A stretch of DNA of 64,000 nucleotides from Nanobdellota archaeon. GTDB taxonomy: Archaea; Nanobdellota; Nanobdellia; Pacearchaeales; GW2011-AR1. A program made the position numbers and the translations under genes. The notes beneath the pieces are model-generated. The model searched no databases. It saw nothing but the letters and a program-made list of their open reading frames with translations, and was not told the origin of the DNA. Below are positions 1 through 64,000 of the stretch, one piece after another; within the stretch, counting starts at the first letter, position 1, and every line of letters starts with the position of its first letter. The stretch is from positions 10,590-74,589 of the forward strand of contig JBDRNV010000005.1 in assembly GCA_043810695.1 (NCBI GenBank). Direction: 5' to 3'.

Positions 1-2
1 AT

Positions 3-614
3 TTGATATCAGGAGGTGCAACAACTGTTCTTGATTTAAGCGTATATAATTCAGTAGGAGCATTTAATATTCGCGCTCTTACAATAAGTCTTATATCAAG
101 AAAAATTTTCAATCAAAGAATGGAAGCACGTAAAAAAGAAGAGGTTAAGTCTGTTTCAAAAGGACTTGAGCTTTTATCAAATGTTGAAAAAAAAGAATAC
201 CCTCTTGTATGGATTTTTATTGATGAAGCACACGAATTTCTTCCGTTAAACGAAAAAACAGTTGCAACAGATGCACTTGTCCAGCTTTTAAGAGAAGGTA
301 GGCAGCCTGGAATATCCCTTGTGCTTGCAACACAACAACCAGGAAGGATTCATAGGGATGTAATGACGCAGGCAGATATAGTAATATCTCACAGAGTAAC
401 TTCAAAATCAGATTTAGAGGCATTAAATTATATAATGCAGTCCTATGTCCTTGAAAGTGTAAAGAAACAAATGGATGATCTTCCAACATTAAAGGGTTCT
501 GCAATAGTATTAGATGATAATTCAGAAAGAATTTATCCTGCAAGAATGCGCCCACGATTCACTTGGCATGGTGGAGAAGCGCCTACAGCAATAAAGGCAG
601 AGAAGAAGTTATAA
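3..614 (+). CDS. HerA/FtsK-like P-loop ATPase, C-terminal fragment (5' end outside window)
   Basis: Walker B-like IFIDEAHEF and ATQQP motif typical of the HerA/DUF87 family. The ORF runs from the window edge. Confidence 0.5.
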   Translation: MISGGATTVLDLSVYNSVGAFNIRALTISLISRKIFNQRMEARKKEEVKSVSKGLELLSNVEKKEYPLVWIFIDEAHEFLPLNEKTVATDALVQLLREGRQPGISLVLATQQPGRIHRDVMTQADIVISHRVTSKSDLEALNYIMQSYVLESVKKQMDDLPTLKGSAIVLDDNSERIYPARMRPRFTWHGGEAPTAIKAEKKL

Positions 615-621
615 TTAAAAA

Positions 622-816
622 TTAATTAGAATGGGCCATTCTATAAAAAGAAATTCCTGCAAAAAATAAACCAATAATTAGTAATATAAAGAGAACTAGA
701 GATTCACTTAAAAAAGATACTTCATCCATTAATAGCCATAAACTTCTAAAAACTAAGACAGATGCGATAATTAAAATAGATTCCCAAAAAACATGTTTTG
801 ACTTTTTCATATTCAT
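622..816 (-). CDS. small hydrophobic protein
   Basis: 64-aa ORF with two hydrophobic helices and no recognisable motif. Confidence 0.25.
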   Translation of the reverse strand: MNMKKSKHVFWESILIIASVLVFRSLWLLMDEVSFLSESLVLFILLIIGLFFAGISFYRMAHSN

Positions 817-875
817 ATAAAAAATTTATTGTTTTTATAATTATTGTTTTTTATATTTTTGAGTAACTTTCATAG

Positions 876-1673
876 TTACAAAACCTCAAAATCAACTCTA
901 ATTCTGAATCTATAAGGAGCAATTTCTCCTGCTTTTTTAACTTTTAATATTTTTATCTTTTTCTTGTATTTTTTAGCTTGATATTTTATATTATTAATAA
1001 CCAAATCAGTTTCACTATCCTTACAGAAATCATAATAATATATTATAGTTCCCCTTTTACCTAACATAAAAGCCTCTTTCAAAAAACTTTCTTTAAGTTG
1101 AGGGCGTGGCATGACAATATAATCAAATTTTTCTTTCAATTTTTTAGCAATTTTTTTAATATCTCCATTTAACAGCGTGACTTTATTCTTAACTTTATTT
1201 AACTCTATATTAAGTTGTGCATACTTATTAGCCTCTTTATTTATTTCATTAGAAAAAACTTTATCTGCCTTGGAGTTTTTTGCAATCACAATTGAATAAG
1301 GAGCAACTCCTGCAAACATAACTAGAACATTTCCTTTTTTTATCAATGAAGCTATTTCTTTTCTTTCATTGCTCAGCCTTGAAGAGAAATAAACATTATC
1401 TAAATTAAATCTAAAGACACATTCATTTTCTTTATACAAAACTTCTTTTGTTTTTTTTCCAGTAATATATTTTGTCTGTTGTTTTCTTAATCTGCCATGA
1501 AATTTGTGGGTTTTTTCAAGAACAGTTGTTATTGACTTGTTATTTTTCATTATTTTACCAGCAAATTTCTTTTTTTCTTTAATAGAAGTTTTCCTGTCAA
1601 ACTTAACCAAAGCAATGTTTCCTAAAATGTCAAAGGCTCTTAGTTTCTTTTTTAATTTATTTTTCATAGTCAT
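876..1673 (-). CDS. trm5: tRNA (guanine37-N1)-methyltransferase Trm5/Taw2-like
   Basis: FDILGNIALV N-terminus, VYFSSRLSNER, and the MFAGVAPYSI class I SAM-binding motif. Length (265 aa) is typical of archaeal Trm5. Confidence 0.75.
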   Translation of the reverse strand: MTMKNKLKKKLRAFDILGNIALVKFDRKTSIKEKKKFAGKIMKNNKSITTVLEKTHKFHGRLRKQQTKYITGKKTKEVLYKENECVFRFNLDNVYFSSRLSNERKEIASLIKKGNVLVMFAGVAPYSIVIAKNSKADKVFSNEINKEANKYAQLNIELNKVKNKVTLLNGDIKKIAKKLKEKFDYIVMPRPQLKESFLKEAFMLGKRGTIIYYYDFCKDSETDLVINNIKYQAKKYKKKIKILKVKKAGEIAPYRFRIRVDFEVL

Positions 1674-1727
1674 ACCTTAAAATAAAACTGTATCAATATT
1701 TATAAATATTAGATTTCTATCTAAATT

Positions 1728-2507
1728 ATGAAAAGATTGAAAAGAGGACTATTGATAGGCTTGCTGTCTATCCTATTCATTAATTTTGTAAGCGCGCAGT
1801 TTTTCTCAAGTTTTGGAAGATTTTCTATTACAGGTTTTCTTGAGAGCATAGGCCCACAGGATTTAACTCTCTTTGCTTTATTCATAATATTTTTTCCAAT
1901 AATCTTTTATGCTCTTGGAAAGGTATTCAAAGATAATATGGGGCAGCCAAACAAAGCAATAGCAGGAGTAATTGCTTTTGGAGTAGCTATATTAATTGTA
2001 TATTCTGTTTACAGGTCTGGATTTGACATAACTGGTTTGTTTTATGGCTGGGGAATTAGTACAGGATTTCTTTATGCAGTAATTCCTATATTTCTTCTTG
2101 CTTTTATTATATTTGGTTTATGGAAAAAGTGGTTTAAAATATCTGGATTTATTGCTTTCCTTGGACTTTTCCTAATAATAATAAATATGTTTACAGATAT
2201 TTTCTATGAAAAATTCACTGTTTTTGTTATTGGATTTGTTCTGCTTCTTATTGGGCTTAGTAAATTTATAATTAAGTTATTTAAAAAAAAACATTTAAAC
2301 CCTAATTTACCACCAGGTCAGCCACCACAAATTATAGAAAGAGAGAAAATAATTTATCAGCAAAGACAGAGATCTTTATATGATTTAAAGCAGAAACTTA
2401 ACTCATATAAATTTGAATATAATAATGCAAGAGGCAATCCACACAGACAAAAAAGAATAAAACAGGCAATGCAAATAATAGAAAGAGAAATAAGGCGGTT
2501 GTCCTAA
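1728..2507 (+). CDS. integral membrane protein with basic/coiled C-terminal tail
   Basis: Multiple hydrophobic segments and no catalytic motifs. Confidence 0.4.
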   Translation: MKRLKRGLLIGLLSILFINFVSAQFFSSFGRFSITGFLESIGPQDLTLFALFIIFFPIIFYALGKVFKDNMGQPNKAIAGVIAFGVAILIVYSVYRSGFDITGLFYGWGISTGFLYAVIPIFLLAFIIFGLWKKWFKISGFIAFLGLFLIIINMFTDIFYEKFTVFVIGFVLLLIGLSKFIIKLFKKKHLNPNLPPGQPPQIIEREKIIYQQRQRSLYDLKQKLNSYKFEYNNARGNPHRQKRIKQAMQIIEREIRRLS

Positions 2508-2541
2508 AAAATTTAAGAGGCTTTCCTTCTACACAAAAATC

Positions 2542-3585
2542 TCACCTAATCCAGCTTCCAAGATTTTTCTGTTTCTTCTGCTCTTTTATTTCCCTTAGTT
2601 TCTCAAGCTGCTTTTCAACCCTGTCATCTGAAAAATCATGCTCATTCACAAGAATTTTTTTTATTTTATTCTCGTCAATCTTTGGAAATTTTATATCTGA
2701 ATTAATAACATCTGGTTTATGAAAAAGCTTAAATATTTCTTTCCAGTCAAATCTCTCCTGTTCTGGCAGAGACATCATCTGCTCTTCAACTGATTTAAAT
2801 ATTAAAACAGGCTGTTTGTATTTTCTAACAATATCCAGTGCTCTTTTCTGTCCTATTCCTGGAAGCCCGCGCGGATTGTAGTCTGTTCCAACAAGAATAC
2901 CAAGACAAATAAGCTGGTCAAGATTTATTTCAAGTAAATTCAAAACTTTCTGAAGTTCAATAATTTCAGGTCTTATCTCAACCCACCCTGAAAATGTTTT
3001 TCTTTTTCTTGCAAGCCCAAGATTTCTTATTAGCCTAGGGGCTCCAAAAAGCAAACTATCATAATCCTGGCTTACAGTTGCATAGATTTCATTGTTTAGT
3101 TTATTAAGATGAGCTGCTTCTGCTTCTCCTTCGCTAGGAGCTTGAATAACAGCAACTCCCATTGCTTCAAGAAGTTCTTTGCTCTCACTAATCATTGTCT
3201 CGTCAAGTCTTATTAATTGTGAACCATATCTTTTCATTGCTCCAATATCTTCTTCCTGTCTTGCTTCATTATATCTGCTTTTTGCAAGTTCTCTTCCTTC
3301 TTCTCTTATTTTATTTGTACCTGCTTTTAATTCAGGAGGTTTTCCGTCAAAAACATAAATAATCTTTATGCCATCTGCCAGAAGGTTTATGTTTCTATAA
3401 AAAATGCCTGATAAATGACTAGTAACTCTTTTTTTATTATCCATTAAAGGAGTTCCATCTGGCTGTCTTATAGTAGAAAGGAACTGGTAAAGCATGTTAT
3501 AAGCATCAACACATACAATTTTCCCCTTTAAATCAGCTATCTCTATTTCTTTTCTTGGTATGATATCTTTAATATTTAGCCCCAT
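2542..3585 (-). CDS. fen: flap endonuclease FEN-1
   Basis: MGLNIKDIIP...CVDAYNMLYQFL N-domain, GIPGIG helix-hairpin-helix region, 347 aa. Confidence 0.9.
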   Translation of the reverse strand: MGLNIKDIIPRKEIEIADLKGKIVCVDAYNMLYQFLSTIRQPDGTPLMDNKKRVTSHLSGIFYRNINLLADGIKIIYVFDGKPPELKAGTNKIREEGRELAKSRYNEARQEEDIGAMKRYGSQLIRLDETMISESKELLEAMGVAVIQAPSEGEAEAAHLNKLNNEIYATVSQDYDSLLFGAPRLIRNLGLARKRKTFSGWVEIRPEIIELQKVLNLLEINLDQLICLGILVGTDYNPRGLPGIGQKRALDIVRKYKQPVLIFKSVEEQMMSLPEQERFDWKEIFKLFHKPDVINSDIKFPKIDENKIKKILVNEHDFSDDRVEKQLEKLREIKEQKKQKNLGSWIR

Positions 3586-3718
3586 AAATTAGATAGATAA
3601 GCTAAATATAAATAGTTATCGACGCCCCAATCAATATTAAGTATTATTAAACCTCATTCTCATATTAAAATAATCCTCAACTCTTAAGTTTTAAATAACT
3701 AAAAGTTTTACTAAACCC

Positions 3719-6184
3719 ATGATAAAGACAGATTTTATTCCAATAGATTATAGTTATTTTGATTTTAATGGAAGGAATCATATAAAAATAACAGGCAGAA
3801 ACAACCATGGAAAAAGAGTATGTGTAATAGATTCCTGCCCTGTTTTTCTTTGGGCTATACTTAAGGAAAATCTAAAACAAAATAAGATAGAAAAACTTAT
3901 AGATAAAGTAAAAAAAATAAAACTTGATATAAAAGGCAGGCAGACAAAGGTTGAAGATGTTGAGTTGCATGAAAAAAATTTCCTTGGAAAACCAGTTAAG
4001 GCACTTAAGATTTTTGCTACAAATTACAAAGATTTGCACGATGTTGCAGACAAGCTTGGACTACCTGAAATAGAATGTAGAAGAGGTTATGATCTAGGGT
4101 TTGTAAGCCATTATATAATTGAAAAAAAGATTATCCCATTAAATTGGTATGAAATAGAGGGGGAGGTTTTACATAATAGTGCTGAATTTGGAGGAATAGA
4201 TTCAGCCCTTGATGTTGATTTGTGTATTAAACTTAATTCTGCAAAAGGAATAGGTGAAAAGGGTTTTACTCCAAAAGTATTAAGCTTTGATATTGAGACA
4301 AGTGAATTTCAGATTGGAAAAGGAGAAATATTAATGATTTCTCTAGTTTCAAATAATTTTAGAAAAGTTATAACAACAAAAAAAGTTGTTTCAAAGGATA
4401 AAGTCTTAGATTTTGTTGAATATGTAAAAAATGAAGAGGATTTATTGGAAAAATTTGCTGAATATGTTAAAAAAATTTCTCCTGATTTTCTAGTTGGTTA
4501 TTTTAGTGATGGATTTGATATGGCTTATATAAAAGCAAGAGCTGAACAACACAAAATAAAACTTCCTTTGGGTTTGGATGGAAGTCAGCCTGTATTTCAC
4601 AGAGGAGCTATTTTAACTTGTAGAATAGATGGAATTGTACATATCGATCTCCTTAAGTTTGTTGATACTGCATATTCTCAATATATGCAATCTGAAACAC
4701 TTTCACTAAATGATGTTTCTTGGGAATTTTTAGGGGATAGAAAAAAGGGATTTGAATTTAAAGCTATTTCAAAAATGTCAGATGAAGACTGGAAAAATTA
4801 TTTTATATACAATCTGCAAGATTCTGATTTAACATATCGCTTATTTTTCAAATTCTGGCCAGATATAAGGGAATTTTCAAGAGTTATGCAAGAGCCTGCA
4901 TTTGATGTTTCAAGAAACGGAATGGCAAAAAATGTAGAGTCATATATTCTGCACAATCTTGAAAAATTCAATGAGATTCCTGAAAAAAGACCAATGCATG
5001 ATGAAATAGGAGAGAGAAGAGGAAAAGAAAAATACGAGGGTGCTTTTGTTTTTCAGCCAATTCCCGGATTATATGAAGATATTGTAATCTTTGACTTTAC
5101 AAGCAGTTATGGAAGTATCATAGTAACATATAATCTTTCAAAATCAACTCTTCTTGAAAAGCCAGAAAAAAATTCATACAATATAGAAGCTTTAGAGAAA
5201 AAAGTATATTTTTCAAAAAAATCAGGATTTTTTCCAGAAATGTTAAAAGAAATAATAATGCTAAGAAAAAAATACAAACAGGAATTAAAAAACAAAGAAG
5301 ATGCAATTACAAAAGCAAGAAGTAATGCCTTTAAGCTACTGGCAAATTCAAGTTATGGTTATCAGGGATTTTTTGGAGCAAGATATTATTGCAGAGAAGC
5401 AGCTGCTGCCACTGCTGCTTTTGCAAGGCAGTCAATAAAAAATACAATAGAAAAAATAAATCAAGCAGGCTATAAAACAATATATTCAGATACAGACAGC
5501 ATTGCATTTCTTATAAATAAAAAAACAAAACAGGAAACATTAAATTTTCTGAAAAAAGTAAATGAAGAACTTCCCGGAATAATGGAGCTTGAACTTGAGG
5601 ATTTTTATAAAAGAGGAATATGGGTTACAAAAAGAACAGGAGAATTTGGAGCCAAAAAGAAATATGCTCTAATAAGTGAAAATAATAAACTGAAAATAAG
5701 AGGTTTTGAAACAGTAAGAAGAAACTGGTGCAAGCTTGCAAGAGAAACACAAAATAAAGTATTAAGGATGATTTTAAAGGACGGGAATGAAAAAAAAGCC
5801 CTATTATATGTAAAGGAAATCATTAAAAAAATTAAGGAAAGAAAAATTGAAAGAAAAGAAATTCTTATAAGGACGCAGTTAAGAAAAGCAATTTCAGAAT
5901 ATAAAGCAATCTCTCCCCATGTCATTGCAGCCAAAAAAATGGAAGAACAAAAGATACCAATAGATGAAGGAGCGCTTATAGAATATTTTATTGCAGAAAC
6001 ACGTGAAAAAAAGAAGTGTGTTCGGGAAAAAGTCAAGCTTGTTCATGAAAAAGGAGAGTATGATATAAAATATTATCTTGAGAGGCAGATTATTCCTGCT
6101 GTTGAAAATATATTGCAAGTTTTCAATGTGAATATAAATGAGATAATTCAGGGGAAAAAACAGACAAAATTAGGAGATTTTTGA
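3719..6184 (+). CDS. polB: DNA polymerase, family B
   Basis: Exo motifs (FDIETS), the YSDTDS polymerase motif C, and a KKKYA region. The 821-aa length leaves no room for an intein. Confidence 0.9.
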   Translation: MIKTDFIPIDYSYFDFNGRNHIKITGRNNHGKRVCVIDSCPVFLWAILKENLKQNKIEKLIDKVKKIKLDIKGRQTKVEDVELHEKNFLGKPVKALKIFATNYKDLHDVADKLGLPEIECRRGYDLGFVSHYIIEKKIIPLNWYEIEGEVLHNSAEFGGIDSALDVDLCIKLNSAKGIGEKGFTPKVLSFDIETSEFQIGKGEILMISLVSNNFRKVITTKKVVSKDKVLDFVEYVKNEEDLLEKFAEYVKKISPDFLVGYFSDGFDMAYIKARAEQHKIKLPLGLDGSQPVFHRGAILTCRIDGIVHIDLLKFVDTAYSQYMQSETLSLNDVSWEFLGDRKKGFEFKAISKMSDEDWKNYFIYNLQDSDLTYRLFFKFWPDIREFSRVMQEPAFDVSRNGMAKNVESYILHNLEKFNEIPEKRPMHDEIGERRGKEKYEGAFVFQPIPGLYEDIVIFDFTSSYGSIIVTYNLSKSTLLEKPEKNSYNIEALEKKVYFSKKSGFFPEMLKEIIMLRKKYKQELKNKEDAITKARSNAFKLLANSSYGYQGFFGARYYCREAAAATAAFARQSIKNTIEKINQAGYKTIYSDTDSIAFLINKKTKQETLNFLKKVNEELPGIMELELEDFYKRGIWVTKRTGEFGAKKKYALISENNKLKIRGFETVRRNWCKLARETQNKVLRMILKDGNEKKALLYVKEIIKKIKERKIERKEILIRTQLRKAISEYKAISPHVIAAKKMEEQKIPIDEGALIEYFIAETREKKKCVREKVKLVHEKGEYDIKYYLERQIIPAVENILQVFNVNINEIIQGKKQTKLGDF

Positions 6185-6795
6185 TGAAAACCCGTGAACT
6201 TATTCATGAATTAAAACATCATCTGCCGTTTACAGTAGTTGCAACTCTGATTGCGATTCTAACCTTTCTTCTTATTCAGTATTTAATCAAAATCTTTATT
6301 TCAGAAACACTTTTTGAAATATTCCATCCTCTTCATGTGATAGCTTCTTCGATAGTCACTGCAGGAATTTTTTACAGATATAGGCCTAAGGTTATTCCGG
6401 CGTTGTTGGTTGGAATAACAGGTTCAATAATTATTGGAAGTTTAAGCGATATAATTCTTCCGTGGCTGGGTGGAAATCTATTAAGTCTTAAAACAGGTTT
6501 TCATCTTCCGATAATTGAGACTCCATTTATTATTTTAGGTTCTGCTTTAATTGGTAGTTTTATTGGGGTAGCAAAAAAAGCAACTAAAATACCACATTTT
6601 ATTCATATCTTTCTTTCTGTATTTGCAAGTTTGTTTTACTTAATGGCATTTAGTTTAAATTTTAATATTATTTATTTTGCAGAAGTCTTTGTTATAGTTT
6701 TAATAGCAGTCATTCTTCCTTGTTGTGTAAGTGACATATTATTCCCTTTCTTCTTTCTTGGAAAAAGAATAAAATCTTGTGATTGTAAAAAATGA
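6181..6795 (+). CDS. polytopic membrane protein
   Basis: Five to six hydrophobic helices. Its start overlaps the polB stop (ATGA), suggesting co-transcription. Confidence 0.4.
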   Translation: MMKTRELIHELKHHLPFTVVATLIAILTFLLIQYLIKIFISETLFEIFHPLHVIASSIVTAGIFYRYRPKVIPALLVGITGSIIIGSLSDIILPWLGGNLLSLKTGFHLPIIETPFIILGSALIGSFIGVAKKATKIPHFIHIFLSVFASLFYLMAFSLNFNIIYFAEVFVIVLIAVILPCCVSDILFPFFFLGKRIKSCDCKK

Positions 6796-7853
6796 AGATT
6801 CCAGAATTAAAACCATTACTTGCAGAAAGAATGAAAGAACTTCTTCCAGATAATGAAGATTTTAATTCATTTTTAGAAATACTAAAAAAACCCACTTTAA
6901 ATTCAATTCGTTGCAATACTTTAAAAATTTCCTCTGAAAAATTAATAATTAGATTAGAATCTAAAGGATGGAAAATAAATCAGCCGTTTAAAGATTATCC
7001 TGAAATTTTAATAATTGAAGGAAAGTTTGATAATAATATAAATAAATTAAATGATAAAGAAGTTGATTCTCATACTAATAATAATTATCACTTTGCGAGC
7101 GATAGCGAGCGTAAATTACAAGAATTAGAACCGGGCGAGCTTGGCCGTTCTCTCGAGCATCTTTTAGGATATTATTATGTTCAAGAGATTGCAAGCATGC
7201 TTCCTGTTCTTGTTCTAGAGCCAAAGCCAAATGAAATTGTTCTTGATTTATGTGCATCTCCTGGAAGCAAAACAACGCAGATTGCTGCAAAAATGCAGAA
7301 TACAGGCACAATAATTGCAAATGAAATTAGTTTAGGAAGAATAAAAATTCTTGCATCAAATACAGAAAGGTGTGGTGTTACAAATACTATAATAACAAAA
7401 AAAGAAGGAACAGCTTTATGTACAAAACTCAAAAAAGAAGGATTTGAATGCGACAGAATTCTTATTGATGCTCCATGTTCTGGAGAAGGAACCTTAAGAA
7501 GCAGTCCTAAAACAGCTCTAATGTGGAATATAAATACTGTAAAAAAATTGTCAAAAATTCAGAAAAATCTTTTAGTCGCTGCAATTGAAATTTTAAAAAA
7601 TAATGGGGAGATTGTTTACAGCACATGCACACATGCGCCAGAAGAAAATGAAGAAGTTATTGATTTTATATTAGAAAAATTCAAAGGCAAAATAATATTA
7701 AAAAAGATTAAATTACCTATAAAGTGTAGATTAGGATTAAAGGGGTGGGGTGGGCTGGAATATAACAAAGAACTAACTAATTGCTGCAGAATATATCCCC
7801 AAGATAATGATACAGAGGGATTTTTTCTTGCAAAATTAAAAAAAGTAAAATGA
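6792..7853 (+). CDS. NOL1/NOP2/Sun-family RNA (cytosine-C5)-methyltransferase
   Basis: LDLCASPGSKTTQIA SAM motif, and DRILIDAPCSGEGTLR with the catalytic Cys motifs. Confidence 0.8.
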   Translation: MKIPELKPLLAERMKELLPDNEDFNSFLEILKKPTLNSIRCNTLKISSEKLIIRLESKGWKINQPFKDYPEILIIEGKFDNNINKLNDKEVDSHTNNNYHFASDSERKLQELEPGELGRSLEHLLGYYYVQEIASMLPVLVLEPKPNEIVLDLCASPGSKTTQIAAKMQNTGTIIANEISLGRIKILASNTERCGVTNTIITKKEGTALCTKLKKEGFECDRILIDAPCSGEGTLRSSPKTALMWNINTVKKLSKIQKNLLVAAIEILKNNGEIVYSTCTHAPEENEEVIDFILEKFKGKIILKKIKLPIKCRLGLKGWGGLEYNKELTNCCRIYPQDNDTEGFFLAKLKKVK

Positions 7854-8314
7854 AATTTTTAAAAATCTTAAATGAAAATGAAAAACAAGAGATAGAAAAA
7901 AATCTTAAAGAACAATTTGGAATAGAAAATATTCCATACAAAATTATAATGTGGGGAGAAGAAAGACTTTTTTTATTTTCAGGTAGTCTTAATGAAAATG
8001 ATATAAAAAAAATAAATGAAATTATACCTATAGAAAGAATAGGTATTTATTTTGCCAAGATTATTAAAGAAGAAATAAAATTAAGCATAGAAGGAACTCA
8101 AATTTTAAAGAATAATATAAATAAGAATATTTTTGAATTAAATTCAGAGCAGGCAGAAGAATGGATGATGGGCAGAGATCTTAATATAAAAACAGGAAAA
8201 AAAGGCTTTCTTGTTATGAAATATAAAGAGGATTTTCTTGGATGTGGAAAAGCCTCTGAAGAAAAAATAGGAAATTTTATTCCTAAAAATAGAAGGTTAA
8301 AAAATAAAGGATAG
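7850..8314 (+). CDS. hypothetical protein (overlaps NOP2 stop, likely co-transcribed)
   Basis: 154-aa ORF with no recognisable motif. ATGA overlap with the upstream gene. Confidence 0.35.
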   Translation: MKFLKILNENEKQEIEKNLKEQFGIENIPYKIIMWGEERLFLFSGSLNENDIKKINEIIPIERIGIYFAKIIKEEIKLSIEGTQILKNNINKNIFELNSEQAEEWMMGRDLNIKTGKKGFLVMKYKEDFLGCGKASEEKIGNFIPKNRRLKNKG

Positions 8315-8399
8315 TTAAAAATCAGGGTTCTAATTCTTTAACTTCAATCTGAATTGAACTCTTCGCTTTATTTATAAATATCAGTTTCTTGTTTTTTTC

Positions 8400-10610
8400 A
8401 TGAACGATAAATTTATCATGATGAATATTGATGATGAAAGATCAAAAAAAGTCGCAGAAGTATTGAAAAGCGACACCTGCAAGAAGATTCTAGATTATCT
8501 TGCTGAAAACAAAGAAAAATCAGAAGAAGATATTGCAAAAAATTTGAAAATGCCTATTAATACAGTTGAATATAATCTAAAAAAACTTGTTGAATCAGGA
8601 TTAGTTGAAAGGGCAAAGAACTTTTTCTGGAGCAAAAAAGGAAAAAAAATAAATCTTTACAAGCCAGCAAACCGTCATATAGTAATATCACCAAAAAAGA
8701 AGCCGGACATGAATATCTTAAAAACAATTCTTCCTGTAATAATTGCAATAGTTGCAATTATTGCTTTAGTTTTATTGCTATCTCCAGAAACTCAAGAACA
8801 ACAAGGAGATTTAAACAAGTTTTCTTCTTTAAACGAACTTAATAAATTCTTAAAAGATAATCAAGTTGAAAGCGGAAGAGGGGGAATACTTGATATATTC
8901 AAGGCTGCAACATCTCCATCAATGGCTGGAACAGAATCTGATTCCGGCTCAAACCAAGGGGCAGATGAATATTCCTCAACAAACATACAAGTAGAAGGAG
9001 TTGATGAAGCAGATGTAATAAAAAATGATGGAAAATACATTTATGCTGTTTCAGGAAACAAAGTAGTAATTGTTGATGCTTTTCCTGCTTCTAATATGAA
9101 AGTCTTAAGCGAAATAAATCTTAGTGGCTCTGTAGGAGAAATTTTTGTAAATAAAGATAAATTAATCGTTTTCTCTCAAGAATACTCTCAAATTGTATAT
9201 GGTAGAGAAAGATGCATGGAAATTGGATGCATAACACCTCCTAACCAAGATGAAGCAAAGACAGGTGTTTATATCTATGATATTTCAAATAGACAAAATC
9301 CTACTTTAGATGAGAATATTTCCTTAACAGGAAACTATGTTTCTTCAAGAATGATTAACAATTATGTTTATTTGATTGCAAATCAGTATGCTTATCAAGA
9401 AGGAGTTCTTCCAGCTTATGAAAAAAACGGGCAAGTTAAAGTTGTTAAAGCAGATGAAGTTTATTACTCTCCTATAAAAGATCAATCCTTCCAGTTTACA
9501 AACATACTAGCAATAAACATTAATAATGGAGAAACCTCTGAAAAAACAGTTTTAACAGGCTCATCTCAAACAATTTATGTGTCTAAGAATAATATTTATA
9601 CAACTTATACAAAATATGCTTATTATTGGAATTCTGGAAGCACAGATCAGGAAAAAACAATAATAAATAAGTTTTCAATAGACAAAAGTCAAGTCGAATT
9701 CTTATCTAGCGGAGAAGTTCCAGGGCATTTATTAAATCAGTTTTCAATGGATGAAAACAAAGATTATTTCAGAATTGCAACAACAATAGGAGAAGTTTGG
9801 AACTCTGAAAAACCATCAACAAATAATATTTACGTTTTAGATAAAGATATGAAATTAATAGGCTCTTTAGAAGATTTAGCTCCAGGAGAAAAGATTTATT
9901 CTTCAAGATTCATTGGAGATAGAGCTTACTTAGTTACATTCAAAAAGATTGATCCTTTGTTTGTAATAAGTTTGGAAAACCCAACAAATCCTACAGTTCT
10001 TGGAAAATTAAAAATACCTGGTTATTCTGATTATTTGCATCCTTATGATGAAAATCATATTATAGGTATTGGAAAAGAAGCAATTGATGCTAGTGAAGAA
10101 GAAACAACAGGCAGGCAACTTGACTTTGCATGGTATCAAGGAATAAAAATAGCAATCTTTGATGTTTCAGATGTTAATAATCCAATAGAAGAATACAAAG
10201 AAGTTATTGGAGACAGAGGAACAGATTCAGAAGCATTGCAGAATCACAAAGCATTTTTATTCGATAGAGAAAAAGAACTCTTGGTTTTACCAATAAATCT
10301 TGCAGAAATCAAAGGCGAAAAAACACAAGATAATCAATATGGCGAATTCACATTTCAGGGAGCTTATGTCTACAAAATAAATCTAGAGGATGGCTTTAAA
10401 TTGCAAGGAAGAATAACTCATTACAATGAAACAGATTATGCTAAAATGGGCTATTACTTTTATGGGGATAAAAGCATTTCAAGATCTCTATATATGGATG
10501 ATACTTTATACACATTCTCTCCTTCAATGATAAAGGCAAATGATTTAGATAATTTAGAGGAAATTAGTTCATTAAATCTACCATACAATAAACAAAGCCG
10601 CTATTATTAA
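8400..10610 (+). CDS. winged-helix (ArsR-like) N-terminal domain + TM + extracellular beta-propeller protein (COG4880-like)
   Basis: N-terminal HTH (KILDYLAENKE...NTVEYNLKKLVESGLV), then one TM helix, then a long beta-rich repeat region resembling archaeal secreted beta-propeller proteins. Confidence 0.5.
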   Translation: MNDKFIMMNIDDERSKKVAEVLKSDTCKKILDYLAENKEKSEEDIAKNLKMPINTVEYNLKKLVESGLVERAKNFFWSKKGKKINLYKPANRHIVISPKKKPDMNILKTILPVIIAIVAIIALVLLLSPETQEQQGDLNKFSSLNELNKFLKDNQVESGRGGILDIFKAATSPSMAGTESDSGSNQGADEYSSTNIQVEGVDEADVIKNDGKYIYAVSGNKVVIVDAFPASNMKVLSEINLSGSVGEIFVNKDKLIVFSQEYSQIVYGRERCMEIGCITPPNQDEAKTGVYIYDISNRQNPTLDENISLTGNYVSSRMINNYVYLIANQYAYQEGVLPAYEKNGQVKVVKADEVYYSPIKDQSFQFTNILAININNGETSEKTVLTGSSQTIYVSKNNIYTTYTKYAYYWNSGSTDQEKTIINKFSIDKSQVEFLSSGEVPGHLLNQFSMDENKDYFRIATTIGEVWNSEKPSTNNIYVLDKDMKLIGSLEDLAPGEKIYSSRFIGDRAYLVTFKKIDPLFVISLENPTNPTVLGKLKIPGYSDYLHPYDENHIIGIGKEAIDASEEETTGRQLDFAWYQGIKIAIFDVSDVNNPIEEYKEVIGDRGTDSEALQNHKAFLFDREKELLVLPINLAEIKGEKTQDNQYGEFTFQGAYVYKINLEDGFKLQGRITHYNETDYAKMGYYFYGDKSISRSLYMDDTLYTFSPSMIKANDLDNLEEISSLNLPYNKQSRYY

Positions 10611-10674
10611 ATAATACTTAAAATTTTAGTTAATAACAGATACTTTATAAAACACCTTTTTCTTAAATAAAATC

Positions 10675-11724
10675 ATGACAGAAAAACAATATGGGGGTAA
10701 TACTGGAAGAGCAGAAGGAGATAGGTCTGTTAATAATCTTAAAACTAATAATGAAATAATTAACCAAAATAAAGCTAAAAAAAGCGATACCCCTTCTATT
10801 AATAAATCTAATAAGATTAATAGTTCATCTTCAAAAGAATCTTTATCAGATAAGGAAAAAATTATTCAAGCTGGAAAAATTTCATCTGAAGTTAAAAAAT
10901 ATGCAGCCTCAATAATAAAAAAAGGAGTTTCTTTGCTTGAAATAGCAGAGAAAATAGAAAAAAAGATTGAAGAGCTTGGGGGAAAGCCTGCTTTTCCTGT
11001 AAATCTAAGCATTGATAATATTGCAGCTCATTATACACCTGGTTATGATGATAAAACAACTGCAAGCGGTTTGCTGAAAATTGATATAGGAGTTCATCTA
11101 GATGGCTGGATAGCTGACACTGCTTTTTCAATGGATCTTGAAAATAACGAAGAGAATAAAAAACTTATAGAAGCTTCAAAAAAAGCACTTGAAGATGCGA
11201 TAAAAATTGCAAAAAAAGACGTTTTACTTAGTGATATAGGAAAAATAATTCAGGATACAATAAGTTCTTTTGGCTTTTCTCCTGTGATAAATCTTTCAGG
11301 GCATGGTATGGAACAGTACAAACTGCATTCTGGAATAACAATACCTAATACAGAAGATAAAAAAAATATTAGTTTAAAAGAAGAACTTTATGCAATTGAG
11401 CCTTTTGCAACAACAGGAAGCGGACGCGTCCATGACGGAAAACCATCTGGAATTTATGAATTAAGGGAAATAAAAAATGTAAGAAGTCCTATTGCAAGAG
11501 AAGTTCTAGAATTTATAATAAAAGAATATAGCACTCTTCCTTTTTGTTCGCGCTGGATTGTTAAAAAGCTAGGAACAAAAGCTCTTTTCGGTTTAAAACA
11601 ATTAGAAGAAAATGGGAATCTTCATCATTACAGCCAGCTTGTTGAAATTCTAGGAAGCAAAGTAAGCCAGGCAGAACAAACAATTTTAATAGAAAAAGAT
11701 AATACTATTGTGACTACTGAATAA
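10675..11724 (+). CDS. map: methionine aminopeptidase (type 2, archaeal) with low-complexity N-terminal extension
   Basis: Pita-bread-fold metal ligand context: AAHYTP, DIGVHLDGWIADTAFS, GHGMEQYKLHSG and AIEPFATTGSG. About 90 aa of N/K/S-rich N-terminal extension. Confidence 0.8.
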   Translation: MTEKQYGGNTGRAEGDRSVNNLKTNNEIINQNKAKKSDTPSINKSNKINSSSSKESLSDKEKIIQAGKISSEVKKYAASIIKKGVSLLEIAEKIEKKIEELGGKPAFPVNLSIDNIAAHYTPGYDDKTTASGLLKIDIGVHLDGWIADTAFSMDLENNEENKKLIEASKKALEDAIKIAKKDVLLSDIGKIIQDTISSFGFSPVINLSGHGMEQYKLHSGITIPNTEDKKNISLKEELYAIEPFATTGSGRVHDGKPSGIYELREIKNVRSPIAREVLEFIIKEYSTLPFCSRWIVKKLGTKALFGLKQLEENGNLHHYSQLVEILGSKVSQAEQTILIEKDNTIVTTE

Positions 11725-12178
11725 ATTCTGATTCAGGGATATAATTTCTAATTACTGATTCTAAAAAAGATTTTGCAAATGGATTACTAAGTTTAGGTAA
11801 GATTCTTTTTGCTTCATTTATATAAATAGCTCTTATATTTACATCTTTATTATTCACATTTACAGAGCAAGGATGATTTATATGAAATGTATAAAATAAA
11901 GCAATTTCGCTGTCTGAAAGTTTTTCAAAATCTTCTTCTGAAATTATTCTTTTTTCTGTTAAAGTGTTAGAATCTCTTGTGCTACCACAATCTGAACAAT
12001 TATATAAAAGAATATCTTCACCTAATGGATTAAATCTTGTTGGAATATTTAAAGAGTTAGATTGTTTTCCAAAATATGAAAATAATCTATCAGTTTTACA
12101 TTTTTCACAATGTGCAGATAATGCTCCTGAAAATTGCTCAGTATCTTCATTTGATTTTCTTTTTTCAAGATTTTTCAT
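11714..12178 (-). CDS. zinc-ribbon hypothetical protein
   Basis: CEKCKTD...CSDCGS Cys pairs. Confidence 0.35.
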   Translation of the reverse strand: MKNLEKRKSNEDTEQFSGALSAHCEKCKTDRLFSYFGKQSNSLNIPTRFNPLGEDILLYNCSDCGSTRDSNTLTEKRIISEEDFEKLSDSEIALFYTFHINHPCSVNVNNKDVNIRAIYINEAKRILPKLSNPFAKSFLESVIRNYIPESEFIQ

Positions 12179-12187
12179 TTTTTAGTT

Positions 12188-12550
12188 TTAATCTAACATT
12201 GATGTAATAGGATATTTTTCTTTTAATTTTGGATAATTATCAAAATTATCTGTTCTTTTTAATACAGTTTTAACAAGACTCCTCCCACAAGGGCTATTCA
12301 TATATAATGAACAAATTCTTTCATCATAACCAGATTTATTTATTTCATTTACAAGTCTATCATAACGAAGATTTTGTATTTTTGCTATACCAGCAGAAAC
12401 ACCAACAAGCAAAATACTACTAACTTTAATTATTCCTTCAGTTATGGCTGATTCATTGCTAGCAAAAAAGAGATTACACGTAGCATATGCTAAACCTGCC
12501 TCTACAAATTTATTTATTTTTATTTTATCTAAAAGTTTACCAAATCCCAT
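12188..12550 (-). CDS. hypothetical protein
   Basis: 120-aa ORF with no motif. Confidence 0.3.
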   Translation of the reverse strand: MGFGKLLDKIKINKFVEAGLAYATCNLFFASNESAITEGIIKVSSILLVGVSAGIAKIQNLRYDRLVNEINKSGYDERICSLYMNSPCGRSLVKTVLKRTDNFDNYPKLKEKYPITSMLD

Positions 12551-12613
12551 CCTCTTCCCAGAAACACCTTATTTATAAATCTTACTCTTTTGTAACTACT
12601 ATATAGTTATTAA

Positions 12614-14902
12614 TCATCCCAAATAAGAACTCTCAAGAGGAATTGCTGATTTTGCAGATTTCAAAAAGCTGTCTTCTATTTTCTTATAAACTTCAAGCAG
12701 TGGTTTGCTTACGCTTGGCTTTATTTTCTTTATGGCTTCTTCAAAGTGCTCTAATGTAACATTTTTTGCATCTTTACTCTCTCTTAAGGAAATCATTGCA
12801 GCCTCTCTTGTCAGAGCCTCTAAATCAGCTCCTGTATAACCATGTGTTTTCTTTGCAATCTCTTTAAGATTAACATCTTTTAAAGGCATTTTCTTAGTAT
12901 GTATATTCAAAATTGAAAGTCTTCCTTCTTCTTCAGGTGCACCTACAAGAAGCACTCTATCAAATCTTCCAGGCCTTAGCAAAGCAGGATCAAGCATATC
13001 TGGCCTGTTTGTTGCTCCAATTACAAGAACATCATTAAGGTCTTCAAGCCCGTCCATTTCTGCAAGCAGCTGATTCAAAACTCTCTCTGTAACTTTTGTT
13101 CCATATTCAGCTCCCCTTTTTCCTGCGAGTGAGTCAATTTCATCAAAGAAAATAATACAAGGACTTACTTGCCTTGCTCTCTCAAAAACTTTTCTCATTC
13201 CTTCTTCTGATTTACCAACCCACATACTTAACAAACTAGGACCTTTAACCTGTATAAAATTTGCTTCTGCTTCTTTTGCAATAGCCTTAGCAAGCAAAGT
13301 CTTTCCAGTACCAGGTGGACCATAAAGAAGAACACCTCTTGAAGGACGTATACCCATTCTTACAAATGTTTCTGGATATTTTAATGGCCATTCAACAGCC
13401 TCATTCAACTCTTGTTTAATTTTATTAAGTCCGCCAACATCTTTCCAGCCAACATTAGGTGTTTCAACTAAAACTTCTCTCATTGCAGATGGGCGAACAA
13501 TTTTAAGTGCGTCCATAAAATCAGCATGTTTTATTATCAACTTATCCAAAAGTTCAGGTGAAATTTGCTCTTCTGCATCAAGTTTCATTTTAGGCAGAAG
13601 TTTTCTTAATACATTCATAGCAGCTTCTTTGCATAAAGCTTCAAGATCTGCTCCAACAAATCCATGAGTCACAGCTGCAATCTCGTCAAGTTTAACATCT
13701 TTTGTGAATGGCATTCCCCTGCTGTGTATTTTCAAAATTGAAAGTCTTCCTTCTTTTCCAGGAACACTTAATTCTATTTCTCTATCAAATCTTCCAGGAC
13801 GTCTCAATGCAGGGTCTATTGAATTAGGACGATTTGTTGCTCCTATAACAATAACTTTTCCTCGAGATTTCAAACCATCCATCATTGTAAGTAGCTGGGA
13901 AACAACACGTCTTTCAACTTCACCCATAACTTCTTCTCTTTTTGGAGCAATTGCATCAAGCTCATCAATAAATACAATTGAGGGTGCTGTTTTTTCAGCT
14001 TCCTCGAAAAGGTCTCTAATTTTTTTCTCAGATTCTCCGTAAAACTTGCTCATAATTTCAGGTCCGTTGAGCAGAATAAAATTTGCTTCTGATTCATTTG
14101 CAACAGCCTTTGCAAGTAATGTCTTTCCTGTTCCAGGAGGCCCGTGAAGCAGAACACCTTTTGGAGGTTCAATACCAAGTCTTTGGAAAATTTCAGGATG
14201 TTTAAGAGGAATTTCAACCATCTCTCTTATTTTTTTAATTTCTTCACTTAATCCGCCAATATCTTCATAGGTTATTTCTGGAATACTTTCTTCTGTTATT
14301 TCAACAGCTTTTGGATTTAATGTTACTTCTGTATTTTCTGTTATTATTACAGGCTGATTTGGATTTGTATTTATAACTAAAAATTTAATCTGTGTAAATC
14401 CTCCAAGTTGTCCAAAGCCCATATTCCCAAGCATGTCTCCAAGCATGTCTCCGACTTCCCCTCCAAATTCATCAGAAAACACGTCTCTTCTTCTCTGAAC
14501 ACCTCCAAGAACAACAACATCACCCTTAAGAACAGCTCGTCCAAGTAATCCTCTTCTAAGGCTGTCTGATTCTGCTTGAACCATGATATTTTTCTGCGCA
14601 GGTGCAATAATTATTTTTTTTGCCTCTTTTATTTCTGCTTTTGAGATTTTAACAGCCTCACCAATACCTGTTTTTGCATTTCTTCTTAGAATTCCGTCTA
14701 TTCTTATTATCCCTTCTCCGACATCTGCAGGATAAGCCCTATCTGCAATTGCAACTGTCTCTCTGTTTCCTTTAATAACTATAACATCCCCTCTCTTTAT
14801 ATCAAGCTCTCTCATTACCTCCCCATCTATTCGTGCAACTCCTTTATACGCATCATCCTGTTGCGCTTCAACAACTTTAAGCTGAATTTCTTTTTTTATC
14901 AT
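12614..14902 (-). CDS. cdc48: CDC48/VCP-like AAA+ ATPase (two AAA domains)
   Basis: Two GPPGTGKT Walker A motifs, two DEID/DELD Walker B motifs, SRH regions, and an N-terminal double-psi barrel region. A Gly/Met-rich low-complexity linker ([22 protein letters not shown]) lies between N and D1. Confidence 0.9.
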
Positions 14903-15393
14903 TTTATTTTTTCTTTATCTTTTTTAATTAGAATATTTTTATTATTTTCTGGATTAGCTGAATCATAAAATTGTCGTGCATGCAGAACAGGCTGATTATT
15001 TTTAATAACCTTATATTCTCTAGCTTTGATAACTCTAGAATCTTTATTTTCTCCAATATTTCCAAAGTTCAAACTTAATCTTCCGGAATCTTCAAAACAA
15101 AGTCTTACCATATCGTTCATTATTTTTTCCTGTTCTCTTATAAATAAAACAATTTCCTTGGGAATTGAAACAGCATAACTATTTCCGACGAGTCTCATTT
15201 TTACTCGAAATTCCTTGTTTTTTAGGTTTATAAATTTAGCATATTCCTGCTCATCTGCAGGATGAATTATTTTTTCATTGCATTCAGGGCATATTACAGT
15301 TCTTAGAATAAATCCATTCTTTTCTATCTCTGCCCTTTTCATCTTTAAATTACATTTTTTGCAAAGTATTGTATTATCAAAAATATCTGTCAT
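14899..15393 (-). CDS. zinc-ribbon + SpoVT/AbrB-like swapped-hairpin domain protein
   Basis: CKKCNLK...CPECNEK zinc ribbon, and a [14 protein letters not shown] AbrB-like motif. Its stop overlaps the CDC48 start. Confidence 0.4.
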
Positions 15394-15396
15394 GTT

Positions 15397-15585
15397 TTAA
15401 TTTGTTTTTTTAGTTTTATTTTCAAGTGAATTTAATTTAGATAAAATGCCAAAATCATATCTCATTGGAATTATTGGAAGAGGTAATTCTCCACATATAA
15501 TTAACGAAGAGAAATCTATTTTTGGAAGTTCACTAAATCCTTCAGAGTAACCAAAATTATTTTCATTATATTTTCTGTCAACCAT
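15397..15585 (-). CDS. small hypothetical protein
   Basis: 62-aa ORF next to the Zn-ribbon/AbrB-like gene. Confidence 0.2.
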   Translation of the reverse strand: MVDRKYNENNFGYSEGFSELPKIDFSSLIICGELPLPIIPMRYDFGILSKLNSLENKTKKTN

Positions 15586-15626
15586 TTTTTATTTTTGTTT
15601 TTCTTTAATTTTTTTATTATAACAGC

Positions 15627-15642
15627 CGTGTCATATGACACG
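15627..15642. promoter_or_regulatory. perfect 16-bp palindrome CGTGTCATATGACACG in divergent intergenic region
   Basis: Seen directly in the sequence. Lies between divergently oriented genes, and is followed by two GATATACCT direct repeats (15669-15677, 15695-15703) and an AT-rich TATA-like stretch upstream of the 15780 gene. Confidence 0.3.
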
Positions 15643-15779
15643 ACTGGGGTTGAAAAGAGGTGAATGAGGATATACCTCTTGTATATACATAAAAGATATA
15701 CCTATTTAAATATTTCGGTGATTATTGGCTTTTTATTCTAACTGACAACTTTTAAAAACTATTAAGAGTTAAATTTGAA

Positions 15780-16424
15780 ATGGGTTCAAAAAAAGAAGGT
15801 GGTTTAAACAATATTAAAAAAATTCTAAAAAAATTCTGGCATCTTCTATGGAAGGATGATAGTTTTAAAGGATGGATTTTTTCTGTTATTTTTCTTTTTA
15901 TATTTATAAAATTTATATTTTTTCCCTTGCTAAGTTTAGCAACAGGAACAGCTTTACCTTTAGCAATTGTTGAATCCTGTAGTATGTATCATAAAGGAAA
16001 TCTGCTTTCTAATTTTAATTCATGGTTTGAAAGGCATGAAAGTAAATATGAACCTTATTTAATAAACAAATTAGACTTTCAGGATTTTTCTTTTAAAAAC
16101 GGATTTAATAAAGGTGATATTCTTTTTATAGTTCGAGCAAATCCTGAGAAATTAAAAGAAGGTGATATAATAATTTTTAATGCAAATCAAAGAAACCCTG
16201 TAATTCATAGGATTATAAATATAAGAGAAGAAGACGGCAAAAGAATATTTTCAACATTTGGAGATAATAATTGGCAGCAGCTTTCATTTGAAAATGATAT
16301 AACAGAAGAACAGGTAGTTGGAAAAGCTGTATTTAAGTTAGCTCCTTATCTTGGATGGGTGAAGTTAGTATTTTATGAGTGGCAAAAACCAGAAGGAGAG
16401 AGGGGTTTTTGTAAGGAAAATTAA
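15780..16424 (+). CDS. signal peptidase I (archaeal Sec11-type), probable
   Basis: N-terminal TM anchor, a Ser-containing motif CSMYHKG, and later GDIIIF...NPVIHRII resembling the SPase I GDIVVF...HRV boxes. Confidence 0.5.
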   Translation: MGSKKEGGLNNIKKILKKFWHLLWKDDSFKGWIFSVIFLFIFIKFIFFPLLSLATGTALPLAIVESCSMYHKGNLLSNFNSWFERHESKYEPYLINKLDFQDFSFKNGFNKGDILFIVRANPEKLKEGDIIIFNANQRNPVIHRIINIREEDGKRIFSTFGDNNWQQLSFENDITEEQVVGKAVFKLAPYLGWVKLVFYEWQKPEGERGFCKEN

Positions 16425-16478
16425 TCAAATAAAACAAAAGTTATTTAAATGAGCGCCTTTTAGGTTAAAAAAATCAAA

Positions 16479-16793
16479 ATGGAATTTTGTCCAAGATGCG
16501 GGGCTGTTCTTATACACAAAAAGAAAAGAGATGCTTGTCCTAGATGCAGTTACTCAGCAAAAGGCAAGATTAAATTAAAAATTTCAGAAAAAATAGAAGA
16601 AAAAAAGAAGATTAATGTTATCTCTGAAAAAGATTCAGAAGTTTATCCTATAATAGAATTAGAAAAGCCCTGTGAAGAATGTGGGAGTAACAAGGCTTAT
16701 TTCTGGACTATACAGACAAGATCCTCGGATGAAGCAGAAACTAAATTCTTCAAGTGCACTAAATGTGAGTATACTTGGAGGGAATATCGTTAG
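16479..16793 (+). CDS. tfs: transcription factor S (TFIIS/RpoM-type)
   Basis: N-terminal CPRCG...CPRC zinc ribbon, and C-terminal CEECGSNKAYFWTIQTRSSDEAETKFFKCTKCEYTWRE, the classic TFIIS Zn-ribbon with acidic hairpin. Confidence 0.85.
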   Translation: MEFCPRCGAVLIHKKKRDACPRCSYSAKGKIKLKISEKIEEKKKINVISEKDSEVYPIIELEKPCEECGSNKAYFWTIQTRSSDEAETKFFKCTKCEYTWREYR

Positions 16794-16842
16794 AATTAGT
16801 TTTTCTACTAAAATTTAAAAAGACTTAATAATTTTATTAATA

Positions 16843-17412
16843 ATGAACAAAGGATATGAAAAATTAAAAGAGGGATTAAAAGATTTTGAAGAAACTTCTG
16901 AAATAAGATTTGTTATTGAAGATTATAATGACATATTCTCAAATTTTGATCCAAGACCATTGCCTAAAAGAGGATTATCAGAGAATTTTCTCGCTGAAGC
17001 AAAAAGAGCCAGTATTGTTAAAGAAGCTGAAAAAGTAGATTGTATTTTTTTAGTTCCAAGAAAAGTAAGAGATTTTAAAGGAGAAGTAAAAATAATAGAG
17101 AGGTTACAAAAATATTTTAAGAAACATTTTAATCTTTTAAAAAATGAAAAAAATAAGACAATAAAGAAAGGAACTCTTTTTATAGCCTCTGGGATAATAG
17201 TAATGCTCCTCGCTACTTTTTTATTATTTAACTTCAAACAGGAAAGTTTTTTGACAAGTTTTTTTGTTATTCTTCTTGAACCTGCTGGCTGGTTTCTTTT
17301 TTGGGAAGGATTAGATTTAGTTATTTTTGATGCAAAAGGAACAGATGTAAATCTAAAATTCCACAAAAAGATGGCTCATGCAAATATAAAGTTTATTTCA
17401 AACTTAGATTAA
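16843..17412 (+). CDS. hypothetical membrane protein
   Basis: Two hydrophobic helices near the C-terminus and no motif. Confidence 0.35.
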   Translation: MNKGYEKLKEGLKDFEETSEIRFVIEDYNDIFSNFDPRPLPKRGLSENFLAEAKRASIVKEAEKVDCIFLVPRKVRDFKGEVKIIERLQKYFKKHFNLLKNEKNKTIKKGTLFIASGIIVMLLATFLLFNFKQESFLTSFFVILLEPAGWFLFWEGLDLVIFDAKGTDVNLKFHKKMAHANIKFISNLD

Positions 17413-17490
17413 TTTTATAAGTGTATAAAATGTGAATATGCTTTGATAAAATATAGATAAGATTTAATAAGTTAACTAAATTAAAATAAT

Positions 17491-18108
17491 ATGTCATTTG
17501 GTGAAATAACATCTTTCGTAACAAGAAATTTTACGGTTTCTGAAGGAATAGATTTAATAAAACCACTAGGATTATTTATTATTGGACTTGCGATATATGT
17601 TTGGTTTATCTTTAAATTTTACAGGTTGTTGGCAAGAAGAGAGATTTTTAAATTAGATATTGATGAAAAAAAACATTATGGTAAATTTAAAAGTTTTTTA
17701 CTTAGGTTTATATATCTTATAAGATATATCGTTATCTTTCCAGTTTTTTTATTATTCTGGGTTTTAATACTTTCAGTAATTTTGGCATTTTTATCTAAAA
17801 ATACTCCAATAGAAGGTATATTATTAATCGCAGTAGCATTAGTTGGGGTAATAAGATTTATGACTTATTACAATGAGGATCTTTCTAGAGATTTAGCTAA
17901 AATGATGCCTTTTGCTTTATTAGGTGTTTTTTTAGTTGACGCCTCTTATTTTGTAACAACAAATTCTATAGAAAAAATATGGCAATTTTTTGATTTATGG
18001 AAATTGATAGTTTATTATTTAATTGTAATTATTTTAATGGAGTTTGTGTTAAGAACACTTCGAGGAATAGTAAATAGTATAAAGAATAGAGGAAAAAAAG
18101 AAGATTAA
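17491..18108 (+). CDS. polytopic membrane protein
   Basis: Four to five hydrophobic helices. Confidence 0.4.
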   Translation: MSFGEITSFVTRNFTVSEGIDLIKPLGLFIIGLAIYVWFIFKFYRLLARREIFKLDIDEKKHYGKFKSFLLRFIYLIRYIVIFPVFLLFWVLILSVILAFLSKNTPIEGILLIAVALVGVIRFMTYYNEDLSRDLAKMMPFALLGVFLVDASYFVTTNSIEKIWQFFDLWKLIVYYLIVIILMEFVLRTLRGIVNSIKNRGKKED

Positions 18109-18119
18109 TATTATTTCTG

Positions 18120-18139
18120 AAATGGCCCCGATGGGATTT
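18120..18139. repeat. 20-nt direct repeat identical to the 3' end of the adjacent tRNA-Lys (ATGGCCCCGATGGGATTTGA); tRNA 3' fragment
   Basis: Exact copy of 18207-18226 lies 67 nt upstream. A further plus-strand GGGTTCAAAT T-loop-like fragment sits at 18191-18200. Confidence 0.5.
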
Positions 18140-18207
18140 GAGAGCTCACAAGTTCACTCTAATTCGCCGCTTCGCGACAAATTAACCCAAGGGTTCAAAT
18201 ATTAATA

Positions 18208-18325
18208 TGGCCCCGATGGGATTTGAACCCACGACACCTGGATATCTCCTCGTTTGTACAAGGAAATTCTGAACTTTTGATTCGAGTTAAGAGTCCAGTG
18301 CTCTACCAGACTGAGCTACGGAGCC
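18208..18325 (-). tRNA. tRNA-Lys (anticodon CUU) with ~44-nt intron at canonical 37/38 position
   Basis: The reverse complement folds as GGCTCCG / GCTC-AGTCTGGTA-GAGC / CTGGA-CTCTTAA-[intron]-TCCAG / GTGGG-TTCAAAT-CCCAT / CGGGGCC-A. The acceptor contains one G-U pair. Confidence 0.75.
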
Positions 18326-18374
18326 TTTTGCTGTTTTGTATATTTACTAGATTAACTTGCATATAAAAATATTC

Positions 18375-18569
18375 TTATTTCCTGTGCTTAAAGAACTCAA
18401 TAGCTCTAAATCTTTTCAGAACTTTATTGTAATTTCCCTGAGCAAGTGTTTTTGTCTTGGCTTCATTTAAAAGACGAAAATTATAACTACCGACAGAACC
18501 TTTTATTTTATTCTTTCCTGGATATTTCTTCCATCTCTTTTCTCTTTTTCCTTTATATTGAAGAACCAT
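18375..18569 (-). CDS. small highly basic protein (ribosomal-protein-like composition, family not assigned)
   Basis: 64 aa and very K/R-rich. No confident family match by eye. Confidence 0.3.
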   Translation of the reverse strand: MVLQYKGKREKRWKKYPGKNKIKGSVGSYNFRLLNEAKTKTLAQGNYNKVLKRFRAIEFFKHRK

Positions 18570-18693
18570 TTTTATACTATTTAATCAATTATTAACAGTT
18601 TAAATTTTTTATTATTAGTATTATTAACAAAAAAACCCGAAAAATAATAACAAATAAGTAGAACAAAACATTTCGGGGCGGTAGTTGTCAGAA

Positions 18694-18960
18694 TTATCTT
18701 ATTAGTTTCTGAATATTCTCAATTGCATCTGCGACTTCTTTTCCCTTCTTGGTCAACTTTATAATTTTTATTCGCCCCTTTTTTTCAAAATCGACCAAAC
18801 TCAATATCTCAAGAGTCTGCAGAATCTTTACAGCATGGCTGTATGTGCAGTCAACTTCTTTAGCCAAAATACTACCGTATCTCATTCGTGTGTTCTTTTT
18901 CAAAGAAACCAGCATCAAAGCAGGCTTTCTCCTAAAAAAGATATCAAAGTTGTCTTTCAT
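18694..18960 (-). CDS. winged-helix DNA-binding protein
   Basis: YGSILAKEVDCTYSHAVKILQTLEILSLV helix-turn-helix followed by a beta-hairpin wing. 88 aa. Confidence 0.45.
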   Translation of the reverse strand: MKDNFDIFFRRKPALMLVSLKKNTRMRYGSILAKEVDCTYSHAVKILQTLEILSLVDFEKKGRIKIIKLTKKGKEVADAIENIQKLIR

Positions 18961-19119
18961 TTTTCAACGTGTGTATTTTATTGTATATATCCCATAAGTA
19001 ATGTGCTTTTAAACCTTTTGGAAACTATATATTAAAAAGTTTATTTATGATTTAATTAGCTAAATTTTCCGCAAAATACACTTCACAATGTTTATTAATC
19101 AAAATAAATAACAAAAAAC

Positions 19120-19737
19120 ATGGAAAAAACCAAAAAAACAAAAATTCTTGCAGTAGGAGACATTCATGGAGACACAGGACTTGTAGAAAGGCTTGCTGAA
19201 AAGGCAAAAAAAGAAAATGTTGATATTATAATCCTTGCAGGAGACTTGACTATGGCAGAACAATCAATAGAATATCTTATTGGTCCTTTTGTAAAAGAAA
19301 AAAAACAAGTTTTACTTATTCCAGGAAATCATGAATCAGATTCAACAATTGAATTTCTTGCACAAGCTTATCAAGTAAAAAATCTACATGGTTATGGATT
19401 TAGAAAGAATAATTTAGGAATTTTCGGAGCAGGAACAGCTAATATGGGAATACATCAGATAGGAGATGAAAACATATTCAGGCTTTTAGAAAAAGGAAAC
19501 AAAGAAATTGGTAATGCAAAAAAGAAAATAATGGTCACTCACATACATCCAAAAGGAAGCAAAACAGAAGAAATCTTTGGATTTCAAGGCTCTAAAGCAG
19601 TAAGAAAGGCAATTGAAGAATTTGCACCAGATATAGCAATAAACGCCCACATGCATGAAGCAGGAGGAATGGAAGAAAAAATAGGAAAAACCTGGGTGAT
19701 AAATGTAAGTCGAAAAGAAAAAATTTTCGAGATATAA
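19120..19737 (+). CDS. calcineurin-like metallophosphoesterase
   Basis: ILAVGDIHGD, IILAGDL, PGNHE and HMHEAGG metal-binding motifs. Confidence 0.7.
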   Translation: MEKTKKTKILAVGDIHGDTGLVERLAEKAKKENVDIIILAGDLTMAEQSIEYLIGPFVKEKKQVLLIPGNHESDSTIEFLAQAYQVKNLHGYGFRKNNLGIFGAGTANMGIHQIGDENIFRLLEKGNKEIGNAKKKIMVTHIHPKGSKTEEIFGFQGSKAVRKAIEEFAPDIAINAHMHEAGGMEEKIGKTWVINVSRKEKIFEI

Positions 19738-19814
19738 ATTTTGTGTAACGCAACAAGAAGCGAAGAAGTAAGAAAACAAGAAATTATATAAACAATAATC
19801 CAAATAATAATTGT

Positions 19815-20255
19815 ATGGAACATCGATCTAAAGTTATATTAGTTGTATTATTTGCACTTATTGTTTTATTTATTGTGATATTTATGAATAATCGTTTTTG
19901 TAGTTCTGGAGGCGGAGCTTCCTATGTGTATGTTGATAGTACAAATCTACCTAATAATATATTTGCTTATTGTGACAAAGCAAACGAAGCAGATTACCAA
20001 TATTATTGTATGGGAATTGGTCATAAAAGTAACTATACTATCACAAAAGAGAGTTTCAAAGAATCTTTAAAGCCATACACTATTGCTGAAAGTAGGTGGT
20101 TCAGTGATGGATGTACTTCCTCTACCAATATTACTATATACACTGAAGATGGATCACACAACGCAAACAAAGAAGAATTAGATAAATTCTTACGCTCCTA
20201 TAATGAAACATGTAGTGGTTGTGTAAAAGAAATTATGATAGAAGCGTATTTCTAA
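19815..20255 (+). CDS. secreted/membrane-anchored cysteine-rich hypothetical protein
   Basis: N-terminal hydrophobic signal-anchor and eight Cys residues. Confidence 0.35.
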   Translation: MEHRSKVILVVLFALIVLFIVIFMNNRFCSSGGGASYVYVDSTNLPNNIFAYCDKANEADYQYYCMGIGHKSNYTITKESFKESLKPYTIAESRWFSDGCTSSTNITIYTEDGSHNANKEELDKFLRSYNETCSGCVKEIMIEAYF

Positions 20256-20355
20256 ATTTTGAGTTTTCGTGCCTAAATTAAAAATGGAGACTTCTGCCGC
20301 CGAAAATATCTTTAGATAAGAATTAAAAATAAAAAAGAAAAATAAAAGAAAAAAT

Positions 20356-21156
20356 TTAAGCTCTGTATAATGTCTGTAATCCTGTAATGTCTGGTATTTC
20401 AAGGGTTCTTTTCTGCGTTTCTCCATATTCAGAATATCCATACATTGTTACTGCTGAACAGACTGTGTCATACACATCTGCTAAACCAGCACCATGACCA
20501 ATTTCATGTGTTGCTATATTTTGCAAATCCATTAGTATTGGATTAACTGTTGCATCTCCCCATGTCCAATCTGTATCAAACATTACATCAAATTCAACTA
20601 TTGATTTTGTCGCTGGATTGTACCATACTGTTGTTACTGCTATAACTCCTGCAGTTGGATAATTACCAAATGTTATAGCATTCGCATAATTCTGAACCCC
20701 ATAAGTTGCCATGTAATCAACCATATAAGCATCATTCATCAGCTCCTTATTTGTTGCTACATCCCAGGTTTCAGCTGAAGTAGATACAGCATTAGTGATA
20801 AATCTTTCATCTAGACCCTGTGGATTTGTCGGGTTAATCACATAATTTACTGGTAGAGCTGTCCATCTCACTTTTGTTGGTGTCAGAAACTTATAACAAG
20901 AAGGTGCTTTGGGTTGTTTGGCTGCTTCAGGTTTTGCGAAATCTTTCTTGTAATGGATAAATTCTATTTTTTCTAAACCTGGTGGTGTTGGAAGTGCCCA
21001 GTCGCCATCTATGACCGGTGATTTATCTACCGCTATTCCTGCATTTTCCTTTGCATTGTTATTTGCTGGAATCATCATAGAAGCTGAAACTATTACTAAA
21101 AATGCCAAAAATGTTATTGCCAAAATAGAAATCATCCAATGTAATTTCATTTTCAT
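20356..21156 (-). CDS. secreted zinc metalloprotease, metzincin-like with HExxHxxGxxD (snapalysin/M7-like) motif
   Basis: N-terminal signal peptide. THEIGHGAGLAD zinc-binding motif with Asp as third ligand, and a downstream Met-turn-like CSAVTMYGY. Confidence 0.6.
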   Translation of the reverse strand: MKMKLHWMISILAITFLAFLVIVSASMMIPANNNAKENAGIAVDKSPVIDGDWALPTPPGLEKIEFIHYKKDFAKPEAAKQPKAPSCYKFLTPTKVRWTALPVNYVINPTNPQGLDERFITNAVSTSAETWDVATNKELMNDAYMVDYMATYGVQNYANAITFGNYPTAGVIAVTTVWYNPATKSIVEFDVMFDTDWTWGDATVNPILMDLQNIATHEIGHGAGLADVYDTVCSAVTMYGYSEYGETQKRTLEIPDITGLQTLYRA

Positions 21157-21281
21157 TTTTTTACCTCTTTATCAATAATTCAATTACATTAAATATTTAA
21201 ATGTTTTTATTTTCTTGTGAAGCAAGGCTAAATGTGGCGAATCAATTAAAAATATAAAAAGCCTTTTAAATAACCTATAAA

Positions 21282-23585
21282 ATGCCAAGAAACAAACAGA
21301 AAAAAACAAAAGCAGAAACTTCAGCAGAGCAATTTTTTCCTGTAGATCCTGAAGATATTAAGCATTCTGTTGAAAAAATGTATAAAGAAACTGACTTAGA
21401 TTCTCTGCAAACAATTGAAAAAATTGGTGAAAAAAAATTAATAGGAAAAAGTGACAAAACAAAAAAAATTAGAAAGATTAAATCAAAAGATAAATCTACG
21501 ATTAAAATTAAACCACAAAAAGTAGAATTAAAAGAAGGAGGTTATGAACTGATAATAACAGAGAAACCTCAGGCAGCCTTAAAGATTGCTTCTGCTCTTG
21601 GTAAATTAACAGAAAAAAATGTAAATAGAGTTTCTTATTATGAAGTTGAAAGAAATGGAAAAAAAATAATTGTCGCATGTGCTGTCGGACATCTTTTCAC
21701 ATTAAAACAAAATAATCCAGGACCAAAACTGCCTGTATTTGATATAGGATGGGTTCCTAATTATCTTGTTCTGAAAAAAGACTTTTCAAAGAGATATTAT
21801 GATGTACTTGTAAAACTAGTAAAAAATGCAGGAAGTATAACAATTGCAACAGACTATGATATTGAAGGAGAAGTTATAGGATTAAATATTGTAAAATTCA
21901 TAGCAGGACAAAAAGATGCCAATCGTATGAAATTCTCAACTCTTACTGAAAAAGAATTAAATGATGCTTATGAATCAAAAAATTCAAGTATTAACTGGGG
22001 ACAAGCAATTGCAGGAGAAACAAGGCATTATCTTGACTGGTTTTATGGAATAAATTTATCACGTGCCCTTATGAATGCAATAAAACTAACAGGCAAATTT
22101 AAAATAATGTCAATAGGAAGGGTGCAAGGACCTGCATTAAATCTTATAGTAAAAAAAGAGAGAAATATTCTTTCATTCAAATCACAACCATACTGGCAGG
22201 TTTTTATAACTCTTACAAATCCGGCTATTGAATTAAAATATACAAAAGATATATTCAACAAAGCAGAATTATCAAAATTTAAAGACATTATTAAAAAAAA
22301 GGCAATAGTATCAACAACTAAAACTCAGCAGACTATTCCTCCATCTCCCCCATTTAACCTGACTAATCTTCAAATAGAAGCATATGCTTTACATGGAATA
22401 ACTCCTGCAAATACACTAAGAGCAGCCCAGTCATTATATCTTAAAGGTTTAATATCATATCCAAGAACATCAAGCCAAAAATTACCTTCATCGATAGATT
22501 ACAAAACAATACTTAAAAAAATATCAAAACAATATAACGCAGAATATTTAATAAAAAGGAATAAGCCTGTTGAGGGAAGCAAAACAGATCCAGCTCATCC
22601 CTCAATATACCCAACAGGAAATATATCAAAACTTGAACGAGATGAGGAAAAAATATACAATCTTATCGTAAGAAGATTTTTATCTTTATTCTGCGATAAT
22701 GCAATAATTGAAAATAAAATTATAAAAGCAATGGTAGACAACCTTACCTTTGCTACAAAAGGGAGTTCAATAAAAAACAAAGGTTGGATGGAGATTTATC
22801 CTGCAAAAATAATTGAAAGAGAACTTCCAGATGCAGAAGGAGAAATTAAGATAGGAAAATCAAGAACAGAAGAAAAGCAAACTCAACCACCAAGAAGATA
22901 TTCACCTGCTTCTATAATATCTGAATTGGAAAAGAGAGACCTTGGAACAAAGGCAACACGAGCTGCGATTCTTGAAACACTTTATGACAGGGGGTATATA
23001 AAAGAAAAAAGCATTGAGGCAACTCCTCTTGGAATGTCACTTATATCTACTCTTGAAAAGCACTCTCCAATAATAATAGACGAGGAACTTACAAGAAGTT
23101 TTGAAAAAGAAATGGATGTAATTTTAAAATCTAAGAAAGATTTGGAAGCAAAAGAAGAGAAAATAAAGGAAAAAGCAAAATCAGCTATAACAGAAATAAT
23201 AAAACAGTTTGAAAAAGAAGGGGAAACAATAGGAGAAGAACTTGTAAAGGCACAGGAAGAGGAAAGAGCAAACCAAAGAGAAAAGAGTAAGATAATGCCA
23301 TGCCCTGTATGCAACAAAGGAACTCTCGCAATAACATATTCAAAAAAGAACAGGAGATTTTTCATTGCATGTGATGCTTATCCAAACTGCAAAACAACAT
23401 ATTCACTTCCCCCATACGGAAGCATAAGAAGAACAGAATCAAAATGCTGGAAATGTAATTTTCCTTTGTTAATGTCCTTACAAAAGGGAAGAAAACCCTG
23501 GACTTTCTGCTTTAACCGTGAATGTCCCACAAATAAAGAGAGATTAGAGAAATATAGAGAGAAAAAAGAAAATAATAGAGAATGA
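21282..23585 (+). CDS. topA: DNA topoisomerase I (type IA) with Lys-rich N-terminal extension and C-terminal zinc ribbons
   Basis: TOPRIM motif (IATDYDIEGE), the type IA core (catalytic Tyr region GLISYPRTSS), and three C-terminal C4 zinc ribbons (CPVCNKG...CDAYPNC, CWKCNF, CFNRECP). About 55-90 aa of K-rich extension precedes TOPRIM. Confidence 0.8.
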   Translation: MPRNKQKKTKAETSAEQFFPVDPEDIKHSVEKMYKETDLDSLQTIEKIGEKKLIGKSDKTKKIRKIKSKDKSTIKIKPQKVELKEGGYELIITEKPQAALKIASALGKLTEKNVNRVSYYEVERNGKKIIVACAVGHLFTLKQNNPGPKLPVFDIGWVPNYLVLKKDFSKRYYDVLVKLVKNAGSITIATDYDIEGEVIGLNIVKFIAGQKDANRMKFSTLTEKELNDAYESKNSSINWGQAIAGETRHYLDWFYGINLSRALMNAIKLTGKFKIMSIGRVQGPALNLIVKKERNILSFKSQPYWQVFITLTNPAIELKYTKDIFNKAELSKFKDIIKKKAIVSTTKTQQTIPPSPPFNLTNLQIEAYALHGITPANTLRAAQSLYLKGLISYPRTSSQKLPSSIDYKTILKKISKQYNAEYLIKRNKPVEGSKTDPAHPSIYPTGNISKLERDEEKIYNLIVRRFLSLFCDNAIIENKIIKAMVDNLTFATKGSSIKNKGWMEIYPAKIIERELPDAEGEIKIGKSRTEEKQTQPPRRYSPASIISELEKRDLGTKATRAAILETLYDRGYIKEKSIEATPLGMSLISTLEKHSPIIIDEELTRSFEKEMDVILKSKKDLEAKEEKIKEKAKSAITEIIKQFEKEGETIGEELVKAQEEERANQREKSKIMPCPVCNKGTLAITYSKKNRRFFIACDAYPNCKTTYSLPPYGSIRRTESKCWKCNFPLLMSLQKGRKPWTFCFNRECPTNKERLEKYREKKENNRE

Positions 23586-23875
23586 TTTATAACAAAGTTT
23601 AAATTATATTCTATCTAATTAATAACTATGAGTGATAAGGATATTGCAATAGGAATTTGTGGAGCAATATTAGTTGGTAGTACATATTTGCTAATACGAA
23701 GTTCTTATGAATTAAAGAAACTATGGAATAGATTTTATAATCCAAGCTCACAAGAATATCAACAATATCATAATAAGCGGGGAGAATTAGAAAATAAAAT
23801 TGATCCATTATATTCAGAAAATTCTAATCAAGAGTAATTCTGAAGTAGTTACAACACCATAAGATTTATAAATAC

Positions 23876-24139
23876 GTGTTTTTTATAAAAAACATGAAAA
23901 AAACACTTGCAACACTTGCATTGGGAGGCTTATTGGCTTTAGGCGGATGCGACAGCGAGAAAGCAAAAATAGATGAAAAGGTTAAAAATTTGCATGTTGG
24001 ACAAAAACTTGATTGTTCAATAGAATATTATAGTGATCTCGTAGAAGAGAATACAGAATATCTGAAATATAAATATTCACCAATCAACGGAAATTCTAGT
24101 TTTATAACGGTAAAGAATGATACAATAGTATCTATTTGA
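23876..24139 (+). CDS. putative lipoprotein (paralog A)
   Basis: MKKTLATLALGGLLALGGC signal with a lipobox-like LGGC. Confidence 0.4.
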   Translation: MFFIKNMKKTLATLALGGLLALGGCDSEKAKIDEKVKNLHVGQKLDCSIEYYSDLVEENTEYLKYKYSPINGNSSFITVKNDTIVSI

Positions 24140-24152
24140 AAACGTCACTAAC

Positions 24153-24584
24153 ATGAAAAAAACACTTGCAACACTTGCGCTTGGAGGATTAATGGTTTTA
24201 GGTGGAAGTGGATGTCAGACTGAAGTTAACCAAAAAACAGGAGTAGGAATACAAGTAAATCCAAATTCTAAAAAAGATAGCTCATCTTCTTTAACTATTA
24301 ACGTCTCTGGACCGCTAACCGATGTTGATGGTGATAATAAATTAGACATTATTTTTGGAGTTTATTTTTCTGGAGCACAAAATCACAGACATGATGATTA
24401 TTATGTGTTTTATAAAAGAAACTTAGGAGATGGAAATTTTGATAAACCTAAATTTTTATATGCAATTGAATTTATGAAAGACATACAAAAAGCTGGAATT
24501 CCATTTGAACTTGGTGTAGACCCTAATTCTCCAAGAGGAAAATACCTTATGAATTTAATTATAAAAGAAGAAGAAAATTTTTAA
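24153..24584 (+). CDS. putative lipoprotein (paralog B)
   Basis: Near-identical N-terminus MKKTLATLALGGLMVLGGSGC, a tandem duplicate of the upstream gene. Confidence 0.4.
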   Translation: MKKTLATLALGGLMVLGGSGCQTEVNQKTGVGIQVNPNSKKDSSSSLTINVSGPLTDVDGDNKLDIIFGVYFSGAQNHRHDDYYVFYKRNLGDGNFDKPKFLYAIEFMKDIQKAGIPFELGVDPNSPRGKYLMNLIIKEEENF

Positions 24585-24590
24585 TAATCA

Positions 24591-25799
24591 CTAAACCCAC
24601 TCTCCAAGAACCTTTTGAGTCTTCATATTCTCTATAAGCTTACTTTTCTTCAGAACTTTTTCAGGATCAAAGCCGAATTTTATCATTCCTATCTTTTTTG
24701 CACTTTCAACCAGCTCTTTGATTTCTGTAAAATTCAGCTTTTTATGATTAAGAGCTTTTCGTACAGATTCTCGTACAACCCACACTCCAAGAGCAGCCCA
24801 ATAACTTGGAAGTTCTATTCTTATTGCAAGTACAGATGCCTGTCTGTTTATTCTTTCAAGATACTCTAAAATAGGAAGTCTAGAAGCATAATAACCTCCA
24901 GCTGTATCTGAAGCATAATTCTTCCTTCCGGAAAATCCTTCAAAATCAGTTGCAGCTTTTATTTCATTGCCAGGATTCCATGAACTTCCAGGCAGATATA
25001 ACTCAAAAAGCTCATAGCTCCATACATTTGGAAAAAGCATTATTAGATATGCATTACCCATAAACTCCCCAAAAAATAATTCATAATTTTCAATCCATTT
25101 GTAATTTTTAATTTTCTCAAGAAGCTTTTTTCCAAGTATATCATCTGTTGCTGTTATGCTCCATCTTGTTGGAACAAGCCTTTTATCCTTCTTCATTCCA
25201 AGAACACCAACACTAAGAATTTTGCTTAACGCATATTCATTAAATTTATTTTTATAAAGATATTGAATTCCTTCTGCTGCTTTTATATCATCATTAACAA
25301 CTTTGTCAAGCTTTTGGCTTATCTTTACATTGCTTGTTATTTTTGCTTTTTTCAGCGGAGCCCTCATTCCTTGAGGAAGAAGAATTTTATCTTTTCTTAA
25401 TCCAGGACCTATTTTATTTTGAAGCTCAATTTCAACATCAACAGGACTTGAAGCCATTGCAAGCTCCTGAGCAATCTGAATGAATTTTGTATTATCTTTT
25501 CTTATATCTTTTACATTTGTCTGAAATCTTGAATTAAGAAGGTTATCTCTTAGATTTACTACATCTCTTATACCAAAATTATTCTCAGCCCAGTATTTTG
25601 CATCATCATAAACCCATGCATTTTCATCTTTTTCAAGAGGACTTAAAATACCAACGTTTACTAAAGGGTATGTAAGTTTAGAACCAACAAAAACACTTGG
25701 TGGAGAGTTTGTATTAAGCTCTGAAATTTTATCCAAATCCTTATATTTAAAGTTTATTTCTGCTATTTTTTTTATTACTTCAAATCTTATATCCGTCAT
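24591..25799 (-). CDS. conserved hypothetical protein (possibly Nre/COG1602-like); start set at internal Met to avoid overlap
   Basis: A long ORF is present. The first 66 codons of the track ORF overlap the upstream gene, so the ATG at 25799 (MTDIRFE...) is the likelier start. The RLVPTRWSITATDD region looks conserved, but the family call is uncertain. Confidence 0.4.
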   Translation of the reverse strand: MTDIRFEVIKKIAEINFKYKDLDKISELNTNSPPSVFVGSKLTYPLVNVGILSPLEKDENAWVYDDAKYWAENNFGIRDVVNLRDNLLNSRFQTNVKDIRKDNTKFIQIAQELAMASSPVDVEIELQNKIGPGLRKDKILLPQGMRAPLKKAKITSNVKISQKLDKVVNDDIKAAEGIQYLYKNKFNEYALSKILSVGVLGMKKDKRLVPTRWSITATDDILGKKLLEKIKNYKWIENYELFFGEFMGNAYLIMLFPNVWSYELFELYLPGSSWNPGNEIKAATDFEGFSGRKNYASDTAGGYYASRLPILEYLERINRQASVLAIRIELPSYWAALGVWVVRESVRKALNHKKLNFTEIKELVESAKKIGMIKFGFDPEKVLKKSKLIENMKTQKVLGEWV

Positions 25800-25830
25800 A
25801 GATAATATATGACTTAAAAGTTTATATTCT

Positions 25831-26538
25831 TTAAGAACTACCTGAAAGTTGCTCAATTTTAGGATGTTTACAATAATACAAAGACCTAAATTCAAAAAAA
25901 TTTGTTCTGATAAAAAATCTAGAATCTTTTTCTTCAAGATTTTCTTTTTGTAGAATTCTATTTCTGGCATGAAAAATTCCATAATCATTTGACACAAAAA
26001 TAACTGGATTTGATGTCATAGAAAGAGTTATTCCAGTAATAAGAAAATCAAAATCAGTATAGCTTAAACCATTCTCTTTTATAAGCTTTTGATATTTTTC
26101 AAAGATTCTATCATATATATTTCCCATTTCTCCTTCTAAAATAATCAGTTTATCATTATCAGTAAAAGCACTTATTATTTTTCTTTGTTCTTTTTGTTCT
26201 TTGTTAATCATTCTACGCAGTCTTAATAATTCTCTATCTTTATGTCCCCCAGCTCTTCTAATCATTTTCATATAATTATAATGATGATGAGAGTAAAGTT
26301 CTTTTATTACAGAATCGGTTGTGAAAAAATTATTTTTATTTAGAATATACTCTTTCATTTCATTAAGAAATTCGTTATTTTTCTCTAAAAAATCAGCTTT
26401 TGCTTTTTCCTTTCTATTTTCAAAAAATTCTTTATTTTTCCCTAAAGGACAAATAATAACAGAAGTATCAAAAAGAATATGGCAATCTTCAGATGTTAGT
26501 TCTTCTAAAGATTTTATTTCTGAATTATTTATATCCAT
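25831..26538 (-). CDS. hypothetical protein
   Basis: 235-aa ORF with no confident motif. Confidence 0.35.
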   Translation of the reverse strand: MDINNSEIKSLEELTSEDCHILFDTSVIICPLGKNKEFFENRKEKAKADFLEKNNEFLNEMKEYILNKNNFFTTDSVIKELYSHHHYNYMKMIRRAGGHKDRELLRLRRMINKEQKEQRKIISAFTDNDKLIILEGEMGNIYDRIFEKYQKLIKENGLSYTDFDFLITGITLSMTSNPVIFVSNDYGIFHARNRILQKENLEEKDSRFFIRTNFFEFRSLYYCKHPKIEQLSGSS

Positions 26539-26590
26539 CTTCTTCTAAAATACTTTATTTTGACCAAGCGTGGACGAAATAGTGGCATAT

Positions 26591-27343
26591 TCATATCCAC
26601 CCTTTGCGAAATATGCCCTCATTTCTTATTTCAAAATTTAATTCTTTTATTGGCATGCTTCTGTGCTTCAAAAGAACAGCCTTTTTCTTTCCATCGTTGA
26701 TTTTTAATTCAATTATGGTTTTGCTCCAGTACTTAAACAAGTCTCCTCCTACAATATTTGTCTCTGGTTTAATTCCTTTTTTCCATTCTTCTTCTGACAA
26801 AAATCCATGATAAACCTGATTTGTAATTAAAATTGGCAGATTCTGTTTCCTTGAAATTTCAGCAAGAATTCTCATTTGTTTTGCAACTTCTCTATTAACT
26901 TCCTTGACTTTATTATCATCTTTAAGATTTAGTGCATCACCAAGTTCAAGCCTGTAAAGCATAGCCATTCCATCAATAATTATTAATCCAATTTCTTCTT
27001 TTTTCACTTTATTAAGAAGGTTTAGGAAGATTTTTTTCTGTTCGTCAAAATTCACTGGATTTAGAATGAGGATGTTCTTAAGAATATTCTCATAGCTTTC
27101 TCCTGTAATTTGTTTTATTCTTTCACTAGAAAAACCACCTTCTGTGTCTATAAAAATAATCTTGCCGCCTTTTTTAGCAAGGCTACATGCAGCTAAAATA
27201 ACAAAATTAGTTTTTCCGCTTGCAGGCGGACCTGCAATCATTGTAATTATCCCTTTTTCATAACCACCATAAAGCCATTTGTTAAGGTCAAAACTTCCAG
27301 CTGAAATTTTCTCAATCCGCATTTTAAAAATATTTTCCTTCAA
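26591..27343 (-). CDS. radB: RadB-like RecA-superfamily ATPase
   Basis: GPPASGKTNF Walker A, IDTEGGFSSERI, and an NQV motif. About 250 aa with no N-terminal HhH domain, as in RadB. Confidence 0.75.
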   Translation of the reverse strand: MKENIFKMRIEKISAGSFDLNKWLYGGYEKGIITMIAGPPASGKTNFVILAACSLAKKGGKIIFIDTEGGFSSERIKQITGESYENILKNILILNPVNFDEQKKIFLNLLNKVKKEEIGLIIIDGMAMLYRLELGDALNLKDDNKVKEVNREVAKQMRILAEISRKQNLPILITNQVYHGFLSEEEWKKGIKPETNIVGGDLFKYWSKTIIELKINDGKKKAVLLKHRSMPIKELNFEIRNEGIFRKGWI

Positions 27344-27713
27344 CTAAACGAGATACAACTTTCTCTGTTATGTCTGAAAGCTTCAGGGTAAAAACATCAA
27401 AATATCCTGCAAATCTCACCTCACTAATTTCTCCAGAAGGAGTTATTTTCAAACGAGATTTTTTTAACTTTGCAAGATAAGTAACTGCTTCTAAAGAATC
27501 TCCTGTGTGTGATGTTTTTCCTATAAAACTTCCATAATAATTCTTAACTATTAATTCTGCTCCAGAAGCTTCTTCTTTAAATTCTCTTGCTAGTGCTTCA
27601 ACATCTGACTCTCCTTCTCTTGGTTTTCCACCAGGCAAAATCCAAACTAAACCCTTTCTAAAAAGCAAAAGTCTGTTTTTTATCATTATCACAGCATTAA
27701 TAGCTTTTCTCAT
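27324..27713 (-). CDS. NUDIX hydrolase
   Basis: Nudix box GGKPREGESDVEALAREFKEEAS. Confidence 0.65.
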   Translation of the reverse strand: MRKAINAVIMIKNRLLLFRKGLVWILPGGKPREGESDVEALAREFKEEASGAELIVKNYYGSFIGKTSHTGDSLEAVTYLAKLKKSRLKITPSGEISEVRFAGYFDVFTLKLSDITEKVVSRLVEGKYF

Positions 27714-27781
27714 AAAAAATATAGAAAAAGATGATTAATAAGAATTGTTGTGATTGTCTTTTAAAGGAAGATTAGTTCTCG

Positions 27782-28045
27782 CTACTTCATAGCCTTGAAA
27801 TCTTTCTCAATTTTCTCAAGGTCTTTTGTTATTGTGTCAATTGCATCAGCAACTGCTTTTTTAACTGTTTTTCCTTTTGTTTTAACATTGATTATTGGTT
27901 TCTCAGTAGGATGTTCTCTTTTCCATGCTGCAAAAGTAACAGAAGGATCCTTGTTCAGATAAACTCTAAGAAGTTCTACCATTGTAAGATTTTCAAGCTG
28001 CATCTCAATTTCATCCTTTGAACTCTTTAAAACATTTATTTCCAT
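27782..28045 (-). CDS. rpoL: DNA-directed RNA polymerase subunit L (Rpo11)
   Basis: 87 aa. The EHP...TMVELLR region resembles the RpoL/Rpb11 fold signature. Confidence 0.55.
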   Translation of the reverse strand: MEINVLKSSKDEIEMQLENLTMVELLRVYLNKDPSVTFAAWKREHPTEKPIINVKTKGKTVKKAVADAIDTITKDLEKIEKDFKAMK

Positions 28046-28090
28046 ATTAAGAATTCTTTAAGATAGTTTAAAAATATTGTTATTTTTGTT

Positions 28091-28825
28091 TCATTCTTCA
28101 TCCAAAGCCTTTTCATTAAAATCTTCTAAATTAATAGGTTCTTCTAAGTCAGCATCTCCAAATTCTGGTTCAAATTGAGTTTCCTTAATTTGACCACGCG
28201 TAGACGAGTTTTTTTCCCTTTCGTCTTTTATTCTCTTTAAATCAGAAATAGTAAAATTTTGTACTGTTGCTGGATCAAATTTCAAAATTCTAGCTGGCTG
28301 TTTTTGTGGTTCCTCTGAAATTGTTTTCCTTATTTCACTTTTGATAATATTTATACCTAAAAAACTTTCAAGTTTTTTAACAAGCTTGTAACTATCATCA
28401 GGAAGAATTCCATTTTCTGCCATTTTTATTGCAGCTTCTGATTCTGAAATTTCTTTTGCAAGCTGCTCTTGTGTTATTTTTTTCATTCTTCTTTCTCTCA
28501 TAATAACCCAATGAAAATTATCAACAAGGTCTGGTCTTGGTTTTTTTTCAGCTTGAATATTTTTTTCATAATTTCTGTCTACAATTTGTCTAAGAGTAGT
28601 TTCTATTTTATCAGAAACCACTTTTTTATTACGGGTATCCCCAACTCTTTTATAATAAGGAACTATTTTTTCAGCTTCTTTAAGCTGTGAGGTGGTGGGT
28701 CTTTTTAAAATTGGAAGATTCTCTTTTACAGCACATAATTCACAAACTTTTATAATTTCTTTTGACGATATAGCATCTAGAAGCATATTTTCAGACTGTT
28801 CTATACCGCAAATAGAGCATTCCAT
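28091..28825 (-). CDS. MBF1-like protein: N-terminal zinc ribbon + Cro/C1-type HTH, acidic C-terminal tail
   Basis: MECSICG...VCELCA zinc ribbon, and ITQEQLAKEISESEAAIKMAENG HTH_3. C-terminal D/E-rich tail. Confidence 0.5.
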   Translation of the reverse strand: MECSICGIEQSENMLLDAISSKEIIKVCELCAVKENLPILKRPTTSQLKEAEKIVPYYKRVGDTRNKKVVSDKIETTLRQIVDRNYEKNIQAEKKPRPDLVDNFHWVIMRERRMKKITQEQLAKEISESEAAIKMAENGILPDDSYKLVKKLESFLGINIIKSEIRKTISEEPQKQPARILKFDPATVQNFTISDLKRIKDEREKNSSTRGQIKETQFEPEFGDADLEEPINLEDFNEKALDEE

Positions 28826-28976
28826 TAAAAAAAGATAAGAATCAGGTTTTTTAATATTTGTATTTAAAAAAATATGTTTCTTGAAGTGGTTAGTTTCACT
28901 TCGTTACATCCAAATTTTTCTATTTTATATGAAGAGTTTCTAATTCTTCGGGTAATTCGTAAGCTCACACCAAGAA

Positions 28977-30428
28977 TTAATTTGAATAAATCCAATTTAC
29001 TTCTTTGTCTTTTGAACATTCAAAAACCAAATTATAATTTTCTTTCATAATCTTATTTAAGTTTTGCCATTTCTCTGTTTCAAGTCCAGAATTAAATTTT
29101 GTAAACACAAAATAAATTTTTTTATTGGTAGAGTTTTCTAATTCTTTAATTGTTTCTTCATTTAGTTTATCTGGGTAATATGCATTTTCTTGTTTTGCAT
29201 AATATCTAAACAAAGGAGGACTTTCACTAACAATTAAAAAGTTCCCTTGAATTTCTTTTAATTTAAAACCAACTTGTGTAAAACAATCTGTGTTTATATT
29301 ATGGTAAGTTTTGTAAGTATCATAAAAGTTTAAACATAAAGAGAAAATTAAAATTCCCAAAAGAATTGTTATTATTAATTTTTTATATTTTTTGATTTTA
29401 TCAATAAAATACCCTGAAATTAAAACAATTGCCGGAACAACTGCTAAAATAAATCTATCTTCTTTATGAGGCATACAAATAGCCATTCCTAAAAAGAAAG
29501 TAAACCAAATCAAGAGAAAATAAATCTCTTTTTTGAAAAAATCTTTTTTATATAAAATATAAATTAAAGCAATTACAAAAACAAATCCAATTATTGAAAA
29601 CATCTGCCACCAATAATCAAAAAAGAAATGCCAAGATTGTAACCCTCCCCAATATGCAGATGCCTTTACTCCGTGAATAAATGCCCCAAAGGGATTGTTA
29701 TATTCAAAAATTCCATAAAAAAACCAAGGAATTAAGGTTATAAAAAAAGCTAAAATTGAATACCCCAAATATTTATCTTTAAGGAATTTTAAGGATTTGT
29801 CTCTAACTAAGAAATATAAAAGAAAAATAGGCATAATCCACAAAGCAGTATATCTTGATAGAAGAGCCAAAGCCAAAAAGACTCCAAATAATATTTTATG
29901 CTTTTTGTTTCCTTTTTCGTATCCTTTCCAGAAACTAAAAGAAGTGAGCAATACAAAAAATGTAAATAAAACTCCTGTTAAAACTCTGCCACTATAAAAA
30001 GTATGTAAGGGTATGAATGCAAAAAATAAAGAAGAAATTAATCCTATTTTTTGATTAAACAATTTTTCCCCTAATTTGTAAACAAGAATTACACTTAACG
30101 CGCCAATTAAAGGCATTAAAAAATTTAGAAGAAAACCAAAATTAAAAATATAAAAAAATGAAATTAAGTAGGGCAATAATGGTGCTCTAAAACCTGCTTT
30201 AGGATAACCATAAAAATCATCTCCTCCAGAAGGAATGAAATCGCTCCAACCATGTGAAAAAGAATAACTCAAAGGATTATGACTTAAATCAGAACCAAGA
30301 TTTAAGTATATTGTTTCATCCCACAATTTTACAGGCATAGAAAAAACAAAAATAATTCTAACTAAAAGTGCAATTATAAAAATAGCAATTATCCATTTAT
30401 TTTTTTTAATTATTTGCTGAATGTCCAT
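28977..30428 (-). CDS. PMT/ArnT-family (GT-C) membrane glycosyltransferase
   Basis: About 11 TM helices in the N-terminal two-thirds. Architecture is like COG1807 dolichyl-phosphate-sugar transferases. Confidence 0.55.
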   Translation of the reverse strand: MDIQQIIKKNKWIIAIFIIALLVRIIFVFSMPVKLWDETIYLNLGSDLSHNPLSYSFSHGWSDFIPSGGDDFYGYPKAGFRAPLLPYLISFFYIFNFGFLLNFLMPLIGALSVILVYKLGEKLFNQKIGLISSLFFAFIPLHTFYSGRVLTGVLFTFFVLLTSFSFWKGYEKGNKKHKILFGVFLALALLSRYTALWIMPIFLLYFLVRDKSLKFLKDKYLGYSILAFFITLIPWFFYGIFEYNNPFGAFIHGVKASAYWGGLQSWHFFFDYWWQMFSIIGFVFVIALIYILYKKDFFKKEIYFLLIWFTFFLGMAICMPHKEDRFILAVVPAIVLISGYFIDKIKKYKKLIITILLGILIFSLCLNFYDTYKTYHNINTDCFTQVGFKLKEIQGNFLIVSESPPLFRYYAKQENAYYPDKLNEETIKELENSTNKKIYFVFTKFNSGLETEKWQNLNKIMKENYNLVFECSKDKEVNWIYSN

Positions 30429-31474
30429 ATTTTATTTCCAAAGAAGTTTATTATTAAGGCCATTCCAATTGCTAAAATTTGAGAGATGATATAATAAATT
30501 CCTAAAACTTCTGTAAAAATGTAAAGGAAAAACAAATTTACTAAAAGAGCAGAAATACTAACTAACCCAAATTGAACGTATTTCTTACCTACATTTAATT
30601 TTATATTTTCTTTAAATGTCCAAATTTTATTTAAAATAAAATTACTAGTCATAGCTATAATAAAAGAAATCACTGCAGAAAACATATAATAAATTCCGAC
30701 TTTTTCAGTTAAAAGGTACAAAATTACAATATTGAATAAAGTTCCAATTCCTCCAATAAAAGCAAACTTAAAAAATTCTTTAATCACATTTTTCTTATAA
30801 GACAAATACCCTATAAGATTCTGTAAATAACAAACAATCTCTTTTGTTCCTACTTTGCTTTTTCCTTTAATTCGATTAGTGAATGTTATAGGTACCTCTT
30901 TTAAACGTTTATAATTTGCTTTTATTATTAATTCAAGAAGTATCTTAAAACCTTTTGGATTTAACTCAACATTTTTTATACATTCTTTTTTTATCATAAA
31001 AAAGCCAGTCATGGGATCCTTAACCTGTGTATAAACTCTTGCTAAAAGTGTTGCGGTTTTTGATAGTAATTTTCTTTTAAAATTCCAACCGATTATTTTA
31101 CCCCCTTTAACATATCTGCTTCCAACAACAAAATCTGTTTTTTCATTTTTTATAAGATTCAGCATTTCAGAGATTTTTTCTGAAGGATGACTCAAATCAG
31201 CATCCATAGCACCCAAAATTTCTCCATTAGCTATTTTCCAACCTTCTAAAACAGCAGAAGAAAGCCCTAATTTTCCTTTTCTATGGATAATTTTAAGATT
31301 TTTTGTTTTTTTTAAATCTTCTAAAATTTTTCCAGTCCCATCTGGAGAATTATCATCAACAACTATAATTTCCCCCTTTATCTTGTTTTTTTTAAATTCT
31401 TCTTGAATTTTTTTAATAAGTTTTTGGATATTTTCTTTCTCATTGTATGTTGGAATAACCAAACTTAATTCCAT
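30410..31474 (-). CDS. GT2 dolichol-phosphate mannose/glucose synthase-like glycosyltransferase fused to GtrA-like 4-TM domain
   Basis: SLVIPTYNE, IIVVDDNSPDGT, a DAD motif, and a C-terminal four-helix GtrA-like region. Confidence 0.75.
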   Translation of the reverse strand: MELSLVIPTYNEKENIQKLIKKIQEEFKKNKIKGEIIVVDDNSPDGTGKILEDLKKTKNLKIIHRKGKLGLSSAVLEGWKIANGEILGAMDADLSHPSEKISEMLNLIKNEKTDFVVGSRYVKGGKIIGWNFKRKLLSKTATLLARVYTQVKDPMTGFFMIKKECIKNVELNPKGFKILLELIIKANYKRLKEVPITFTNRIKGKSKVGTKEIVCYLQNLIGYLSYKKNVIKEFFKFAFIGGIGTLFNIVILYLLTEKVGIYYMFSAVISFIIAMTSNFILNKIWTFKENIKLNVGKKYVQFGLVSISALLVNLFFLYIFTEVLGIYYIISQILAIGMALIINFFGNKIWTFSK

Positions 31475-31525
31475 CTAGGGATAAATAAGATATTATTTAA
31501 AAACGTAACTAAAATTTTTTTAACA

Positions 31526-32218
31526 TTACTTAAAATATTTCTCAATTTCATCAACAGAACTAATCTGAGAAACAACATGCTTATTATCAATAATCAGAAC
31601 AGGATAACTGGGTATATTAAAACGTTGAAGTATTGAGTTTAAAGAGGTTAAGTCACTATCAACAGCTATGGGAATTAGAATAATCAAATCACCTTTTTCT
31701 TGTTTAAGATCAAAAAGAATTCTTGACCATACTTTATTAGATGCTCTTTTTATTAAATCATCTGTATTATATTCATAAAGATATATTACACTAGAAATAT
31801 TCTTTTTGCATTCTTCTGGAATAGACATAAAATTTATCCATAATAAAGTTCTTAGAAGATCATATTTTCTGTGTGTGACATTTAATTCATTTGTCAGCTT
31901 TCCAGATTCCTCATATTTTTCAAGTAAAATAGCTTCTGAATAAATTCTATCTGCAAATTGAATATTCGAATCTATCAAAACATTACAGTTGATCGCATCA
32001 GTTACATTATTAATATCTGTTAATTTAGTTAAAGCAAAAGAATCCATAAGAAGTATATCTGATAAAATATAATAATCATTAATTTCTGTTAATCTGTTTC
32101 CTTCATAAGCGATGCCTAGAAAAATTCCTATTAAAAAAATAGCTAGTGTTATAATTAGTGCTTGCCAAAAAGAATGTCTTGAATTTCTTAAAGTTTCAGA
32201 TGTTGCCATTTTTACCAA
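31526..32218 (-). CDS. membrane-anchored hypothetical protein
   Basis: Single N-terminal TM. Lies inside the glycosylation cluster. Confidence 0.35.
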   Translation of the reverse strand: MVKMATSETLRNSRHSFWQALIITLAIFLIGIFLGIAYEGNRLTEINDYYILSDILLMDSFALTKLTDINNVTDAINCNVLIDSNIQFADRIYSEAILLEKYEESGKLTNELNVTHRKYDLLRTLLWINFMSIPEECKKNISSVIYLYEYNTDDLIKRASNKVWSRILFDLKQEKGDLIILIPIAVDSDLTSLNSILQRFNIPSYPVLIIDNKHVVSQISSVDEIEKYFK

Positions 32219-33444
32219 AATTTTTCCTTCTTTATAAATTTAAAGGCTGCTGTAATTAATATTATAGGATATATAAGTAGGTAAATAAATACGTATACTA
32301 AAAAATCTGATATTTTAAATTTTTTAATTTCATTTTCTTTGGTATATGAAAGTGCTAAAATTGTAAAAAATAGACTAAGAGAAAGAATTGCTATTCCAAA
32401 GAATACAAGGATATTGGGAGTAAGATTTATATCTCTTAATGTTAAAATAGCTGTCTGTGCTCCTATCGAATATGTTGTAGCAAGATAATTAATAAAAAAT
32501 CTTCTCAATTCTCGATAAACTAAAATAACAATTCCAAAAAGACCCACAATCCATGATGATACAAAAAAGGGTAAAACAAAACTTCCAAAAATTCCTTTTT
32601 TAGCAAAAGCTCCTTTATGTTTAAATATAGTTTGTATTCCACCAATGTTCCATCTTACTCTTTGACGATACCATTCTTTAACATTATCAGGAACAATTGT
32701 ATGTGTTTTAGATAAAGTACACATCTCAATTTTATATCCTTGAGAAAGAAGATTCCATGTAATCTCAATATCCTCTGTAAGATTATTTTCATCAAAGCCA
32801 CCTATCTTATCAAAGAATTTTTTTCTATATATTGCAAGAGGCCCTGGAGTAACATAAATTGCACCTACAAAACCCAAAAGTTTTCTTGTGAAAGAAATTA
32901 TTCTATATTCTATTGATTGAATTCTTTCAATAAATTTTTCTTTTCTTTTAACAAATATGCTTGGAGTTACAGCAGCAAGTTCTTCGTCATTAAAAAAACC
33001 AACCATTTTAGTTATAGCATCTTTTTGAGGATATGAATCTGCATCAACAAACCCCATAAGTTCTGTATTAACAAACTTTGTTCCATAATTTTTTGAGCCA
33101 GATGCTTTTCCAGTATTTTTAGGAGTTCTTACAGCTTTAACGATATCGTATTTTTTTTCATATTCTTTTATAATTTTATAAGAATCATCAGTGCTGCAGT
33201 CATCAACAACAATTATTTTTTTTAATTCTTTGTAATCTGAATTCAATAGAGATTCAATCACTCCCCCAATGGTTTTTCCTTCATTATAACAAGGAATAAT
33301 TATGCTTAATGAATAGTTTTTAGTTAATTTTGGATAAGAAAAAAGTTCATTTTTATTCTTCGTGTAAATAAGAATAAAAAGAAAAATAAGATATAAAGCT
33401 ATAAATGAATAAAGAAGGTAGATTATTGTAAGAAATTCAGGCAT
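32212..33444 (-). CDS. processive-type GT2 glycosyltransferase (cellulose/chitin-synthase-like)
   Basis: SIIIPCYNE, VVDDCSTDD, a DAD motif, and the QRVRW signature (RQRVRWNIG), flanked by TM helices. Confidence 0.7.
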   Translation of the reverse strand: MPEFLTIIYLLYSFIALYLIFLFILIYTKNKNELFSYPKLTKNYSLSIIIPCYNEGKTIGGVIESLLNSDYKELKKIIVVDDCSTDDSYKIIKEYEKKYDIVKAVRTPKNTGKASGSKNYGTKFVNTELMGFVDADSYPQKDAITKMVGFFNDEELAAVTPSIFVKRKEKFIERIQSIEYRIISFTRKLLGFVGAIYVTPGPLAIYRKKFFDKIGGFDENNLTEDIEITWNLLSQGYKIEMCTLSKTHTIVPDNVKEWYRQRVRWNIGGIQTIFKHKGAFAKKGIFGSFVLPFFVSSWIVGLFGIVILVYRELRRFFINYLATTYSIGAQTAILTLRDINLTPNILVFFGIAILSLSLFFTILALSYTKENEIKKFKISDFLVYVFIYLLIYPIILITAAFKFIKKEKFW

Positions 33445-33567
33445 TTTTTATTATTTTTATTTTTAATTTAGTTAATTATTAATTTTAATTATATAGGAAA
33501 TATGAGAGTTATATAGATTATTGTCCTATATATTGATATTTAAGTGTAAAAATTGCTTTTTTATTTA

Positions 33568-34095
33568 TTATTCAGTCTTTTGAGGATTTATATCCTGTTC
33601 AGAAACATTGAAATAATTATAAAATTCATCAGCAAGAGAAAGTTCGTATGTATGTCCTATTTTTTTCTTTTTGACTAAGTCAAGCTCATTAAATCTTTTG
33701 ATGTGCTCATAAGCCTTATTTCCCCTGATTTTTACAACAACAGATTGTTTTATTGGTTGCTTAAAAGCGATAATTGCGAGCGTTCCTTGTTCTGATTTTG
33801 AAAATTCACTGCTTCCTGTTGCAATTCTGCTTGTCAGATGAGCGTGCTCATGTGAAACATCCATTTTCCACATCTCATTTTTCTCAATAATTTTTATTGC
33901 TGAATTCTGGTTCTCATATTTCTTTTTTAGTTCTTCTATAACCTCTTGTATTATAATTGGGTTTAAATCAGAAAGTGAAACAATCTCTGCCATATTCAAA
34001 AATTTGCCAGCAACAAACAGAATCGCTTCTATTCTTTTAGCATTGTCTTTTTCTTTTGTGTTCTCAATATCTTCTATTGTTTCGTTTTTTATCAT
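33568..34095 (-). CDS. scpB: segregation and condensation protein B (ScpB)-like
   Basis: IEAILFVAGKFLNMAEI N-terminal winged-helix signature and a tandem wH architecture. Confidence 0.6.
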   Translation of the reverse strand: MIKNETIEDIENTKEKDNAKRIEAILFVAGKFLNMAEIVSLSDLNPIIIQEVIEELKKKYENQNSAIKIIEKNEMWKMDVSHEHAHLTSRIATGSSEFSKSEQGTLAIIAFKQPIKQSVVVKIRGNKAYEHIKRFNELDLVKKKKIGHTYELSLADEFYNYFNVSEQDINPQKTE

Positions 34096-34203
34096 GAAAT
34101 ATAAAAGTCTGTAAGGATTTTAAAGGTTTTGAGATACTCTAAAAATTTATATAAATATACTTAAAACAATAGGTATTTAATTTTGATATTATTTATATAA
34201 CAT

Positions 34204-34722
34204 ATGAATAAAATAATTTATAAAAAGATATTATTAAGAACATTGGTTTTTCTGGTTATAATTTTTTTGGTTCTTTTCTTAATTCGTTTTTTTAGTTCTA
34301 AAGAATTAGATGATATTAGTCCAAAAATTCCATGTGAAAGAGATTTAATTGATAAAGTAGATGTACTGTGGGTAATACCTAATTATAATAATCTTTCAAT
34401 TTCTGAAAATAAAGAATGGTGTTCTTATATTCTTAGTTTAAATAAAAGCATTGGAATGCATGGAGTAACGCATCAATATAATGAGTTTAACACGGACAGG
34501 CAGCAAGAATATCTTGAAGAAGGAATAAATATATTCAGAGATTGTTTTAATTTTCAGCCAATCATGTTCAAGCCTCCTCAATTAAAGATTTCAAAAAATA
34601 ACATGAATTTAATAAAAAATAAGAATATGAAATTAAAAAAAAGAATTAATCAGATGGTGCATAAAGTATATCATTGTAGTGATTCTGATATTCTCAAAAA
34701 TTGGGTTATTAATTTATTTTAA
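34204..34722 (+). CDS. hypothetical protein with N-terminal signal anchor (possible deacetylase-like HGxTH motif)
   Basis: Contains GMHGVTHQYNEF. Weak evidence. Confidence 0.3.
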   Translation: MNKIIYKKILLRTLVFLVIIFLVLFLIRFFSSKELDDISPKIPCERDLIDKVDVLWVIPNYNNLSISENKEWCSYILSLNKSIGMHGVTHQYNEFNTDRQQEYLEEGINIFRDCFNFQPIMFKPPQLKISKNNMNLIKNKNMKLKKRINQMVHKVYHCSDSDILKNWVINLF

Positions 34723-35790
34723 ATCATTTTTGATACCTCTTAAAAAAGTATAATATTTATTTGAATCAATGGAGATGAGCAACCAATCTAAAAGTTTCCT
34801 TTTATTCTCAGGAAAATCTCTAATTGAATTTTTTGCTTTTTTCTTAAATTCTCTTGCATAACTTATAGTATAATCAATTGCTCCATTTTGAATGAGCAAA
34901 GGAGTAACCTCTTCTATTTGTTCTGGAGGTATTTCTTTACCTTTCTCTAATATTTGTATAATTTTTTTAACTCTTTCTTTATCACTATCATGATACAATG
35001 TATAAATTACTGGAATTGTTAAATGTCCATTTCTTATATCTGTATAGGCATCATCAGGAATTTTAGTAGTTGTGCTAATCCCCGCTTTTGCTGGAACAAA
35101 ATCTGCAATATCATTCATAATTTGATGAGCAATACCAAAATTTTTACCAAATTCAGATAGTGCGTTTATTTGTTCATTAGAGCCCTCAGCTAACATTCCT
35201 CCAATTTTAGCAATTCTTTCAATAAAAGCAGCATTTATTTTATATGTCCTTTCAAAAAATAAATCATTCATTCCACTTTCAGAAAGAGGTTTGTTCGGAT
35301 TTTGATAAGTATTAACATTTATATCAATAAATTGTCCTTCATGAAATATTCTATTGCTTTCATTTAACAAACAAGATACTGCAACTAACTTTTCAAGAGG
35401 CAGTCTATCTCCCATTTCATATAAAGCAACCCCTTTTAAATCTCTCATTAAAAAAGCTGCAGTTAGTATATTTTTGTCTTCATCTCTGCTCCTTTTCCCG
35501 CCTTTTTCATCTTGAATCCAATTAGCATAATACATAGAAGAAAGTAAAAACTCTATAGAAGCTCCTATAGGAGCAATCCATTTCCAATCTTTTTCTGTTA
35601 ATGACTGATAAGAAGCACGCAAAAGATAAGTTCTAAAATTAGAGCCTTGCTTCATAAATGCTTGAGGTATTTGAGAAATTATATCATATAATTTCCCTTT
35701 TGATTCTTTAAATCTATCAAGATACATTCTAACCAAGGGATGAACAACTTGAGCAGTTTCCTTCATTAAATTAAAATATTCAGTAACCAT
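34714..35790 (-). CDS. polyprenyl synthetase-like protein with degenerate Asp-rich motifs
   Basis: GGKRSR (GKRxRP-like) region, and a FGIAHQIMNDIADF second-motif-like region with NDIAD in place of DDxxD. All-alpha composition. Confidence 0.4.
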   Translation of the reverse strand: MVTEYFNLMKETAQVVHPLVRMYLDRFKESKGKLYDIISQIPQAFMKQGSNFRTYLLRASYQSLTEKDWKWIAPIGASIEFLLSSMYYANWIQDEKGGKRSRDEDKNILTAAFLMRDLKGVALYEMGDRLPLEKLVAVSCLLNESNRIFHEGQFIDINVNTYQNPNKPLSESGMNDLFFERTYKINAAFIERIAKIGGMLAEGSNEQINALSEFGKNFGIAHQIMNDIADFVPAKAGISTTTKIPDDAYTDIRNGHLTIPVIYTLYHDSDKERVKKIIQILEKGKEIPPEQIEEVTPLLIQNGAIDYTISYAREFKKKAKNSIRDFPENKRKLLDWLLISIDSNKYYTFLRGIKNDLK

Positions 35791-35843
35791 TAATAAGTGA
35801 TAGCTAATTGTTTTAAGAATTTTTTACTTGATATGTCAAGTAT

Positions 35844-36500
35844 CTACTTATTCAAAAATGGAATTATTTTTGATTCTGCTCTGCTCAAAAATTCATGCAC
35901 TGCTGATTTTGAAACCCTCATTATTTTAGCAATTTCATTAAGATTAGTCTTTTTTGGAAATTTGTAGTAGCCTTTGTTTACTGCTAATTCAAAAGTTTCT
36001 CTTTGTTTTAGACTTAATCTTGGCAATAATTGTAATAAATAAACCTCATCAAGTTTCTTTTCAACAAATTTGATAATCTCAAAATGAATAAAAATCTTGC
36101 TTTTTTCAAGATTAATTATATTGGCTAGTGCTGTTCTATCCCAAGAAGCAATTTCCCAATATTCAAAACCATCATCACTATTTATCATAGGAGATGGAAA
36201 AAACAATTTAGAATTATAAACCTGCTTATATTTACTAGTATAATTTTCTTCTTTTACTAATGTAAATATAACGTTTTGAGAAATTTCCAGTTTTATTACT
36301 TTTTTACAATTTCTAAGATATGAAATATATTTTTTCTTGTTTGATTCTTTTCCTTCTAAAATGTGTATTGCTGAAAAAAGATGAACTCCTTTCTCAACAT
36401 ATTCGCCTAATGGGTACATAAAATCTTTTATCTTAAACTTTTTAGTTTTTTGTGTATATATACAATCTCTATGTTGAAGTTTAAATTTCAAATACCACAT
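35844..36500 (-). CDS. HTH_10 (bacterio-opsin activator-type) transcriptional regulator
   Basis: C-terminal LNEIAKIMRVSKSAVHEFLSRAESKI helix-turn-helix. Confidence 0.45.
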   Translation of the reverse strand: MWYLKFKLQHRDCIYTQKTKKFKIKDFMYPLGEYVEKGVHLFSAIHILEGKESNKKKYISYLRNCKKVIKLEISQNVIFTLVKEENYTSKYKQVYNSKLFFPSPMINSDDGFEYWEIASWDRTALANIINLEKSKIFIHFEIIKFVEKKLDEVYLLQLLPRLSLKQRETFELAVNKGYYKFPKKTNLNEIAKIMRVSKSAVHEFLSRAESKIIPFLNK

Positions 36501-36609
36501 ACTTTATATGTCAAGTTATAGATATTTAAATTTATCTTAGGTTCATAGTTTTTTGATTAAAAAAGACCACTTAATGCACCAGAGAAAGGCAAAGTAGTGA
36601 AATACTGTA

Positions 36610-37689
36610 TTATATTCTAAATCGCAGTATTGCCCCAATACCACTCATATTATAGAATTGCTCACCTTCTGTCATATCTATAGATACTATTTTTATCTCA
36701 GAACCTATATTATCAGCTAATTCTTTCAATTCTTTTAAAAGAGCCTTTGAAAGTTTAGCAGACAGAAATAAAATATTAACAGCACCAAGCTGCAAGGCTC
36801 TTCTTGTTTCTTTTTCTCCAAGAATTGTCTTTTCAGGATTCTTTCCAAGATGCTGAAAGAAATTTTCTATATCTTTTTTTTCTTGAGTTCTTTCATGATT
36901 TGCCAAAAGTCCAGCAGATTTTTCAACAAGCTCTTTAAGCCCTGATTCAGAAGAATCGCCAACATCTATTTTTCCCATAACCTTTTGTCTTAAATTTGTA
37001 GTAAGATACTCACCATCAAGAAATTCGTCTTTTGTAGGTATTGGTCCTCCAACTAGAATTCCTTTCAATTTTGGCATATTAAAAAAAATTTCTTTCATTT
37101 CATTTGCAATTCTTTTGTAAAATTCTTTTGTAAGTCCTTCTGTTATTCTATGAAACCTTTGAGAACTTTGCCCTCCAGCTCTTACTTTGCTCGGAACACC
37201 AGAAGTCATTTTCTGTAAAAATTCTATTCTTTTTCCTTCAAGAAGACCAATTGTTGCTTCTTTTCTATCCATAACTAGCAAACCAAAAACTTCTGAAACT
37301 TCAAGTATTTCTTTCAAAGGTTCAAGAACAAATTCCTTGGCACAGCGGTACATTCTGATTTTAAGAGGTGTTATTGATTCAATAGCCCAAAGCCTCAAAT
37401 CATCCTGCCCCTCAATTTTAGATATATTACCGCAAAAAATAGCAAGTCCATTTTCCGGTGTTTTTTTGTATTCTTTCAACTGTCTTGTTATTTTATCAAG
37501 GGCATTGCCAACATTTTTTTTTGTAGAAGTTGATTTAATGTTCTTTGCGGTTGATTTCTCAGCTTCAAGCTGATCCACAACAGTATAGATGTTCTGTCCG
37601 GCCGGAATATAAACACTTATTAGTTCTGTAGCCCTGCCTTTATATTGTTCAAGTTCTTCAATAATTTCAAAAAGTTCTTCTTTATTCAT
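36610..37689 (-). CDS. prf1: peptide chain release factor aRF1
   Basis: NIKS motif (TAKNIKSTS) and GGQ motif (RAGGQSSQRFHR). Confidence 0.85.
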   Translation of the reverse strand: MNKEELFEIIEELEQYKGRATELISVYIPAGQNIYTVVDQLEAEKSTAKNIKSTSTKKNVGNALDKITRQLKEYKKTPENGLAIFCGNISKIEGQDDLRLWAIESITPLKIRMYRCAKEFVLEPLKEILEVSEVFGLLVMDRKEATIGLLEGKRIEFLQKMTSGVPSKVRAGGQSSQRFHRITEGLTKEFYKRIANEMKEIFFNMPKLKGILVGGPIPTKDEFLDGEYLTTNLRQKVMGKIDVGDSSESGLKELVEKSAGLLANHERTQEKKDIENFFQHLGKNPEKTILGEKETRRALQLGAVNILFLSAKLSKALLKELKELADNIGSEIKIVSIDMTEGEQFYNMSGIGAILRFRI

Positions 37690-37745
37690 TTTCTTTGGAA
37701 AGTGAATTATACAAAATCTCTGATTTTAGTTTGCTGATTGTCATT

Positions 37746-40079
37746 TTAATTTTTTATTTTAAATTCTTTACCTGATTCAAATGTTACTGCTCCAGATGTT
37801 GCTTCAAAACGTTTGCCGTAATTATAATCAAGTATCATTTTATAATCTTTATCTGGCAGAGTAATAGATTTCAGTGGTGCATTTAAAGGCATCTTATTTT
37901 CTGATTTATATTTCTTTATTTTTGATAAATATTCTTTAATCATATCCCAAAATCCTTTAATTTTTTCGTTTCCTAGTTCAGGCCATTTAGATATATGGAT
38001 ACTTTTATCTCTTTCATATTTTCTAAAATATTCCTGATAAATGTATTCTGTAATAAAAGGTGTTATTGGAGCAAATAGTTTTAAAATTGTTAATAAACTT
38101 TTATACAGTGTGTAATTTACTGATTGTTGTTCATCTTTATCACCTTGATAAACAACTTTCTTAATAGTTTCTAAGTAATTATCACAGAAATCTTTCCAGA
38201 AAAATTTTTCAATTTCTTGTTTTGCTTTCGAATATTCATAAACTAAGAAATAATCTGTTACAGATTTAATAATATTATTTAATTTCCCTAAAAATTCAAT
38301 ATCTGCCTTTTCTAATTCAGTAGGTTTTTTTCCATCAAAATCTTTAAGATTCATAAAAACAAAATTTGATGCATTCCATAATTTTGTGATAAATTTTTTT
38401 CCTTCAAGCACATCTTTTTCAGAGTAATCTAAATCTTCTCCTAATTTAGAACCAGCTGCCCAGAATCTTACTGCATCTACCCCATATTTTTCCATGACTT
38501 CTTTTGGATTAATTACTATCCCTTTTGATTTAGACATTTTCTTTCCTTCTAATGTAACAAAACCAGAGAGCATAATATTTTCCCACGGAATTTTATGTTC
38601 ACTGAAATAAGATTTTACTATAGTATAAAACACCCATGTTCTTATTATATCATGAGCCTGTGGTCTTAATGAATAAGGAATTTTTATTTTGTTTTTTATT
38701 AAAGAAGAGGCAAGCCGTGGTGTAAGTGAAGAAGTAGCCCATGTATCAAGAACTCGAGTTTCTGGTTCTGCTACTTTTTTGCATTTTGGACAGATTTTTT
38801 TAAGATTCATAGGATCCACTGGAAGCTCCTTTTTATCAGGAAGAATTATTTTATTGCACTCTATACATTGCCATACAGGAATTGGCACTCCAAAATGCCT
38901 GTCTCTTGATACAATCCAATCCCATTGTAATCCATTTACCCAGTTTTCATATCGTTTAGACATATATTCTGGATGCCATTTTATTCTTTTTCCGTATTCT
39001 AAAAATTCCTTTTTTTTGTCAAGAATTTTTATAAACCATTGATCTGTGGGAAGAAATTCTATTTCTGTACCGCATTTATCATGAACATTTACAACATGGG
39101 ATATCTTTTCTGAATTAATAATTAGTCCTTTTGATTTCAAATCTTGAAGAATTTTTGCTTTTGCTTCTTTTATTTTAAGTCCTTTATATCTCTCTTCTTT
39201 CATAGTTCCATCATAATTAATAACTATTCTTGGCTCAAGTTTTAATCTTTTTAAAGCATCTACATCAAATTTATCACCATATGAACAAATCATCATCGCG
39301 CCTGTTCCTTTTTCCATATCTGCAGATTTATCTGCAAATATAGGAACTTCATAATTAAAAAGAGGAACTTTTGCTTTTTTTCCTACAAATTTTTTATATT
39401 TTTTATCAGAAGGATGAACAAAAATTGCAACACATGCTGGTATTAATTCAGGACGAGTAGTTGATATTGGCAATATTTCATTTCCTACAAAAAATTTAAG
39501 AGTTGTAAAAAAACTAAAAAATTCTCTATCTTCAAGTTCTGCCTGGGCAATTGCTGTCTGGCATTCAGGACACCATATAGAAGGAAATCCTAACTTGTAT
39601 ACTCTTCCAGCTTTGTACAAATTTAAAAATGATTCCTGTGATATTTTCTGGGAGTTTTTATCGATTGTGGAGTAATATATCTCATAATCAGCACTTATTC
39701 CTATATTTTTCCATTGTTGTATAAAACCAGGTGTGATTTTTTTTAGAGTTTTAAGACAGAGTTCTATAAATTCTGATCTTGGCATTTCTTTGCTTTTAAC
39801 ATTATTCAGTCTTTCTATTAGTCTTTCTGTCGGTAAACCATTATCATCTGTTCCAAAAGGATAAAAAATCATTCCATCATACATTCTTCTAAATCTTGCT
39901 ATAAAATCCTGCTGAGAATATGAAAAAGCATGGCCTATATGCATATCTCCAGAAACAGTTGGGGGAGGGGTGTCTATACTATAAGTTTTTAATTTTCCAG
40001 GCTTAAATTCATAGATTTTTTCTTTTTCCCAGAAATCCAGTATTTTGGGCTCGTCAGATAAAGGATCATAAATTTTCAT
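37746..40079 (-). CDS. valS: class I aminoacyl-tRNA synthetase, valyl-tRNA synthetase-like
   Basis: HIGH (MHIGHAFSY), KMSKS (KMSKSKG), and WDWIVSRDRHFGVPIP. The HIGH-to-KMSKS spacing of about 470 aa fits ValRS better than Leu/IleRS. Amino-acid specificity is an inference. Confidence 0.6.
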   Translation of the reverse strand: MKIYDPLSDEPKILDFWEKEKIYEFKPGKLKTYSIDTPPPTVSGDMHIGHAFSYSQQDFIARFRRMYDGMIFYPFGTDDNGLPTERLIERLNNVKSKEMPRSEFIELCLKTLKKITPGFIQQWKNIGISADYEIYYSTIDKNSQKISQESFLNLYKAGRVYKLGFPSIWCPECQTAIAQAELEDREFFSFFTTLKFFVGNEILPISTTRPELIPACVAIFVHPSDKKYKKFVGKKAKVPLFNYEVPIFADKSADMEKGTGAMMICSYGDKFDVDALKRLKLEPRIVINYDGTMKEERYKGLKIKEAKAKILQDLKSKGLIINSEKISHVVNVHDKCGTEIEFLPTDQWFIKILDKKKEFLEYGKRIKWHPEYMSKRYENWVNGLQWDWIVSRDRHFGVPIPVWQCIECNKIILPDKKELPVDPMNLKKICPKCKKVAEPETRVLDTWATSSLTPRLASSLIKNKIKIPYSLRPQAHDIIRTWVFYTIVKSYFSEHKIPWENIMLSGFVTLEGKKMSKSKGIVINPKEVMEKYGVDAVRFWAAGSKLGEDLDYSEKDVLEGKKFITKLWNASNFVFMNLKDFDGKKPTELEKADIEFLGKLNNIIKSVTDYFLVYEYSKAKQEIEKFFWKDFCDNYLETIKKVVYQGDKDEQQSVNYTLYKSLLTILKLFAPITPFITEYIYQEYFRKYERDKSIHISKWPELGNEKIKGFWDMIKEYLSKIKKYKSENKMPLNAPLKSITLPDKDYKMILDYNYGKRFEATSGAVTFESGKEFKIKN

Positions 40080-40140
40080 ATATTAAAAAGATAAGATAAC
40101 TTTTAAAAACTATCCCCCTCTTTCTAAATTATAAGATAAA

Positions 40141-40296
40141 ATGGCAGATAATCGAATTCAGATGCCCTCTGGTTATGGCGGATTGATGAGATTTAGTGAG
40201 GAATATAAAAGCAAAATAATGTTAAAACCAGCCCACATAATCGCATTTGTAATTTTAATAATAGTTTTCAGAATTTTTCTGGAGTTTATTTTTTAA
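40141..40296 (+). CDS. secG: preprotein translocase subunit Sec61beta (SecG, archaeal)
   Basis: Not in the ORF track (51 aa). MADNRIQMPSGYGGLMRFSEEYKSKIMLKP followed by a single C-terminal TM helix matches the conserved Sec61beta pattern. Confidence 0.65.
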   Translation: MADNRIQMPSGYGGLMRFSEEYKSKIMLKPAHIIAFVILIIVFRIFLEFIF

Positions 40297-40342
40297 ATAA
40301 TCAATACAAAAAATATAAATAGGCTTTTATATAAAAATAAAC

Positions 40343-40708
40343 ATGCTAGGCGGACTTGGCGGATTAAATCCTAAGAAAATGCAGGAAATGATGAAGAAGA
40401 TTGGTATGGATCAGGAAGAAATATCTGCCTCAAGAGTGATTATTGAAAAGCAAGATGGAGAAAAAATTTTCATTGAAAATCCTTCTGTAACCAAAATAAA
40501 AATTCAGGGGCAGGAAAGTTTCCAGATTGCAGGTGATATTTCTAAAGAAACAGAAAACATTGAAGGAAGTTTTTCAGAATTAGATGTAAAAACAGTAATA
40601 GACAAAACAGGTTCTACAAAAAAACAGGCAGTTTTAGCGCTGGAAAATTCAAGAGGAGATCTTGCAGAAGCTATTTTAAGACTTAGTAGCGGAGAGGTAG
40701 TAAATTAA
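40343..40708 (+). CDS. nac: nascent polypeptide-associated complex protein (aNAC) with C-terminal UBA domain
   Basis: NAC-domain beta-barrel region (VIIEKQDGEKIFIENPSVTKIKIQG) and a C-terminal UBA-like KQAVLALENSRGDLAEAILRL. Confidence 0.75.
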   Translation: MLGGLGGLNPKKMQEMMKKIGMDQEEISASRVIIEKQDGEKIFIENPSVTKIKIQGQESFQIAGDISKETENIEGSFSELDVKTVIDKTGSTKKQAVLALENSRGDLAEAILRLSSGEVVN

Positions 40709-40773
40709 TATTTTCTCAATATATGCTTCCAAATTACCAAAATATATATCAATTCTAGATTCCTAAAAGAAAC

Positions 40774-41244
40774 ATGGAAAAATTTTTAGAAAATATTATG
40801 GAAGCTGAAAAAAGTCTTCAAGTAGCAGACCACATGACATATATAACTTTTCCTTTGATTAAAGATAAAAGGCTTCTTTTAAAGATATTGCAGGAAATAA
40901 AAAATGCAGTCGCCCATTGCATAAGTTCAATACTTCAGCATGATTATATTTACAAAAAAATAGAACTCTATAAAGATCCTAAGTCAAACTTTAAGGTTTT
41001 CACTGAAAAATGCGCTCCTGCATACAACATAACTAAAGAAGAAATAGGGCTGGTTATTGAATTGTTTGATTTCATAGAAAAACATAAACAAAGTCCATTT
41101 GAATTTGTAAAAGACGACAAGGTTGTTATTTTATCAAACGGTTTAAAGCCAAAAACACTGACTCTTGATAAAACAAAGGAATTTTTAATTCTTGGAAAAA
41201 ATCTCGTGAAAAAAATGCGTGAGACATTCAGAACAAATGATTAA
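40774..41244 (+). CDS. hypothetical protein
   Basis: 156-aa ORF with no motif. Confidence 0.3.
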   Translation: MEKFLENIMEAEKSLQVADHMTYITFPLIKDKRLLLKILQEIKNAVAHCISSILQHDYIYKKIELYKDPKSNFKVFTEKCAPAYNITKEEIGLVIELFDFIEKHKQSPFEFVKDDKVVILSNGLKPKTLTLDKTKEFLILGKNLVKKMRETFRTND

Positions 41245-41375
41245 CTTAAAATTCCAATGGAAATAGAGGTTCAATATTTATGCATATAAAACATCGTCGG
41301 AAGAAAAGTATAAAAAGCTCATATGCATCTTATTGTATACTTCTAATTTAACAATAAAAATAAAAAAGAAGGATT

Positions 41376-41819
41376 TTGATGGAAGAAATAATACAAGAAA
41401 AAATAAGTGCAGACCACCTTCTTTATGTTAGTCTAAAGTATACAAAAACTTGCGATGTTATTATGAATCTTATTCTAAGATGGAGAAAAATGATAGAAAC
41501 AAGCATTAATGAACTTCTAAAACGCGCAAAAACCAAAAAAAAGATATCTAAAATCCCATTAAATCCAGTGGGAAAGATTGATGCCATCAAAATACTCTTT
41601 AAAAAAGATAAAGAGTTTCTTGAAGTAATAGATATGTACGAATTATTTAAGAAAATAGAAGAATTAAGAAAAGAAAGAATTGGAGAATTTAGAAAAAATG
41701 TAACACTCAGAGTTTTTTATAGGGGGGAGGAAATAAATATAAATTTAGAAAAATTAAAAATTTATGCAGATAAGTTAGAAAAGTTTATAAGTACCACAAA
41801 GCAATTTCTTTTATCATAA
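41376..41819 (+). CDS. hypothetical protein
   Basis: 147-aa ORF with no motif. Confidence 0.3.
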   Translation: MMEEIIQEKISADHLLYVSLKYTKTCDVIMNLILRWRKMIETSINELLKRAKTKKKISKIPLNPVGKIDAIKILFKKDKEFLEVIDMYELFKKIEELRKERIGEFRKNVTLRVFYRGEEININLEKLKIYADKLEKFISTTKQFLLS

Positions 41820-41847
41820 ATTTAAAATCTCCGTTGGAGTTTAAAAA

Positions 41848-42624
41848 ATGTCAAAAATAATCGTTATTACTTCTGGAAAAGGAGGGGTTGGAAAAACAAC
41901 CACTGCTATAAACCTAGCAGCTGCGATGAATTATTTTGGAAAAGATGTTCTTGTTATAGATGGGAATTTTTCTACACCAAATGTGGGTATTCATTTAAAT
42001 GCCCCTGAAGTTCCTATAAATCTAAATCATATTTTAAGAGGTGCAGCAGAACCTTTTGAGGCTGTTTATGAGCATGAATCAGGAATAAAAATTATGCCTT
42101 CATCTATTTCAATAAAAGAATCAAAAAGAGTAAAACCTGAAAGATTGAAAGAATTTAGAAATAATTTCAAAAAAATCTCTGATTATATAATTGTTGATTG
42201 TGCTGCAGGACTTGGAAGCGAGGCTTCCTGCGCAATAGAAACAGCAGATGAAATTCTTATAGTAACAAATCCAGAATTGCCTGCCATAACAGATGCTCTA
42301 AAAACAATAAAACTTGCAGAGAGTTTAAAAAAACCCGTAAAGGGAATTATTGTTACACGAGTCAAAAAAGATGATATAGAACTTTCTCCTGAAGTTGTAA
42401 AAGACATGCTTGAAATACCTATTCTTGGAATGATACCTGAAGATGATTCAATAAGGAAATCAATAAATGTAAAGAATATAGCAGTGCATATTTATCCAAG
42501 AAGCAAGGCGGCACGTGCTTATAAAGAAGTTGCGGCAAAAATGCTTGGTGTTGAATATGATTCTGACAAAGATAGTGATAGGTTACTAGATAGACTTTTT
42601 AATTGGTTAAAGCTGAAAAAATAA
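41848..42624 (+). CDS. minD: MinD/ParA-family P-loop ATPase
   Basis: Deviant Walker A GKGGVGKTTTAINLA and a DCAAGLG Walker B region. Confidence 0.75.
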   Translation: MSKIIVITSGKGGVGKTTTAINLAAAMNYFGKDVLVIDGNFSTPNVGIHLNAPEVPINLNHILRGAAEPFEAVYEHESGIKIMPSSISIKESKRVKPERLKEFRNNFKKISDYIIVDCAAGLGSEASCAIETADEILIVTNPELPAITDALKTIKLAESLKKPVKGIIVTRVKKDDIELSPEVVKDMLEIPILGMIPEDDSIRKSINVKNIAVHIYPRSKAARAYKEVAAKMLGVEYDSDKDSDRLLDRLFNWLKLKK

Positions 42625-42793
42625 TAATTATTAATTATAAAATATAAATATAATCAAATAAAATAACCTGATTGGTATTAAACAGAAAAATATATTAATA
42701 AAAATTAGATGTTGTTAACAGTAAATAACTTAAACTAATTATTAAAGTAATATAACATTAAAAATATCAATTTAATCTTCAAATTCAATAAAA

Positions 42794-43132
42794 ATGGAAA
42801 CAATAAAATTTTCAGACTGGCAAAAACTTGATTTAAGAACTGCAAAAATTCTAGAAGTTGAGCATGTTGAAGGAGCTGACAAACTTTATCAGCTTGAAAT
42901 AGATTTAGGAAAAGAACTAGGAAAAAGAACTCTTGTAGCAGGTTTAAAACCTTATTATAAACCAGAGCAATTAAAAAACAAAATATGCATAGTATTCACA
43001 AATCTTGAGCCAAAAATAATAAAGGGAATAGAAAGCCATGGTATGCTTCTTGCAGCAACAGATGAAAAAGAAAACAAAGTATGCCTTCTTCAACCAGATT
43101 CAAAGATAGAGTTGGGAAGTAAAATTAGATAA
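42794..43132 (+). CDS. stand-alone tRNA-binding OB-fold protein (Trbp111/CsaA/MetRS-C-terminal-domain-like)
   Basis: DLRTAKILEVEHVEGADKLYQLEIDLG matches the EMAP/Trbp111 tRNA-binding domain. 112 aa. Confidence 0.7.
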   Translation: METIKFSDWQKLDLRTAKILEVEHVEGADKLYQLEIDLGKELGKRTLVAGLKPYYKPEQLKNKICIVFTNLEPKIIKGIESHGMLLAATDEKENKVCLLQPDSKIELGSKIR

Positions 43133-43134
43133 GA

Positions 43135-43998
43135 TTAAGCTTCTCTTTTTATGCACAGCGCTGTGGCAGAAGGTGCTATATAACCACATCCAATATTTTG
43201 TTGATTTGAATCAATATTATATAGACATAATCCACCTGAACCATATATAGTTTGAGTATTTAAACACGCAGTATCTCCAGTTGTACCACTTGATGAAGCA
43301 CTATAAAGATTAAGAGCAGCTGTACCACCACCAACCCAGTTTCTCAATCTAAGTACACCTGAATTTGTACCTACTCCTTGTATTTCAAAAGCTAATGTAT
43401 CAGCCTTAATAACAGCTGGATCCCTATTAAAAGTGATTTTGCTAGCTGGTGTTGCTAGACCACTATCACCACCAATGATTACATCATTTCCTTGATATCT
43501 AATTGACCAAAGACTTTGACTAATAAATCCTGAATCATATCTTCTAATACCAATCTTTCCACCAAGCTGAGCTGGATTATTTAAAGTTAAAGGATCAGCA
43601 ACAATTTCTCCTAGCAAATGAAGTTTGTAGAGTGGATTAGTTGTTCCAATTCCAACATTTCCTGCTGTATCATAAAGTAAAGAATTTCCAACACTTGTTG
43701 CTCCTGTAAATTTTGTTAAATAATTTGTTGTACCTGTTCCGCTTATTCCACTTACACCCGAAACACTATTACAAGCCCAACCACTATCTGTCCATGTTAA
43801 AACCTGTCCTGCAGAACATCCGGAAGCAGGTGGTGCAAGTTCTCCAGTACTATGTCCAAAAACAGGGGGATTAGTAGTTCCGTAAGAATAAACACCTATT
43901 GCCAAAAGTATAAAAATAAAAACTCCAATTATCGTATAAGAAAGTCTATTTGAAATTTTCTTATTCAGAAATGAATTATTCTTTTTTTTATTCGCCAT
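43135..43998 (-). CDS. surface protein with N-terminal signal anchor and tail-fibre-like Gly/Thr-rich domain (paralog 1)
   Basis: The N-terminus MANKKKNNSFLNKKISNRLSYTII and the central NYLTKFTG...VGNSLLYD...GNVGIGTTNP are shared with the downstream paralog. Confidence 0.45.
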   Translation of the reverse strand: MANKKKNNSFLNKKISNRLSYTIIGVFIFILLAIGVYSYGTTNPPVFGHSTGELAPPASGCSAGQVLTWTDSGWACNSVSGVSGISGTGTTNYLTKFTGATSVGNSLLYDTAGNVGIGTTNPLYKLHLLGEIVADPLTLNNPAQLGGKIGIRRYDSGFISQSLWSIRYQGNDVIIGGDSGLATPASKITFNRDPAVIKADTLAFEIQGVGTNSGVLRLRNWVGGGTAALNLYSASSSGTTGDTACLNTQTIYGSGGLCLYNIDSNQQNIGCGYIAPSATALCIKREA

Positions 43999-44139
43999 CT
44001 TCTTTATAATATATTTAATAATGAGGTATATTTAAAGATTTTGATTGCAGAATTTTTATATATTAAAAGATAAAAAATAAAAATTATTAATAGCAAAATT
44101 TCAAAAATGAAAATAATAGAAAAAAAATAAATTTTAAAA

Positions 44140-44865
44140 TTAAGGAAGATTAGTACAAGTAACACTAGTTAAATAACTATCAGTATTAGGATTTACAGCA
44201 AGTCGCTGGTACCTCCAAAAATTATCTATAATTTCTACACCATCTCTAAAGCTTTGCCCACTTATAACTGTATGAGAATTATAATGACCTCCTAAAGCCA
44301 AACAAACAAATTGAGCATTTTTAATAGCCTCATAAGCACTGATATATTTATCTTCCATATATCTATCTATATTATAAGAACTTACGCGAGGATCATTACA
44401 GATAAAAGAAGTTGAACCAAAAGATATCCCTCCTCTGCAATAAACAAGGCCATTAACAATTGTTCCAGAAGATGATATTATATATCCCCCAACAGATAAT
44501 TTTGTTCTAGGATTTGTTACTCCAATTCCTACATTTATTCCATTATCATAAATAATTGAATTCCCAACAGTACTTGCTCCTGTAAATTTTGTTAAATAAT
44601 TAGTTGTTCCGCCACCGCTAATATTTCCTGTTCCGCCACCAGAAACACTAGCACAACTCCACACACTTCCTGTCCATGTTAAAACCTGTCCGGCAACACA
44701 CCCACTTGGCTCCTCTATAGCACTTATGGGATGTCCTGGATTAGGAACAATTGCGTAAACTATAACAGCAACCAAGATTAAAGCAACTAAAGAAATTATT
44801 GTATAAGAAAGCCTGTTTGAAATTTTCTTATTCAAAAACAAATTCTTCTCTTTTTTGTTCACCAT
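44140..44865 (-). CDS. surface protein with N-terminal signal anchor and tail-fibre-like Gly/Thr-rich domain (paralog 2)
   Basis: MVNKKEKNLFLNKKISNRLSYTII and NYLTKFTGASTVGNSIIYDNGINVGIGVTNP. The C-terminal domains of the two paralogs diverge. Confidence 0.45.
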   Translation of the reverse strand: MVNKKEKNLFLNKKISNRLSYTIISLVALILVAVIVYAIVPNPGHPISAIEEPSGCVAGQVLTWTGSVWSCASVSGGGTGNISGGGTTNYLTKFTGASTVGNSIIYDNGINVGIGVTNPRTKLSVGGYIISSSGTIVNGLVYCRGGISFGSTSFICNDPRVSSYNIDRYMEDKYISAYEAIKNAQFVCLALGGHYNSHTVISGQSFRDGVEIIDNFWRYQRLAVNPNTDSYLTSVTCTNLP

Positions 44866-44924
44866 CTTCTTTGCAATATATTTAGTAATGAGATATATTT
44901 AAAGATTTTGATTGTAAGGGTTTT

Positions 44925-46382
44925 TTATATCTTCTCGAATAAAATCTCGCTTTTTTTAATTTTTTTTAATTGTAATGGTTTTTTTATATTTTCAAATTTT
45001 ATATTAAATCCAATATTTTTTGCTATTTTTTCGCTTGTTTCTGGAATAAAAGGCCAGAGTAAAATTGCAGCTGCTTTTATGCTGTCTGCAAGTTCATATA
45101 ATACTTTCTTATCTTTTGTTTCCCAGGGCTTTTCACTCTGCACATATTCGTTGCATATATCAATAAATGCAAAAATTTCATTAAGAGCTTTATCTAATTC
45201 ATAATTTTCTATATTTTGTTCTATTTTTTTCAAATTTAATTTTTTAAGCAATTTGTTTTCTGATTTTTCAATGCCATATTTTTCAGCCAGACTCGTTACC
45301 CTGCTTACAAGATTTCCTAATTTGTTTGCAAGTTCATTATTATGTCTTTCAATCAAAACTTTTTCTGAGAAATCTCCATCTTCTCCAAATACAAAATTCC
45401 TCAAAATGTAATATCTTACACTATCTGAAGGATATTTTTTGACTAATTCCAAGGGAGATATTACATTTCCTAATGATTTAGACATCTTTCTTCCTCCAAC
45501 TGTTAAGAATCCGTGAACAATAACTTCTTTAGGAAGTTCTACTCCTGCACTTAATAGCATCCCCGGCCATATTCCTGTATGAAATCTTAACATGTCTTTA
45601 CCGACAACATGTATGTCAACAGGCCAGTATTTTTTGTATTTTTTATTCGGAAATCCGATTCCTGTAAGATAGTTGCTCAATGCGTCTGGCCAGACGTACA
45701 TAGTCTGATTGTCATCCCCTGGAACAGGAATTCCCCAGGGAAGATGCCCCTTTTCCCTTGAGAAACTAACATCGGTTAAACCATTCCTAATTAAAGCAAG
45801 AAAATCGTTTTTCCAAGTTGAAGGGGTAATTTTTAGTTTGTTTTCTTTTATTAACTTCTTAATTTTATCTGAATATTTAGATAATCTAAAAAAATAATTT
45901 TCCTCAGAGATGTGTTGGATTTCTAAATTGTGGTGATCTGGACATTTTCCATTTATAAGTTCTTTTTCTGTGATAAATCTTTCGCAGCCAGAACAATATA
46001 CACCAGTATATTCTTTTTTGTAAATGTCTCCTCTTTTCTCAAGCCTTTTCCACATTTCCATAACACCTTGCCAGTGAACTTTCTTGTCTGTAGTTCGAAT
46101 AAAATAATTATTAGATATATTCAAAACATCGGTTAGTTCCCTAAACTTAGCAGAATTATTACCTACAAACTTTTGCGGATTTAATCCCTCTTTTTTAGCC
46201 GCTTGGTAATTTTTAACCCCATGTTCATCTGTGCCAGTCAAAAAGAAGACCTTTTTTCCAATAAGCCTATTCCATCTAGCTAAAACGTCAGCTATAACAA
46301 CCTCTAATGCAAAGCCTATATGTGGTGGAGCGTTTGCATAAGCAATTGTTGTGGTTATGTAAAAGGTCTTTTTATTTTTCAT
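44925..46382 (-). CDS. metG: methionyl-tRNA synthetase (core enzyme, no C-terminal tRNA-binding appendage)
   Basis: HIGFALEV (HIGH-like), KMSKSLGN, and a CSGCERF zinc knuckle. 485 aa. Confidence 0.9.
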   Translation of the reverse strand: MKNKKTFYITTTIAYANAPPHIGFALEVVIADVLARWNRLIGKKVFFLTGTDEHGVKNYQAAKKEGLNPQKFVGNNSAKFRELTDVLNISNNYFIRTTDKKVHWQGVMEMWKRLEKRGDIYKKEYTGVYCSGCERFITEKELINGKCPDHHNLEIQHISEENYFFRLSKYSDKIKKLIKENKLKITPSTWKNDFLALIRNGLTDVSFSREKGHLPWGIPVPGDDNQTMYVWPDALSNYLTGIGFPNKKYKKYWPVDIHVVGKDMLRFHTGIWPGMLLSAGVELPKEVIVHGFLTVGGRKMSKSLGNVISPLELVKKYPSDSVRYYILRNFVFGEDGDFSEKVLIERHNNELANKLGNLVSRVTSLAEKYGIEKSENKLLKKLNLKKIEQNIENYELDKALNEIFAFIDICNEYVQSEKPWETKDKKVLYELADSIKAAAILLWPFIPETSEKIAKNIGFNIKFENIKKPLQLKKIKKSEILFEKI

Positions 46383-46990
46383 ATCTTAAAGTTGGTGCTC
46401 TGCTTTTTATTTCTTTCCAATATATTTTTCTCAGCCGTAATCAGGTCTTTATATCTCTTTTTATGTCTAATATAGGGTTTAAGAAATTTTAATAATTTAA
46501 GCAAATCTTCTTTATGATTAACAAATACCCCAAAACAATCTTTATTTTGTCTTATCATTCCGTAAAATCCTTGTCTGCTTACAATTCCAAATTTTGAATT
46601 AATTCCTAATTTACCCAGGTTTTTATGTACCTGAAAAAGGATATTTTTATCATAAGTCCTAATTCTAAATCGTGCTCTATTTTGTGAAATACCAATATTT
46701 CCCTCTGCGTCAGTATACCCTCCAAGGAAGGCCAAGAAAAAGTTTTTATTATAGAGTATCCATTCTGGTATTTTATCTTCTTTATTTATTAAAAAATTAA
46801 AAGATTTGTCTAAATTGCAATAGACATGATAAACTCCATTATAATCTTTAGCCTTAAAGTGTCCATACTTCCCATATATCCTCTTTATCAATTTATATTG
46901 GGCTATTTTTGTTGTATTGGAACTTATTAATACGGTAGAATTTTTATTAGTAGCTTTAACTTTTAAATCTCCCAATCGAAAACCAATCAT
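46379..46990 (-). CDS. LAGLIDADG-family homing endonuclease-like protein
   Basis: FFLAFLGGYTDAEGNIG is a clear LAGLIDADG motif, with a degenerate N-terminal copy MIGFRLGDL. Its stop overlaps the metG start. Confidence 0.55.
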   Translation of the reverse strand: MIGFRLGDLKVKATNKNSTVLISSNTTKIAQYKLIKRIYGKYGHFKAKDYNGVYHVYCNLDKSFNFLINKEDKIPEWILYNKNFFLAFLGGYTDAEGNIGISQNRARFRIRTYDKNILFQVHKNLGKLGINSKFGIVSRQGFYGMIRQNKDCFGVFVNHKEDLLKLLKFLKPYIRHKKRYKDLITAEKNILERNKKQSTNFKI

Positions 46991-46998
46991 ATACGCTT

Positions 46999-47505
46999 TT
47001 AAGTCGCCATTTCCATTAAATCTTGCTTTTTTGTATTTTGTGTTTGCTTCAGATAAACTTTTTTTTTTATTTTATATTTTCTTAGTTTCTCAAAAACCGT
47101 TGTCTTGTTGGAATTGAATTTTTTAGCTATTTTTTGTGGCGATAGGTTTTCTTTTATATACAATTTATATAATTCTTCTTTTTTTATATTTAGAATATTC
47201 TTTTTTCTTGGCTCTATTCCGTTTTCTTTTAATTTATTATATGCTGTACAGTGGCTAATTCCTATTTTTTTGGCAGTGTCTGTGACAGAAAGCCCTTGTT
47301 TAACATATAGATCATATAGTTTGTCTTTTTGTATGTTTATTTTCTTTTTTGGAAATCTTGCTCTTATATTGTATTCTTTCAGTCTCTTCTGAATAACAGT
47401 AGGATCACAATTAAATTTTTGGGCTATTTGATAAGTAGATAATCGCCTCTCAACATATAAATTTTCAAGGGTTTTTTTACTAATAACTATCTTCTTAGTC
47501 ATCAT
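46999..47505 (-). CDS. triple helix-turn-helix repeat DNA-binding protein
   Basis: Three repeats of about 45 aa, each ending in an HTH (LSTYQIAQKFNCDPTVIQKRLKEYNI, LSVTDTAKKIGISHCTAYNKLKENGI, LSPQKIAKKFNSNKTTVFEKLRKYKI). Confidence 0.45.
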   Translation of the reverse strand: MMTKKIVISKKTLENLYVERRLSTYQIAQKFNCDPTVIQKRLKEYNIRARFPKKKINIQKDKLYDLYVKQGLSVTDTAKKIGISHCTAYNKLKENGIEPRKKNILNIKKEELYKLYIKENLSPQKIAKKFNSNKTTVFEKLRKYKIKKKVYLKQTQNTKKQDLMEMAT

Positions 47506-47632
47506 TTATATTAAAAAAGAATGTATTTAAATACGTGTCCTAATTTAAAAATAGTTAACATAATCAATCGCTGTTGTAACATAAAACTTGTTTGCCCTAA
47601 AGAGTAAAGAACAAGAAGATATAAAAAACTAT

Positions 47633-48118
47633 TTATGAGATTAATATTGTTCTTTGAGTTTGAGCTTTTGCTTTACCAAGTCTTTCAGAAACAGCAATAA
47701 TATGAGGATAAACTGCTGATGCCTCTCTTCTATCAAATCCTAAATCCATCATTACTCTGATATAGTCTTCTTCTCCTAATTTGAAATTTTCTTGCAGTCC
47801 ATAGATAAGATATTTGTTATTTCTTTTTCTTTTTTCTGCTATCATTTTTTCAAGAATGTCTCCATATTTAGGATATTTTTTTGTGAATGCATTTATCCCT
47901 TCTCTTAATGTTCTTGCTTTTTCTTCTTCTTTTTTCTCTGTTTTAGCAAAAACCCTTTCTCCTATTTCTTCCCCTTCTTTTAATAAATCAGAAATTTCTT
48001 TGGCTTTTTTATCCAATCTTCTCAAACCTTTTTCTCCTAAACTTTTTAGTGGTCTATAAAGTATATCAGAAGAAATCAACCATCTCACAAATTTCTCTAT
48101 TTCTGTTCTTTCTGGCAT
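47633..48118 (-). CDS. hypothetical protein
   Basis: 161-aa K/E-rich ORF. Confidence 0.3.
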   Translation of the reverse strand: MPERTEIEKFVRWLISSDILYRPLKSLGEKGLRRLDKKAKEISDLLKEGEEIGERVFAKTEKKEEEKARTLREGINAFTKKYPKYGDILEKMIAEKRKRNNKYLIYGLQENFKLGEEDYIRVMMDLGFDRREASAVYPHIIAVSERLGKAKAQTQRTILIS

Positions 48119-48201
48119 TTTTCTGTATATAAATTAAAATATATAAAGTTTATTATAATGAAAAATACATGCCCTATTAGTTAACCTTTTAATAAAACCA
48201 G

Positions 48202-48308
48202 GCACCAGTGGTTTAATGGTAGAACTCAAAATTCCCATGGCTGATGCAGCTGCGGCAGACATCCAACGGAAAAAGCTCGTGATCCGGGTTCAATTCCTGG
48301 CTGGTGCA
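48202..48308 (+). tRNA. tRNA-like gene with ~35-nt insertion in the anticodon region (candidate non-canonical intron or pseudogene); candidate anticodon loop TTCCCAT (Gly-CCC)
   Basis: A perfect acceptor stem GCACCAG/CTGGTGC+A, a D-arm GTTT-AATGGTA-GAAC, and a T-arm CCGGG-TTCAATT-CCTGG are visible. I could not pair the 3' side of the anticodon stem after removing a canonical 37/38 intron. Confidence 0.45.
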
Positions 48309-48366
48309 TTTCAAATCTCTATTTCACACCCCAGAAAATTATTTAAACAAGACAAATTTTTCCTTA

Positions 48367-49044
48367 ATGATGTTTAATAAAAAAAGATGTTCAAAATGCG
48401 GAGAAAAGATAAATAATAGTTATAACTTCTGTCCTTATTGTAGAAGTCAGTTAAAAGATTCTTCAAATTTTTTAGATGATGAAAATTGGGGGCTTCTTGG
48501 AAAAAATGACTTTATGCCTAATGAAGAAATAAGACTTCCAATGGGATTTAATGCTTTATTTAATTCACTTATTAAAAATCTGAATAATCAGTTCAAGGAA
48601 ATTGGTAATATAGAAGATAAACAAAAGAAAATAAAAATGAAAAAGGGTGGAATAGGAATAAGCATTTATACCTCTGGAAATAAACCTCCTGAAATAAAAG
48701 TTACATCCTTTGGAAATTCTCCTGAACTAAAAGAACAAGAAAAAAGCAGAGTAAAAGATCTAAAGCTTCCTGAATCAGAAGCTGGAAAATTTGCAGGCTT
48801 GCCAAAAAAAGAGCCTGAAACAAATATAAGAAGACTTTCAAATAAGGTTGTTTATGAGATAAACATGCCTGGTGTTAAATCAATAAAAGATGTTTCTATA
48901 ATTCAACTTGAGAACAGCATAGAGATAAAGGCTCTTGCAAAAAACAAAGTATTTTACAAGATAATTCCAATAAACCTGCCGATAAGAAATTATAATTTTT
49001 CTAAGCAAAAACTTGTTCTTGAACTTGATGAAAAAAGTGATTAA
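48367..49044 (+). CDS. zinc-ribbon protein with C-terminal beta-sandwich-like domain
   Basis: The track ORF starts at 48304 inside the tRNA-like gene, so the MMFNKKRCSKCGEK...CPYC start at 48367 is preferred. C4 zinc ribbon. Confidence 0.4.
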   Translation: MMFNKKRCSKCGEKINNSYNFCPYCRSQLKDSSNFLDDENWGLLGKNDFMPNEEIRLPMGFNALFNSLIKNLNNQFKEIGNIEDKQKKIKMKKGGIGISIYTSGNKPPEIKVTSFGNSPELKEQEKSRVKDLKLPESEAGKFAGLPKKEPETNIRRLSNKVVYEINMPGVKSIKDVSIIQLENSIEIKALAKNKVFYKIIPINLPIRNYNFSKQKLVLELDEKSD

Positions 49045-49083
49045 TAAAAACTTATAAATAGAGTATTTCTTTCAAATTTTAAT

Positions 49084-49157
49084 GAGCCCGTAGCTCAGCC
49101 TGGTAGAGCACTGCTCTGATAAGGCAGGGGTCCACGGTTCAAATCCGTGCGGGCTCA
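49084..49157 (+). tRNA. tRNA-Ile (anticodon GAU), intronless
   Basis: GAGCCCG-TA-GCTC-AGCCTGGTA-GAGC-A-CTGCT-CTGATAA-GGCAG-GGGTC-CACGG-TTCAAAT-CCGTG-CGGGCTC-A, a canonical cloverleaf. Confidence 0.9.
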
Positions 49158-49217
49158 TTTTTTCTTAGTAGTGTGTAGTTTCATAAAGGTTAAAAGTCCT
49201 TTGCATCAAATAATATT

Positions 49218-51014
49218 ATGTGTGGGATCTTTGGGTATATTGGAGAAAGAGAGGCTGTTCCAATTCTTGTTAGAGGATTAAAAAGATTAGAATATCGTGG
49301 CTATGATAGTGCAGGTATATGTGTTTTAAATAAAGGAGAAGTTTATCTTATTAAAGGTAAAGGTAACATATCTGATATTTGTCAGCCTGAAAAATTTCAA
49401 GAAATAAAAGGCACTATAGGTATCGCACATACGAGGTGGGCTACTCACGGAGAACCAAATGAAATAAATGCTCATCCTCATAGAGATTGTAAAAAAGAAA
49501 TAATAATCATTCATAATGGAATAATAGAAAACTATGTCACATTAAAAAAAATTTTAGAAAAAGAAGGCCATAAATTTTTATCTGAAACTGATTCTGAAGT
49601 TTTGGCCCACCTAGTAGAAAAATTTTATTCCGGTAATTTGGAAAGCGCGGTGTCCAAAGCTTTGAAACTTATTGAAGGAACTTTTGGATTAGTCGTAATT
49701 CATAAAAATAATGAAGAGATAGTAGTGGCTAAAAGAAGTTCCCCTTTAATTCTGGGAATCGGAGATGGTGAAATTTTTATAGCTTCAGATGCAGCCCCGA
49801 TAATGGATTATACAAACAAAGTTGTTTATCTGGAAGATGATGATATTGCAATTATAAAAAAATCTGATTATTTTATTAAAAATCTAAAAAAAGAAATAAC
49901 CAGAGATGTCCATGAGATTAAATGGGCTATTGGTCAGATAGAGAAAAAAGGGTTCAAACATTTTATGTTAAAGGAGATATTTGAGCAACCAGAAGCTTTG
50001 GAGAATGTTTTAAGAGGCAGAATAAAGAAAGATCTTATAAAGTTGACCGTAGATGTTAATGTAAATAATATAAATAGAATTATAATCACTGCTTGCGGAA
50101 CAAGCTGGCATTCTGCATTGATAGGTAAATATTTAATTGAGAAAATTTCCAAAATTCCTGTGGAGGTTGATTATGCTTCTGAATTTAGATATAGAAATCC
50201 TATTCTTAATGAAAAGGATCTATTAATAGTTGTTTCTCAATCGGGAGAAACTGCAGACACCCTTGCGGCTTTAAAAGAAGCTAAATCTAAAAATGTAAAA
50301 ATTCTTGGTATTGTAAATGTTGTAGGTTCTACAATCTCTAGAGAGGTAGATTCTGGAATATATTTACATGCAGGACCCGAAATAGGTGTTGCAAGTACAA
50401 AGGCATTTACTTCACAAGTAATGGCTCTCCTACTTTTTGCTTTGTTTATTAGGCAGAGAAAAGGATTAGAATTAGATAAAAAGCTTTTGAAAGAAATTTC
50501 TTCTTTGTCTGGAAAATTAAGAGAGGTTTTGGATAAATCTGGAGAAATAAAAGAGATAGCAGAGATCTTTAAATCAAGTAGTAATTTTCTTTATTTAGGA
50601 AGAGGAATAAATTTTCCTGTAGCTCTTGAAGGAGCCTTAAAATTAAAGGAAATTTCTTATATTCATGCAGAGGGTTATCCTGCGGCAGAGATGAAGCATG
50701 GGCCAATCGCTCTAATAGACGAGAATATGCCTATAGTTTTTTTGGCAACTAACGGAACTGTTTTTGAAAAGGTTTTAAGTAATATGGAAGAAGTAAGGGC
50801 AAGAGGAGGAAAAATAATAACAATAACAGATAGAGATGACCAAACTATTAAAAGATTATCTAATTATATCATAAAAGTCCCCAGAACCGTGGAAGAGATT
50901 TCTCCAATAATAAACTCAATTCCTCTTCAGCTTCTGGCTTATCATATTGCTGATTTAAAAAAATTAGATGTGGACAGGCCGCGTAATCTGGCAAAATCTG
51001 TTACAGTTGAGTAA
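49218..51014 (+). CDS. glmS: glutamine--fructose-6-phosphate aminotransferase (isomerising)
   Basis: MCGIFGYIG N-terminal nucleophile Cys2, followed by two SIS domains. 598 aa. Confidence 0.9.
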   Translation: MCGIFGYIGEREAVPILVRGLKRLEYRGYDSAGICVLNKGEVYLIKGKGNISDICQPEKFQEIKGTIGIAHTRWATHGEPNEINAHPHRDCKKEIIIIHNGIIENYVTLKKILEKEGHKFLSETDSEVLAHLVEKFYSGNLESAVSKALKLIEGTFGLVVIHKNNEEIVVAKRSSPLILGIGDGEIFIASDAAPIMDYTNKVVYLEDDDIAIIKKSDYFIKNLKKEITRDVHEIKWAIGQIEKKGFKHFMLKEIFEQPEALENVLRGRIKKDLIKLTVDVNVNNINRIIITACGTSWHSALIGKYLIEKISKIPVEVDYASEFRYRNPILNEKDLLIVVSQSGETADTLAALKEAKSKNVKILGIVNVVGSTISREVDSGIYLHAGPEIGVASTKAFTSQVMALLLFALFIRQRKGLELDKKLLKEISSLSGKLREVLDKSGEIKEIAEIFKSSSNFLYLGRGINFPVALEGALKLKEISYIHAEGYPAAEMKHGPIALIDENMPIVFLATNGTVFEKVLSNMEEVRARGGKIITITDRDDQTIKRLSNYIIKVPRTVEEISPIINSIPLQLLAYHIADLKKLDVDRPRNLAKSVTVE

Positions 51015-51091
51015 TCACTCTATCGAATCAATCTATTTTATAAGTTTTGCGAAACCCCAAATTTTAAAAACCAATTTTTTCTCAATAGATT

Positions 51092-51604
51092 ATGACAAAA
51101 GGACTTTATCATTATATAAGAGAAGCCTGGAAAAAACCAAATTTAAAAGTTCTACGAGAAAGAATGATATCTTGGAGAGCCTCTGAAGCTGTAACAAAAG
51201 TAGACAAACCTTTAAGAATTGATAGGGCTCGTGTTTTAGGTTATAAAGATAAAAAAGGATTTGTAGTTGTTCGTGTTCGTGTGGTAAGAGGAGGACACAA
51301 AAGACCTCGTCCGAATAAAGGTAGAAGAAGCAAAAGGCTTCACACAAGAAAAAATTTAAAGATGAATTATCAGTGGATTGCAGAACAGAGGGCTGCAAGA
51401 AAATATAGAAATCTTGAAGTTTTGAATTCTTATCTTCTTGGCAAAGATGGAGTACATTATTTCTATGAAGTTATTCTTGTTGATCCTGAAAGACCAGAGA
51501 TAAAAAATGATTCAAGGATAAATTGGATTGCAAAACCAGAGAATAGAGGCAGGGTTTTCCATGGTTTAACAAGCGCTGGCAAGAAAGCTAGAGGATTAAG
51601 ATAA
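51092..51604 (+). CDS. rpl15e: 50S ribosomal protein L15e
   Basis: MTKGLYHYIREAWKKP... is strongly conserved for L15e. 170 aa. Confidence 0.9.
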   Translation: MTKGLYHYIREAWKKPNLKVLRERMISWRASEAVTKVDKPLRIDRARVLGYKDKKGFVVVRVRVVRGGHKRPRPNKGRRSKRLHTRKNLKMNYQWIAEQRAARKYRNLEVLNSYLLGKDGVHYFYEVILVDPERPEIKNDSRINWIAKPENRGRVFHGLTSAGKKARGLR

Positions 51605-51647
51605 ACAAACTTAAAAACATCTGATTCTTTTGTATAAAAAAGAGAAC

Positions 51648-53366
51648 ATGTTATACAAAAAACTTGCTGAATTGTATGAAGAAATAGGAAGCACAACAAA
51701 AAGACTTGAAAAAACAGCGATACTCTCAAAATTTTTAAAACAATTAAATGAATCAGATAGAGGTATTATGTATCTTCTTCTGGGGGATATTTATCCCGAA
51801 TATGAGGAAAAGAAAATTGGTATAAGCAGTCAGCTTACGATAAAAGCTATTTCAAAAGCAACAGGAGTTGAGGAAAAAGCTGTTGTTTCTGAATGGAAAA
51901 AAATTGGAGATTTAGGAAAAGTTGCTGAATCTCTTACTGAAAGAAAAAAACAATCTACTCTTTGTAAACATATTTTAACAACAGAAAAGATTCTTGAAAA
52001 TTTAAGAAAACTCCCAGAACTTGAAGGAAAAGGAACAGTAGCCAAAAAAATTTCCTTAATAACAGAACTTCTGACTTCTGCCTCTTCAAAAGAGGCATTG
52101 TATATAATAAGAACTCTTTTGGCTGATTTAAGAATAGGAATAAAAGAAAGCACTATAAGGGATGCTATGACATTAGCCTTTTTTGATTCAGACAAAGATG
52201 CTCTAAAAAAGATTCAGGATATGATAGATAAATCAAATGATTTGGCTAGTGTATTTGATATTGTAAAAGGCGGCAAAATAAGTGAGCTTGGAAAACTAAC
52301 TCTTCATGTTGGTAAACCAATAAAAGTCATGCTTGCTCAAAAAGTAAAAAATATTCATGAAGCTTTCGAATCTGTAGGAAAGCCCTGCGCAGTTGAGTAT
52401 AAATATGACGGCTTCAGGCTTTTGATTCATAAAAAAGGCAATAATATAATTCTCTTCACTAGAAGACTTGAAAATGTAACAAAACAATTTCCAGAGGTTG
52501 TTGAATATATAAAAAAATATGTTGATGGTAAATCTTTTATTCTTGATTCAGAAGCTGTTGGTTTTGACAGGAAAACCAAAGAGTATAAACCATTTCAAAG
52601 CGTAAGTCAAAGAATAAGAAGGAAATATGATATAGAAAAACTTCAAAATGAGCTTCCAGTTGAAACTAATGTTTTTGATATCATTTATTATAATGGTAAA
52701 TCATTATTAAACGAGCCTTTTGAAAAAAGAACAAATTTAATTAAAAAAATAATAAAAAATCAACCATATAAAATAATTCATGCGAAACAAATTATAACAT
52801 CTGATGAAGAAGAAACTAAAAAATTCTATAAGCAGGCTCTTAGAAATAATCAAGAAGGAGTAATGTTCAAAAATCTTAAAGCAGTATATCAGCCAGGTAG
52901 AAGAGTAGGGCATATGCTTAAACTTAAGCCAGAAGCGAAAGACATGGATCTTGTTATAACAGGAGCAGAGTATGGAACAGGGAAACGTTATGGCTGGATG
53001 TCTAGTTTTATTCTTTCATGCAGAGACAAAAACGGGAAATTCCTTGAAATTGGAAAAATGGGAACAGGAATAAAGGAAAAATCCACAGAAGAATCAGGAA
53101 TAGGAATCTCTTTCAACGAGCTTACTGAAAAACTCAAGCCTTTAATAATAGAAGAAAAAGGCAAGTCTGTAAAAATAAAACCAAAAATTATTATTTCGGT
53201 AATATACCAGGAAATCCAGCACTCTCCAAATTATAGTTCTGGCTTTGCTCTTCGATTTCCAAGATTCACAGCCCTAAGGCCAGACAAGCCATTAAGCGAG
53301 GTTTCAAGCCTTGATGAAGTAAAAAAGGATTTTGAAAATCAAAAAAGAAACTGGAGATATGGTTGA
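51648..53366 (+). CDS. lig: ATP-dependent DNA ligase
   Basis: KxDG adenylation motif (EYKYDGFR) and an OB domain. The track ORF begins at a TTG at 51630, so the ATG at 51648 (MLYKKLAELYEEIG) is the likelier start. Confidence 0.9.
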   Translation: MLYKKLAELYEEIGSTTKRLEKTAILSKFLKQLNESDRGIMYLLLGDIYPEYEEKKIGISSQLTIKAISKATGVEEKAVVSEWKKIGDLGKVAESLTERKKQSTLCKHILTTEKILENLRKLPELEGKGTVAKKISLITELLTSASSKEALYIIRTLLADLRIGIKESTIRDAMTLAFFDSDKDALKKIQDMIDKSNDLASVFDIVKGGKISELGKLTLHVGKPIKVMLAQKVKNIHEAFESVGKPCAVEYKYDGFRLLIHKKGNNIILFTRRLENVTKQFPEVVEYIKKYVDGKSFILDSEAVGFDRKTKEYKPFQSVSQRIRRKYDIEKLQNELPVETNVFDIIYYNGKSLLNEPFEKRTNLIKKIIKNQPYKIIHAKQIITSDEEETKKFYKQALRNNQEGVMFKNLKAVYQPGRRVGHMLKLKPEAKDMDLVITGAEYGTGKRYGWMSSFILSCRDKNGKFLEIGKMGTGIKEKSTEESGIGISFNELTEKLKPLIIEEKGKSVKIKPKIIISVIYQEIQHSPNYSSGFALRFPRFTALRPDKPLSEVSSLDEVKKDFENQKRNWRYG

Positions 53367-53407
53367 TTACAATAATGCTTATAAATAATTTAAATTAAAT
53401 AATTTTA

Positions 53408-53872
53408 ATGACAAGGATTGAAACAGTTGCAATTGTACAAAGAAATCCGAGAATTCTTTTAGGAATGAAAAAGAAAAGATTTGGAAAAGGAAAATATAAT
53501 GGTTTTGGAGGAGGGGTTAAAAAAGGAGAAAAAGAAACAGAAGCGGTAATAAGAGAATGTGAAGAAGAGGTCAATATAGAAATAATTAATCCAGAAAAAA
53601 TGGGAGAAATTTTATTTAAATTTCAAAGTCAAGAACAAAATCATTTAGTATATTTTTTTAGAGCAAGAAGATATCTTGGCACTCCAAAAGAATCAGAAGA
53701 AATGATTCCTCAATGGTTTAACATAAATAAAATTCCTTATAATCAAATGTGGGAAGATGACAAATACTGGTTACCAAAATTACTAAACGGACAAAAATTC
53801 AAAGGAGATTTTTTATTTAATGCTAATAACAAAATAGTAAAATTTAATCTAGAAGATATTACTAATTTATAA
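53408..53872 (+). CDS. NUDIX hydrolase (MutT-like)
   Basis: Nudix box GGGVKKGEKETEAVIRECEEEVNI. Confidence 0.7.
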   Translation: MTRIETVAIVQRNPRILLGMKKKRFGKGKYNGFGGGVKKGEKETEAVIRECEEEVNIEIINPEKMGEILFKFQSQEQNHLVYFFRARRYLGTPKESEEMIPQWFNINKIPYNQMWEDDKYWLPKLLNGQKFKGDFLFNANNKIVKFNLEDITNL

Positions 53873-53955
53873 AAACTCTTTAAAATTCTCCTCAACCTCC
53901 TTATAAACCTTTATAAAGACATTTTTCTCTTATTTATAAAGGATATTTTATAAAA

Positions 53956-54513
53956 ATGGCTGAAGCAAGCAATTACAAGATACAAAACATTGTTGCAACT
54001 ACTTCTCTTGAAAAGCCAATTCCATTAACAAAACTGGCTCGAACACAGCCAAACACAGAATACAATCCAGAAACTTTTCCAGGGCTTGTTCTTAGAGTAA
54101 AAGAGCCTAAATCAGCTGTTCTTGTCTTCAGCTCTGGAAATCTAGTATGTACAGGCACAAAATCAATTGCACAGGTAAAAAAAGTAATACAAGCTGTTAT
54201 AAAGCAACTAAAAAAAATCAATGTAAATATAACAATAAAACCAAAGATAACTGTTCAGAATATCGTTGCTTCCGGAATGATAAATTTAAAATTGAATTTA
54301 AATTTCCTTGCTCTTGAAATGCAGAACACAGAATATGAACCAGAGCAATTTCCAGGGCTTGTATATAAATTAATAGAACCAAATGCAACTTTCCTTTTGT
54401 TCAGCAACGGAAAACTTGTATGCACAGGCACAAAAAACAAGCAGCAGCTTGAATACAGCATGGATTTGCTTCTGAAAAATGTCAGAGCTGTTTTAAAGAA
54501 TTACGATAAGTAA
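53956..54513 (+). CDS. tbp: TATA-box-binding protein
   Basis: Two direct repeats: IQNIVATTSL...PETFPGLVLRV and VQNIVASGMI...PEQFPGLVYKL. Confidence 0.9.
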   Translation: MAEASNYKIQNIVATTSLEKPIPLTKLARTQPNTEYNPETFPGLVLRVKEPKSAVLVFSSGNLVCTGTKSIAQVKKVIQAVIKQLKKINVNITIKPKITVQNIVASGMINLKLNLNFLALEMQNTEYEPEQFPGLVYKLIEPNATFLLFSNGKLVCTGTKNKQQLEYSMDLLLKNVRAVLKNYDK

Positions 54514-54521
54514 TAGTTAAA

Positions 54522-54830
54522 ATGGGAATTAAAAAGACTCTAAAAAAGATTAACAATCGATTCTCTGATTCAATATTCTTTATGGGTTTTCTAACAAATT
54601 TTGGTTTAGTTACAATTGCTCTTTTAGCATTTTTAATTAAAGAAACATTATTCCAATGGCCTATTTTTTGGAATCTTACTTTTATTTTTATAATTTATCT
54701 TATTCTATCAGTACCTATTTACAAATATCTTAATTGGGGAAATAAAGAGTTTAATAAAGGATTTATTTTTTCATTTATATTAACAACTATTTTCTTTATA
54801 TCACAATATATTTGGTTATTTTTCTTATAA
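54522..54830 (+). CDS. small membrane protein
   Basis: Three hydrophobic helices. Confidence 0.35.
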   Translation: MGIKKTLKKINNRFSDSIFFMGFLTNFGLVTIALLAFLIKETLFQWPIFWNLTFIFIIYLILSVPIYKYLNWGNKEFNKGFIFSFILTTIFFISQYIWLFFL

Positions 54831-54925
54831 ATTTCTTTCACTACTTCTAAAAAAATCATTAACAATCTGTAAACTATTCAATAGTTTACAATAAAGTATA
54901 AAAATAGAATACTGGTTGCAATATT

Positions 54926-56959
54926 ATGGCTGAAGAAGCATTGATAACTGGCAAGTCAAAAAACGATGAATTAATGATTGAAGCAAAAAATTTCTTTGAC
55001 TTCAATAAGAAAGAAATAGGTGAATCAATAAGAAAGGGCAGAAACGTAATATATATTGATTTTATAAAACTGACAGAATTCTCAAACAAACTAGCAGAAG
55101 AGATTCTTATAAATCCAGAAGAAACACTTGGAATTATTGAGCTTGCAATTGAAGAAATGGGGCTTGTTAGTAAGGTTCGGATAAGATTTGTAAATCTTCC
55201 AAAAAGTCAGGAGATGGCTGTAAGAAATATTCGATCAAAAAATCTTAATGAAATGGTTGTCATTGAAGGAATTGTAAGGCAGGCTAGTGATGTTCGTCCG
55301 CAGGTTATAAATGCAAAATTCGAATGTCCTTCATGCGGCACTGTGATTTCTGTTCTGCAAATGGAAAAAAAATTTTTAGAACCTTCAAGATGTTCTTGCG
55401 GCAGAAGAGGTGGTTTCAGGCTTATCAGCAAGGAAATGGTAGATACTCAAAGAGTTGTTGTTGAAGAAGCGCCTGAGTCTCTAACAGGAGGAGAACAGCC
55501 AAAAAGAATAAACACTTTTCTTAAGGAAGATCTTGTTGAACCAAAAATGGAAGAAAAAACAACCCCAGGCAGCAGAGTCAAAATAATAGGAATACTAAAA
55601 GAAGTTCCTGTTCCACTTAATTCAGGCGGACTTTCAACAAGATTTGAACTTGCTCTTGAAGTTAATAATATAATTCCTATGGAAGAAACTTTTGAAGAGC
55701 TTGATATAAATGAAGAAGATGAAAAACAGATTCTTGAACTTGCACAAGACCCAAAAGTATTTGAAAAACTTGCCGGAAGTATCATTCCAAGCGTTTGGGG
55801 CTATGAAGAAATAAAAAAATCTCTTGTTCTGCAATTATTCGGAGGAGTTAAAAAAACTCATATAGACGGTCAAAAAAGCAGGGGAGATTTGCATATTCTT
55901 CTTGTTGGAGACCCAGGTGTTGCAAAATCAGCAACTCTTGGTTTCATGGCAGGAATTTCGCCAAAAGGAAGATATGTTGTAGGAAAATCTGCAAGCGGGG
56001 CAGGACTTACAGCCACTGTTGTAAGAGATGAATATCTTCGTGGTTGGAGTCTTGAAGCAGGTGCAATGGTTCTTGCAAATAAAGGACTTGTATGTATTGA
56101 TGAACTTGAAAAAATGGATCCCAATGACAGAAGCGCAATGCATGAAGCAATGGAACAGCAAACGATAACAATAAGCAAGGCAAATGTTCAGGCAACATTA
56201 CGTGCAGAGACATCTGTACTCGCAGCTGCAAATCCAAAATTTGGCAGGTTTGATCCATATCAGCCAATTGCACAGCAAATTGATTTGCCTCCCACATTAA
56301 TAAATCGGTTTGATGTAATCTTTCCTTTAAGAGATTTACCTGATAGAAAAAAGGACGAACTTATTGCAACACATGTTCTAAATGCACATCAAAATGAAGG
56401 AGAAGGTATGGTAATTCCAAGAGAACTCTTTAGAAAATATATTGCTTATGCAAAACAAAGAATAAAACCTTTTCTAAAAGATGAAGCTGTTGAAGAAATA
56501 AAAAAATTCTATGTTGAATTAAGAAACATGCCTGTTTCATCAGAAGGAGCATTGAGGCCAATTCCAATTTCTGCAAGACAGTTGCAAGCTTTAATAAGAA
56601 TGTCAGAAGCTTCTGCAAAAATGAGATTAAGCGAAACAGTTGATGCTGAAGACTCAAGAAGGGCAATAGAAATCATGAAATATTATCTAACCCAGGTTGG
56701 ATGGGATTATGAGTCAAAAACATTTGATATAGACAAAGGAACAGGAGGAATGCCCGCCTCGCAAAGAAATAAAGTCTTTCTCGTAAGAGATGTTATAACC
56801 AATCTTGAAAATAAACTCGGAAAAATGATTCCAATAGAAGAAATAGAAAAAGAACTTGAAGGCAAACTTACAACAGATGAAATAGATGAAGCAATAACAA
56901 AACTTGACATAAGCGGTGTAATATTTAAACCAAGAAAAGGATATGTTGCAAGGACTTAA
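54926..56959 (+). CDS. mcm: MCM replicative helicase
   Basis: C4 zinc finger (CPSCG...CSCG), Walker A GDPGVAKS, Walker B CIDELEKM, and an arginine-finger region. 677 aa with no intein. Confidence 0.9.
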   Translation: MAEEALITGKSKNDELMIEAKNFFDFNKKEIGESIRKGRNVIYIDFIKLTEFSNKLAEEILINPEETLGIIELAIEEMGLVSKVRIRFVNLPKSQEMAVRNIRSKNLNEMVVIEGIVRQASDVRPQVINAKFECPSCGTVISVLQMEKKFLEPSRCSCGRRGGFRLISKEMVDTQRVVVEEAPESLTGGEQPKRINTFLKEDLVEPKMEEKTTPGSRVKIIGILKEVPVPLNSGGLSTRFELALEVNNIIPMEETFEELDINEEDEKQILELAQDPKVFEKLAGSIIPSVWGYEEIKKSLVLQLFGGVKKTHIDGQKSRGDLHILLVGDPGVAKSATLGFMAGISPKGRYVVGKSASGAGLTATVVRDEYLRGWSLEAGAMVLANKGLVCIDELEKMDPNDRSAMHEAMEQQTITISKANVQATLRAETSVLAAANPKFGRFDPYQPIAQQIDLPPTLINRFDVIFPLRDLPDRKKDELIATHVLNAHQNEGEGMVIPRELFRKYIAYAKQRIKPFLKDEAVEEIKKFYVELRNMPVSSEGALRPIPISARQLQALIRMSEASAKMRLSETVDAEDSRRAIEIMKYYLTQVGWDYESKTFDIDKGTGGMPASQRNKVFLVRDVITNLENKLGKMIPIEEIEKELEGKLTTDEIDEAITKLDISGVIFKPRKGYVART

Positions 56960-57284
56960 AATGTGGGAAAAATTAGGAAACGTTAATATAAAAGATAAAG
57001 AAAAATATTTGAATTTATTTAGAGATTTGATAAATAGAATTCAAGCTGGAAATTATAAATTTAATGATATTGAAGGTAAAGATTATTATATTATTAACGA
57101 AGAAAACAGGAAGTCTAGCAAATTTGTTCATATAGTTCCAAAAGAGTTATTAACCCTCTTTAATGATATGAGAAAAGATGCACCTAACGAATTTTTAGGT
57201 TTTACTATATTAATAAATAATGTAAGAGTAAGCTGCTTTGGGATTCCGTGTTCAGAATTAAGCAAAGCGATAATAAACAAATAA
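56943..57284 (+). CDS. hypothetical protein (start possibly at internal Met 56961)
   Basis: 113-aa ORF overlapping the mcm stop. Confidence 0.3.
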   Translation: MLQGLKMWEKLGNVNIKDKEKYLNLFRDLINRIQAGNYKFNDIEGKDYYIINEENRKSSKFVHIVPKELLTLFNDMRKDAPNEFLGFTILINNVRVSCFGIPCSELSKAIINK

Positions 57285-57287
57285 AAA

Positions 57288-57929
57288 ATGGCTGAAGAAC
57301 AATTCAAAAGAAATATAGCATATAAACTAAGAATAGGCGATATTTTAATAGGAAAGCCAGTAGTAGATGGAGAAAGATTTTCTTTTCTTGAATTAGGAGA
57401 TAAAAAAATAATAAGAGTAAATATTATAGGAAATATTGTTGACAAGTATGACACAGGACAAGAAGAAAGAAGCGACGGAAGAAAATATGTTTTTCTTACA
57501 TTAGATGACGGCTCAGGGCAGATAAGATTAAAAGCATTTGGTGATGATTTTGATAAATTTCGGAATTTTGTTCAGGGGCAGACAGTTGTTGTAATAGGAA
57601 TGCTAAGACACTGGAACAATGAAACATATCTCTCTCCTGAAATAATAAAAGAAATGGATTCAAAATATCTTCTTGTAAGAAAATTAGAAACAGAAAAAGA
57701 TAAAGTCGTAAATTCTGGAAATATTGCTAAAGAGCAGGTAATAGCAATTAAGGACAGAATTCTTGAACTAATAAAAAATTCAGAAGAAAACAGCGGAATA
57801 GAGATTGATAAAATAACTGAAAATTTCCCGACCATCTCTTCAACATTAATAAACCGGGAAGTTCAAAAGCTTCTTGAAGAAGGAATTGCTTTTGAACCTC
57901 GCCCTGGAAAAATCAGGTATTTGGGATGA
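57288..57929 (+). CDS. OB-fold nucleic-acid-binding protein with C-terminal winged helix (RPA32-like, tentative)
   Basis: A beta-rich OB-like core (IRVNIIGNIV...YVFLTLDDGSGQIRLKAF) and a C-terminal wH-like EVQKLLEEGIAFEPRPGKIRY. Lies next to mcm. Confidence 0.4.
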   Translation: MAEEQFKRNIAYKLRIGDILIGKPVVDGERFSFLELGDKKIIRVNIIGNIVDKYDTGQEERSDGRKYVFLTLDDGSGQIRLKAFGDDFDKFRNFVQGQTVVVIGMLRHWNNETYLSPEIIKEMDSKYLLVRKLETEKDKVVNSGNIAKEQVIAIKDRILELIKNSEENSGIEIDKITENFPTISSTLINREVQKLLEEGIAFEPRPGKIRYLG

Positions 57930-57931
57930 TT
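57900..57931. repeat. left copy of 32-nt direct repeat (CGCCCTGGAAAAATCAGGTATTTGGGATGATT) = 3' end of OB-fold gene
   Basis: Matches 58394-58425 with 3 mismatches. Brackets the DUF4258/DUF2283 cassette. Confidence 0.6.
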
Positions 57932-57935
57932 AAAT

Positions 57936-58169
57936 ATGAAAATAAAATATTCAAAACACTGGATTAGGAAACAAAAAGATAAGAAAAAAGATATTACAAA
58001 GGACATCATTGAATACTGCATAAAAAATTCTAATCAGTTAAAGGACAAGTATTGGACAGATGTTTTTAATGCCATTTCAAAAATACCAGTCTCTGGAAGA
58101 ATACTCAAAGTTGTATATAAAAAAGAGAACCAAAAAGTATTTATAATAACAGCATATTGGTTAGATTAA
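57936..58169 (+). CDS. DUF4258-like small protein (putative toxin component)
   Basis: 77 aa, with KIPVSGRILKVVYKKENQKVFIITAYW resembling the DUF4258 C-terminus. Lies directly upstream of a DUF2283-like gene. Confidence 0.45.
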   Translation: MKIKYSKHWIRKQKDKKKDITKDIIEYCIKNSNQLKDKYWTDVFNAISKIPVSGRILKVVYKKENQKVFIITAYWLD

Positions 58170-58170
58170 G

Positions 58171-58380
58171 ATGAAAAAGATAACTTACGACAAAGAAGCT
58201 GATGTTTTGAATATAGATTTGGAAAACAAAGAATATTGGAAAAGTGTAGAGTTACCTAATGGAATGATTGTTGATATTTCAAAGGATGGAAGTATAACTT
58301 CTATTGAAATTCTATGGGCAAGCAAATTCTTTTCTGGAGATGCCAGAAGAGTTATTGAAACAGCAGAATCTATTTCTTGA
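58171..58380 (+). CDS. DUF2283-like small protein (putative antitoxin component)
   Basis: YDKEADVLNIDLENKEYWKSVELPNGMIVDISKDGSITSIEILWAS matches the DUF2283 pattern (YDxExDxLYI...GxxxGIEIL). Confidence 0.55.
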   Translation: MKKITYDKEADVLNIDLENKEYWKSVELPNGMIVDISKDGSITSIEILWASKFFSGDARRVIETAESIS

Positions 58381-58393
58381 CAAGTATGAGTCA

Positions 58394-58425
58394 CGTCCTG
58401 GAAAAATTAGGTATTTAGGATGATT
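58394..58425. repeat. right copy of 32-nt direct repeat (CGTCCTGGAAAAATTAGGTATTTAGGATGATT)
   Basis: See the left copy. The right copy would also encode ...RPGKIRYLG-stop. Confidence 0.6.
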
Positions 58426-58435
58426 TTATCTTCTT

Positions 58436-59479
58436 TTACCTATAAATTTCTCTTACAACTTTCTTCCTTAATTCAAATGAATCAGCCCATTTTGCATAAG
58501 CATTCCAGCCCTGAAAGATTTCAAGTATCTTTTCTTTATTTAAATCCGCGTTCCTATATTTTCTGATTTCCAAAAACATATTCCTTATGTTTCTTTTTCT
58601 TAAAAGCCTGAAATAATAAAAATTTCTGAAACCGACAAAATCTATTCCTCTTGATAAAGAAATAATTTTAGACTTTTCTTTATGAAATTCAATTTTTAAA
58701 TTTTTAATTAAAAAATCCTCTATCACCCCCCCCCAGCTTAGTAGTTTTTCTCTTGACGGATTTATAAGAACAAAGTCATCAACGTATCTTATATAATATT
58801 TTGCCCGCAATTTATGTTTAACAAATTTATCAAGTTCATTTAAGTAAACATTAGCAAAAAATTGGGAGGTTAAATTTCCAAGAGGCATTCCTTTTCCCTT
58901 AGGGTTGTCTAAAACATTATTTTCCAAAATTCTTTCAATAAGCCAAATTACTTTCTCGTCTCTTATCTTCCTTCTTATTATGCTCAGCAAAATTTTATGG
59001 TCAACTTCCTGGAAATAATGTTTGATGTCTGCTTTAAAACAATATCCTTTTACTTGATTATTATTAAACCATCCTTTTGTTTTTCCATTTTTTGAAACCT
59101 TTCTCATAAAATTATAAAATCTTTTTATAGCAAACAAGTTTCCCTTTCCTTTACGATTAGCGCAAGAGTCGTAAATAAAGGTTTTATCAAATATTGGTTC
59201 AATAACTCTAACTAAAGCATGATGAACAATTCTATCCCTGAAATCAGATTTAGAAATTTTTCTGGATTTTGGGTCTCGTAGAATAAATGTTTTTAATGGA
59301 AGAGGTTCATAAGTTTGGAATTTCAGTTCATTATGTAATGCTCTTAAATTAGTTACTAATTTTTCCTCAAACTCAATAACATCATCTTTCTGTGTTTTTC
59401 CTTTTCTTGCTTTTCTCCATGCAAGAACCAGATTCTTTATTGAATAAATCTCAGGATAAAGATTTTTATGGGTTCGCAT
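58436..59479 (-). CDS. DGR-type reverse transcriptase
   Basis: RT domains 1-7, including RKISKSDFRDRIVHHAL, GMPLGNLTSQFFANVYLNELD (LGxxxSQ, as in Bordetella bRT IGNLTSQ) and RYVDDFVLI. 347 aa, the size of DGR RTs and smaller than group II maturases. Confidence 0.85.
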   Translation of the reverse strand: MRTHKNLYPEIYSIKNLVLAWRKARKGKTQKDDVIEFEEKLVTNLRALHNELKFQTYEPLPLKTFILRDPKSRKISKSDFRDRIVHHALVRVIEPIFDKTFIYDSCANRKGKGNLFAIKRFYNFMRKVSKNGKTKGWFNNNQVKGYCFKADIKHYFQEVDHKILLSIIRRKIRDEKVIWLIERILENNVLDNPKGKGMPLGNLTSQFFANVYLNELDKFVKHKLRAKYYIRYVDDFVLINPSREKLLSWGGVIEDFLIKNLKIEFHKEKSKIISLSRGIDFVGFRNFYYFRLLRKRNIRNMFLEIRKYRNADLNKEKILEIFQGWNAYAKWADSFELRKKVVREIYR

Positions 59480-59511
59480 ATTAGCATGAAAAACCTAGCC
59501 ATTAGTTGAGC

Positions 59512-59596
59512 CATTCTACCATTATCGTTGGAATTCGCCAAGTTATCATTGTTGGAGTTCAAATTCAAGTTCCTGTTCAAGTACAACCTGGAAAGT
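59512..59596 (-). repeat. DGR template repeat (TR), sense on minus strand
   Basis: 85 nt. Compared with VR1 and VR2, all 17+17 mismatches fall on plus-strand T (an A in the minus-strand template). Lies between the target gene and the RT. Confidence 0.75.
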
Positions 59597-59818
59597 TTTT
59601 CTAGCCCATTAATTAAAAGTAAATCACCACCTTTTCAATTTTCAGTAAACTTACTAGTTGTTAAAGTTGAATTTTATGACTTCCATATTAATGGAAGTGC
59701 TATTAATGGGCGTGTGGCCCAACCATGATACTTGATTAACAAGTACTGGCTAGGAATTTTATAAAGAAGAATTGTTTTATAAATTTAATTTCCTTTAAAT
59801 TGACTACGCTTGGACAAT

Positions 59819-60676
59819 TTATTTTCCACTAAGAACTTTTTCTGCTTTTTTGTATCTTCTATCAACTTCTGATATTTGTTTATCTCTTATTTCTTGAAGA
59901 TTTTTTAAATAATCATCCAAAATTTTCTGCGAAGTGGCTTCGCCACTTACAACAACCACCCTACCACCATCGCCGGAATCCGCCAAGCCACCATCGTTGG
60001 AGATCAAACTCAAGCCCCTGCCCAAGTACAACCTGGAAAGTCCTGAATCTCTTGTATAAAGAGTTCTGTTTCCATCTCCTAATTTTTCAGGCAAACCATA
60101 TTTTCCTGTTTCTGAAAATGATTTTTGATTATTTTTTCCATTAAGAATAGGTGCATAAATTAATTCTGCTTCATCTGTTAACTTAAATACCAATCCCTTA
60201 GGCGAATTTGAATCATTGACTATTTCAAGCTCATTTAATGAAATAAGTATTGGTGTTTCTCCTGCTTTTTTTCCTCTTGCTTTTACCTGTTCTGCTAAAT
60301 TTTTAGCGAGATATTCATTTGGATTTCCCTCTGTTCTTAAAACTAATCCAGTATCTTCATATGTTCCTCTTAAATTAAAGGCATTTGTTTTTAAAACTCT
60401 TTCAAGGTCAGCTTGGTTTGCTGTTCTTAATCCTTCTTGTTTAAGAATCTGGTTAGCAAGAACAACTACAAAGGGGTTGCTTTCTTTTACAATACCATCT
60501 GTATATGAAAGAACATTAAGGGCATTTGCGTTTTTGTAATCAATTTTAACTTTTCCTTGGTATTCTGCTAAGAAAGCTTTTCCAAAATCTCCTTCTAAAA
60601 ATCCTGCTTGAGGTGTGTTTTCTGGAATTGCAATTAATGGTTTTCCTTTGAATGCTGGAAGTCTTGTCTTTTCCAT
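59819..60676 (-). CDS. DGR variable (target) protein 1
   Basis: 285 aa. C-terminal region ...NRTLYTRDSGLSRLYLGRGLSLISNDGGLADSGDGGRVVVVSGEATSQK is encoded by VR1, followed by a 34-aa tail. Paralog of target 2. Confidence 0.65.
   Translation of the reverse strand: MEKTRLPAFKGKPLIAIPENTPQAGFLEGDFGKAFLAEYQGKVKIDYKNANALNVLSYTDGIVKESNPFVVVLANQILKQEGLRTANQADLERVLKTNAFNLRGTYEDTGLVLRTEGNPNEYLAKNLAEQVKARGKKAGETPILISLNELEIVNDSNSPKGLVFKLTDEAELIYAPILNGKNNQKSFSETGKYGLPEKLGDGNRTLYTRDSGLSRLYLGRGLSLISNDGGLADSGDGGRVVVVSGEATSQKILDDYLKNLQEIRDKQISEVDRRYKKAEKVLSGK
59957..60041 (-). repeat. DGR variable repeat VR1
   Basis: 68/85 identical to the TR. The 17 differences all fall at TR adenines. Followed on the 3' side (coding sense) by a hairpin at 59932-59948. 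Confidence 0.75.
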
Positions 60677-60678
60677 TT

Positions 60679-61392
60679 TTATTGTTTTCTTTTTACTATT
60701 TTTTGTGAAGTGGCTTCGCCACCAACAACAACCACCCTACCATAATCGATGGAATACGCCAAGCTACCACCGTCGGAGTACAAATCCAAGCCCCTGCCCA
60801 AGTACAACCCGGAAAGTCCTGAATCTCTTGTATAAAGAGTTCTATTTCCTTTTTTATCAAATATAGGCATTCCACGTTCATCTTGTCTTACAAATTTTTG
60901 TTGATTATTTTTATTATTCAATTCAGGAGCTTCAAAATAATCAAAGGTTTTTCCTCTCTTAAAATTTAAACCATAAAAAGAATTACCATCCTCAACTAAT
61001 TCTAAGCCATTCATAACAACAGGTTCATTAAATTTTCTTTTTTTAATAAGTTTAGCCAATGTTTCTGCTAAATAATCATTTCTTTCATAAGTATCTTCGT
61101 TACTTCTTAATACAAGAGAAGGAACATCTTCATATGTTCCATTTAAAAAATTATTATCTAATTGGATTATTTGGTCTAATTCTGGTAAAGTAGCTGTCCT
61201 TATTCCTACCTGATTAAGCAAAAGAACCTTAAAAAGATTAGAACCTTTTATAGAAATATCTAATGAATTTTTTGCCCTTTCATTATTAAACTTTTTAATA
61301 GCATCTTCATATATTTTCTGCTCATTTTCTGATAAAAATCCTGCTATTAAGTAAGGCACATTCTTGGGTATAAATCTTATTGTCTTTTCCAT
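60679..61392 (-). CDS. DGR variable (target) protein 2
   Basis: 237 aa. The C-terminus ...LYLGRGLDLYSDGGSLAYSIDYGRVVVVGGEATSQKIVKRKQ is encoded by VR2. No signal peptide seen. Confidence 0.65.
   Translation of the reverse strand: MEKTIRFIPKNVPYLIAGFLSENEQKIYEDAIKKFNNERAKNSLDISIKGSNLFKVLLLNQVGIRTATLPELDQIIQLDNNFLNGTYEDVPSLVLRSNEDTYERNDYLAETLAKLIKKRKFNEPVVMNGLELVEDGNSFYGLNFKRGKTFDYFEAPELNNKNNQQKFVRQDERGMPIFDKKGNRTLYTRDSGLSGLYLGRGLDLYSDGGSLAYSIDYGRVVVVGGEATSQKIVKRKQ
60733..60817 (-). repeat. DGR variable repeat VR2
   Basis: 68/85 identical to the TR. The 17 differences all fall at TR adenines, at a partly different set of positions from VR1. Hairpin at 60707-60723. Confidence 0.75.
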
Positions 61393-61471
61393 GCATTTTC
61401 AAGAAATAGATGATATTTAAATGTTTCTATTATGTTACCCCTTAATAATTAATAATGATTATCTCTTTAAA

Positions 61472-61783
61472 TCAGCCACGCTTGGATGATTTCTTCTTCC
61501 CAAACTTCTTATTAAAATAATAAGCAAGCCATATTAAAATAACTAGTCCTATAAGAGATATCAAAAATCTAATCCAGTTTAAAGTATAAGGCCAGTAAGC
61601 ACCAGAGCCATAAATCAAAGTACCTATTCCTCCACCCATCAAACCAACACCAACTGTTTCAAGTCCAAAGAAAAAAGCTCCCAAAGCAACTATAGCAATT
61701 CCAACAGGAAGCGCTAGAAAGAAAACTTTTTTGCTTCTTTCTTTCATCAGATTATCAAACTCTTGGCTACAATAATAATACAA
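61472..61783 (-). CDS. small membrane protein
   Basis: Two to three hydrophobic helices and a basic C-terminus. Confidence 0.35.
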   Translation of the reverse strand: MYYYCSQEFDNLMKERSKKVFFLALPVGIAIVALGAFFFGLETVGVGLMGGGIGTLIYGSGAYWPYTLNWIRFLISLIGLVILIWLAYYFNKKFGKKKSSKRG

Positions 61784-62065
61784 ATCACAATAGCCATTTT
61801 CAGAAGTTTCTACTGGTTTTATACCTGCATAATAACTCCACCTGCCTCCTTCTGCAATACAAGTAGCATTATCATTTATAGGAATATCCTATCCAACATT
61901 ACCGCAAAAATCTTCATAATCTGGTTTTGGAAAAAGAGTATTTATTCCGTAAAAAGTCACAAAAATAGTAAGTATTATTATCGCAATAGCAAGAAGAACA
62001 TTTTTTAGATTCATATTATAAAAAAATCTAAAACATTTATAAACCTTGTCAAGTAACTTTTTATC

Positions 62066-62476
62066 ATGGAAAACTATGAAAAACTTCTTGAAGAAGCATA
62101 TAAAAAAATAAAGAAAAATGATACTTGCAGTGATAGATTTGAAATTCCTAAAATAGAAGGACATTTTGAAGGAAAAAAGACAATACTTACAAATTTTTAT
62201 CAGATAGCTTCATATTTAAGAAGAAATCAAGAGCATTTTCAGAAATTCATGCTTAAAGAACTTGCAGCATCAGGACAAAAAGAAGGAGATAGATTAATAT
62301 TAAATATAAAGGTTCAAAGCGAAAAAATAAATCAAAAAGTAGAAGAATATGCAAATGAATTTGTAATTTGCAGAGAATGCAAAAAGCCTGATACAGAACT
62401 CATAAAAGAAGGAAGAATAACTTTTGTTCACTGCTTGGCTTGTGGAGCAAAACATCCTGTTGGTAGTAAGGTTTAA
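62066..62476 (+). CDS. eif2b: translation initiation factor 2 beta subunit (aIF2beta)
   Basis: Core helix region and a C-terminal C4 zinc ribbon (CRECKKPDT...CLACGA). 136 aa. Confidence 0.8.
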   Translation: MENYEKLLEEAYKKIKKNDTCSDRFEIPKIEGHFEGKKTILTNFYQIASYLRRNQEHFQKFMLKELAASGQKEGDRLILNIKVQSEKINQKVEEYANEFVICRECKKPDTELIKEGRITFVHCLACGAKHPVGSKV

Positions 62477-62514
62477 AAAACAAAATTCCTTACAAATTTT
62501 ATGGAGGTAAAAAA

Positions 62515-62706
62515 ATGGTAAAAGGTTATTGCGTAAAGTGTAAGAAAAAAGATATGGATATGAAGAATCCTGAAATAAAGCAAACAGCAAGAGGAGGCTA
62601 TATGGCCCAGGGTGGATGTACTGCATGCGGAACAAGAATGAGTGCTATGCTTTCAAAGGATAATGCAGAAAGAGCTATCAAAGAAGGTGCTAAAAAAGCT
62701 TTCTAA
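62515..62706 (+). CDS. small zinc-ribbon protein
   Basis: CVKCKKK...CTACGT C4 arrangement. 63 aa. Confidence 0.4.
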   Translation: MVKGYCVKCKKKDMDMKNPEIKQTARGGYMAQGGCTACGTRMSAMLSKDNAERAIKEGAKKAF

Positions 62707-62720
62707 TCTCTTTTTTTAAA

Positions 62721-63017
62721 ATGTTTGTGAATATAATCCAGGCATACAGAGACATAGTTGCAGTTTGTGATAAAGAACTTCTTGGTAAAAGATTTGAAGA
62801 AGGTAAATTTCAACTGGATGTAAAAGAAAATTTCTATAAGGGAAAAGATGCAGATAGAATAAAAATCCTAAAAATAATGAAAGAGATGTCAAAAGAGGAC
62901 GCAACTTTTAACATTGTTGGAGAAAAATCAATAAATACCGCTCTTGAAGCAGGAATAATTTCAAAAGAGGAAATAAGAAGAATTAAGGGGATTCCGTTCG
63001 CTTTAATTTTATTATAA
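62721..63017 (+). CDS. conserved archaeal hypothetical protein (DUF424-like, tentative)
   Basis: 98 aa. The AVCDKELLGKRFEEGKFQLDV region resembles DUF424. Confidence 0.35.
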   Translation: MFVNIIQAYRDIVAVCDKELLGKRFEEGKFQLDVKENFYKGKDADRIKILKIMKEMSKEDATFNIVGEKSINTALEAGIISKEEIRRIKGIPFALILL

Positions 63018-63077
63018 AAATTCTATTAATATTCTAATTGCATTACTTTTATAAATAATCTTAAATAACAATATTTT

Positions 63078-63404
63078 ATGGGAGATAATTTTAAAGGAGA
63101 AAATAATGGAGAAGAGCAGATTACAAGAGCAAGAATTCCAAGAGGAGGAGAAATAATAGGTGTAATAGAACAAAGACTTGGAGGCAATAAAATGTTTGTA
63201 GATTGTCTTGATGGAAAAAAAAGAAACTGCAGGGTTCCAGGCAGATTAAAAAGAGCTTTATGGTTACGTCCAGGAGATGTTGTTATAATAGAATTATGGG
63301 AGCTTGATAAAAATAAAGGTGATATTATTTTCAAATATCCTTCAAACCAGGTAGCATGGTTAAAAAAGAACAAATATCTATCTGAAGAATCAAAAGAGTT
63401 CTGA
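63078..63404 (+). CDS. eif1a: translation initiation factor 1A (aIF-1A)
   Basis: S1-like OB fold: GEIIGVIEQRLGGNKMFVDCLDGKKRNCRVPGRLKRALWLRPGDVVIIELW. Confidence 0.85.
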   Translation: MGDNFKGENNGEEQITRARIPRGGEIIGVIEQRLGGNKMFVDCLDGKKRNCRVPGRLKRALWLRPGDVVIIELWELDKNKGDIIFKYPSNQVAWLKKNKYLSEESKEF

Positions 63405-63406
63405 AA

Positions 63407-64000
63407 ATGACAGAAGAAACAAATGAGAGTAAAGATTGGAAAAAACTTGATGAAAAAGAAAAATCTTACACTGTTAGGGTATTAAATTGGTTTCATTTTA
63501 GAACAAATAGACAGTCTTGGTTAAAAGAGGAAACAATAACCTGGGAGTTAGTTAGATTGTTACAAATAATTCCCTATGAATATTTATTAAAAAATTTTCT
63601 GATAAAAATTAAAGAGAAAAATACTTCAATAAGTAAAATTATTGATTTAATTATAAGCGAAATAAATAATGCAAAAATTGAGCCATATCCTTATTTGAGA
63701 TTAAAAGGTAACAAGAATAAAAGCCGTTCAGATATAGAAATAAAAACGGATAATTCGTGCCTATGGATAGAAGTTAAAACACAGTTAATAAAAGAGAAAC
63801 TTTTATTAAATCAAATTAATAAACAAATAAATTCTCCAAATTTTATTAAGAATAAAAATAAAGCGATTATAGTTTTGATACCTGAAAATCAAGAATATTC
63901 CAAAGAAAAAATAACTTGGAGGGAGATATTTATTATTTTAGAAGAAAGTTATAAATCAATTAAAAGCAAAAATAATAAAATATTAAGAGGATATGAATTA
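63407..64000 (+). CDS. hypothetical protein, 3' end beyond window (not in ORF track)
   Basis: An open frame from the ATG at 63407 to the window edge, with no stop by manual translation. Confidence 0.35.
   Translation, partial: MTEETNESKDWKKLDEKEKSYTVRVLNWFHFRTNRQSWLKEETITWELVRLLQIIPYEYLLKNFLIKIKEKNTSISKIIDLIISEINNAKIEPYPYLRLKGNKNKSRSDIEIKTDNSCLWIEVKTQLIKEKLLLNQINKQINSPNFIKNKNKAIIVLIPENQEYSKEKITWREIFIILEESYKSIKSKNNKILRGYEL

Follow-up and report, generated by a model that had tools for sequence, protein, structure and literature searches.

A putative toxin-antitoxin cassette inserted with a long target duplication behind the RPA gene of a DPANN archaeon

The locus and its two small genes

Here we describe a locus at which two small genes lie between the end of an RPA32-like gene and a DGR reverse transcriptase (RT) gene. 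Coordinates refer to the window, the whole stretch of 64 kb that was analysed, and the features under discussion are listed below.

57288..57929, + strand: target gene, encoding an RPA32-like single-stranded-DNA-binding protein with an OB fold and a C-terminal winged-helix tail
57900..57931, + strand: left repeat, formed by RPGKIRYLG, the stop codon (57927-57929) and 2 nt at the 3′ end of the working RPA gene, and aligning to 1401-1423 of the relative L007
57932..58425, + strand: net insertion of 494 bp relative to the empty site, from the comparison with L007 (4-nt spacer, two genes, 13-nt junction and one repeat unit)
57936..58169, + strand: putative toxin gene, 77 aa, divergent DUF4258 with a predicted RelE/BECR-type RNase fold, starting 6 nt after the RPA stop
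58171..58380, + strand: putative antitoxin gene of the DUF2283 family, 69 aa, separated by 1 nt from the stop of the toxin gene
58385..58393, + strand: probably the 5′ portion of the relic in an older, decayed state, reading TATGAGTCA where the gene has TTTGAACCT for its F-E-P codons
58394..58425, + strand: right repeat, a non-coding relic of the RPA gene end (RPGKIRYLG, TGA and 2 nt), joined to the original downstream neighbour
58436..59479, − strand: DGR RT gene (Pfam RVT_1, 8.6e-18), convergent with the RPA gene and its direct neighbour before the insertion

A preliminary description of this DNA had drawn attention to two small co-directional genes between near-identical 32-nt repeats, and both elements are present as it reported them. 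The left copy, CGCCCTGGAAAAATCAGGTATTTGGGATGATT, and the right copy, CGTCCTGGAAAAATTAGGTATTTAGGATGATT, differ at 3 positions; a search allowing up to 3 mismatches found exactly these two copies in the 64 kb, and such a pair occurred in 0 of 100 dinucleotide shuffles. The repeat search lengthens both copies to 39 nt, with 85% identity between 57893-57931 and 58387-58425. The left copy is, as had been proposed, the true in-frame end of the 213-aa RPA gene (closing with FEPRPGKIRYLG and the stop), and the right copy re-encodes the same peptide tail and a stop in its own frame, with all 3 mismatches at third positions and synonymous; tblastn also detects this right-hand relic, as RPA residues 202-213. 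Relative to the antitoxin reading frame the relic lies in the +1 frame. The stretch just before it (58385-58393) matches the F-E-P codons of the gene at 4 of 9 bases and is probably an older, decayed 5′ portion of the relic, judging from the alignment; the relics of three related loci (L034, L043 and L083) start at the same F-E codons, immediately 3′ of the antitoxin stop. The same arrangement is present at 99.8-100% identity in three other assemblies (L001-L003), making four with the window, and since these come from other samples an assembly artefact can be ruled out.

The cassette lies, as the preliminary description stated, between a replication gene block and a DGR. The RPA32-like gene is the last of an MCM-p113-RPA block, its product matches the Pfam tRNA_anti-codon OB fold (5.9e-10), and homologs are named “RPA family protein”, with PF08784. 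Its C-terminus, LLEEGIxFEPRPGKIR[YW]LG, is near-invariant across 120 homologs, and the synteny MCM-RPA-(membrane protein)-aIF2beta is conserved. Downstream, the DGR is genuine, comprising the RT gene, RT-16 RNA, one TR and two VRs. As a separate observation, the 3′ end of contig L003 departs from the window sequence within the right repeat and may represent a chimera or a variant; among the other fetched sequences it matched only a 17-nt RT motif, on the opposite strand.

The family assignments proposed earlier for the two proteins fare differently. The 69-aa protein matches the full Pfam DUF2283 profile (PF10049) at 51.7 bits (E 9.8e-14), well past the gathering cut-off of 23 bits, whereas the 77-aa protein covers positions 1-71 of the 71 of DUF4258 (PF14076) at 21.7 bits (E 2.6e-4), below the cut-off of 25 bits. 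The DUF4258 likeness nevertheless stands as a divergent one, with matches (E<0.01, best 2.7e-6) in 29 of 30 relatives, several of them pre-annotated as PF14076. Residues H8, R55, K58 and Y74 of the 77-aa protein are invariant. An AF2 model of this protein (pLDDT 92) returned RelE (4fxe), YafQ (4mmg), ParE2 and HigB2 as top Foldseek matches in the PDB, and also Cami1 and MqsR; the top matches have a probability of 0.98 and TM of about 0.53-0.55, with a weak E of 0.04. Neither small protein had a match in NCBIfam or PADLOC, and searching PDB sequences with the antitoxin or with a profile of the toxin yielded nothing useful. DUF4258 is classed as a BECR RNase toxin family (PMC11980606; bioRxiv 10.64898/2026.08.28.747851). 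Taking fold, family and pairing together, the product of the first gene is probably an RNase-type toxin with a RelE/BECR fold, from a divergent subfamily of DUF4258, and its DUF2283 partner presumably neutralises it.

The pairing had been called a recognised one. Its constancy is evident, as essentially every one of the roughly 85 DPANN metagenome loci has a DUF2283 gene 3′ of the toxin gene; however, our literature search found no paper that names DUF4258/DUF2283 as a pair, none that presents DUF2283 as an antitoxin, and none on toxin-antitoxin modules flanked by direct repeats of this kind. Some DUF2283 proteins (FseA) are described as transcriptional activators, and FseA is made by +1 frameshifting.

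Empty sites in relatives and the cassette family across DPANN

The preliminary description had suggested looking for an empty site in related genomes, and one is provided by L007, whose RPA is 87% identical to that of the window. There a single RPA gene end directly adjoins the same RT gene, with the RT stop 3 nt after the RPA stop and no cassette between them. Positions 1401-1423 of L007 align to both window repeats (57903-57925 and 58397-58419), the flanks align on both sides, and the rightward alignment runs from 1401 to 1890 against window 58397-58892. Since the single gene end of L007 aligns to both repeats, the window holds a 494-bp insertion with target duplication. The cassette at the RPA end is thus an insertion of the “long target duplication” kind described for restriction-modification (RM) units (Nobusato et al. 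2000, Gene 259:99; Furuta, Abe & Kobayashi 2010, PMC2853133): two copies now exist of the final 32-39 bp of the RPA gene, and the left one leaves the gene intact.

Most genomes have nothing inserted after RPA. The gene stands without the cassette in 23/23 species-representative genomes and in other relatives, and the site is empty in the three closest relatives, L007, L121 and L004. In L121, the closest of all, the gene end reads ATC/TTG/GGT TAG as in L007 and does not match the window relic, and consequently the two repeat copies of the window remain each other's closest relatives; they share derived states (GGA TGA TT) with respect to both L007 and L121. A second empty site was found for a cassette behind aEF-2, where the relative L118 (aEF-2 96% identical) has a single gene end and no cassette.

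Our comparison covered 80 of at least 197 loci in JGI. The cassette follows RPA in at least 8 divergent lineages, in which the next gene downstream varies (RT, membrane protein or aIF2beta), and is otherwise found after aEF-2, after RpoA'', beside a pseudouridine synthase gene and, in about 20 of 79 loci (roughly a quarter), inside the LSU (23S) rRNA gene. This range of contexts shows that the cassette is mobile, as had been suggested; a scan of viral contigs found no relative of the 77-aa toxin. Flanking direct repeats exceed the 99th percentile of 590 positional controls in 13 of 71 loci, with lengths of 14-152 bp; duplications at sister loci reach 42-152 nt, and repeat length and sequence vary between sites. 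Relatives that keep both genes in place with no repeat had been named in advance as evidence against an insertion, and two such loci exist: L061 and L088 carry the cassette after RPA with no recognisable repeat or relic, so the repeat, common elsewhere, is not universal.

The RPA-adjacent copies also differ from the others in their promoters. A TATA-like box is missing from all 8 of them, the window included, but is present in 53 of 61 copies elsewhere, and from this and the 6-nt spacing to RPA we infer that transcription of the pair at this site most likely continues from the MCM-p113-RPA block by read-through.

Gene ends, relics and the route of insertion

Nothing but the two small genes lies in the 462 bp between the repeats, with no integrase, transposase or other mobility gene either there or among the neighbours (RPA and the DGR RT), no recombinase-sized open reading frame is present in the 55-64 kb part of the window, and the repeat search found no inverted repeats at the cassette borders. 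The junction between the antitoxin stop and the repeat, at 13 nt, leaves no room for an attC site. Because transposase, integrase, inverted ends and attC-like site are all absent, the insertion would have been the work of host recombination or repair. The preliminary description had left the choice between insertion of a mobile module with target duplication and recombination between gene-end sequences; the data lean to recombination involving gene-end sequences, and a transposase-type target-site duplication is less favoured.

The differences between gene ends and relics point this way. Across 8 loci, which are not fully independent and in comparisons chosen after the data had been seen, 13 of 18 differences are either synonymous or leave a stop codon intact, where 4-5.6 would be expected (P ≤ 2.5e-4; about 1e-3 in a conservative subset). 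Such an excess speaks for allelic recombination that has its anchor in the conserved end of the gene. Out-of-frame relics behind aEF-2 show the same pattern, and non-synonymous differences occur at two loci (L045 and partly L054). For the window alone, duplication in place followed by two or three third-position changes would give the observed pattern by chance in about 1-7% of cases. Relics are 80-100% identical to the gene end of their own genome and the RPA-adjacent toxin proteins only 62-83% identical between lineages, and the relics must therefore be young or refreshed. They are two-layered, diverged on the 5′ side but near-perfect on the 3′ side, and their 5′ boundary is common to the window, L034, L043 and L083. 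The RPA-adjacent cassettes form one clade, yet the identity of RPA does not correlate with that of the toxin (rho -0.26). A sliding comparison of the window RPA gene with those of L007 and L004 found no recombination breakpoint.

We therefore think it likely that the locus carries an addiction-type, promoter-less two-gene module that sits behind the RPA stop, is expressed by read-through and is carried between genomes by recombination at gene ends. One lineage of the module would have specialised on the RPA end and would move among related DPANN genomes by recombination within the conserved 3′ end of that gene. Incoming DNA would consist of a gene end and the cassette, perhaps with an old relic, and the recipient's own gene end would either stay downstream of the cassette or recombine there with the incoming relic. 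Both repeat copies would then be allelic gene ends, and neither would be the decayed twin of a fresh copy.

A rather unlikely alternative is that the cassette was captured at a staggered double-strand break with nicks about 32-39 nt apart, that fill-in produced identical copies, and that the relic drifted neutrally with no recombination between genomes. Variable repeat lengths (14-152 bp) and a lack of mobility genes are shared with the RM cases of Furuta et al. 2010 (PMC2853133), for which a double-strand-break origin was proposed, and it would also account for window copies that are nearest to each other in their derived states. Neutral decay, however, predicts mostly non-synonymous-type changes, contrary to the synonymous excess; the conservation of the relics is far too high for the age of the RPA-site cassette clade, and neither a two-layered relic nor a 5′ boundary common to several lineages is expected from independent breaks.

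We consider it unlikely that the pair is something other than a toxin-antitoxin system, with the RelE-fold and DUF2283 proteins serving the host or the element in another way, such as RNA processing linked to rRNA insertion, or regulation. The functions of both families are putative, and the activator role of FseA, the cassettes within 23S rRNA genes and the absence of PADLOC and NCBIfam matches would all suit such a reading, but the RelE/YafQ-type fold, small size, 1-nt spacer, invariant pairing, patchy distribution and many contexts are a better fit to a selfish toxin-antitoxin module.

It is less probable still that the cassette is ancestral and that the “empty” relatives L007, L121 and L004 lost it through recombination between the direct repeats. 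A 32-bp direct repeat can mediate precise deletion, which would restore exactly the single gene end of L007, and the RPA-adjacent cassettes are monophyletic; yet the site is empty throughout the species representatives as well as in these three genomes, RPA divergence does not follow toxin divergence, and a relic as old as the clade could not have remained 91% identical to the gene end unless refreshed.

Translation of the relic, with a +1 shift or stop read-through appending the RPA-tail peptide (DKYESRPGKIRYLG) to the antitoxin and selection accounting for the synonymous differences, is very improbable. The excess of such differences would be explained, the relic follows the antitoxin stop in frame in L034, L043 and L083, and the +1 frame of the window relic recalls the frameshifting of FseA. 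Against this, the frame varies by lineage (0, +1 or +2), the L059 relic is itself frameshifted, the synonymous pattern extends to the out-of-frame aEF-2 relics, L061 and L088 have no relic at all, and inspection of the window revealed no recognisable slippery site of known kinds.

A duplicated 3′ end of the target gene is frequent among integrative elements, and toxin-antitoxin genes are common integron cassettes, but the footprint of a conventional element can be dismissed as scarcely credible, given the absences described above, the lack of viral-contig relatives and a repeat whose length and sequence change with the site. Specifically, the att sites of a mostly deleted integrase-borne element were rejected because the inter-repeat segment has no integrase, a DNA transposon, IS or MITE because there are no border inverted repeats and the duplications are not of fixed length, and an integron cassette because the 13-nt junction has no reported hairpin-forming repeat.

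Toxin-antitoxin modules are called mobile and usually assumed to ride plasmids, phages or transposons, and the movement of a bare two-gene unit is rarely visible. The window locus offers a clean empty site, and its sister loci a footprint that recurs and can be measured, in the form of long target duplications at gene ends that are conserved, with differences that look allelic. If this reading holds, the replication operon of a reduced DPANN genome has a selfish module joined to it, beside a DGR, and the position 3′ of RPA would be a hot spot for selfish and accessory genes. Tentatively, and with the reservation that we hold it to be somewhat unlikely in this full form, the family could be a recombinase-free selfish element of DPANN specialised on ultra-conserved informational gene ends (RPA, aEF-2, RpoA'' and 23S rRNA), with the relic as a built-in right-hand homology arm. 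Such an arm would let host homologous recombination place the cassette in any related genome, whatever lies downstream. The mobility of toxin-antitoxin modules has long been noted but is poorly explained, and a homing-like strategy that uses no endonuclease would supply it with a concrete mechanism.

Comparison with known systems

Integrative elements whose att site lies in a tRNA or protein gene and which bring a replacement 3′ end resemble the cassette in that the target end is duplicated and the gene kept intact; unlike them, the cassette is only 0.46 kb, has no integrase and is flanked by repeats that are not constant from site to site. In Campbell-type insertion-duplication, and in the homology-facilitated illegitimate recombination reportedly described by de Vries and Wackernagel in 2002, one homologous anchor admits foreign DNA and may be duplicated on both sides. 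The likeness extends to the independence from an element-encoded enzyme and to anchor copies that differ by donor/recipient polymorphisms. These processes are known from bacterial transformation experiments, whereas the present case is read from footprints in uncultivated archaea, where the relic-side anchors are very short (tens of bp).

Selfish inserts in informational genes of DPANN and CPR, such as rRNA insertion sequences and inteins (e.g. PMC11270868), likewise favour conserved targets, which for the cassette family are the 23S rRNA gene and the ends of RPA, aEF-2 and RpoA'', but the cassette encodes no homing endonuclease and in the window lies behind the gene rather than within it. With the type II RelE/ParE (BECR) toxin-antitoxin systems of the DUF4258 family (Gerdes 2025, PMC11980606) it shares small, tightly coupled genes, the predicted RelE/YafQ-like fold, the DUF4258 match and a patchy, mobile distribution. 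The gene order differs, being toxin first here and antitoxin-toxin in that listing, as does the partner, which is DUF2283 in place of HicB- or MqsA-type antitoxins; the toxin here falls below the Pfam cut-off and its activity is a predicted one.

The closest precedent is the insertion of RM units with long target duplication. In both cases a small addiction-type unit with no mobility genes sits between long target duplications of variable length (tens to hundreds of bp), a relative has an empty site with one repeat copy, and some of the repeats reach into the 3′ end of an adjacent gene. Among the criteria of Furuta et al. 2010, an empty site with one copy aligning to both repeats is found in L007, the duplication, at 32 nt (39 nt when the diverged stretch is included), narrowly passes the limit of >30 bp and is not multi-copy, with two copies in 64 kb, and no mobility gene lies in or beside the insert. 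There are differences as well: the screen of Furuta et al. 2010 (PMC2853133) left no archaeal case, and here the cassette belongs to a DPANN archaeon; one cassette lineage re-uses a single site, the RPA end, with differences between copies that look allelic; and the cargo is a putative RNase-type toxin-antitoxin pair instead of a DNA-cutting RM system, for which reason the role ascribed to RM-made double-strand breaks cannot apply. If our reading is correct, insertion with long target duplication extends from bacterial RM units to an RNase-type module in archaea, and its mechanism would belong to the recombination system of the host rather than to DNA cleavage by the cargo.

Structure and gene families of the cassette

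Two 32-nt repeats with three mismatches bracket a 77-aa and a 69-aa ORF (the cassette), at the positions reported in the preliminary description. The left repeat is the in-frame 3′ end of a gene for a 213-aa protein ending in ...FEPRPGKIRYLG, and the right repeat (the relic) encodes RPGKIRYLG and a stop codon in a frame of its own; each of the three mismatches is a synonymous third-position change, with A/T in the right copy where the left has G/C.

Features of the window
54926-56959, MCM gene
56943-57284, 113-aa ORF
57288-57929, RPA32-like OB-fold gene (RPA), 213 aa
57900-57931, left repeat, in-frame 3′ end of RPA
57936-58169, 77-aa ORF, putative toxin
58171-58380, 69-aa ORF, putative antitoxin
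58394-58425, right repeat
58436-61392, complete diversity-generating retroelement (DGR)
58436-59479, minus strand, DGR reverse transcriptase (RT), Pfam profile match
about 59511-59596, DGR template repeat (TR)
59596-59754, minus strand, Rfam RT-16 RNA
59956-60041, DGR variable repeat (VR) 1, C-terminal end of a 285-aa target gene
60732-60817, DGR VR 2, C-terminal end of a 237-aa target gene

On the 5′ side of 57900/58394 the match falls immediately to 4/9, and a repeat search lengthens the pair to 39 nt (85% identity). With three mismatches tolerated, a search of the 64 kb (G+C 30%) found these two copies and no others, and the same search of 100 shuffles returned none. Names of related proteins point to a DPANN archaeon of the Nanoarchaeota/Pacearchaeota type. 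The structure is also present in three contigs of other samples at 99.8-100% identity and is therefore not an assembly artefact. One of these contigs, L003, tracks the window until midway through the right repeat (L003 1256-1338, corresponding to window 58417 onward) and then diverges for 78 nt. Only 17 nt of this end match the window, an RT-gene motif (58491-58507) that is reversed in orientation; an assembly chimera, an inversion and a second RT paralog are all conceivable explanations.

Profile search assigns an OB fold to the 213-aa protein, whose homologs are named RPA family proteins, many with an RPA_C winged-helix domain; its last 20 residues are near-invariant across 120 homologs. Upstream the order is MCM, 113-aa ORF, RPA. 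On the other side of the cassette lies a genuine DGR with RT, RT-16 RNA, a single template repeat and a pair of variable repeats, in which TR/VR differences are confined to one base type (T on the plus strand, A on the coding strand). Within the intact RT ORF of this 30% G+C genome, a run of nine C (58726-58734; G9 on the coding strand) could be a slippage-prone tract. The 113-aa ORF, which overlaps the MCM stop by 17 nt, has no match in Pfam or NCBIfam; its place is taken by a homolog in the relative L007 and by a 189-aa ORF in L004. The MCM gene is uninterrupted in the window; upstream of RPA in five relatives (L008, L015, L019, L023 and L026) it gives split tblastn matches 0.8-1.3 kb apart, suggestive of inteins or other insertions. 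Elsewhere in the window, two tRNA matches (18208-18325 and 48202-48308) are 118 and 107 nt long, where the model has 71 positions, and thus probably contain introns.

The 69-aa protein is a clear DUF2283 member (51.7 bits). For the 77-aa protein, proposed to be DUF4258-like, the match covers the whole DUF4258 profile and 29 of 30 tested relatives match the family, but its own score (21.7 bits) lies below the Pfam cut-off of 25. The protein collection contains 76 relatives of it in addition to a 100%-identical entry that is the protein itself, and almost all of them are about 77 aa long. A structure model built from their alignment is confident (pLDDT 92), and its best solved-structure matches are RelE, YafQ, ParE2, HigB2, Cami1 and MqsR; recent papers class DUF4258 as a predicted BECR-fold RNase toxin family (PMC11980606; bioRxiv 10.64898/2026.08.28.747851). 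Although our literature search found no paper naming DUF2283 as the antitoxin of DUF4258 or describing the two as a recognised pair, the pairing is supported by the presence of a DUF2283 gene next after the toxin gene in essentially all of about 85 loci examined. We infer toxin activity for the 77-aa protein and neutralisation by its partner.

The empty site in relatives

In L007, whose RPA is 87% identical, the RPA stop is followed by 3 nt and then the stop of the convergent RT gene. Positions 3-1423 of L007 align to window 56561-57925 and positions 1401-1890 to 58397-58892; because these alignments overlap, the single L007 gene end is the counterpart of both window repeats, and the net gain in the window is 494 bp. 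This is the empty site that the preliminary description suggested looking for, and its reading, an insertion with target duplication or recombination between gene ends, is supported. A single RPA gene end is also found in the closest relative, L121 (88%), where a different small gene follows, and in L004 (83%), and RPA occurs without the cassette or a second tail copy in 23 species-representative genomes.

Across the clade the conserved order is MCM-RPA-(membrane protein)-aIF2beta, with the spot directly after RPA empty or filled by varied accessory genes. The small gene of L121 (1564-1718) starts MGKQVLDFTVIIEQDEEGIYVANVP and by eye looks like a putative HicB-type antitoxin; other lineages carry a nucleotidyltransferase (L026), a methyltransferase (L017) or unknown small ORFs, and this position looks like a hot spot where accessory and selfish genes collect. 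After RPA in L004 lie two copies of a G+C-rich repeat resembling a DGR VR/TR (2480-2560 and 2820-2900), with no RT gene between them on this 4.2-kb contig.

A mobile cassette family with flanking duplications

In total, 86 cassette loci were collected, from look-ups of three toxin relatives and from one metagenome scan, and the range of contexts shows that the cassette is mobile. At least eight divergent lineages carry it immediately behind RPA, their RPA being only 55-69% identical to that of the window; other copies follow aEF-2 or RpoA'', or stand beside a pseudouridine synthase gene, among other contexts. Some 20 of the 79 copies are located within the LSU rRNA gene (L110 1-3733, L038, L040, L041, L044, L046, L052, L053, L057, L065, L070, L073, L075, L080, L082, L111, L112, L114 and L115). 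These share one insertion position, have no flanking duplication and carry their own TATA-like box, and the rRNA (GTGAAGATATAGTCC...) restarts within 25 nt of the antitoxin stop. No toxin relatives were found in the viral contigs scanned. A neighbour-joining tree of toxin and antitoxin places the RPA-adjacent cassettes in one clade, the rRNA-borne copies in another and the aEF-2 copies in a third. Of 61 non-RPA copies, 53 have a conserved TATA-like box some 22-34 nt before the start codon, but none of the eight RPA-adjacent ones does, from which we infer that the module at RPA probably depends on read-through transcription.

Flanking duplications are enriched in the family: taking the best local match between 150 nt upstream and 200 nt downstream of the cassette, 13 of 71 loci exceeded the 99th percentile of 590 positional controls, against about 0.7 expected.

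Flanking duplications by site
RPA end: window, L034 group, L043, L083, L050; 14-39 nt
aEF-2 end: L094, L104; 26 and 52 nt
RpoA'' end: L045; 42 nt
End of a 417-aa gene: L054; 22 nt
End of a convergent pseudouridine synthase gene: L058; 81 nt
Start of a downstream gene: L072; 64 nt
Mostly non-coding: L066, L105, L101, L116; 57, 85, about 135 and 152 nt

Where an upstream gene end is duplicated, the left copy stops at the stop codon plus 0-2 nt and the relic begins at or just past the antitoxin stop. A relative, L118, with aEF-2 96% identical, has one gene end and no cassette; its downstream sequence also differs.

Route of spread and comparison with known systems

Differences between gene ends and relics are biased towards synonymous changes: across eight loci, 13 of 18 are synonymous or stop-keeping, against 4.0-5.6 under random substitution (P <= 2.5e-4; about 1e-3 without loci of possibly shared history). 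If the relic drifted freely and synonymous changes came from the selected copy alone, we estimate that about 42% of differences would be synonymous, against the 72% observed. Relics are 80-100% identical to the gene end of the same genome, toxins of RPA-adjacent cassettes are 62-83% identical between lineages, and RPA identity does not correlate with toxin identity (rho -0.26). In the window, L034, L043 and L083 the relic starts at the same F-E codons and is diverged on its 5′ side but almost perfect on its 3′ side; that of L034 differs at two positions from the working gene end of L043 and at five from its own. The genes downstream of the relic vary by lineage. Together these observations fit a cassette lineage that would have settled at the RPA end once and later spread from genome to genome through recombination, with the conserved gene end as the anchor and the relic serving as the right-hand crossover or being overwritten there. 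For the window alone, in-place duplication followed by a few chance third-position changes is possible, since its two copies are each other's closest relatives and no recombination breakpoint was detected in its RPA gene. For the family, the preferred reading is spread by gene-end-anchored recombination.

The cassette is not a transposon, an integron cassette or an integrase-borne element, as their defining parts were searched for and are absent: it comes with no recombinase gene, no inverted ends and no spacer of attC size. Its footprint matches the "insertion with long target duplication" known from bacterial restriction-modification (RM) units, in which long, variable duplications occur without mobility genes, relatives retain empty sites and some repeats overlap 3′ gene ends (PMC2853133); the phenomenon has also been cited for "other DNAs". 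No archaeal case passed the screen for RM units, and DNA breakage by RM enzymes was suggested to play a role (PMC2853133); here, in contrast, the host is an archaeon and the cargo a putative RNase-type toxin-antitoxin pair, so cargo-made DNA breaks are not the cause. By predicted fold and architecture the pair would belong to the RelE/ParE-superfamily type II modules, with a gene order and partner unusual for DUF4258 modules (PMC11980606). The cassette thereby joins two known kinds, the type II toxin-antitoxin module and the insertion with long target duplication, and the main value of the family is as a tractable footprint of how bare toxin-antitoxin cassettes spread.

Follow-up and report, generated by a model that had tools for sequence, protein, structure and literature searches.

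A Compact Diversity-Generating Retroelement without Avd in a Nanoarchaeota Archaeon and a Possible Role for the RT-16 RNA

Closest Described Systems

The reverse transcriptases (RTs) of the diversity-generating retroelement (DGR) clade carry the sequence [I/L/V]GxxxSQ in motif 4, and the accessory protein Avd, present in approximately 74% of DGRs, is not strictly defining. The element of Bordetella phage BPP-1 is ordered mtd-avd-TR-Sp-brt, where TR denotes the template repeat. Elements classified as Architecture A possess no accessory gene and account for 29% of the 372 DGRs surveyed by Wu et al. (2018; PMC5758913), who suggest an Avd-independent mechanism for this class; RNA structure is not described in that survey, from which the terms "RNA structure" and "secondary structure" are absent. 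For the Nanoarchaeota (DUSEL4) DGR, the end motif TGGGGT/TGGAAT has been reported (Paul et al., 2015; PMC4372165), and Pacearchaeota and Woesearchaeota DGRs of later surveys are grouped with the Nanoarchaeota DGRs as the systems closest to the locus described here. Two Rfam motifs stemming from the same work (Weinberg et al., 2017; PMC5737381) are also relevant: RT-10 has already been tied to a DGR, and RT-16 (RF03019) occurs in the literature searched only as catalogue mentions, with no assigned role and no DGR link.

Judged from its sequence, the minus-strand element at positions 58436-61392 of the window (the whole 64,000-nucleotide stretch of DNA that was analysed) is a genuine DGR in a tiny archaeon of the Nanoarchaeota and an ordinary member of the published archaeal DGR clade. 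Because this clade already has hundreds of members in public genomes, the locus is by itself no discovery. Rather, it is useful as a clean and compact example of a DGR, and the comparison that it prompted leads to a testable model of how cDNA synthesis starts and stops in DGRs lacking Avd, while indicating what RT-16, an Rfam motif whose function is not known, is likely to do. Taken jointly, the observations are best explained by a DGR that is chromosomal, lacks Avd, belongs to the Nanoarchaeota/Pacearchaeota clade, and would employ the RNA mechanism we infer below, a reading to which we assign a probability of roughly 0.85.

Cassette and Reverse Transcriptase

On the minus strand the order of components is target 2, target 1, RT-16 RNA, TR, and RT, the whole cassette being compact (approximately 3 kb), with two targets but lacking an accessory gene. 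All the sequence-level DGR hallmarks open to testing were found, and the initial annotation of the locus as a DGR is upheld by a DGR-type RT, by TR/VR differences confined to adenines (VR, variable repeat), and by the location of the VRs in targets of C-type-lectin fold. The RT is encoded by a 347-aa ORF (58436..59479, minus strand; Pfam RVT_1, E 8.6e-18) whose translation contains GMPLGNLTSQ and RYVDDF, in agreement with the motifs first reported for it. Specifically, residues 200-206, LGNLTSQ (motif 4), align with IGSLTSQ of Bordetella bRT, a motif that had previously been quoted as IGNLTSQ. The closest solved relative is bRT itself (8ub7; E 1.1e-42, residues 3-337), such that the archaeal and BPP-1 enzymes are homologous over their full length, and the top virus match is the DGR RT of ANMV-1, followed by known DGR phages.

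These data bear upon the reading that the locus is no DGR at all, the RT being of the retron or group II intron type and the repeats having been left by gene duplication. The group II maturase model of NCBIfam does match the RT, at a sub-threshold 140 bits (cutoff 300), but among solved relatives bRT leads by a wide margin (149 bits, as against 69 bits for the highest-scoring RT of the group II or retron type), the repeats differ from the TR at adenines in 34 of 34 mismatches, a non-coding TR adjoins the RT, and the Rfam search returned neither intron RNA domains nor retron msr/msd. Such a reading can be considered already refuted.

With regard to Avd, no ORF of at least 50 aa lies between target and RT, nor does the cassette contain one besides the targets and RT; the neighboring genes yield no Avd-like Pfam match, and across 81 loci the conserved genes consist of the RT and target families, with no further conserved gene. 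By sequence the cassette thus lacks Avd, as do the Architecture A elements with their TR-RT core (PMC5758913), and by analogy with these the element would function independently of that protein. In this respect it is unlike the BPP-1 element, from which it further differs in the absence of an Avd-binding stem-loop, in the possession of two targets, and in residing on an archaeal chromosome and not in a phage.

Using the RT alignment as query, 588 relatives, among them that of SCGC AAA011-G17 (Paul et al., 2015), were recovered from GTDB genomes. Identity of the RT to that of Nanoarchaeota SCGC AAA011-G17 is 66%, and reaches 82% (best segment) with AAA011-D5. The TR occupies the same position in nearly all of 80 loci compared, with one to five VRs per locus, and tandem targets are common. 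The present element displays the features expected of the clade: its RT is related, its ends differ as GGGU and GAAU, and a hairpin with a GRA triloop lies inside the target gene. The Nanoarchaeota DGRs (PMC4372165) likewise pair a VR GGGU with a TR GAAU, contain a GRA-triloop hairpin within the target gene, and have orphan proteins as targets.

One Template and Two Variable Repeats

A repeat finder and script recovered three ungapped copies of 86 nt on the minus strand: the TR (59511..59596), VR1 (59956..60041), and VR2 (60732..60817, in target gene 2). The initial annotation gave a length of 85 nt, but there is one extra matching base at the 3' end. The TR is non-coding, adjoins the RT, ending 31 nt before its ATG, and contains 29 adenines, 27 of them at codon positions 1-2, as well as 10 AAY codons. 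When all of its adenines are replaced by N, the resulting pattern matches only these three places in the 64-kb window, with 0 expected by chance. Ungapped realignment confirmed 17 mismatches in each VR, every one of them at a TR adenine, the 57 remaining positions being identical (hypergeometric P = 1.3e-10 per VR). These comprise 16 A>G and one A>T in VR1 and 13 A>G and four A>T in VR2. As originally proposed, the two VRs are altered at partly different adenines, with 12 changed adenines common to both and five private to each. Adenine-specific TR/VR differences and AAY codons are shared with the BPP-1 DGR.

Not all 17 mismatches carry the same meaning. The last two, which distinguish AGAAUG in the TR from AGGGUG in the VRs, form part of the clade-wide GAAUGG at the TR 3' end (59516-59511) and of its IMH-like counterpart GGGUGG in VR1 (59956-59961). 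At related loci, 56 of 60 VRs have GGGU where the TR has GAAU, and the residues encoded at these sites, R239 and V240, are invariant among 120 homologs. The sequence comparisons consequently identify these two mismatches as a fixed TR/VR discriminator and no product of mutagenesis, so that the 17 of 29 adenines originally offered as mutagenic signature are reduced to about 15 of 27. In BPP-1, too, TR and VR differ at their ends 3' of the site where copying starts. The purine just 3' of the fixed AA/GG difference is the same in VRs and TR, which the mechanism proposed below, in its simple form, leaves unaccounted for.

The original suggestion that both targets are served by a single TR is supported by the identity of both VRs to the TR at 57 of 57 non-adenine positions, in view of the divergence of the flanks (5 of 66 positions differ between the paralogs) and of the proteins (49% identity). 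Beyond each VR lies a GC hairpin with a GAA loop, which is absent 3' of the TR (TR and both VRs were checked). The hairpin 3' of VR1 (59932..59948, minus strand; AAGTGGC-GAA-GCCACTT) has 7 bp and a GAA triloop, lies within the coding region, and folds as DNA with -6.3 kcal/mol (z -3.1); that 3' of VR2 (60709..60723, minus strand; GGTGGC-GAA-GCCACT) has 6 bp and the same triloop. A similar hairpin follows most VRs of the clade. The arrangement is that of IMH and IMH*, in which GGGUGG of the VR is opposed to GAAUGG of the TR and a hairpin is found downstream of the VRs only.

A question of present activity is raised by a second assembly, whose contig shares 99.9% identity with the locus (4 SNPs over 4 kb) and whose VRs do not differ from those described here, such that recent turnover is not visible. 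The locus might accordingly be a DGR by anatomy that is now inactive, its VR differences being relics of past homing. We regard this as improbable: the RT ORF is intact and its catalytic motifs are present, the GGGU end and hairpin are kept at both VRs, the RNA helices described below are intact, and VR non-adenines still equal those of the TR despite the divergence of the flanks. Additionally, the TR can yield a stop at one codon only, AGA, which apparently lies outside the copied tract.

Proteins Encoded by the Targets

Target gene 1 (59819..60676, minus strand) encodes a variable protein of 285 aa, with VR1 corresponding to codons 213-240, and target gene 2 (60679..61392, minus strand) a paralog of 237 aa (49% identity) with VR2 at the matching place; the VR constitutes the C-terminal 28 codons in both paralogs. 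Neither protein matches a Pfam or NCBIfam family at E <= 0.1, and HMM matches to the Pfam target families FGE-sulfatase and DUF1566 are absent for both. A first, weaker protein model gave no significant Foldseek match in the PDB, and a model with a pLDDT of 91 best matches TaqVP and AvpA, two variable proteins of DGRs with a C-type-lectin fold. Of the C-type-lectin / FGE-sulfatase-like domain for which the initial annotation proposed to look in the C-termini, the C-type-lectin fold is borne out by the pLDDT-91 model. As modeled, both targets are C-type-lectin-fold paralogs in which the VR forms the C-terminal part of the domain, despite sequence identities to TaqVP (5vf4), AvpA (5ioo), and TvpA (2y3c) of only 11-14%. 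A C-type-lectin target with a hairpin after the VR is also found in BPP-1. Target 1 possesses a long C-terminal helix (residues 250-282) that is extra relative to TaqVP, AvpA, and TvpA and is lacking in target 2. Among 120 homologs, columns whose TR codon carries an A in its first or second position show an entropy of 2.3 bits, compared with 0.5 elsewhere; family-wide hypervariability is therefore limited to A-codons.

RT-16 RNA and the Flank of the Template

Directly 5' of the TR is a full-length match (model positions 1-158) to the Rfam RT-16 RNA (RF03019; 59596..59754, minus strand; 106.9 bits, gathering score 50). RT-16 is present in 17 of 20 related loci and abuts the TR in every one of these in which a TR was likewise located. 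RT-11 also matches weakly (E 0.003), in a stretch overlapping RT-16. The sequence TTTATAAA (59776..59783, minus strand), a TATA-like box, is located 30 nt upstream of the point at which RT-16 begins and recurs at that distance from the start codons (ATG) of aIF2-beta and aIF1A, both apparently leaderless; it is a candidate promoter of the DGR RNA.

From its 5' end, RT-16 (all positions on the minus strand) contains the 5' strand of a helix termed A (59747-59754), an apical hairpin (59728-59746), the 5' strand of a helix termed B (59715-59725), an invariant linker, CCACAC (59712-59717), the P2 stem (59702-59711 with 59604-59613; 10 pairs with compensatory changes), a short hairpin (59680-59697), a conserved single-stranded stretch, AUAAAAUUCA (59668-59677), and a long stem bearing an AGUA/GAAA loop. 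The partners of helices A and B lie on the far side of the TR. The 3' strand of helix A, UGGCUAGG (59494..59501, minus strand), is 14 nt before the RT start codon and has the initial 8 nt of the RNA as its pairing partner, while that of helix B, UGGCUCAACUA (59503..59513, minus strand), consists of the last 3 nt of the TR together with the flank beyond (IMH*-like); it is proposed to be the template side of a template:primer duplex.

Comparative data support pairing of RT-16 with the TR 3' flank. For helix A, the duplex energy over 56 loci is -14.8 kcal/mol for cognate versus -9.5 for non-cognate strands, a value reached in 0 of 300 permutations. For helix B, assessed over 63 loci, 89.8% of cells are paired versus 71.6% when strands are shuffled and 20-49% when they are slid; 168 cells are changed on both sides versus 50 expected (0 of 500 shuffles as high), and one pair is C-G in 30 loci and U-A in 33 without exception, having switched at least 15 times on the RT tree. 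The linker C-Y-A-C-A and GAAU are invariant in the same 63 loci. Helix A appears in the unconstrained MFE fold, and that fold and P2 are consistent with the model. The Rfam model places a local P1 hairpin on nucleotides of helices A and B; the complementarity of P1 is also cognate-specific, and P1 may be the functional fold in their place. Two further pairings were rejected. Firstly, the TR 3' end (GAAUGGC) might pair with the 5' strand of P2 (GCCCAUU) in place of the RT-16 3' strand, but the P2 5' strand covaries with the latter while GAAUGG is constant. Secondly, for a hairpin inside the spacer that follows the TR (b:b'), no cognate-specific signal emerged, 172 of 1000 permutations being as low.

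A Proposed Route from Template to Target

In the proposed mechanism, one transcript would start near 59754, 30 nt after the TATA-like box, and comprise RT-16, the TR, and the 31-nt spacer, probably running on into the RT ORF. Its predicted fold leaves the TR looped out between two duplexes, namely helix B, in which the TR 3' flank is paired with a strand ending in the invariant C-Y-A-C-A linker, and P2, which directly precedes the TR. On the model of the Bordetella RNP, the RT would bind the RT-16 core, and cDNA would be primed in cis from a linker adenosine at, or within 3 nt of, the GAA/U junction (59516-59514). The RT would then copy the TR with misincorporation at adenines until halted at P2; the priming step and the stop are postulated by analogy. 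Lastly, guided by the GGGU end and hairpin, the cDNA would replace VR1 or VR2, diversifying about 17 codons of the ligand-binding face in each protein.

The analogy draws upon several similarities. The topology of the RNA fits the cryo-EM description of the Bordetella RNP (bioRxiv 10.1101/2023.10.23.563531), and the BPP-1 RNA likewise possesses a primer-like strand ending in A, a linker of 2-3 nt, and a duplex just 5' of the TR; it also has in common a short hairpin, an A-rich single-stranded stretch, and a long stem bearing an AGUA/GAAA loop. The order of elements in the Rfam motif of phage BPP-1 (Phage_DGR/RT-10, RF03022) is that of RT-16, a likeness limited to order; this model has no match at E <= 1 in 59300-59900. 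The helper RNA of the archaeal element, however, is on the opposite side of the template from that of the textbook phage system, and helix A, an addition relative to BPP-1, closes the ends of the RNA. The layout would therefore be a permuted one, in which primer strand, stop duplex, and RT-binding stem precede the TR and the extra helix clamps the ends. By this analogy, RT-16 may be the reverse-transcription scaffold of Avd-less archaeal DGRs, in effect a circularly permuted Bordetella DGR RNA, with the RT and an RNA of approximately 275 nt forming a self-sufficient, two-component mutagenic module that is cis-primed from C-Y-A-C-A, a proposal whose chances we consider even. If RT and RNA do suffice, they would offer a smaller base for engineered targeted mutagenesis than the three-component Bordetella system.

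Target-primed models have also been proposed for DGRs. Applied to this locus, such a model would have cDNA primed by a nicked strand of the target DNA, with helix B just holding or regulating the TR 3' end. It would accommodate the retention in the VR of the TR's U-R beside the fixed AA/GG difference, since a bottom-strand 3' end of ...Y-A would pair with that U-R exactly as the linker does. Invariance of C-Y-A-C-A and GAAU and the placement of helix B beside a second duplex, as in the cis-priming Bordetella RNP, nevertheless make target priming unlikely relative to priming from the linker.

RT-16 and helices A and B could instead serve mainly as a leader that governs translation or stability of the RT mRNA, acting as a two-state switch and not as a scaffold for reverse transcription. 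A purine-rich AGG(A/U) segment located 10-15 nt upstream of the RT ATG is covered by helix A, and the same 5' strand has two alternative pairings, both cognate-specific. Most genes in the window, on the other hand, look leaderless and lack an SD-like motif, so that the helix A 3' strand is weakly supported as a Shine-Dalgarno sequence; moreover, the TR lies inside the fold, and the order of elements in the RT-16 core is that of the RT-binding part of the Bordetella RNA. A function chiefly as leader thus appears rather improbable beside the scaffold role preferred here. The two roles of RT-16 are not mutually exclusive.

Adenine-Specific Variation in Two Target Genes

A search for repeats in the window returned a single 86-nt family with three copies, all on the minus strand: the template repeat (TR; 59511-59596), which contains 29 adenines, and the variable repeats VR1 (59956-60041) and VR2 (60732-60817), each 80% identical to the template copy. 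The initial annotation had described an 85-nt repeat at 59512-59596; its coordinates hold to within one base, and the length is corrected to 86 nt. Realignment reproduces the 17 mismatches per VR that had been counted by hand, specifically 16 A>G and one A>T in VR1 and 13 A>G and four A>T in VR2 (minus strand). All fall on the 29 TR adenines and none on the 57 other TR positions (chance probability 1.3e-10 per VR), and the VRs do differ at partly different adenines, with 12 changed adenines common to both and five private to each. When every TR adenine is replaced by N, the resulting pattern matches only the three repeat sites in the window. In the target frame, codon positions 1 or 2 hold 27 of the 29 TR adenines, 10 TR codons are AAY, and a stop can be reached by mutation from one codon only, AGA.

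While the adenine-only pattern stands, the proposal that all 17 mismatches are a signature of mutagenesis does not: the last two A>G differences are a fixed discriminator between TR and VR, since VR 3' ends read GGGU where the TR reads GAAU in 56 of 60 VRs across the clade. R239 and V240, encoded at these two sites, are invariant in 120 homologs despite the TR adenines there. Additionally, VRs of the clade are followed, approximately 11 nt past their 3' end, by a GC-rich hairpin that usually has GAA as its triloop. The window has both the end difference and the hairpins (59932-59948 after VR1 and 60709-60723 after VR2), and its post-TR sequence contains no hairpin; the end difference and the hairpins correspond to the IMH/IMH* motifs and GRA-triloop features that Paul et al. 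(PMC4372165) described for archaeal DGRs.

Target 1 (59819-60676, minus strand; 285 aa) and target 2 (60679-61392, minus strand; 237 aa), which carry VR1 and VR2, respectively, are paralogs with 49% identity. The TR and both VRs are identical wherever the TR has no adenine (57 positions), while the VR flank shared by the paralogs differs at 5 of 66 nt and the proteins have only the 49% identity given above, which argues that both VRs were overwritten from the window TR after the target genes diverged, in keeping with the earlier suggestion that one TR diversifies both targets. No VR turnover is visible at the consensus level between the window and a 4-kb contig of a second assembly (99.9% identity; four SNPs, none in the TR or VRs). 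The original description of a complete DGR with two tandem targets is judged correct in both observation and interpretation.

The Reverse Transcriptase and its Relatives

The RT (58436-59479, minus strand; 347 aa) carries LGNLTSQ and RYVDDF. Its closest solved structure is that of Bordetella bRT (8ub7; E 1.1e-42, 149 bits, residues 3-337), in an alignment that takes in the C-terminal WxxxAxWAD motif, while group II and retron RTs follow at no more than 69 bits. Similarly, the best match in a search of phage genomes is the DGR RT of archaeal virus ANMV-1 (39%), followed by known DGR phages; NCBIfam gives sub-threshold matches only. These scores bear out assignment to the DGR type. In the alignment, bRT reads IGSLTSQ and not the IGNLTSQ given in the initial annotation.

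Scanning GTDB representative genomes with an RT alignment identified 588 relatives, and the loci of 80 were fetched. Among the relatives is Nanoarchaeota SCGC AAA011-G17 (RT 66% identity), which belongs to the set of DUSEL4 genomes that gave the first description of cellular DGRs in archaea (PMC4372165). In nearly all fetched loci the TR is 75-100 nt long and ends 25-35 nt before the RT start, and one to five VRs with adenine-only mismatches lie upstream, two or more being common. The window element is a new member of this known archaeal DGR clade, ordinary for it in both fold and architecture.

The largest VR count, five for one TR, is found in L041 (389-5618), one of the fetched loci; L032 has three, and multiple VRs also occur in L020, L028, L034, L043, L048, L053, L054, L065, L068, L070, L072, and L080. 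One record labeled 'bacterium' (L047; DAIQOR010000001.1) contains an archaeal-type DGR with 60% RT identity, a CUACA linker, and a GAAUAG end. In L051, a 55-nt portion of the TR is duplicated without mismatch (5734-5788 and 5889-5943) beside a run of N, possibly as an assembly artefact.

Target Proteins and Genomic Setting

Neither target has a match in Pfam, NCBIfam, or PDB sequence searches, and their more than 300 homologs all derive from Nanoarchaeota, Pacearchaeota, or Woesearchaeota assemblies. A first AlphaFold model built from 36 sequences was mediocre (pLDDT 72) and gave nothing significant in Foldseek; with 120 sequences, the model improved to pLDDT 91.4 and pTM 0.80, and the predicted target fold, a C-type-lectin fold, is typical of DGR targets. 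Across the 120 aligned sequences, mean entropy is 2.3 bits for VR columns whose TR codon has A in its first or second position, where D, G, N, Y, and S predominate, compared to 0.5 bits for the remaining VR columns. Judging from these homologs, DGR-style diversification appears to be a property of the whole target family.

The interval between target 1 and the RT contains no coding-strand ORF of at least 50 aa, and clustering of all ORFs from 81 loci found nothing conserved beyond the RT, present in all 81, and five target families, present in 28, 15, 11, 6, and 5 loci. The window DGR belongs, without an accessory gene, to Architecture A, which accounts for 29% of DGRs (Wu et al., PMC5758913). 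In AAA011-G17 the sole ORF between target and RT (5831-6058, plus strand) is a 75-aa frame running through the TR, the interval being otherwise filled by the RNA motif RT-16 (5723-5885); the 'Avd-like' small ORFs, as drawn in the 2015 paper (PMC4372165), may be TR-readthrough frames of this kind.

The element is chromosomal, since it is surrounded by genes for MCM, an OB-fold protein, aIF2-beta, and aIF1A; neighboring genes encode a small membrane protein and a DUF4258/DUF2283 pair. This toxin-antitoxin-like pair (57936-58380) is bracketed by a 39-nt imperfect direct repeat (85%; 57893-57931 and 58387-58425). The OB-fold gene (57288-57929) has the first repeat copy as its 3' end, and the pair resembles a cassette that entered there and duplicated this gene end. 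Elsewhere in the window, Rfam tRNA matches at 18208-18325 (minus strand) and 48202-48308 (plus strand) span 107-118 nt, long enough for introns; ARAGORN missed both and reported tRNA-Ile at 49083-49158 only.

The RT-16 RNA and its Predicted Helices

The interest of the locus would lie mainly in a testable RNA model and in the likely function that it suggests for RT-16 (RF03019), matched by Rfam at 59596-59754 on the minus strand (106.9 bits; gathering score 50). Weinberg et al. (2017) described 19 RT-associated motifs, RT-16 among them, and tied just one, RT-10, to a DGR; it is located between the TR and brt in phage BPP-1 (PMC5737381); a literature search found no paper assigning RT-16 a role. 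The motif is present in 17 of 20 related loci, on the same strand and upstream of the RT in 16 of the 17. For the 13 loci that also have a mapped TR, the distance from the end of the RT-16 model to the opening base of the TR is 0-6 nt. L076 has its RT-16 copy (2777-2890, minus strand) downstream of the RT and in opposite orientation to it, with none found upstream. The gap between TR and RT ATG in the window is 31 nt, and thus there is no room for a Bordetella-like spacer.

Sixty-three loci were compared by anchoring on an invariant linker, C-Y-A-C-A, and the TR end, G-A-A-U-R-G. In proposed helix B, 7-10 nt ending in C-Y-A are complementary to U-R-G and the bases that follow, with 89.8% of cells paired versus 71.6% after shuffling and 20-49% with the partner slid by 1-3 columns. 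Two-sided changes occupy 168 cells against 50 expected, a value reached in none of 500 shuffles, and without exception Y and R form either C-G (30 loci) or U-A (33 loci), a distribution that takes no fewer than 15 switches when mapped on a rough NJ tree of the RTs. The VR purine directly 3' of the fixed AA/GG difference is always that of the TR, so that linker Y (59716), TR R (59512), and VR R (59957 and 60733) covary three ways, always in agreement across the 63 loci; the AA/GG difference separates this purine from the diversified tract.

In helix A, the 8-10 nt that open RT-16 have their complement 8-11 nt past U-R-G, with a mean duplex energy of -14.8 kcal/mol for cognate and -9.5 kcal/mol for non-cognate partners (0 of 300 permutations as low). 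A long-range stem within RT-16, P2, comprises 10 pairs with compensatory changes and ends 7-8 nt before the TR. Unconstrained folding of 59476-59758 yields helices A and B, an apical hairpin, and P2 together, at -74.4 kcal/mol (shuffles, -55.3; z -4.1). Helices A and B draw on nucleotides that in the Rfam model form a local hairpin, P1, which is cognate-specific too, and two alternative folds are therefore possible.

A weak Rfam match to RT-11 (59625-59748, minus strand; E 0.003, far below the gathering score) overlaps RT-16; the two motifs have CUACACGC, AUAAAA, and GAAG...GUG in common, and their families are probably related. RT-16 is preceded by a TATA-like TTTATAAA, 30 nt ahead of its first base, a spacing equal to that before the ATG of apparently leaderless window genes. 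At gene starts 54926, 62066, 63078, and elsewhere, TTTATAAA or a similar box stands approximately 30 nt upstream of the ATG and an SD-like motif is lacking, a pattern which suggests that mRNAs of this organism are mostly leaderless.

Comparison with the Bordetella RNA

In the cryo-EM structure of the Bordetella RNP, in which the TR is looped out, TR118-129 pairs with Sp47-56 of the spacer and priming is by Sp A56 at TR G117; two nucleotides on, Sp59-70 forms a duplex with the part of avd directly 5' of the TR (the 'cPRT Stop'), followed by a short hairpin, adenosines, a single-stranded 'Thumb Ring', and a long RT-binding stem (bioRxiv 10.1101/2023.10.23.563531). The Rfam Phage_DGR model, when placed on BPP-1, gives the same order of elements. 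Past C-Y-A, the order in RT-16 is alike, consisting of a 2-3 nt linker, a P2 strand, a short hairpin, AUAAAAUUCA, and a long stem with an AGUA/GAAA loop. Unlike the Bordetella RNA, however, the RT-16 chain goes back to the second P2 strand and then into the TR. Given this shared order and the return of the chain to P2 and TR, the archaeal RNA looks like a circular permutation of its Bordetella counterpart. The stem-loop that binds Avd, the Bordetella accessory protein, is absent from the archaeal RNA, consistent with the absence of Avd. By analogy with BPP-1, cDNA synthesis in the archaeal DGR would start at or just 5' of the fixed AA; in BPP-1 itself, the differences between the TR and VR ends are all 3' of the start site, G117.

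Follow-up and report, generated by a model that had tools for sequence, protein, structure and literature searches.

How does a diversity-generating retroelement (DGR) tell the repeat that is to be rewritten, the recipient (VR), from the repeat that serves as donor (TR)? The question is raised by a locus in a 64 kb stretch of DNA (hereafter the window; about 30% GC), the features of which are collected in Table 1. The genes flanking the locus, eIF2-beta among them, and the best protein match ("Nanoarchaeota archaeon") identify the host as an AT-rich DPANN archaeon. Read along the minus strand, the order is target gene 2, target gene 1, a 214-nt non-coding gap, the TR and a reverse transcriptase (RT) ORF, whose ATG lies 31 nt beyond the TR end. 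The RT ORF matches Pfam RVT_1 with an E value of 8.6e-18, and its LGNLTSQ segment is of the [LIV]GxxxSQ type, a DGR signature. Over the 86 nt that each VR aligns with the TR, all 17 mismatches of VR1 fall at TR adenines and so do all 17 of VR2 (34 in total). With an RT next to the TR and every TR/VR mismatch at a TR adenine, the locus is a complete, textbook DGR. Nine ORFs scanned against Pfam, from 56943 to 62476, gave no Avd-like match. Neither of the two target proteins matched Pfam, and a comparison of the target protein with the PDB, in which an AvpA or C-type lectin relative was sought, returned only noise (E 0.03 or worse).

Table 1 Features of the DGR in the window, and hairpins lying past the stop codon in related loci
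Feature	Positions	Strand	Remarks
Reverse transcriptase ORF	58436..59479	-	347 aa; Pfam RVT_1; LGNLTSQ; YVDD box
TR 3' tail, IMH* equivalent	59480..59516	-	GAATGGCTCAACTAATGGCTAGG and a T-rich linker reaching the RT ATG; no hairpin
TR	59511..59596	-	29 adenines; AAY-rich codons in the VR frame (LSRLYLNRNLNLNSNNDNLANSNDNGRM)
RT-16 RNA (Rfam RF03019)	59596..59754	-	full-length match abutting the TR 5' end
Target gene 1	59819..60676	-	285 aa; carries VR1; 37-aa C-terminal tail past the VR1 hairpin
VR1 target-site hairpin (putative)	59932..59948	-	inside target ORF 1; encodes S-G-E-A-T
IMH-like segment of VR1	59949..59965	-	GGTAGGGTGGTTGTTGT; encodes G-R-V-V-V-V
VR1	59956..60041	-	86 nt aligned with TR; 17 mismatches
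Target gene 2	60679..61392	-	237 aa; paralogue of target 1; carries VR2; stop 11 codons past the hairpin
VR2 target-site hairpin (putative)	60709..60723	-	inside target ORF 2; encodes G-G-E-A-T
IMH-like segment of VR2	60724..60741	-	GGTAGGGTGGTTGTTGTT
VR2	60732..60817	-	86 nt aligned with TR; 17 mismatches
Post-stop hairpin, L111			TAG-TGGC-GAA-GCCAC
Post-stop hairpin, L028			AGTTGC-GAA-GCAACT
Post-stop hairpin, L029			GTGCC-AAA-GGCAC
Post-stop hairpin, L020			TGCC-GAA-GGCA
Post-stop hairpin, L102			GTTGC-TGTA-GCAAC

As an earlier sequence-only reading of this DNA had proposed, a palindrome follows each VR on the coding strand; it is found nowhere else in the window. That reading gave the loop as TTC in coding sense, but on this strand the loop is GAA. 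Its stem of about 7 bp holds for VR1, where AAGTGGC (59948-59942) pairs with GCCACTT (59938-59932) around the loop (59941-59939) in 7 bp, 4 of them GC. At VR2 the sense strand reads GTGGC-GAA-GCCAC (60722-60710), with only five Watson-Crick pairs, or six if a G·T pair (60723/60709) is included; the loop length of 3 nt stands at both sites. The position immediately 3' of the VRs also stands, with the correction that the two hairpins are part of the target ORFs, where they encode (S/G)-G-E-A-T, and are not intergenic. A search with AAGTGGCNNNGCCACT, allowing at most one mismatch, matched the 64 kb only at 59932-59947/8 (exactly) and at 60708-60723 (one mismatch). When folded as single-stranded DNA, the VR1 flank reaches -6.3 kcal/mol (z -2.3 to -3.1; 7 bp, 3-nt loop) and the VR2 flank -5.2 to -5.8 kcal/mol (z -1.9 to -2.7; 5-6 bp). 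For the corresponding end of the TR the value is -0.3 to -0.7 kcal/mol, a weaker fold than its shuffles. The TR end is thus unstructured and contains no palindrome, in line with the earlier claim that the hairpin is absent from the TR.

Hairpins this short (5-7 bp) might be thought a chance product of a GC-richer patch. Perfect GC-rich hairpins (stem of at least 5 bp with at least 4 GC, loop of 3-6) number 12 in the window against 2.0 expected, and 3 of the 12 are at the two VR sites. Both VRs read GCGAAGC on the sense strand; this heptamer alone shows no significant enrichment in the window (3 occurrences against 1.2 expected, with three or more in 16 of 100 shuffles), and of heptamer and full palindrome only the latter is enriched. 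Against chance, none of 100 dinucleotide shuffles of the window matched the palindrome pattern, compared with two real sites at the same offset from the VR end, and 72 sites in other genomes have this geometry too. There is next to no probability left for coincidence. An intrinsic terminator was considered as well and rejected: the hairpins are inside ORFs, and the sequences directly 3' of them, TCGCAGAAAATTTTGG and TCACAAAAAATAG, contain no T-run of five or more. Together with the restriction of the palindrome to the two VR ends, this rules out a generic palindrome or terminator.

The hairpins are preceded by the IMH, which the sequence-only reading described as GC-rich. An IMH-like segment is indeed present at the VR 3' end, but it is G/T-rich (GGTAGGGTGGTTGTTGT) and not purely GC. 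Where the VRs read GGTAGGGTGGTTGTTGT…, the TR reads GGTAGAATGGCTCAACT… at its 3' end, so that GGGTGG… stands against GAATGG… (TAGGGT in the VR and TAGAAT in the TR of the window), and the TR end does carry an IMH* variant, for which a check had been suggested. In VR1 the difference is a fixed GG (59960-59959), and in VR2 likewise (60736-60735), at the position of AA in the TR. In every related VR examined, the AA of the TR (AGA ATG) is likewise GG (AGG/CGG GTG), and we therefore take it as a fixed IMH/IMH* difference and not as a mutagenised position. Some hairpin-less homologues (L096, L100, L103, L024) retain a TR-like AGAATA, as expected of undiversified copies. The TR ends are equally uniform: all 23 distinct ends, from the window and 22 other cognate TRs, follow GGYMGAAT-RRCYCAR-N(1-12)-GGCTAGG and continue into an A/T-rich linker, and none of the 23 contains a palindrome. 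The conserved GGCTAGG box lies at 59500-59494 in the TR tail of the window.

Relatives of the target protein number more than 300 in DPANN metagenomes. We fetched 116 related loci by peptide patterns of the target N-terminal domain only, and family ORFs were then located by HMM; restricting the patterns to the N-terminal domain makes this sampling of homologues independent of the hairpin and avoids circularity. The conservation in homologous DGR targets on which the earlier proposal had been staked is seen in this set, where 72 of the 103 distinct homologous sites have a hairpin in the corresponding position. Counted from the first base of the Gly-Arg-Val codons, the stem begins at exactly 19 nt in 52 cases. 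The stem core common to the family is 5 bp long, and the 72 hairpins comprise 25 distinct 5-bp stems with compensatory changes. Their loops are far more constant: GAA in 53, AAA in 6, GGA in 4 and GCA in 3, besides others, which amounts to GNA in 61 of 72 and GAA or GGA in 57 of 72, while a 4-nt loop occurs once. The pair closing the loop is CG in 62, UG in 6 and UA in 3, and never GC; C·G is kept in the non-coding cases too. Just 3' of the hairpin, CGC is found at 59% of sites against a background of 1%, and an A-run or T-run at 44-51% against 7-9%, both of them also in non-coding cases.

The compensatory changes were scored in a MAFFT alignment of 88 distinct flanks, in which the hairpin-less homologues were included. 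For the five core pairs, 82% of cells are paired, 93 cells have changed on both sides, and 20 further pair types occur. At 0.51, the covariation score is above the 0.19 of shuffles, and none of 500 shuffles reaches the observed value, although shuffle statistics, like the Fisher test given below, overstate independence because the sites are phylogenetically related. In controls with a slid register only 25-45% of cells are paired, and an independent prediction by RNAalifold contains four of the five core pairs.

As the element is translated, the palindrome could also follow from conservation of a peptide motif, S-G-E-A-T, together with a recent duplication of the target gene, and have no function as nucleic acid. 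Both copies do lie inside paralogous ORFs and have identical cores, and the family as a whole shares a C-terminal motif, GRVVVVS-x-E-x-T. In the relatives, GRVVVV is followed by S-G-E-A-T, S-A-E-G-T, S-A-E-G-A or S-T-A-E-G-G-S, and back-translation of any of these peptides gives a palindrome with a GAA codon at its centre. However, the residue changes across the family (SGEAT, SAEGT, SAEGA, STAEGGS, SDEVG) keep the pairing and not the chemistry. Synonymous codons are skewed in the same direction: Gly is encoded by the rare GGC in 81% of cases within hairpins but in 12% within the N-terminal domains of the same genes, Ala by the rare GCC in 76% compared with 6%, and GC3 is 0.55 compared with 0.17. 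Furthermore, in a target subfamily ending in GRVVFLK* the hairpin persists past the stop codon (five loci, Table 1). The corresponding residues of AvpA are predicted to be disordered, according to the description in Handa et al. (PMC5006420). A peptide-only explanation is thus largely refuted, and we regard it as very improbable. The 25 stems with compensatory changes, the loop conservation, the synonymous codon skew and the post-stop copies demonstrate that the hairpin is a nucleic-acid element, selected at the nucleotide level, and not a peptide motif.

TRs in the related loci were located by RT-anchored local alignment, since an automatic caller that tolerated up to 3 non-adenine mismatches in 84 nt had missed most of them. 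RT genes are present in 34 related loci, and the TR always lies 20-55 nt upstream of the RT start. Folded as DNA, 30 RT-linked VR flanks average -6.4 kcal/mol and 22 cognate TR tails -1.5 kcal/mol (p = 6e-9). A hairpin occurs in 34 of 37 RT-linked sites, compared with 16 of 30 sites that have no RT in the locus (at least 2.5 kb of flank; Fisher p = 5e-4, the sites being related). It may be that the 16 sites with a hairpin but no RT within about 6 kb are targets of a remote element or fossil ones. The single-cell genome AAA011-D5 has three VRs whose TR mismatches are at adenines only, and all three carry the hairpin; a fourth paralogue, with non-adenine mismatches, is without it. These data show that the hairpin is associated with RT-linked, adenine-mutated VRs and absent from TRs. 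Three RT-linked, adenine-mutated loci (L060, L063 and L084) have no significant hairpin at the usual position, which indicates that it is not absolutely required, or is replaced there. Candidate substitutes in these loci, GCGACA…24 nt…TGTCGC and GTCGT-GGTAG-GCGAC, fold no better than shuffles (z -0.7 to +0.7) and were rejected.

The counterpart whose role in retrohoming was shown by experiment is that of Bordetella phage BPP-1 (Guo et al. 2011, PLoS Genet 7:e1002414, PMC3240598), an inverted repeat rich in GC and directly 3' of the VR that folds as DNA into a hairpin or cruciform. There, pairing matters and stem sequence does not, whereas both the sequence and the size of the GRNA loop matter; the optimum is a stem of 7-10 bp with a 4-nt loop, a shorter stem or altered loop size abolished function, and IMH plus hairpin are enough to target a foreign gene (PMC3240598). 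The window element shares with it a GC-rich inverted repeat that is just 3' of the VR, past the TR/VR homology, and absent from the TR. Also shared across the family are a stem free in sequence with its pairing kept, some flexibility in distance from the VR, and a conserved loop that is purine-rich on the sense strand (G…A). It differs in its shorter stem (5-7 bp; 7 at VR1 and 5 at VR2) and in its loop of 3 nt, GNA (GAA) in place of GRNA, which counts against the analogy. The BPP-1 element is intergenic and that of the window translated; the BPP-1 IMH is (GC)14 plus 21 bp, and the window IMH is G/T-rich. A possible further difference from BPP-1 is that the Pfam scan of the ORFs near the window DGR found no Avd gene.

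The two palindromes are probably cis-acting target-site hairpins of a nanoarchaeal-type DGR. With about the same confidence, and from the BPP-1 analogy together with the comparative evidence, IMH and hairpin would mark the recipient of the mutagenised cDNA, while a hairpin-less IMH* would protect the TR and so set the direction of information flow. As experimental demonstration is confined to BPP-1, the functional assignment draws on analogy and comparison. The RT would copy TR RNA with adenine-specific errors, and the cDNA would replace only repeats that have the IMH variant at their 3' end (…GGGTGGTTGTTGT) and, 2-3 nt further on, a short GC-rich stem with C·G as its closing pair and GNA as its triloop (GCGAAGC in the sense strand, a classic stable DNA mini-hairpin). 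The TR, with GAATGGCTCA…GGCTAGG and no stem, would never be overwritten, and this would give the process its directionality. Selection on structure would let the stem sequence drift by compensatory changes; the palindromic peptides (SGEAT, SAEGT, SAEGA, TAEGG) would follow from translation of a stem that is structurally selected. The proposal of the sequence-only reading that IMH plus hairpin mark the recipient and set the VR apart from the TR accordingly gains support from the conservation, the covariation, the absence from TRs and the published nanoarchaeal precedent.

By analogy with BPP-1, the hairpin would promote cDNA integration; it would act as extruded sense-strand DNA and not as RNA. 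The consensus of loop and closing pair fits a hairpin of sense-strand DNA. GNA triloops and GCGNAGC mini-hairpins are extraordinarily stable, and their stability depends on the closing pair (PMC13037366, PMC3201870). Compared with the DNA mini-hairpins d(GCGNAGC) and d(GCGNNAGC), both VRs share GCGAAGC, and most family members share C·G with GNA; the tetraloop sibling GCGNNAGC resembles the phage GRNA loops. The mini-hairpin is, however, a biophysical motif and not a genetic system, and at this locus it is predicted from sequence. A role as RNA in the target transcript, apart from retrohoming, has also to be weighed, be it in mRNA stability, as a translational pause or as a terminator or attenuator between tandem targets. 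The hairpin is transcribed in the sense orientation, and the CGC followed by an A-run or T-run that lies 3' of the non-coding and often of the coding hairpins is a possible archaeal oligo-T termination signal. The covariation data separate neither DNA from RNA nor sense from antisense, and a strand-folding test, counting G·T against A·C at single non-Watson-Crick stem positions, came out at 4 against 4. In the window, however, 11 to 37 more codons of the same ORF follow the hairpin, with no run of T5 or longer. The hairpin also accompanies RT-linked, adenine-mutated VRs and has been lost from paralogues that are not diversified, its loop and closing pair, C(GNA)G, match the DNA mini-hairpin consensus, and the homologous BPP-1 element acts as DNA, as judged by structure-specific nuclease mapping and orientation independence (PMC3240598). 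An RNA role is therefore unlikely, though less so than the peptide explanation, and we retain the target-site DNA hairpin as the preferred reading.

The comparison with archaeal DGRs that the sequence-only reading had suggested places the window close to a published architecture. For Nanoarchaeota, Paul et al. (2015, Nat Commun 6:6585, PMC4372165) describe DGRs with an IMH core GGGT, an IMH* core GAAT and a hairpin with a GRA triloop inside the target gene, and in AvpA a 46-residue extension past the VR is described as containing the hairpin (Handa et al. 2016, PMC5006420). The window shares with the DUSEL4 Nanoarchaeota DGRs the GGGT/GAAT core, the GRA trinucleotide loop (GAA at both window VRs), a hairpin within the target ORF followed by a C-terminal extension, the order target(s)-TR-RT, several targets per element and an AT-rich DPANN host. 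The feature type is thus already described for Nanoarchaeota, and the window is a further member and not a new kind. Differences are small: TGGGGT/TGGAAT is published for DUSEL4 where the window has TAGGGT/TAGAAT, one upstream base being different, and the relatives have CGGGT or AGGGT. No sequence similarity could be detected between the window target family and a solved structure, AvpA included, and the window MAG (Nanoarchaeota ABIH65_…) is not among the genomes described. The DUSEL4 hairpins described there are intragenic, to which the post-stop GRVVFLK* subfamily among the relatives of the window is an exception. Compared with the passages of Paul et al. and Handa et al. considered here, the covariation and codon-bias evidence, the post-stop variant and the link to RT-16 appear to go further.

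RT-16 is a structured RNA whose match lies in the gap upstream of the TR and ends at the exact TR start. The match scores 106.9 bits against a gathering score of 50 and spans model positions 1-158 of 158; of the related loci that carry an RT, 16 of 17 have RT-16 in this place as well. Weinberg et al. (2017) assigned none of the RT motifs except RT-10 and speculated that some of them serve DGRs. Similar boxes flank the TR: the 5' one, AATGGGCTAG, is within RT-16, and the 3' one is AATGGCTAGG. Relative to the RT-10/Sp RNA of BPP-1, the structured RNA differs in lying 5' of the TR.

A fuller scheme may tentatively be put forward, one we regard as possible but rather doubtful. The target signal would be composite, running from the IMH GGGT through a sense-strand C(GNA)G DNA mini-hairpin and CGC to an A/T tract, and would be read as extruded single-stranded DNA by a complex of the RT and RT-16 RNA. 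RT-16 would do in archaea what the priming RNA does in BPP-1, though from a position 5' of the TR, and the GGCTAG boxes on both sides of the TR would define the template. If this were true, the GNA triloops of archaea and the GRNA tetraloops of phage would be two classes of mini-hairpin under one recognition principle, and the Gly/Ala swaps in the targets would be a rare instance in which covariation of a DNA structure is recorded in a protein sequence. The family itself is a natural dataset of about 70 hairpins and 25 stems, in coding as well as non-coding form, together with the matching TRs and with paralogues that have no hairpin, which could define the minimal archaeal target signal and lead to portable DGR targets for directed evolution. 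It also suggests a rule for annotation in DPANN genomes, by which a VR would be called active where GGGT is followed after 8-11 nt by a C(GNA)G stem and both RT-16 and a TR are nearby.

Outside DGRs, group IIC introns offer a parallel, in that a retroelement recognises a GC-rich DNA stem-loop by its structure over its sequence. The window element differs from these in having no intron, no insertion event and no U-tract, and in that its loop is conserved and its DNA is coding.

Across 70 loop-anchored flanks from related loci, the trinucleotide CGC was found immediately 3' of the hairpin, the GC-rich triloop stem that follows each variable repeat (VR), in 59% of cases against a background of 1%. 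It was followed by an A-run/T-run such as AAAATTTT in 44-51%, compared with 7-9% in the background, and both enrichments are present whether the hairpin lies within coding sequence or after the stop codon. On this pattern the target-site signal may reach past the stem-loop; alternatively, the A-run/T-run in the non-coding cases may double as an oligo-T terminator. At VR1 a second palindrome, GCGAAG-TGG-CTTCGC, offers an alternative fold, and the TTCGC that trails the hairpin here is frequent among relatives.

Target protein 1 continues beyond the hairpin in a tail that looks helical. Target 2 is without this tail; comparable tails are present in many homologues. Such tails resemble the 46-residue extension of AvpA, the target protein of a known DGR, which is reported to have predicted disorder (Handa et al. 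2016; PMC5006420).

An RT-linked subgroup of three related loci (L060, L063 and L084) is an exception to the hairpin rule: the triloop hairpin is absent from its usual position, and candidate substitute structures there fold no better than shuffles. Five further homologues, which stop directly after the GRI(I/V)VV motif, have neither hairpin nor RT within the locus. Several of these retain the TR-like AGAATA in place of AGGGT, and the five are probably undiversified or fossil paralogues.

Features of the DGR and of related loci (positions for L-numbered loci are those within each locus)
Feature	Position	Strand	Remarks
Hairpin 3' flanks	59910-59931 (VR1), 60688-60709 (VR2)	-	
Second palindrome at VR1	59929-59943		6 bp; overlaps VR1 hairpin
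Target protein 1 tail	59819-59931	-	after hairpin; 37 residues, charged, SQKILDDYLKNLQEIRDKQISEVDRRYKKAEKVLSGK
RT-16 RNA (Rfam RF03019)	59596-59754	-	full-length match, 106.9 bits vs gathering score 50
Box AATGGGCTAG	59598-59606	-	similar to GGCTAGG; closes RT-16 at 5' edge of TR
GGCTAGG box, TR 3' tail	59494-59500	-	alignment of 23 TR tails
DUF4258/DUF2283 gene pair	57936-58380	+	toxin-antitoxin-like
Hairpin-less RT-linked subgroup	L060 6166, L063 6714, L084 2161		adenine-mutated VRs; C-terminus GDSAVNPEKYVAEI
Members stopping after GRI(I/V)VV	L096 2779, L100 1668, L103 1107, L024 6729; L010 6720		

The RT-16 RNA fills the interval that separates target gene 1 from the template repeat (TR), and its end is the exact 5' boundary of the TR; it is placed likewise in 16 of the 17 related loci with an RT. 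The family was assigned no role on publication (Weinberg et al. 2017). In this locus it looks to be a structured leader at the 5' end of the DGR's template RNA. A box, GAATRRCYCAR-N-GGCTAGG, is conserved among the aligned 3' tails of the TRs and lies 10-30 nt upstream of the RT ATG; together with the box closing RT-16 this brackets the TR with GGCTAG-like sequences. The tail box is kept even where the stem of the cognate VR hairpin varies, which suggests a function of its own, for example in template definition or priming. The DUF4258/DUF2283 pair lies at the 3' end of the RT gene, in convergent orientation to it.
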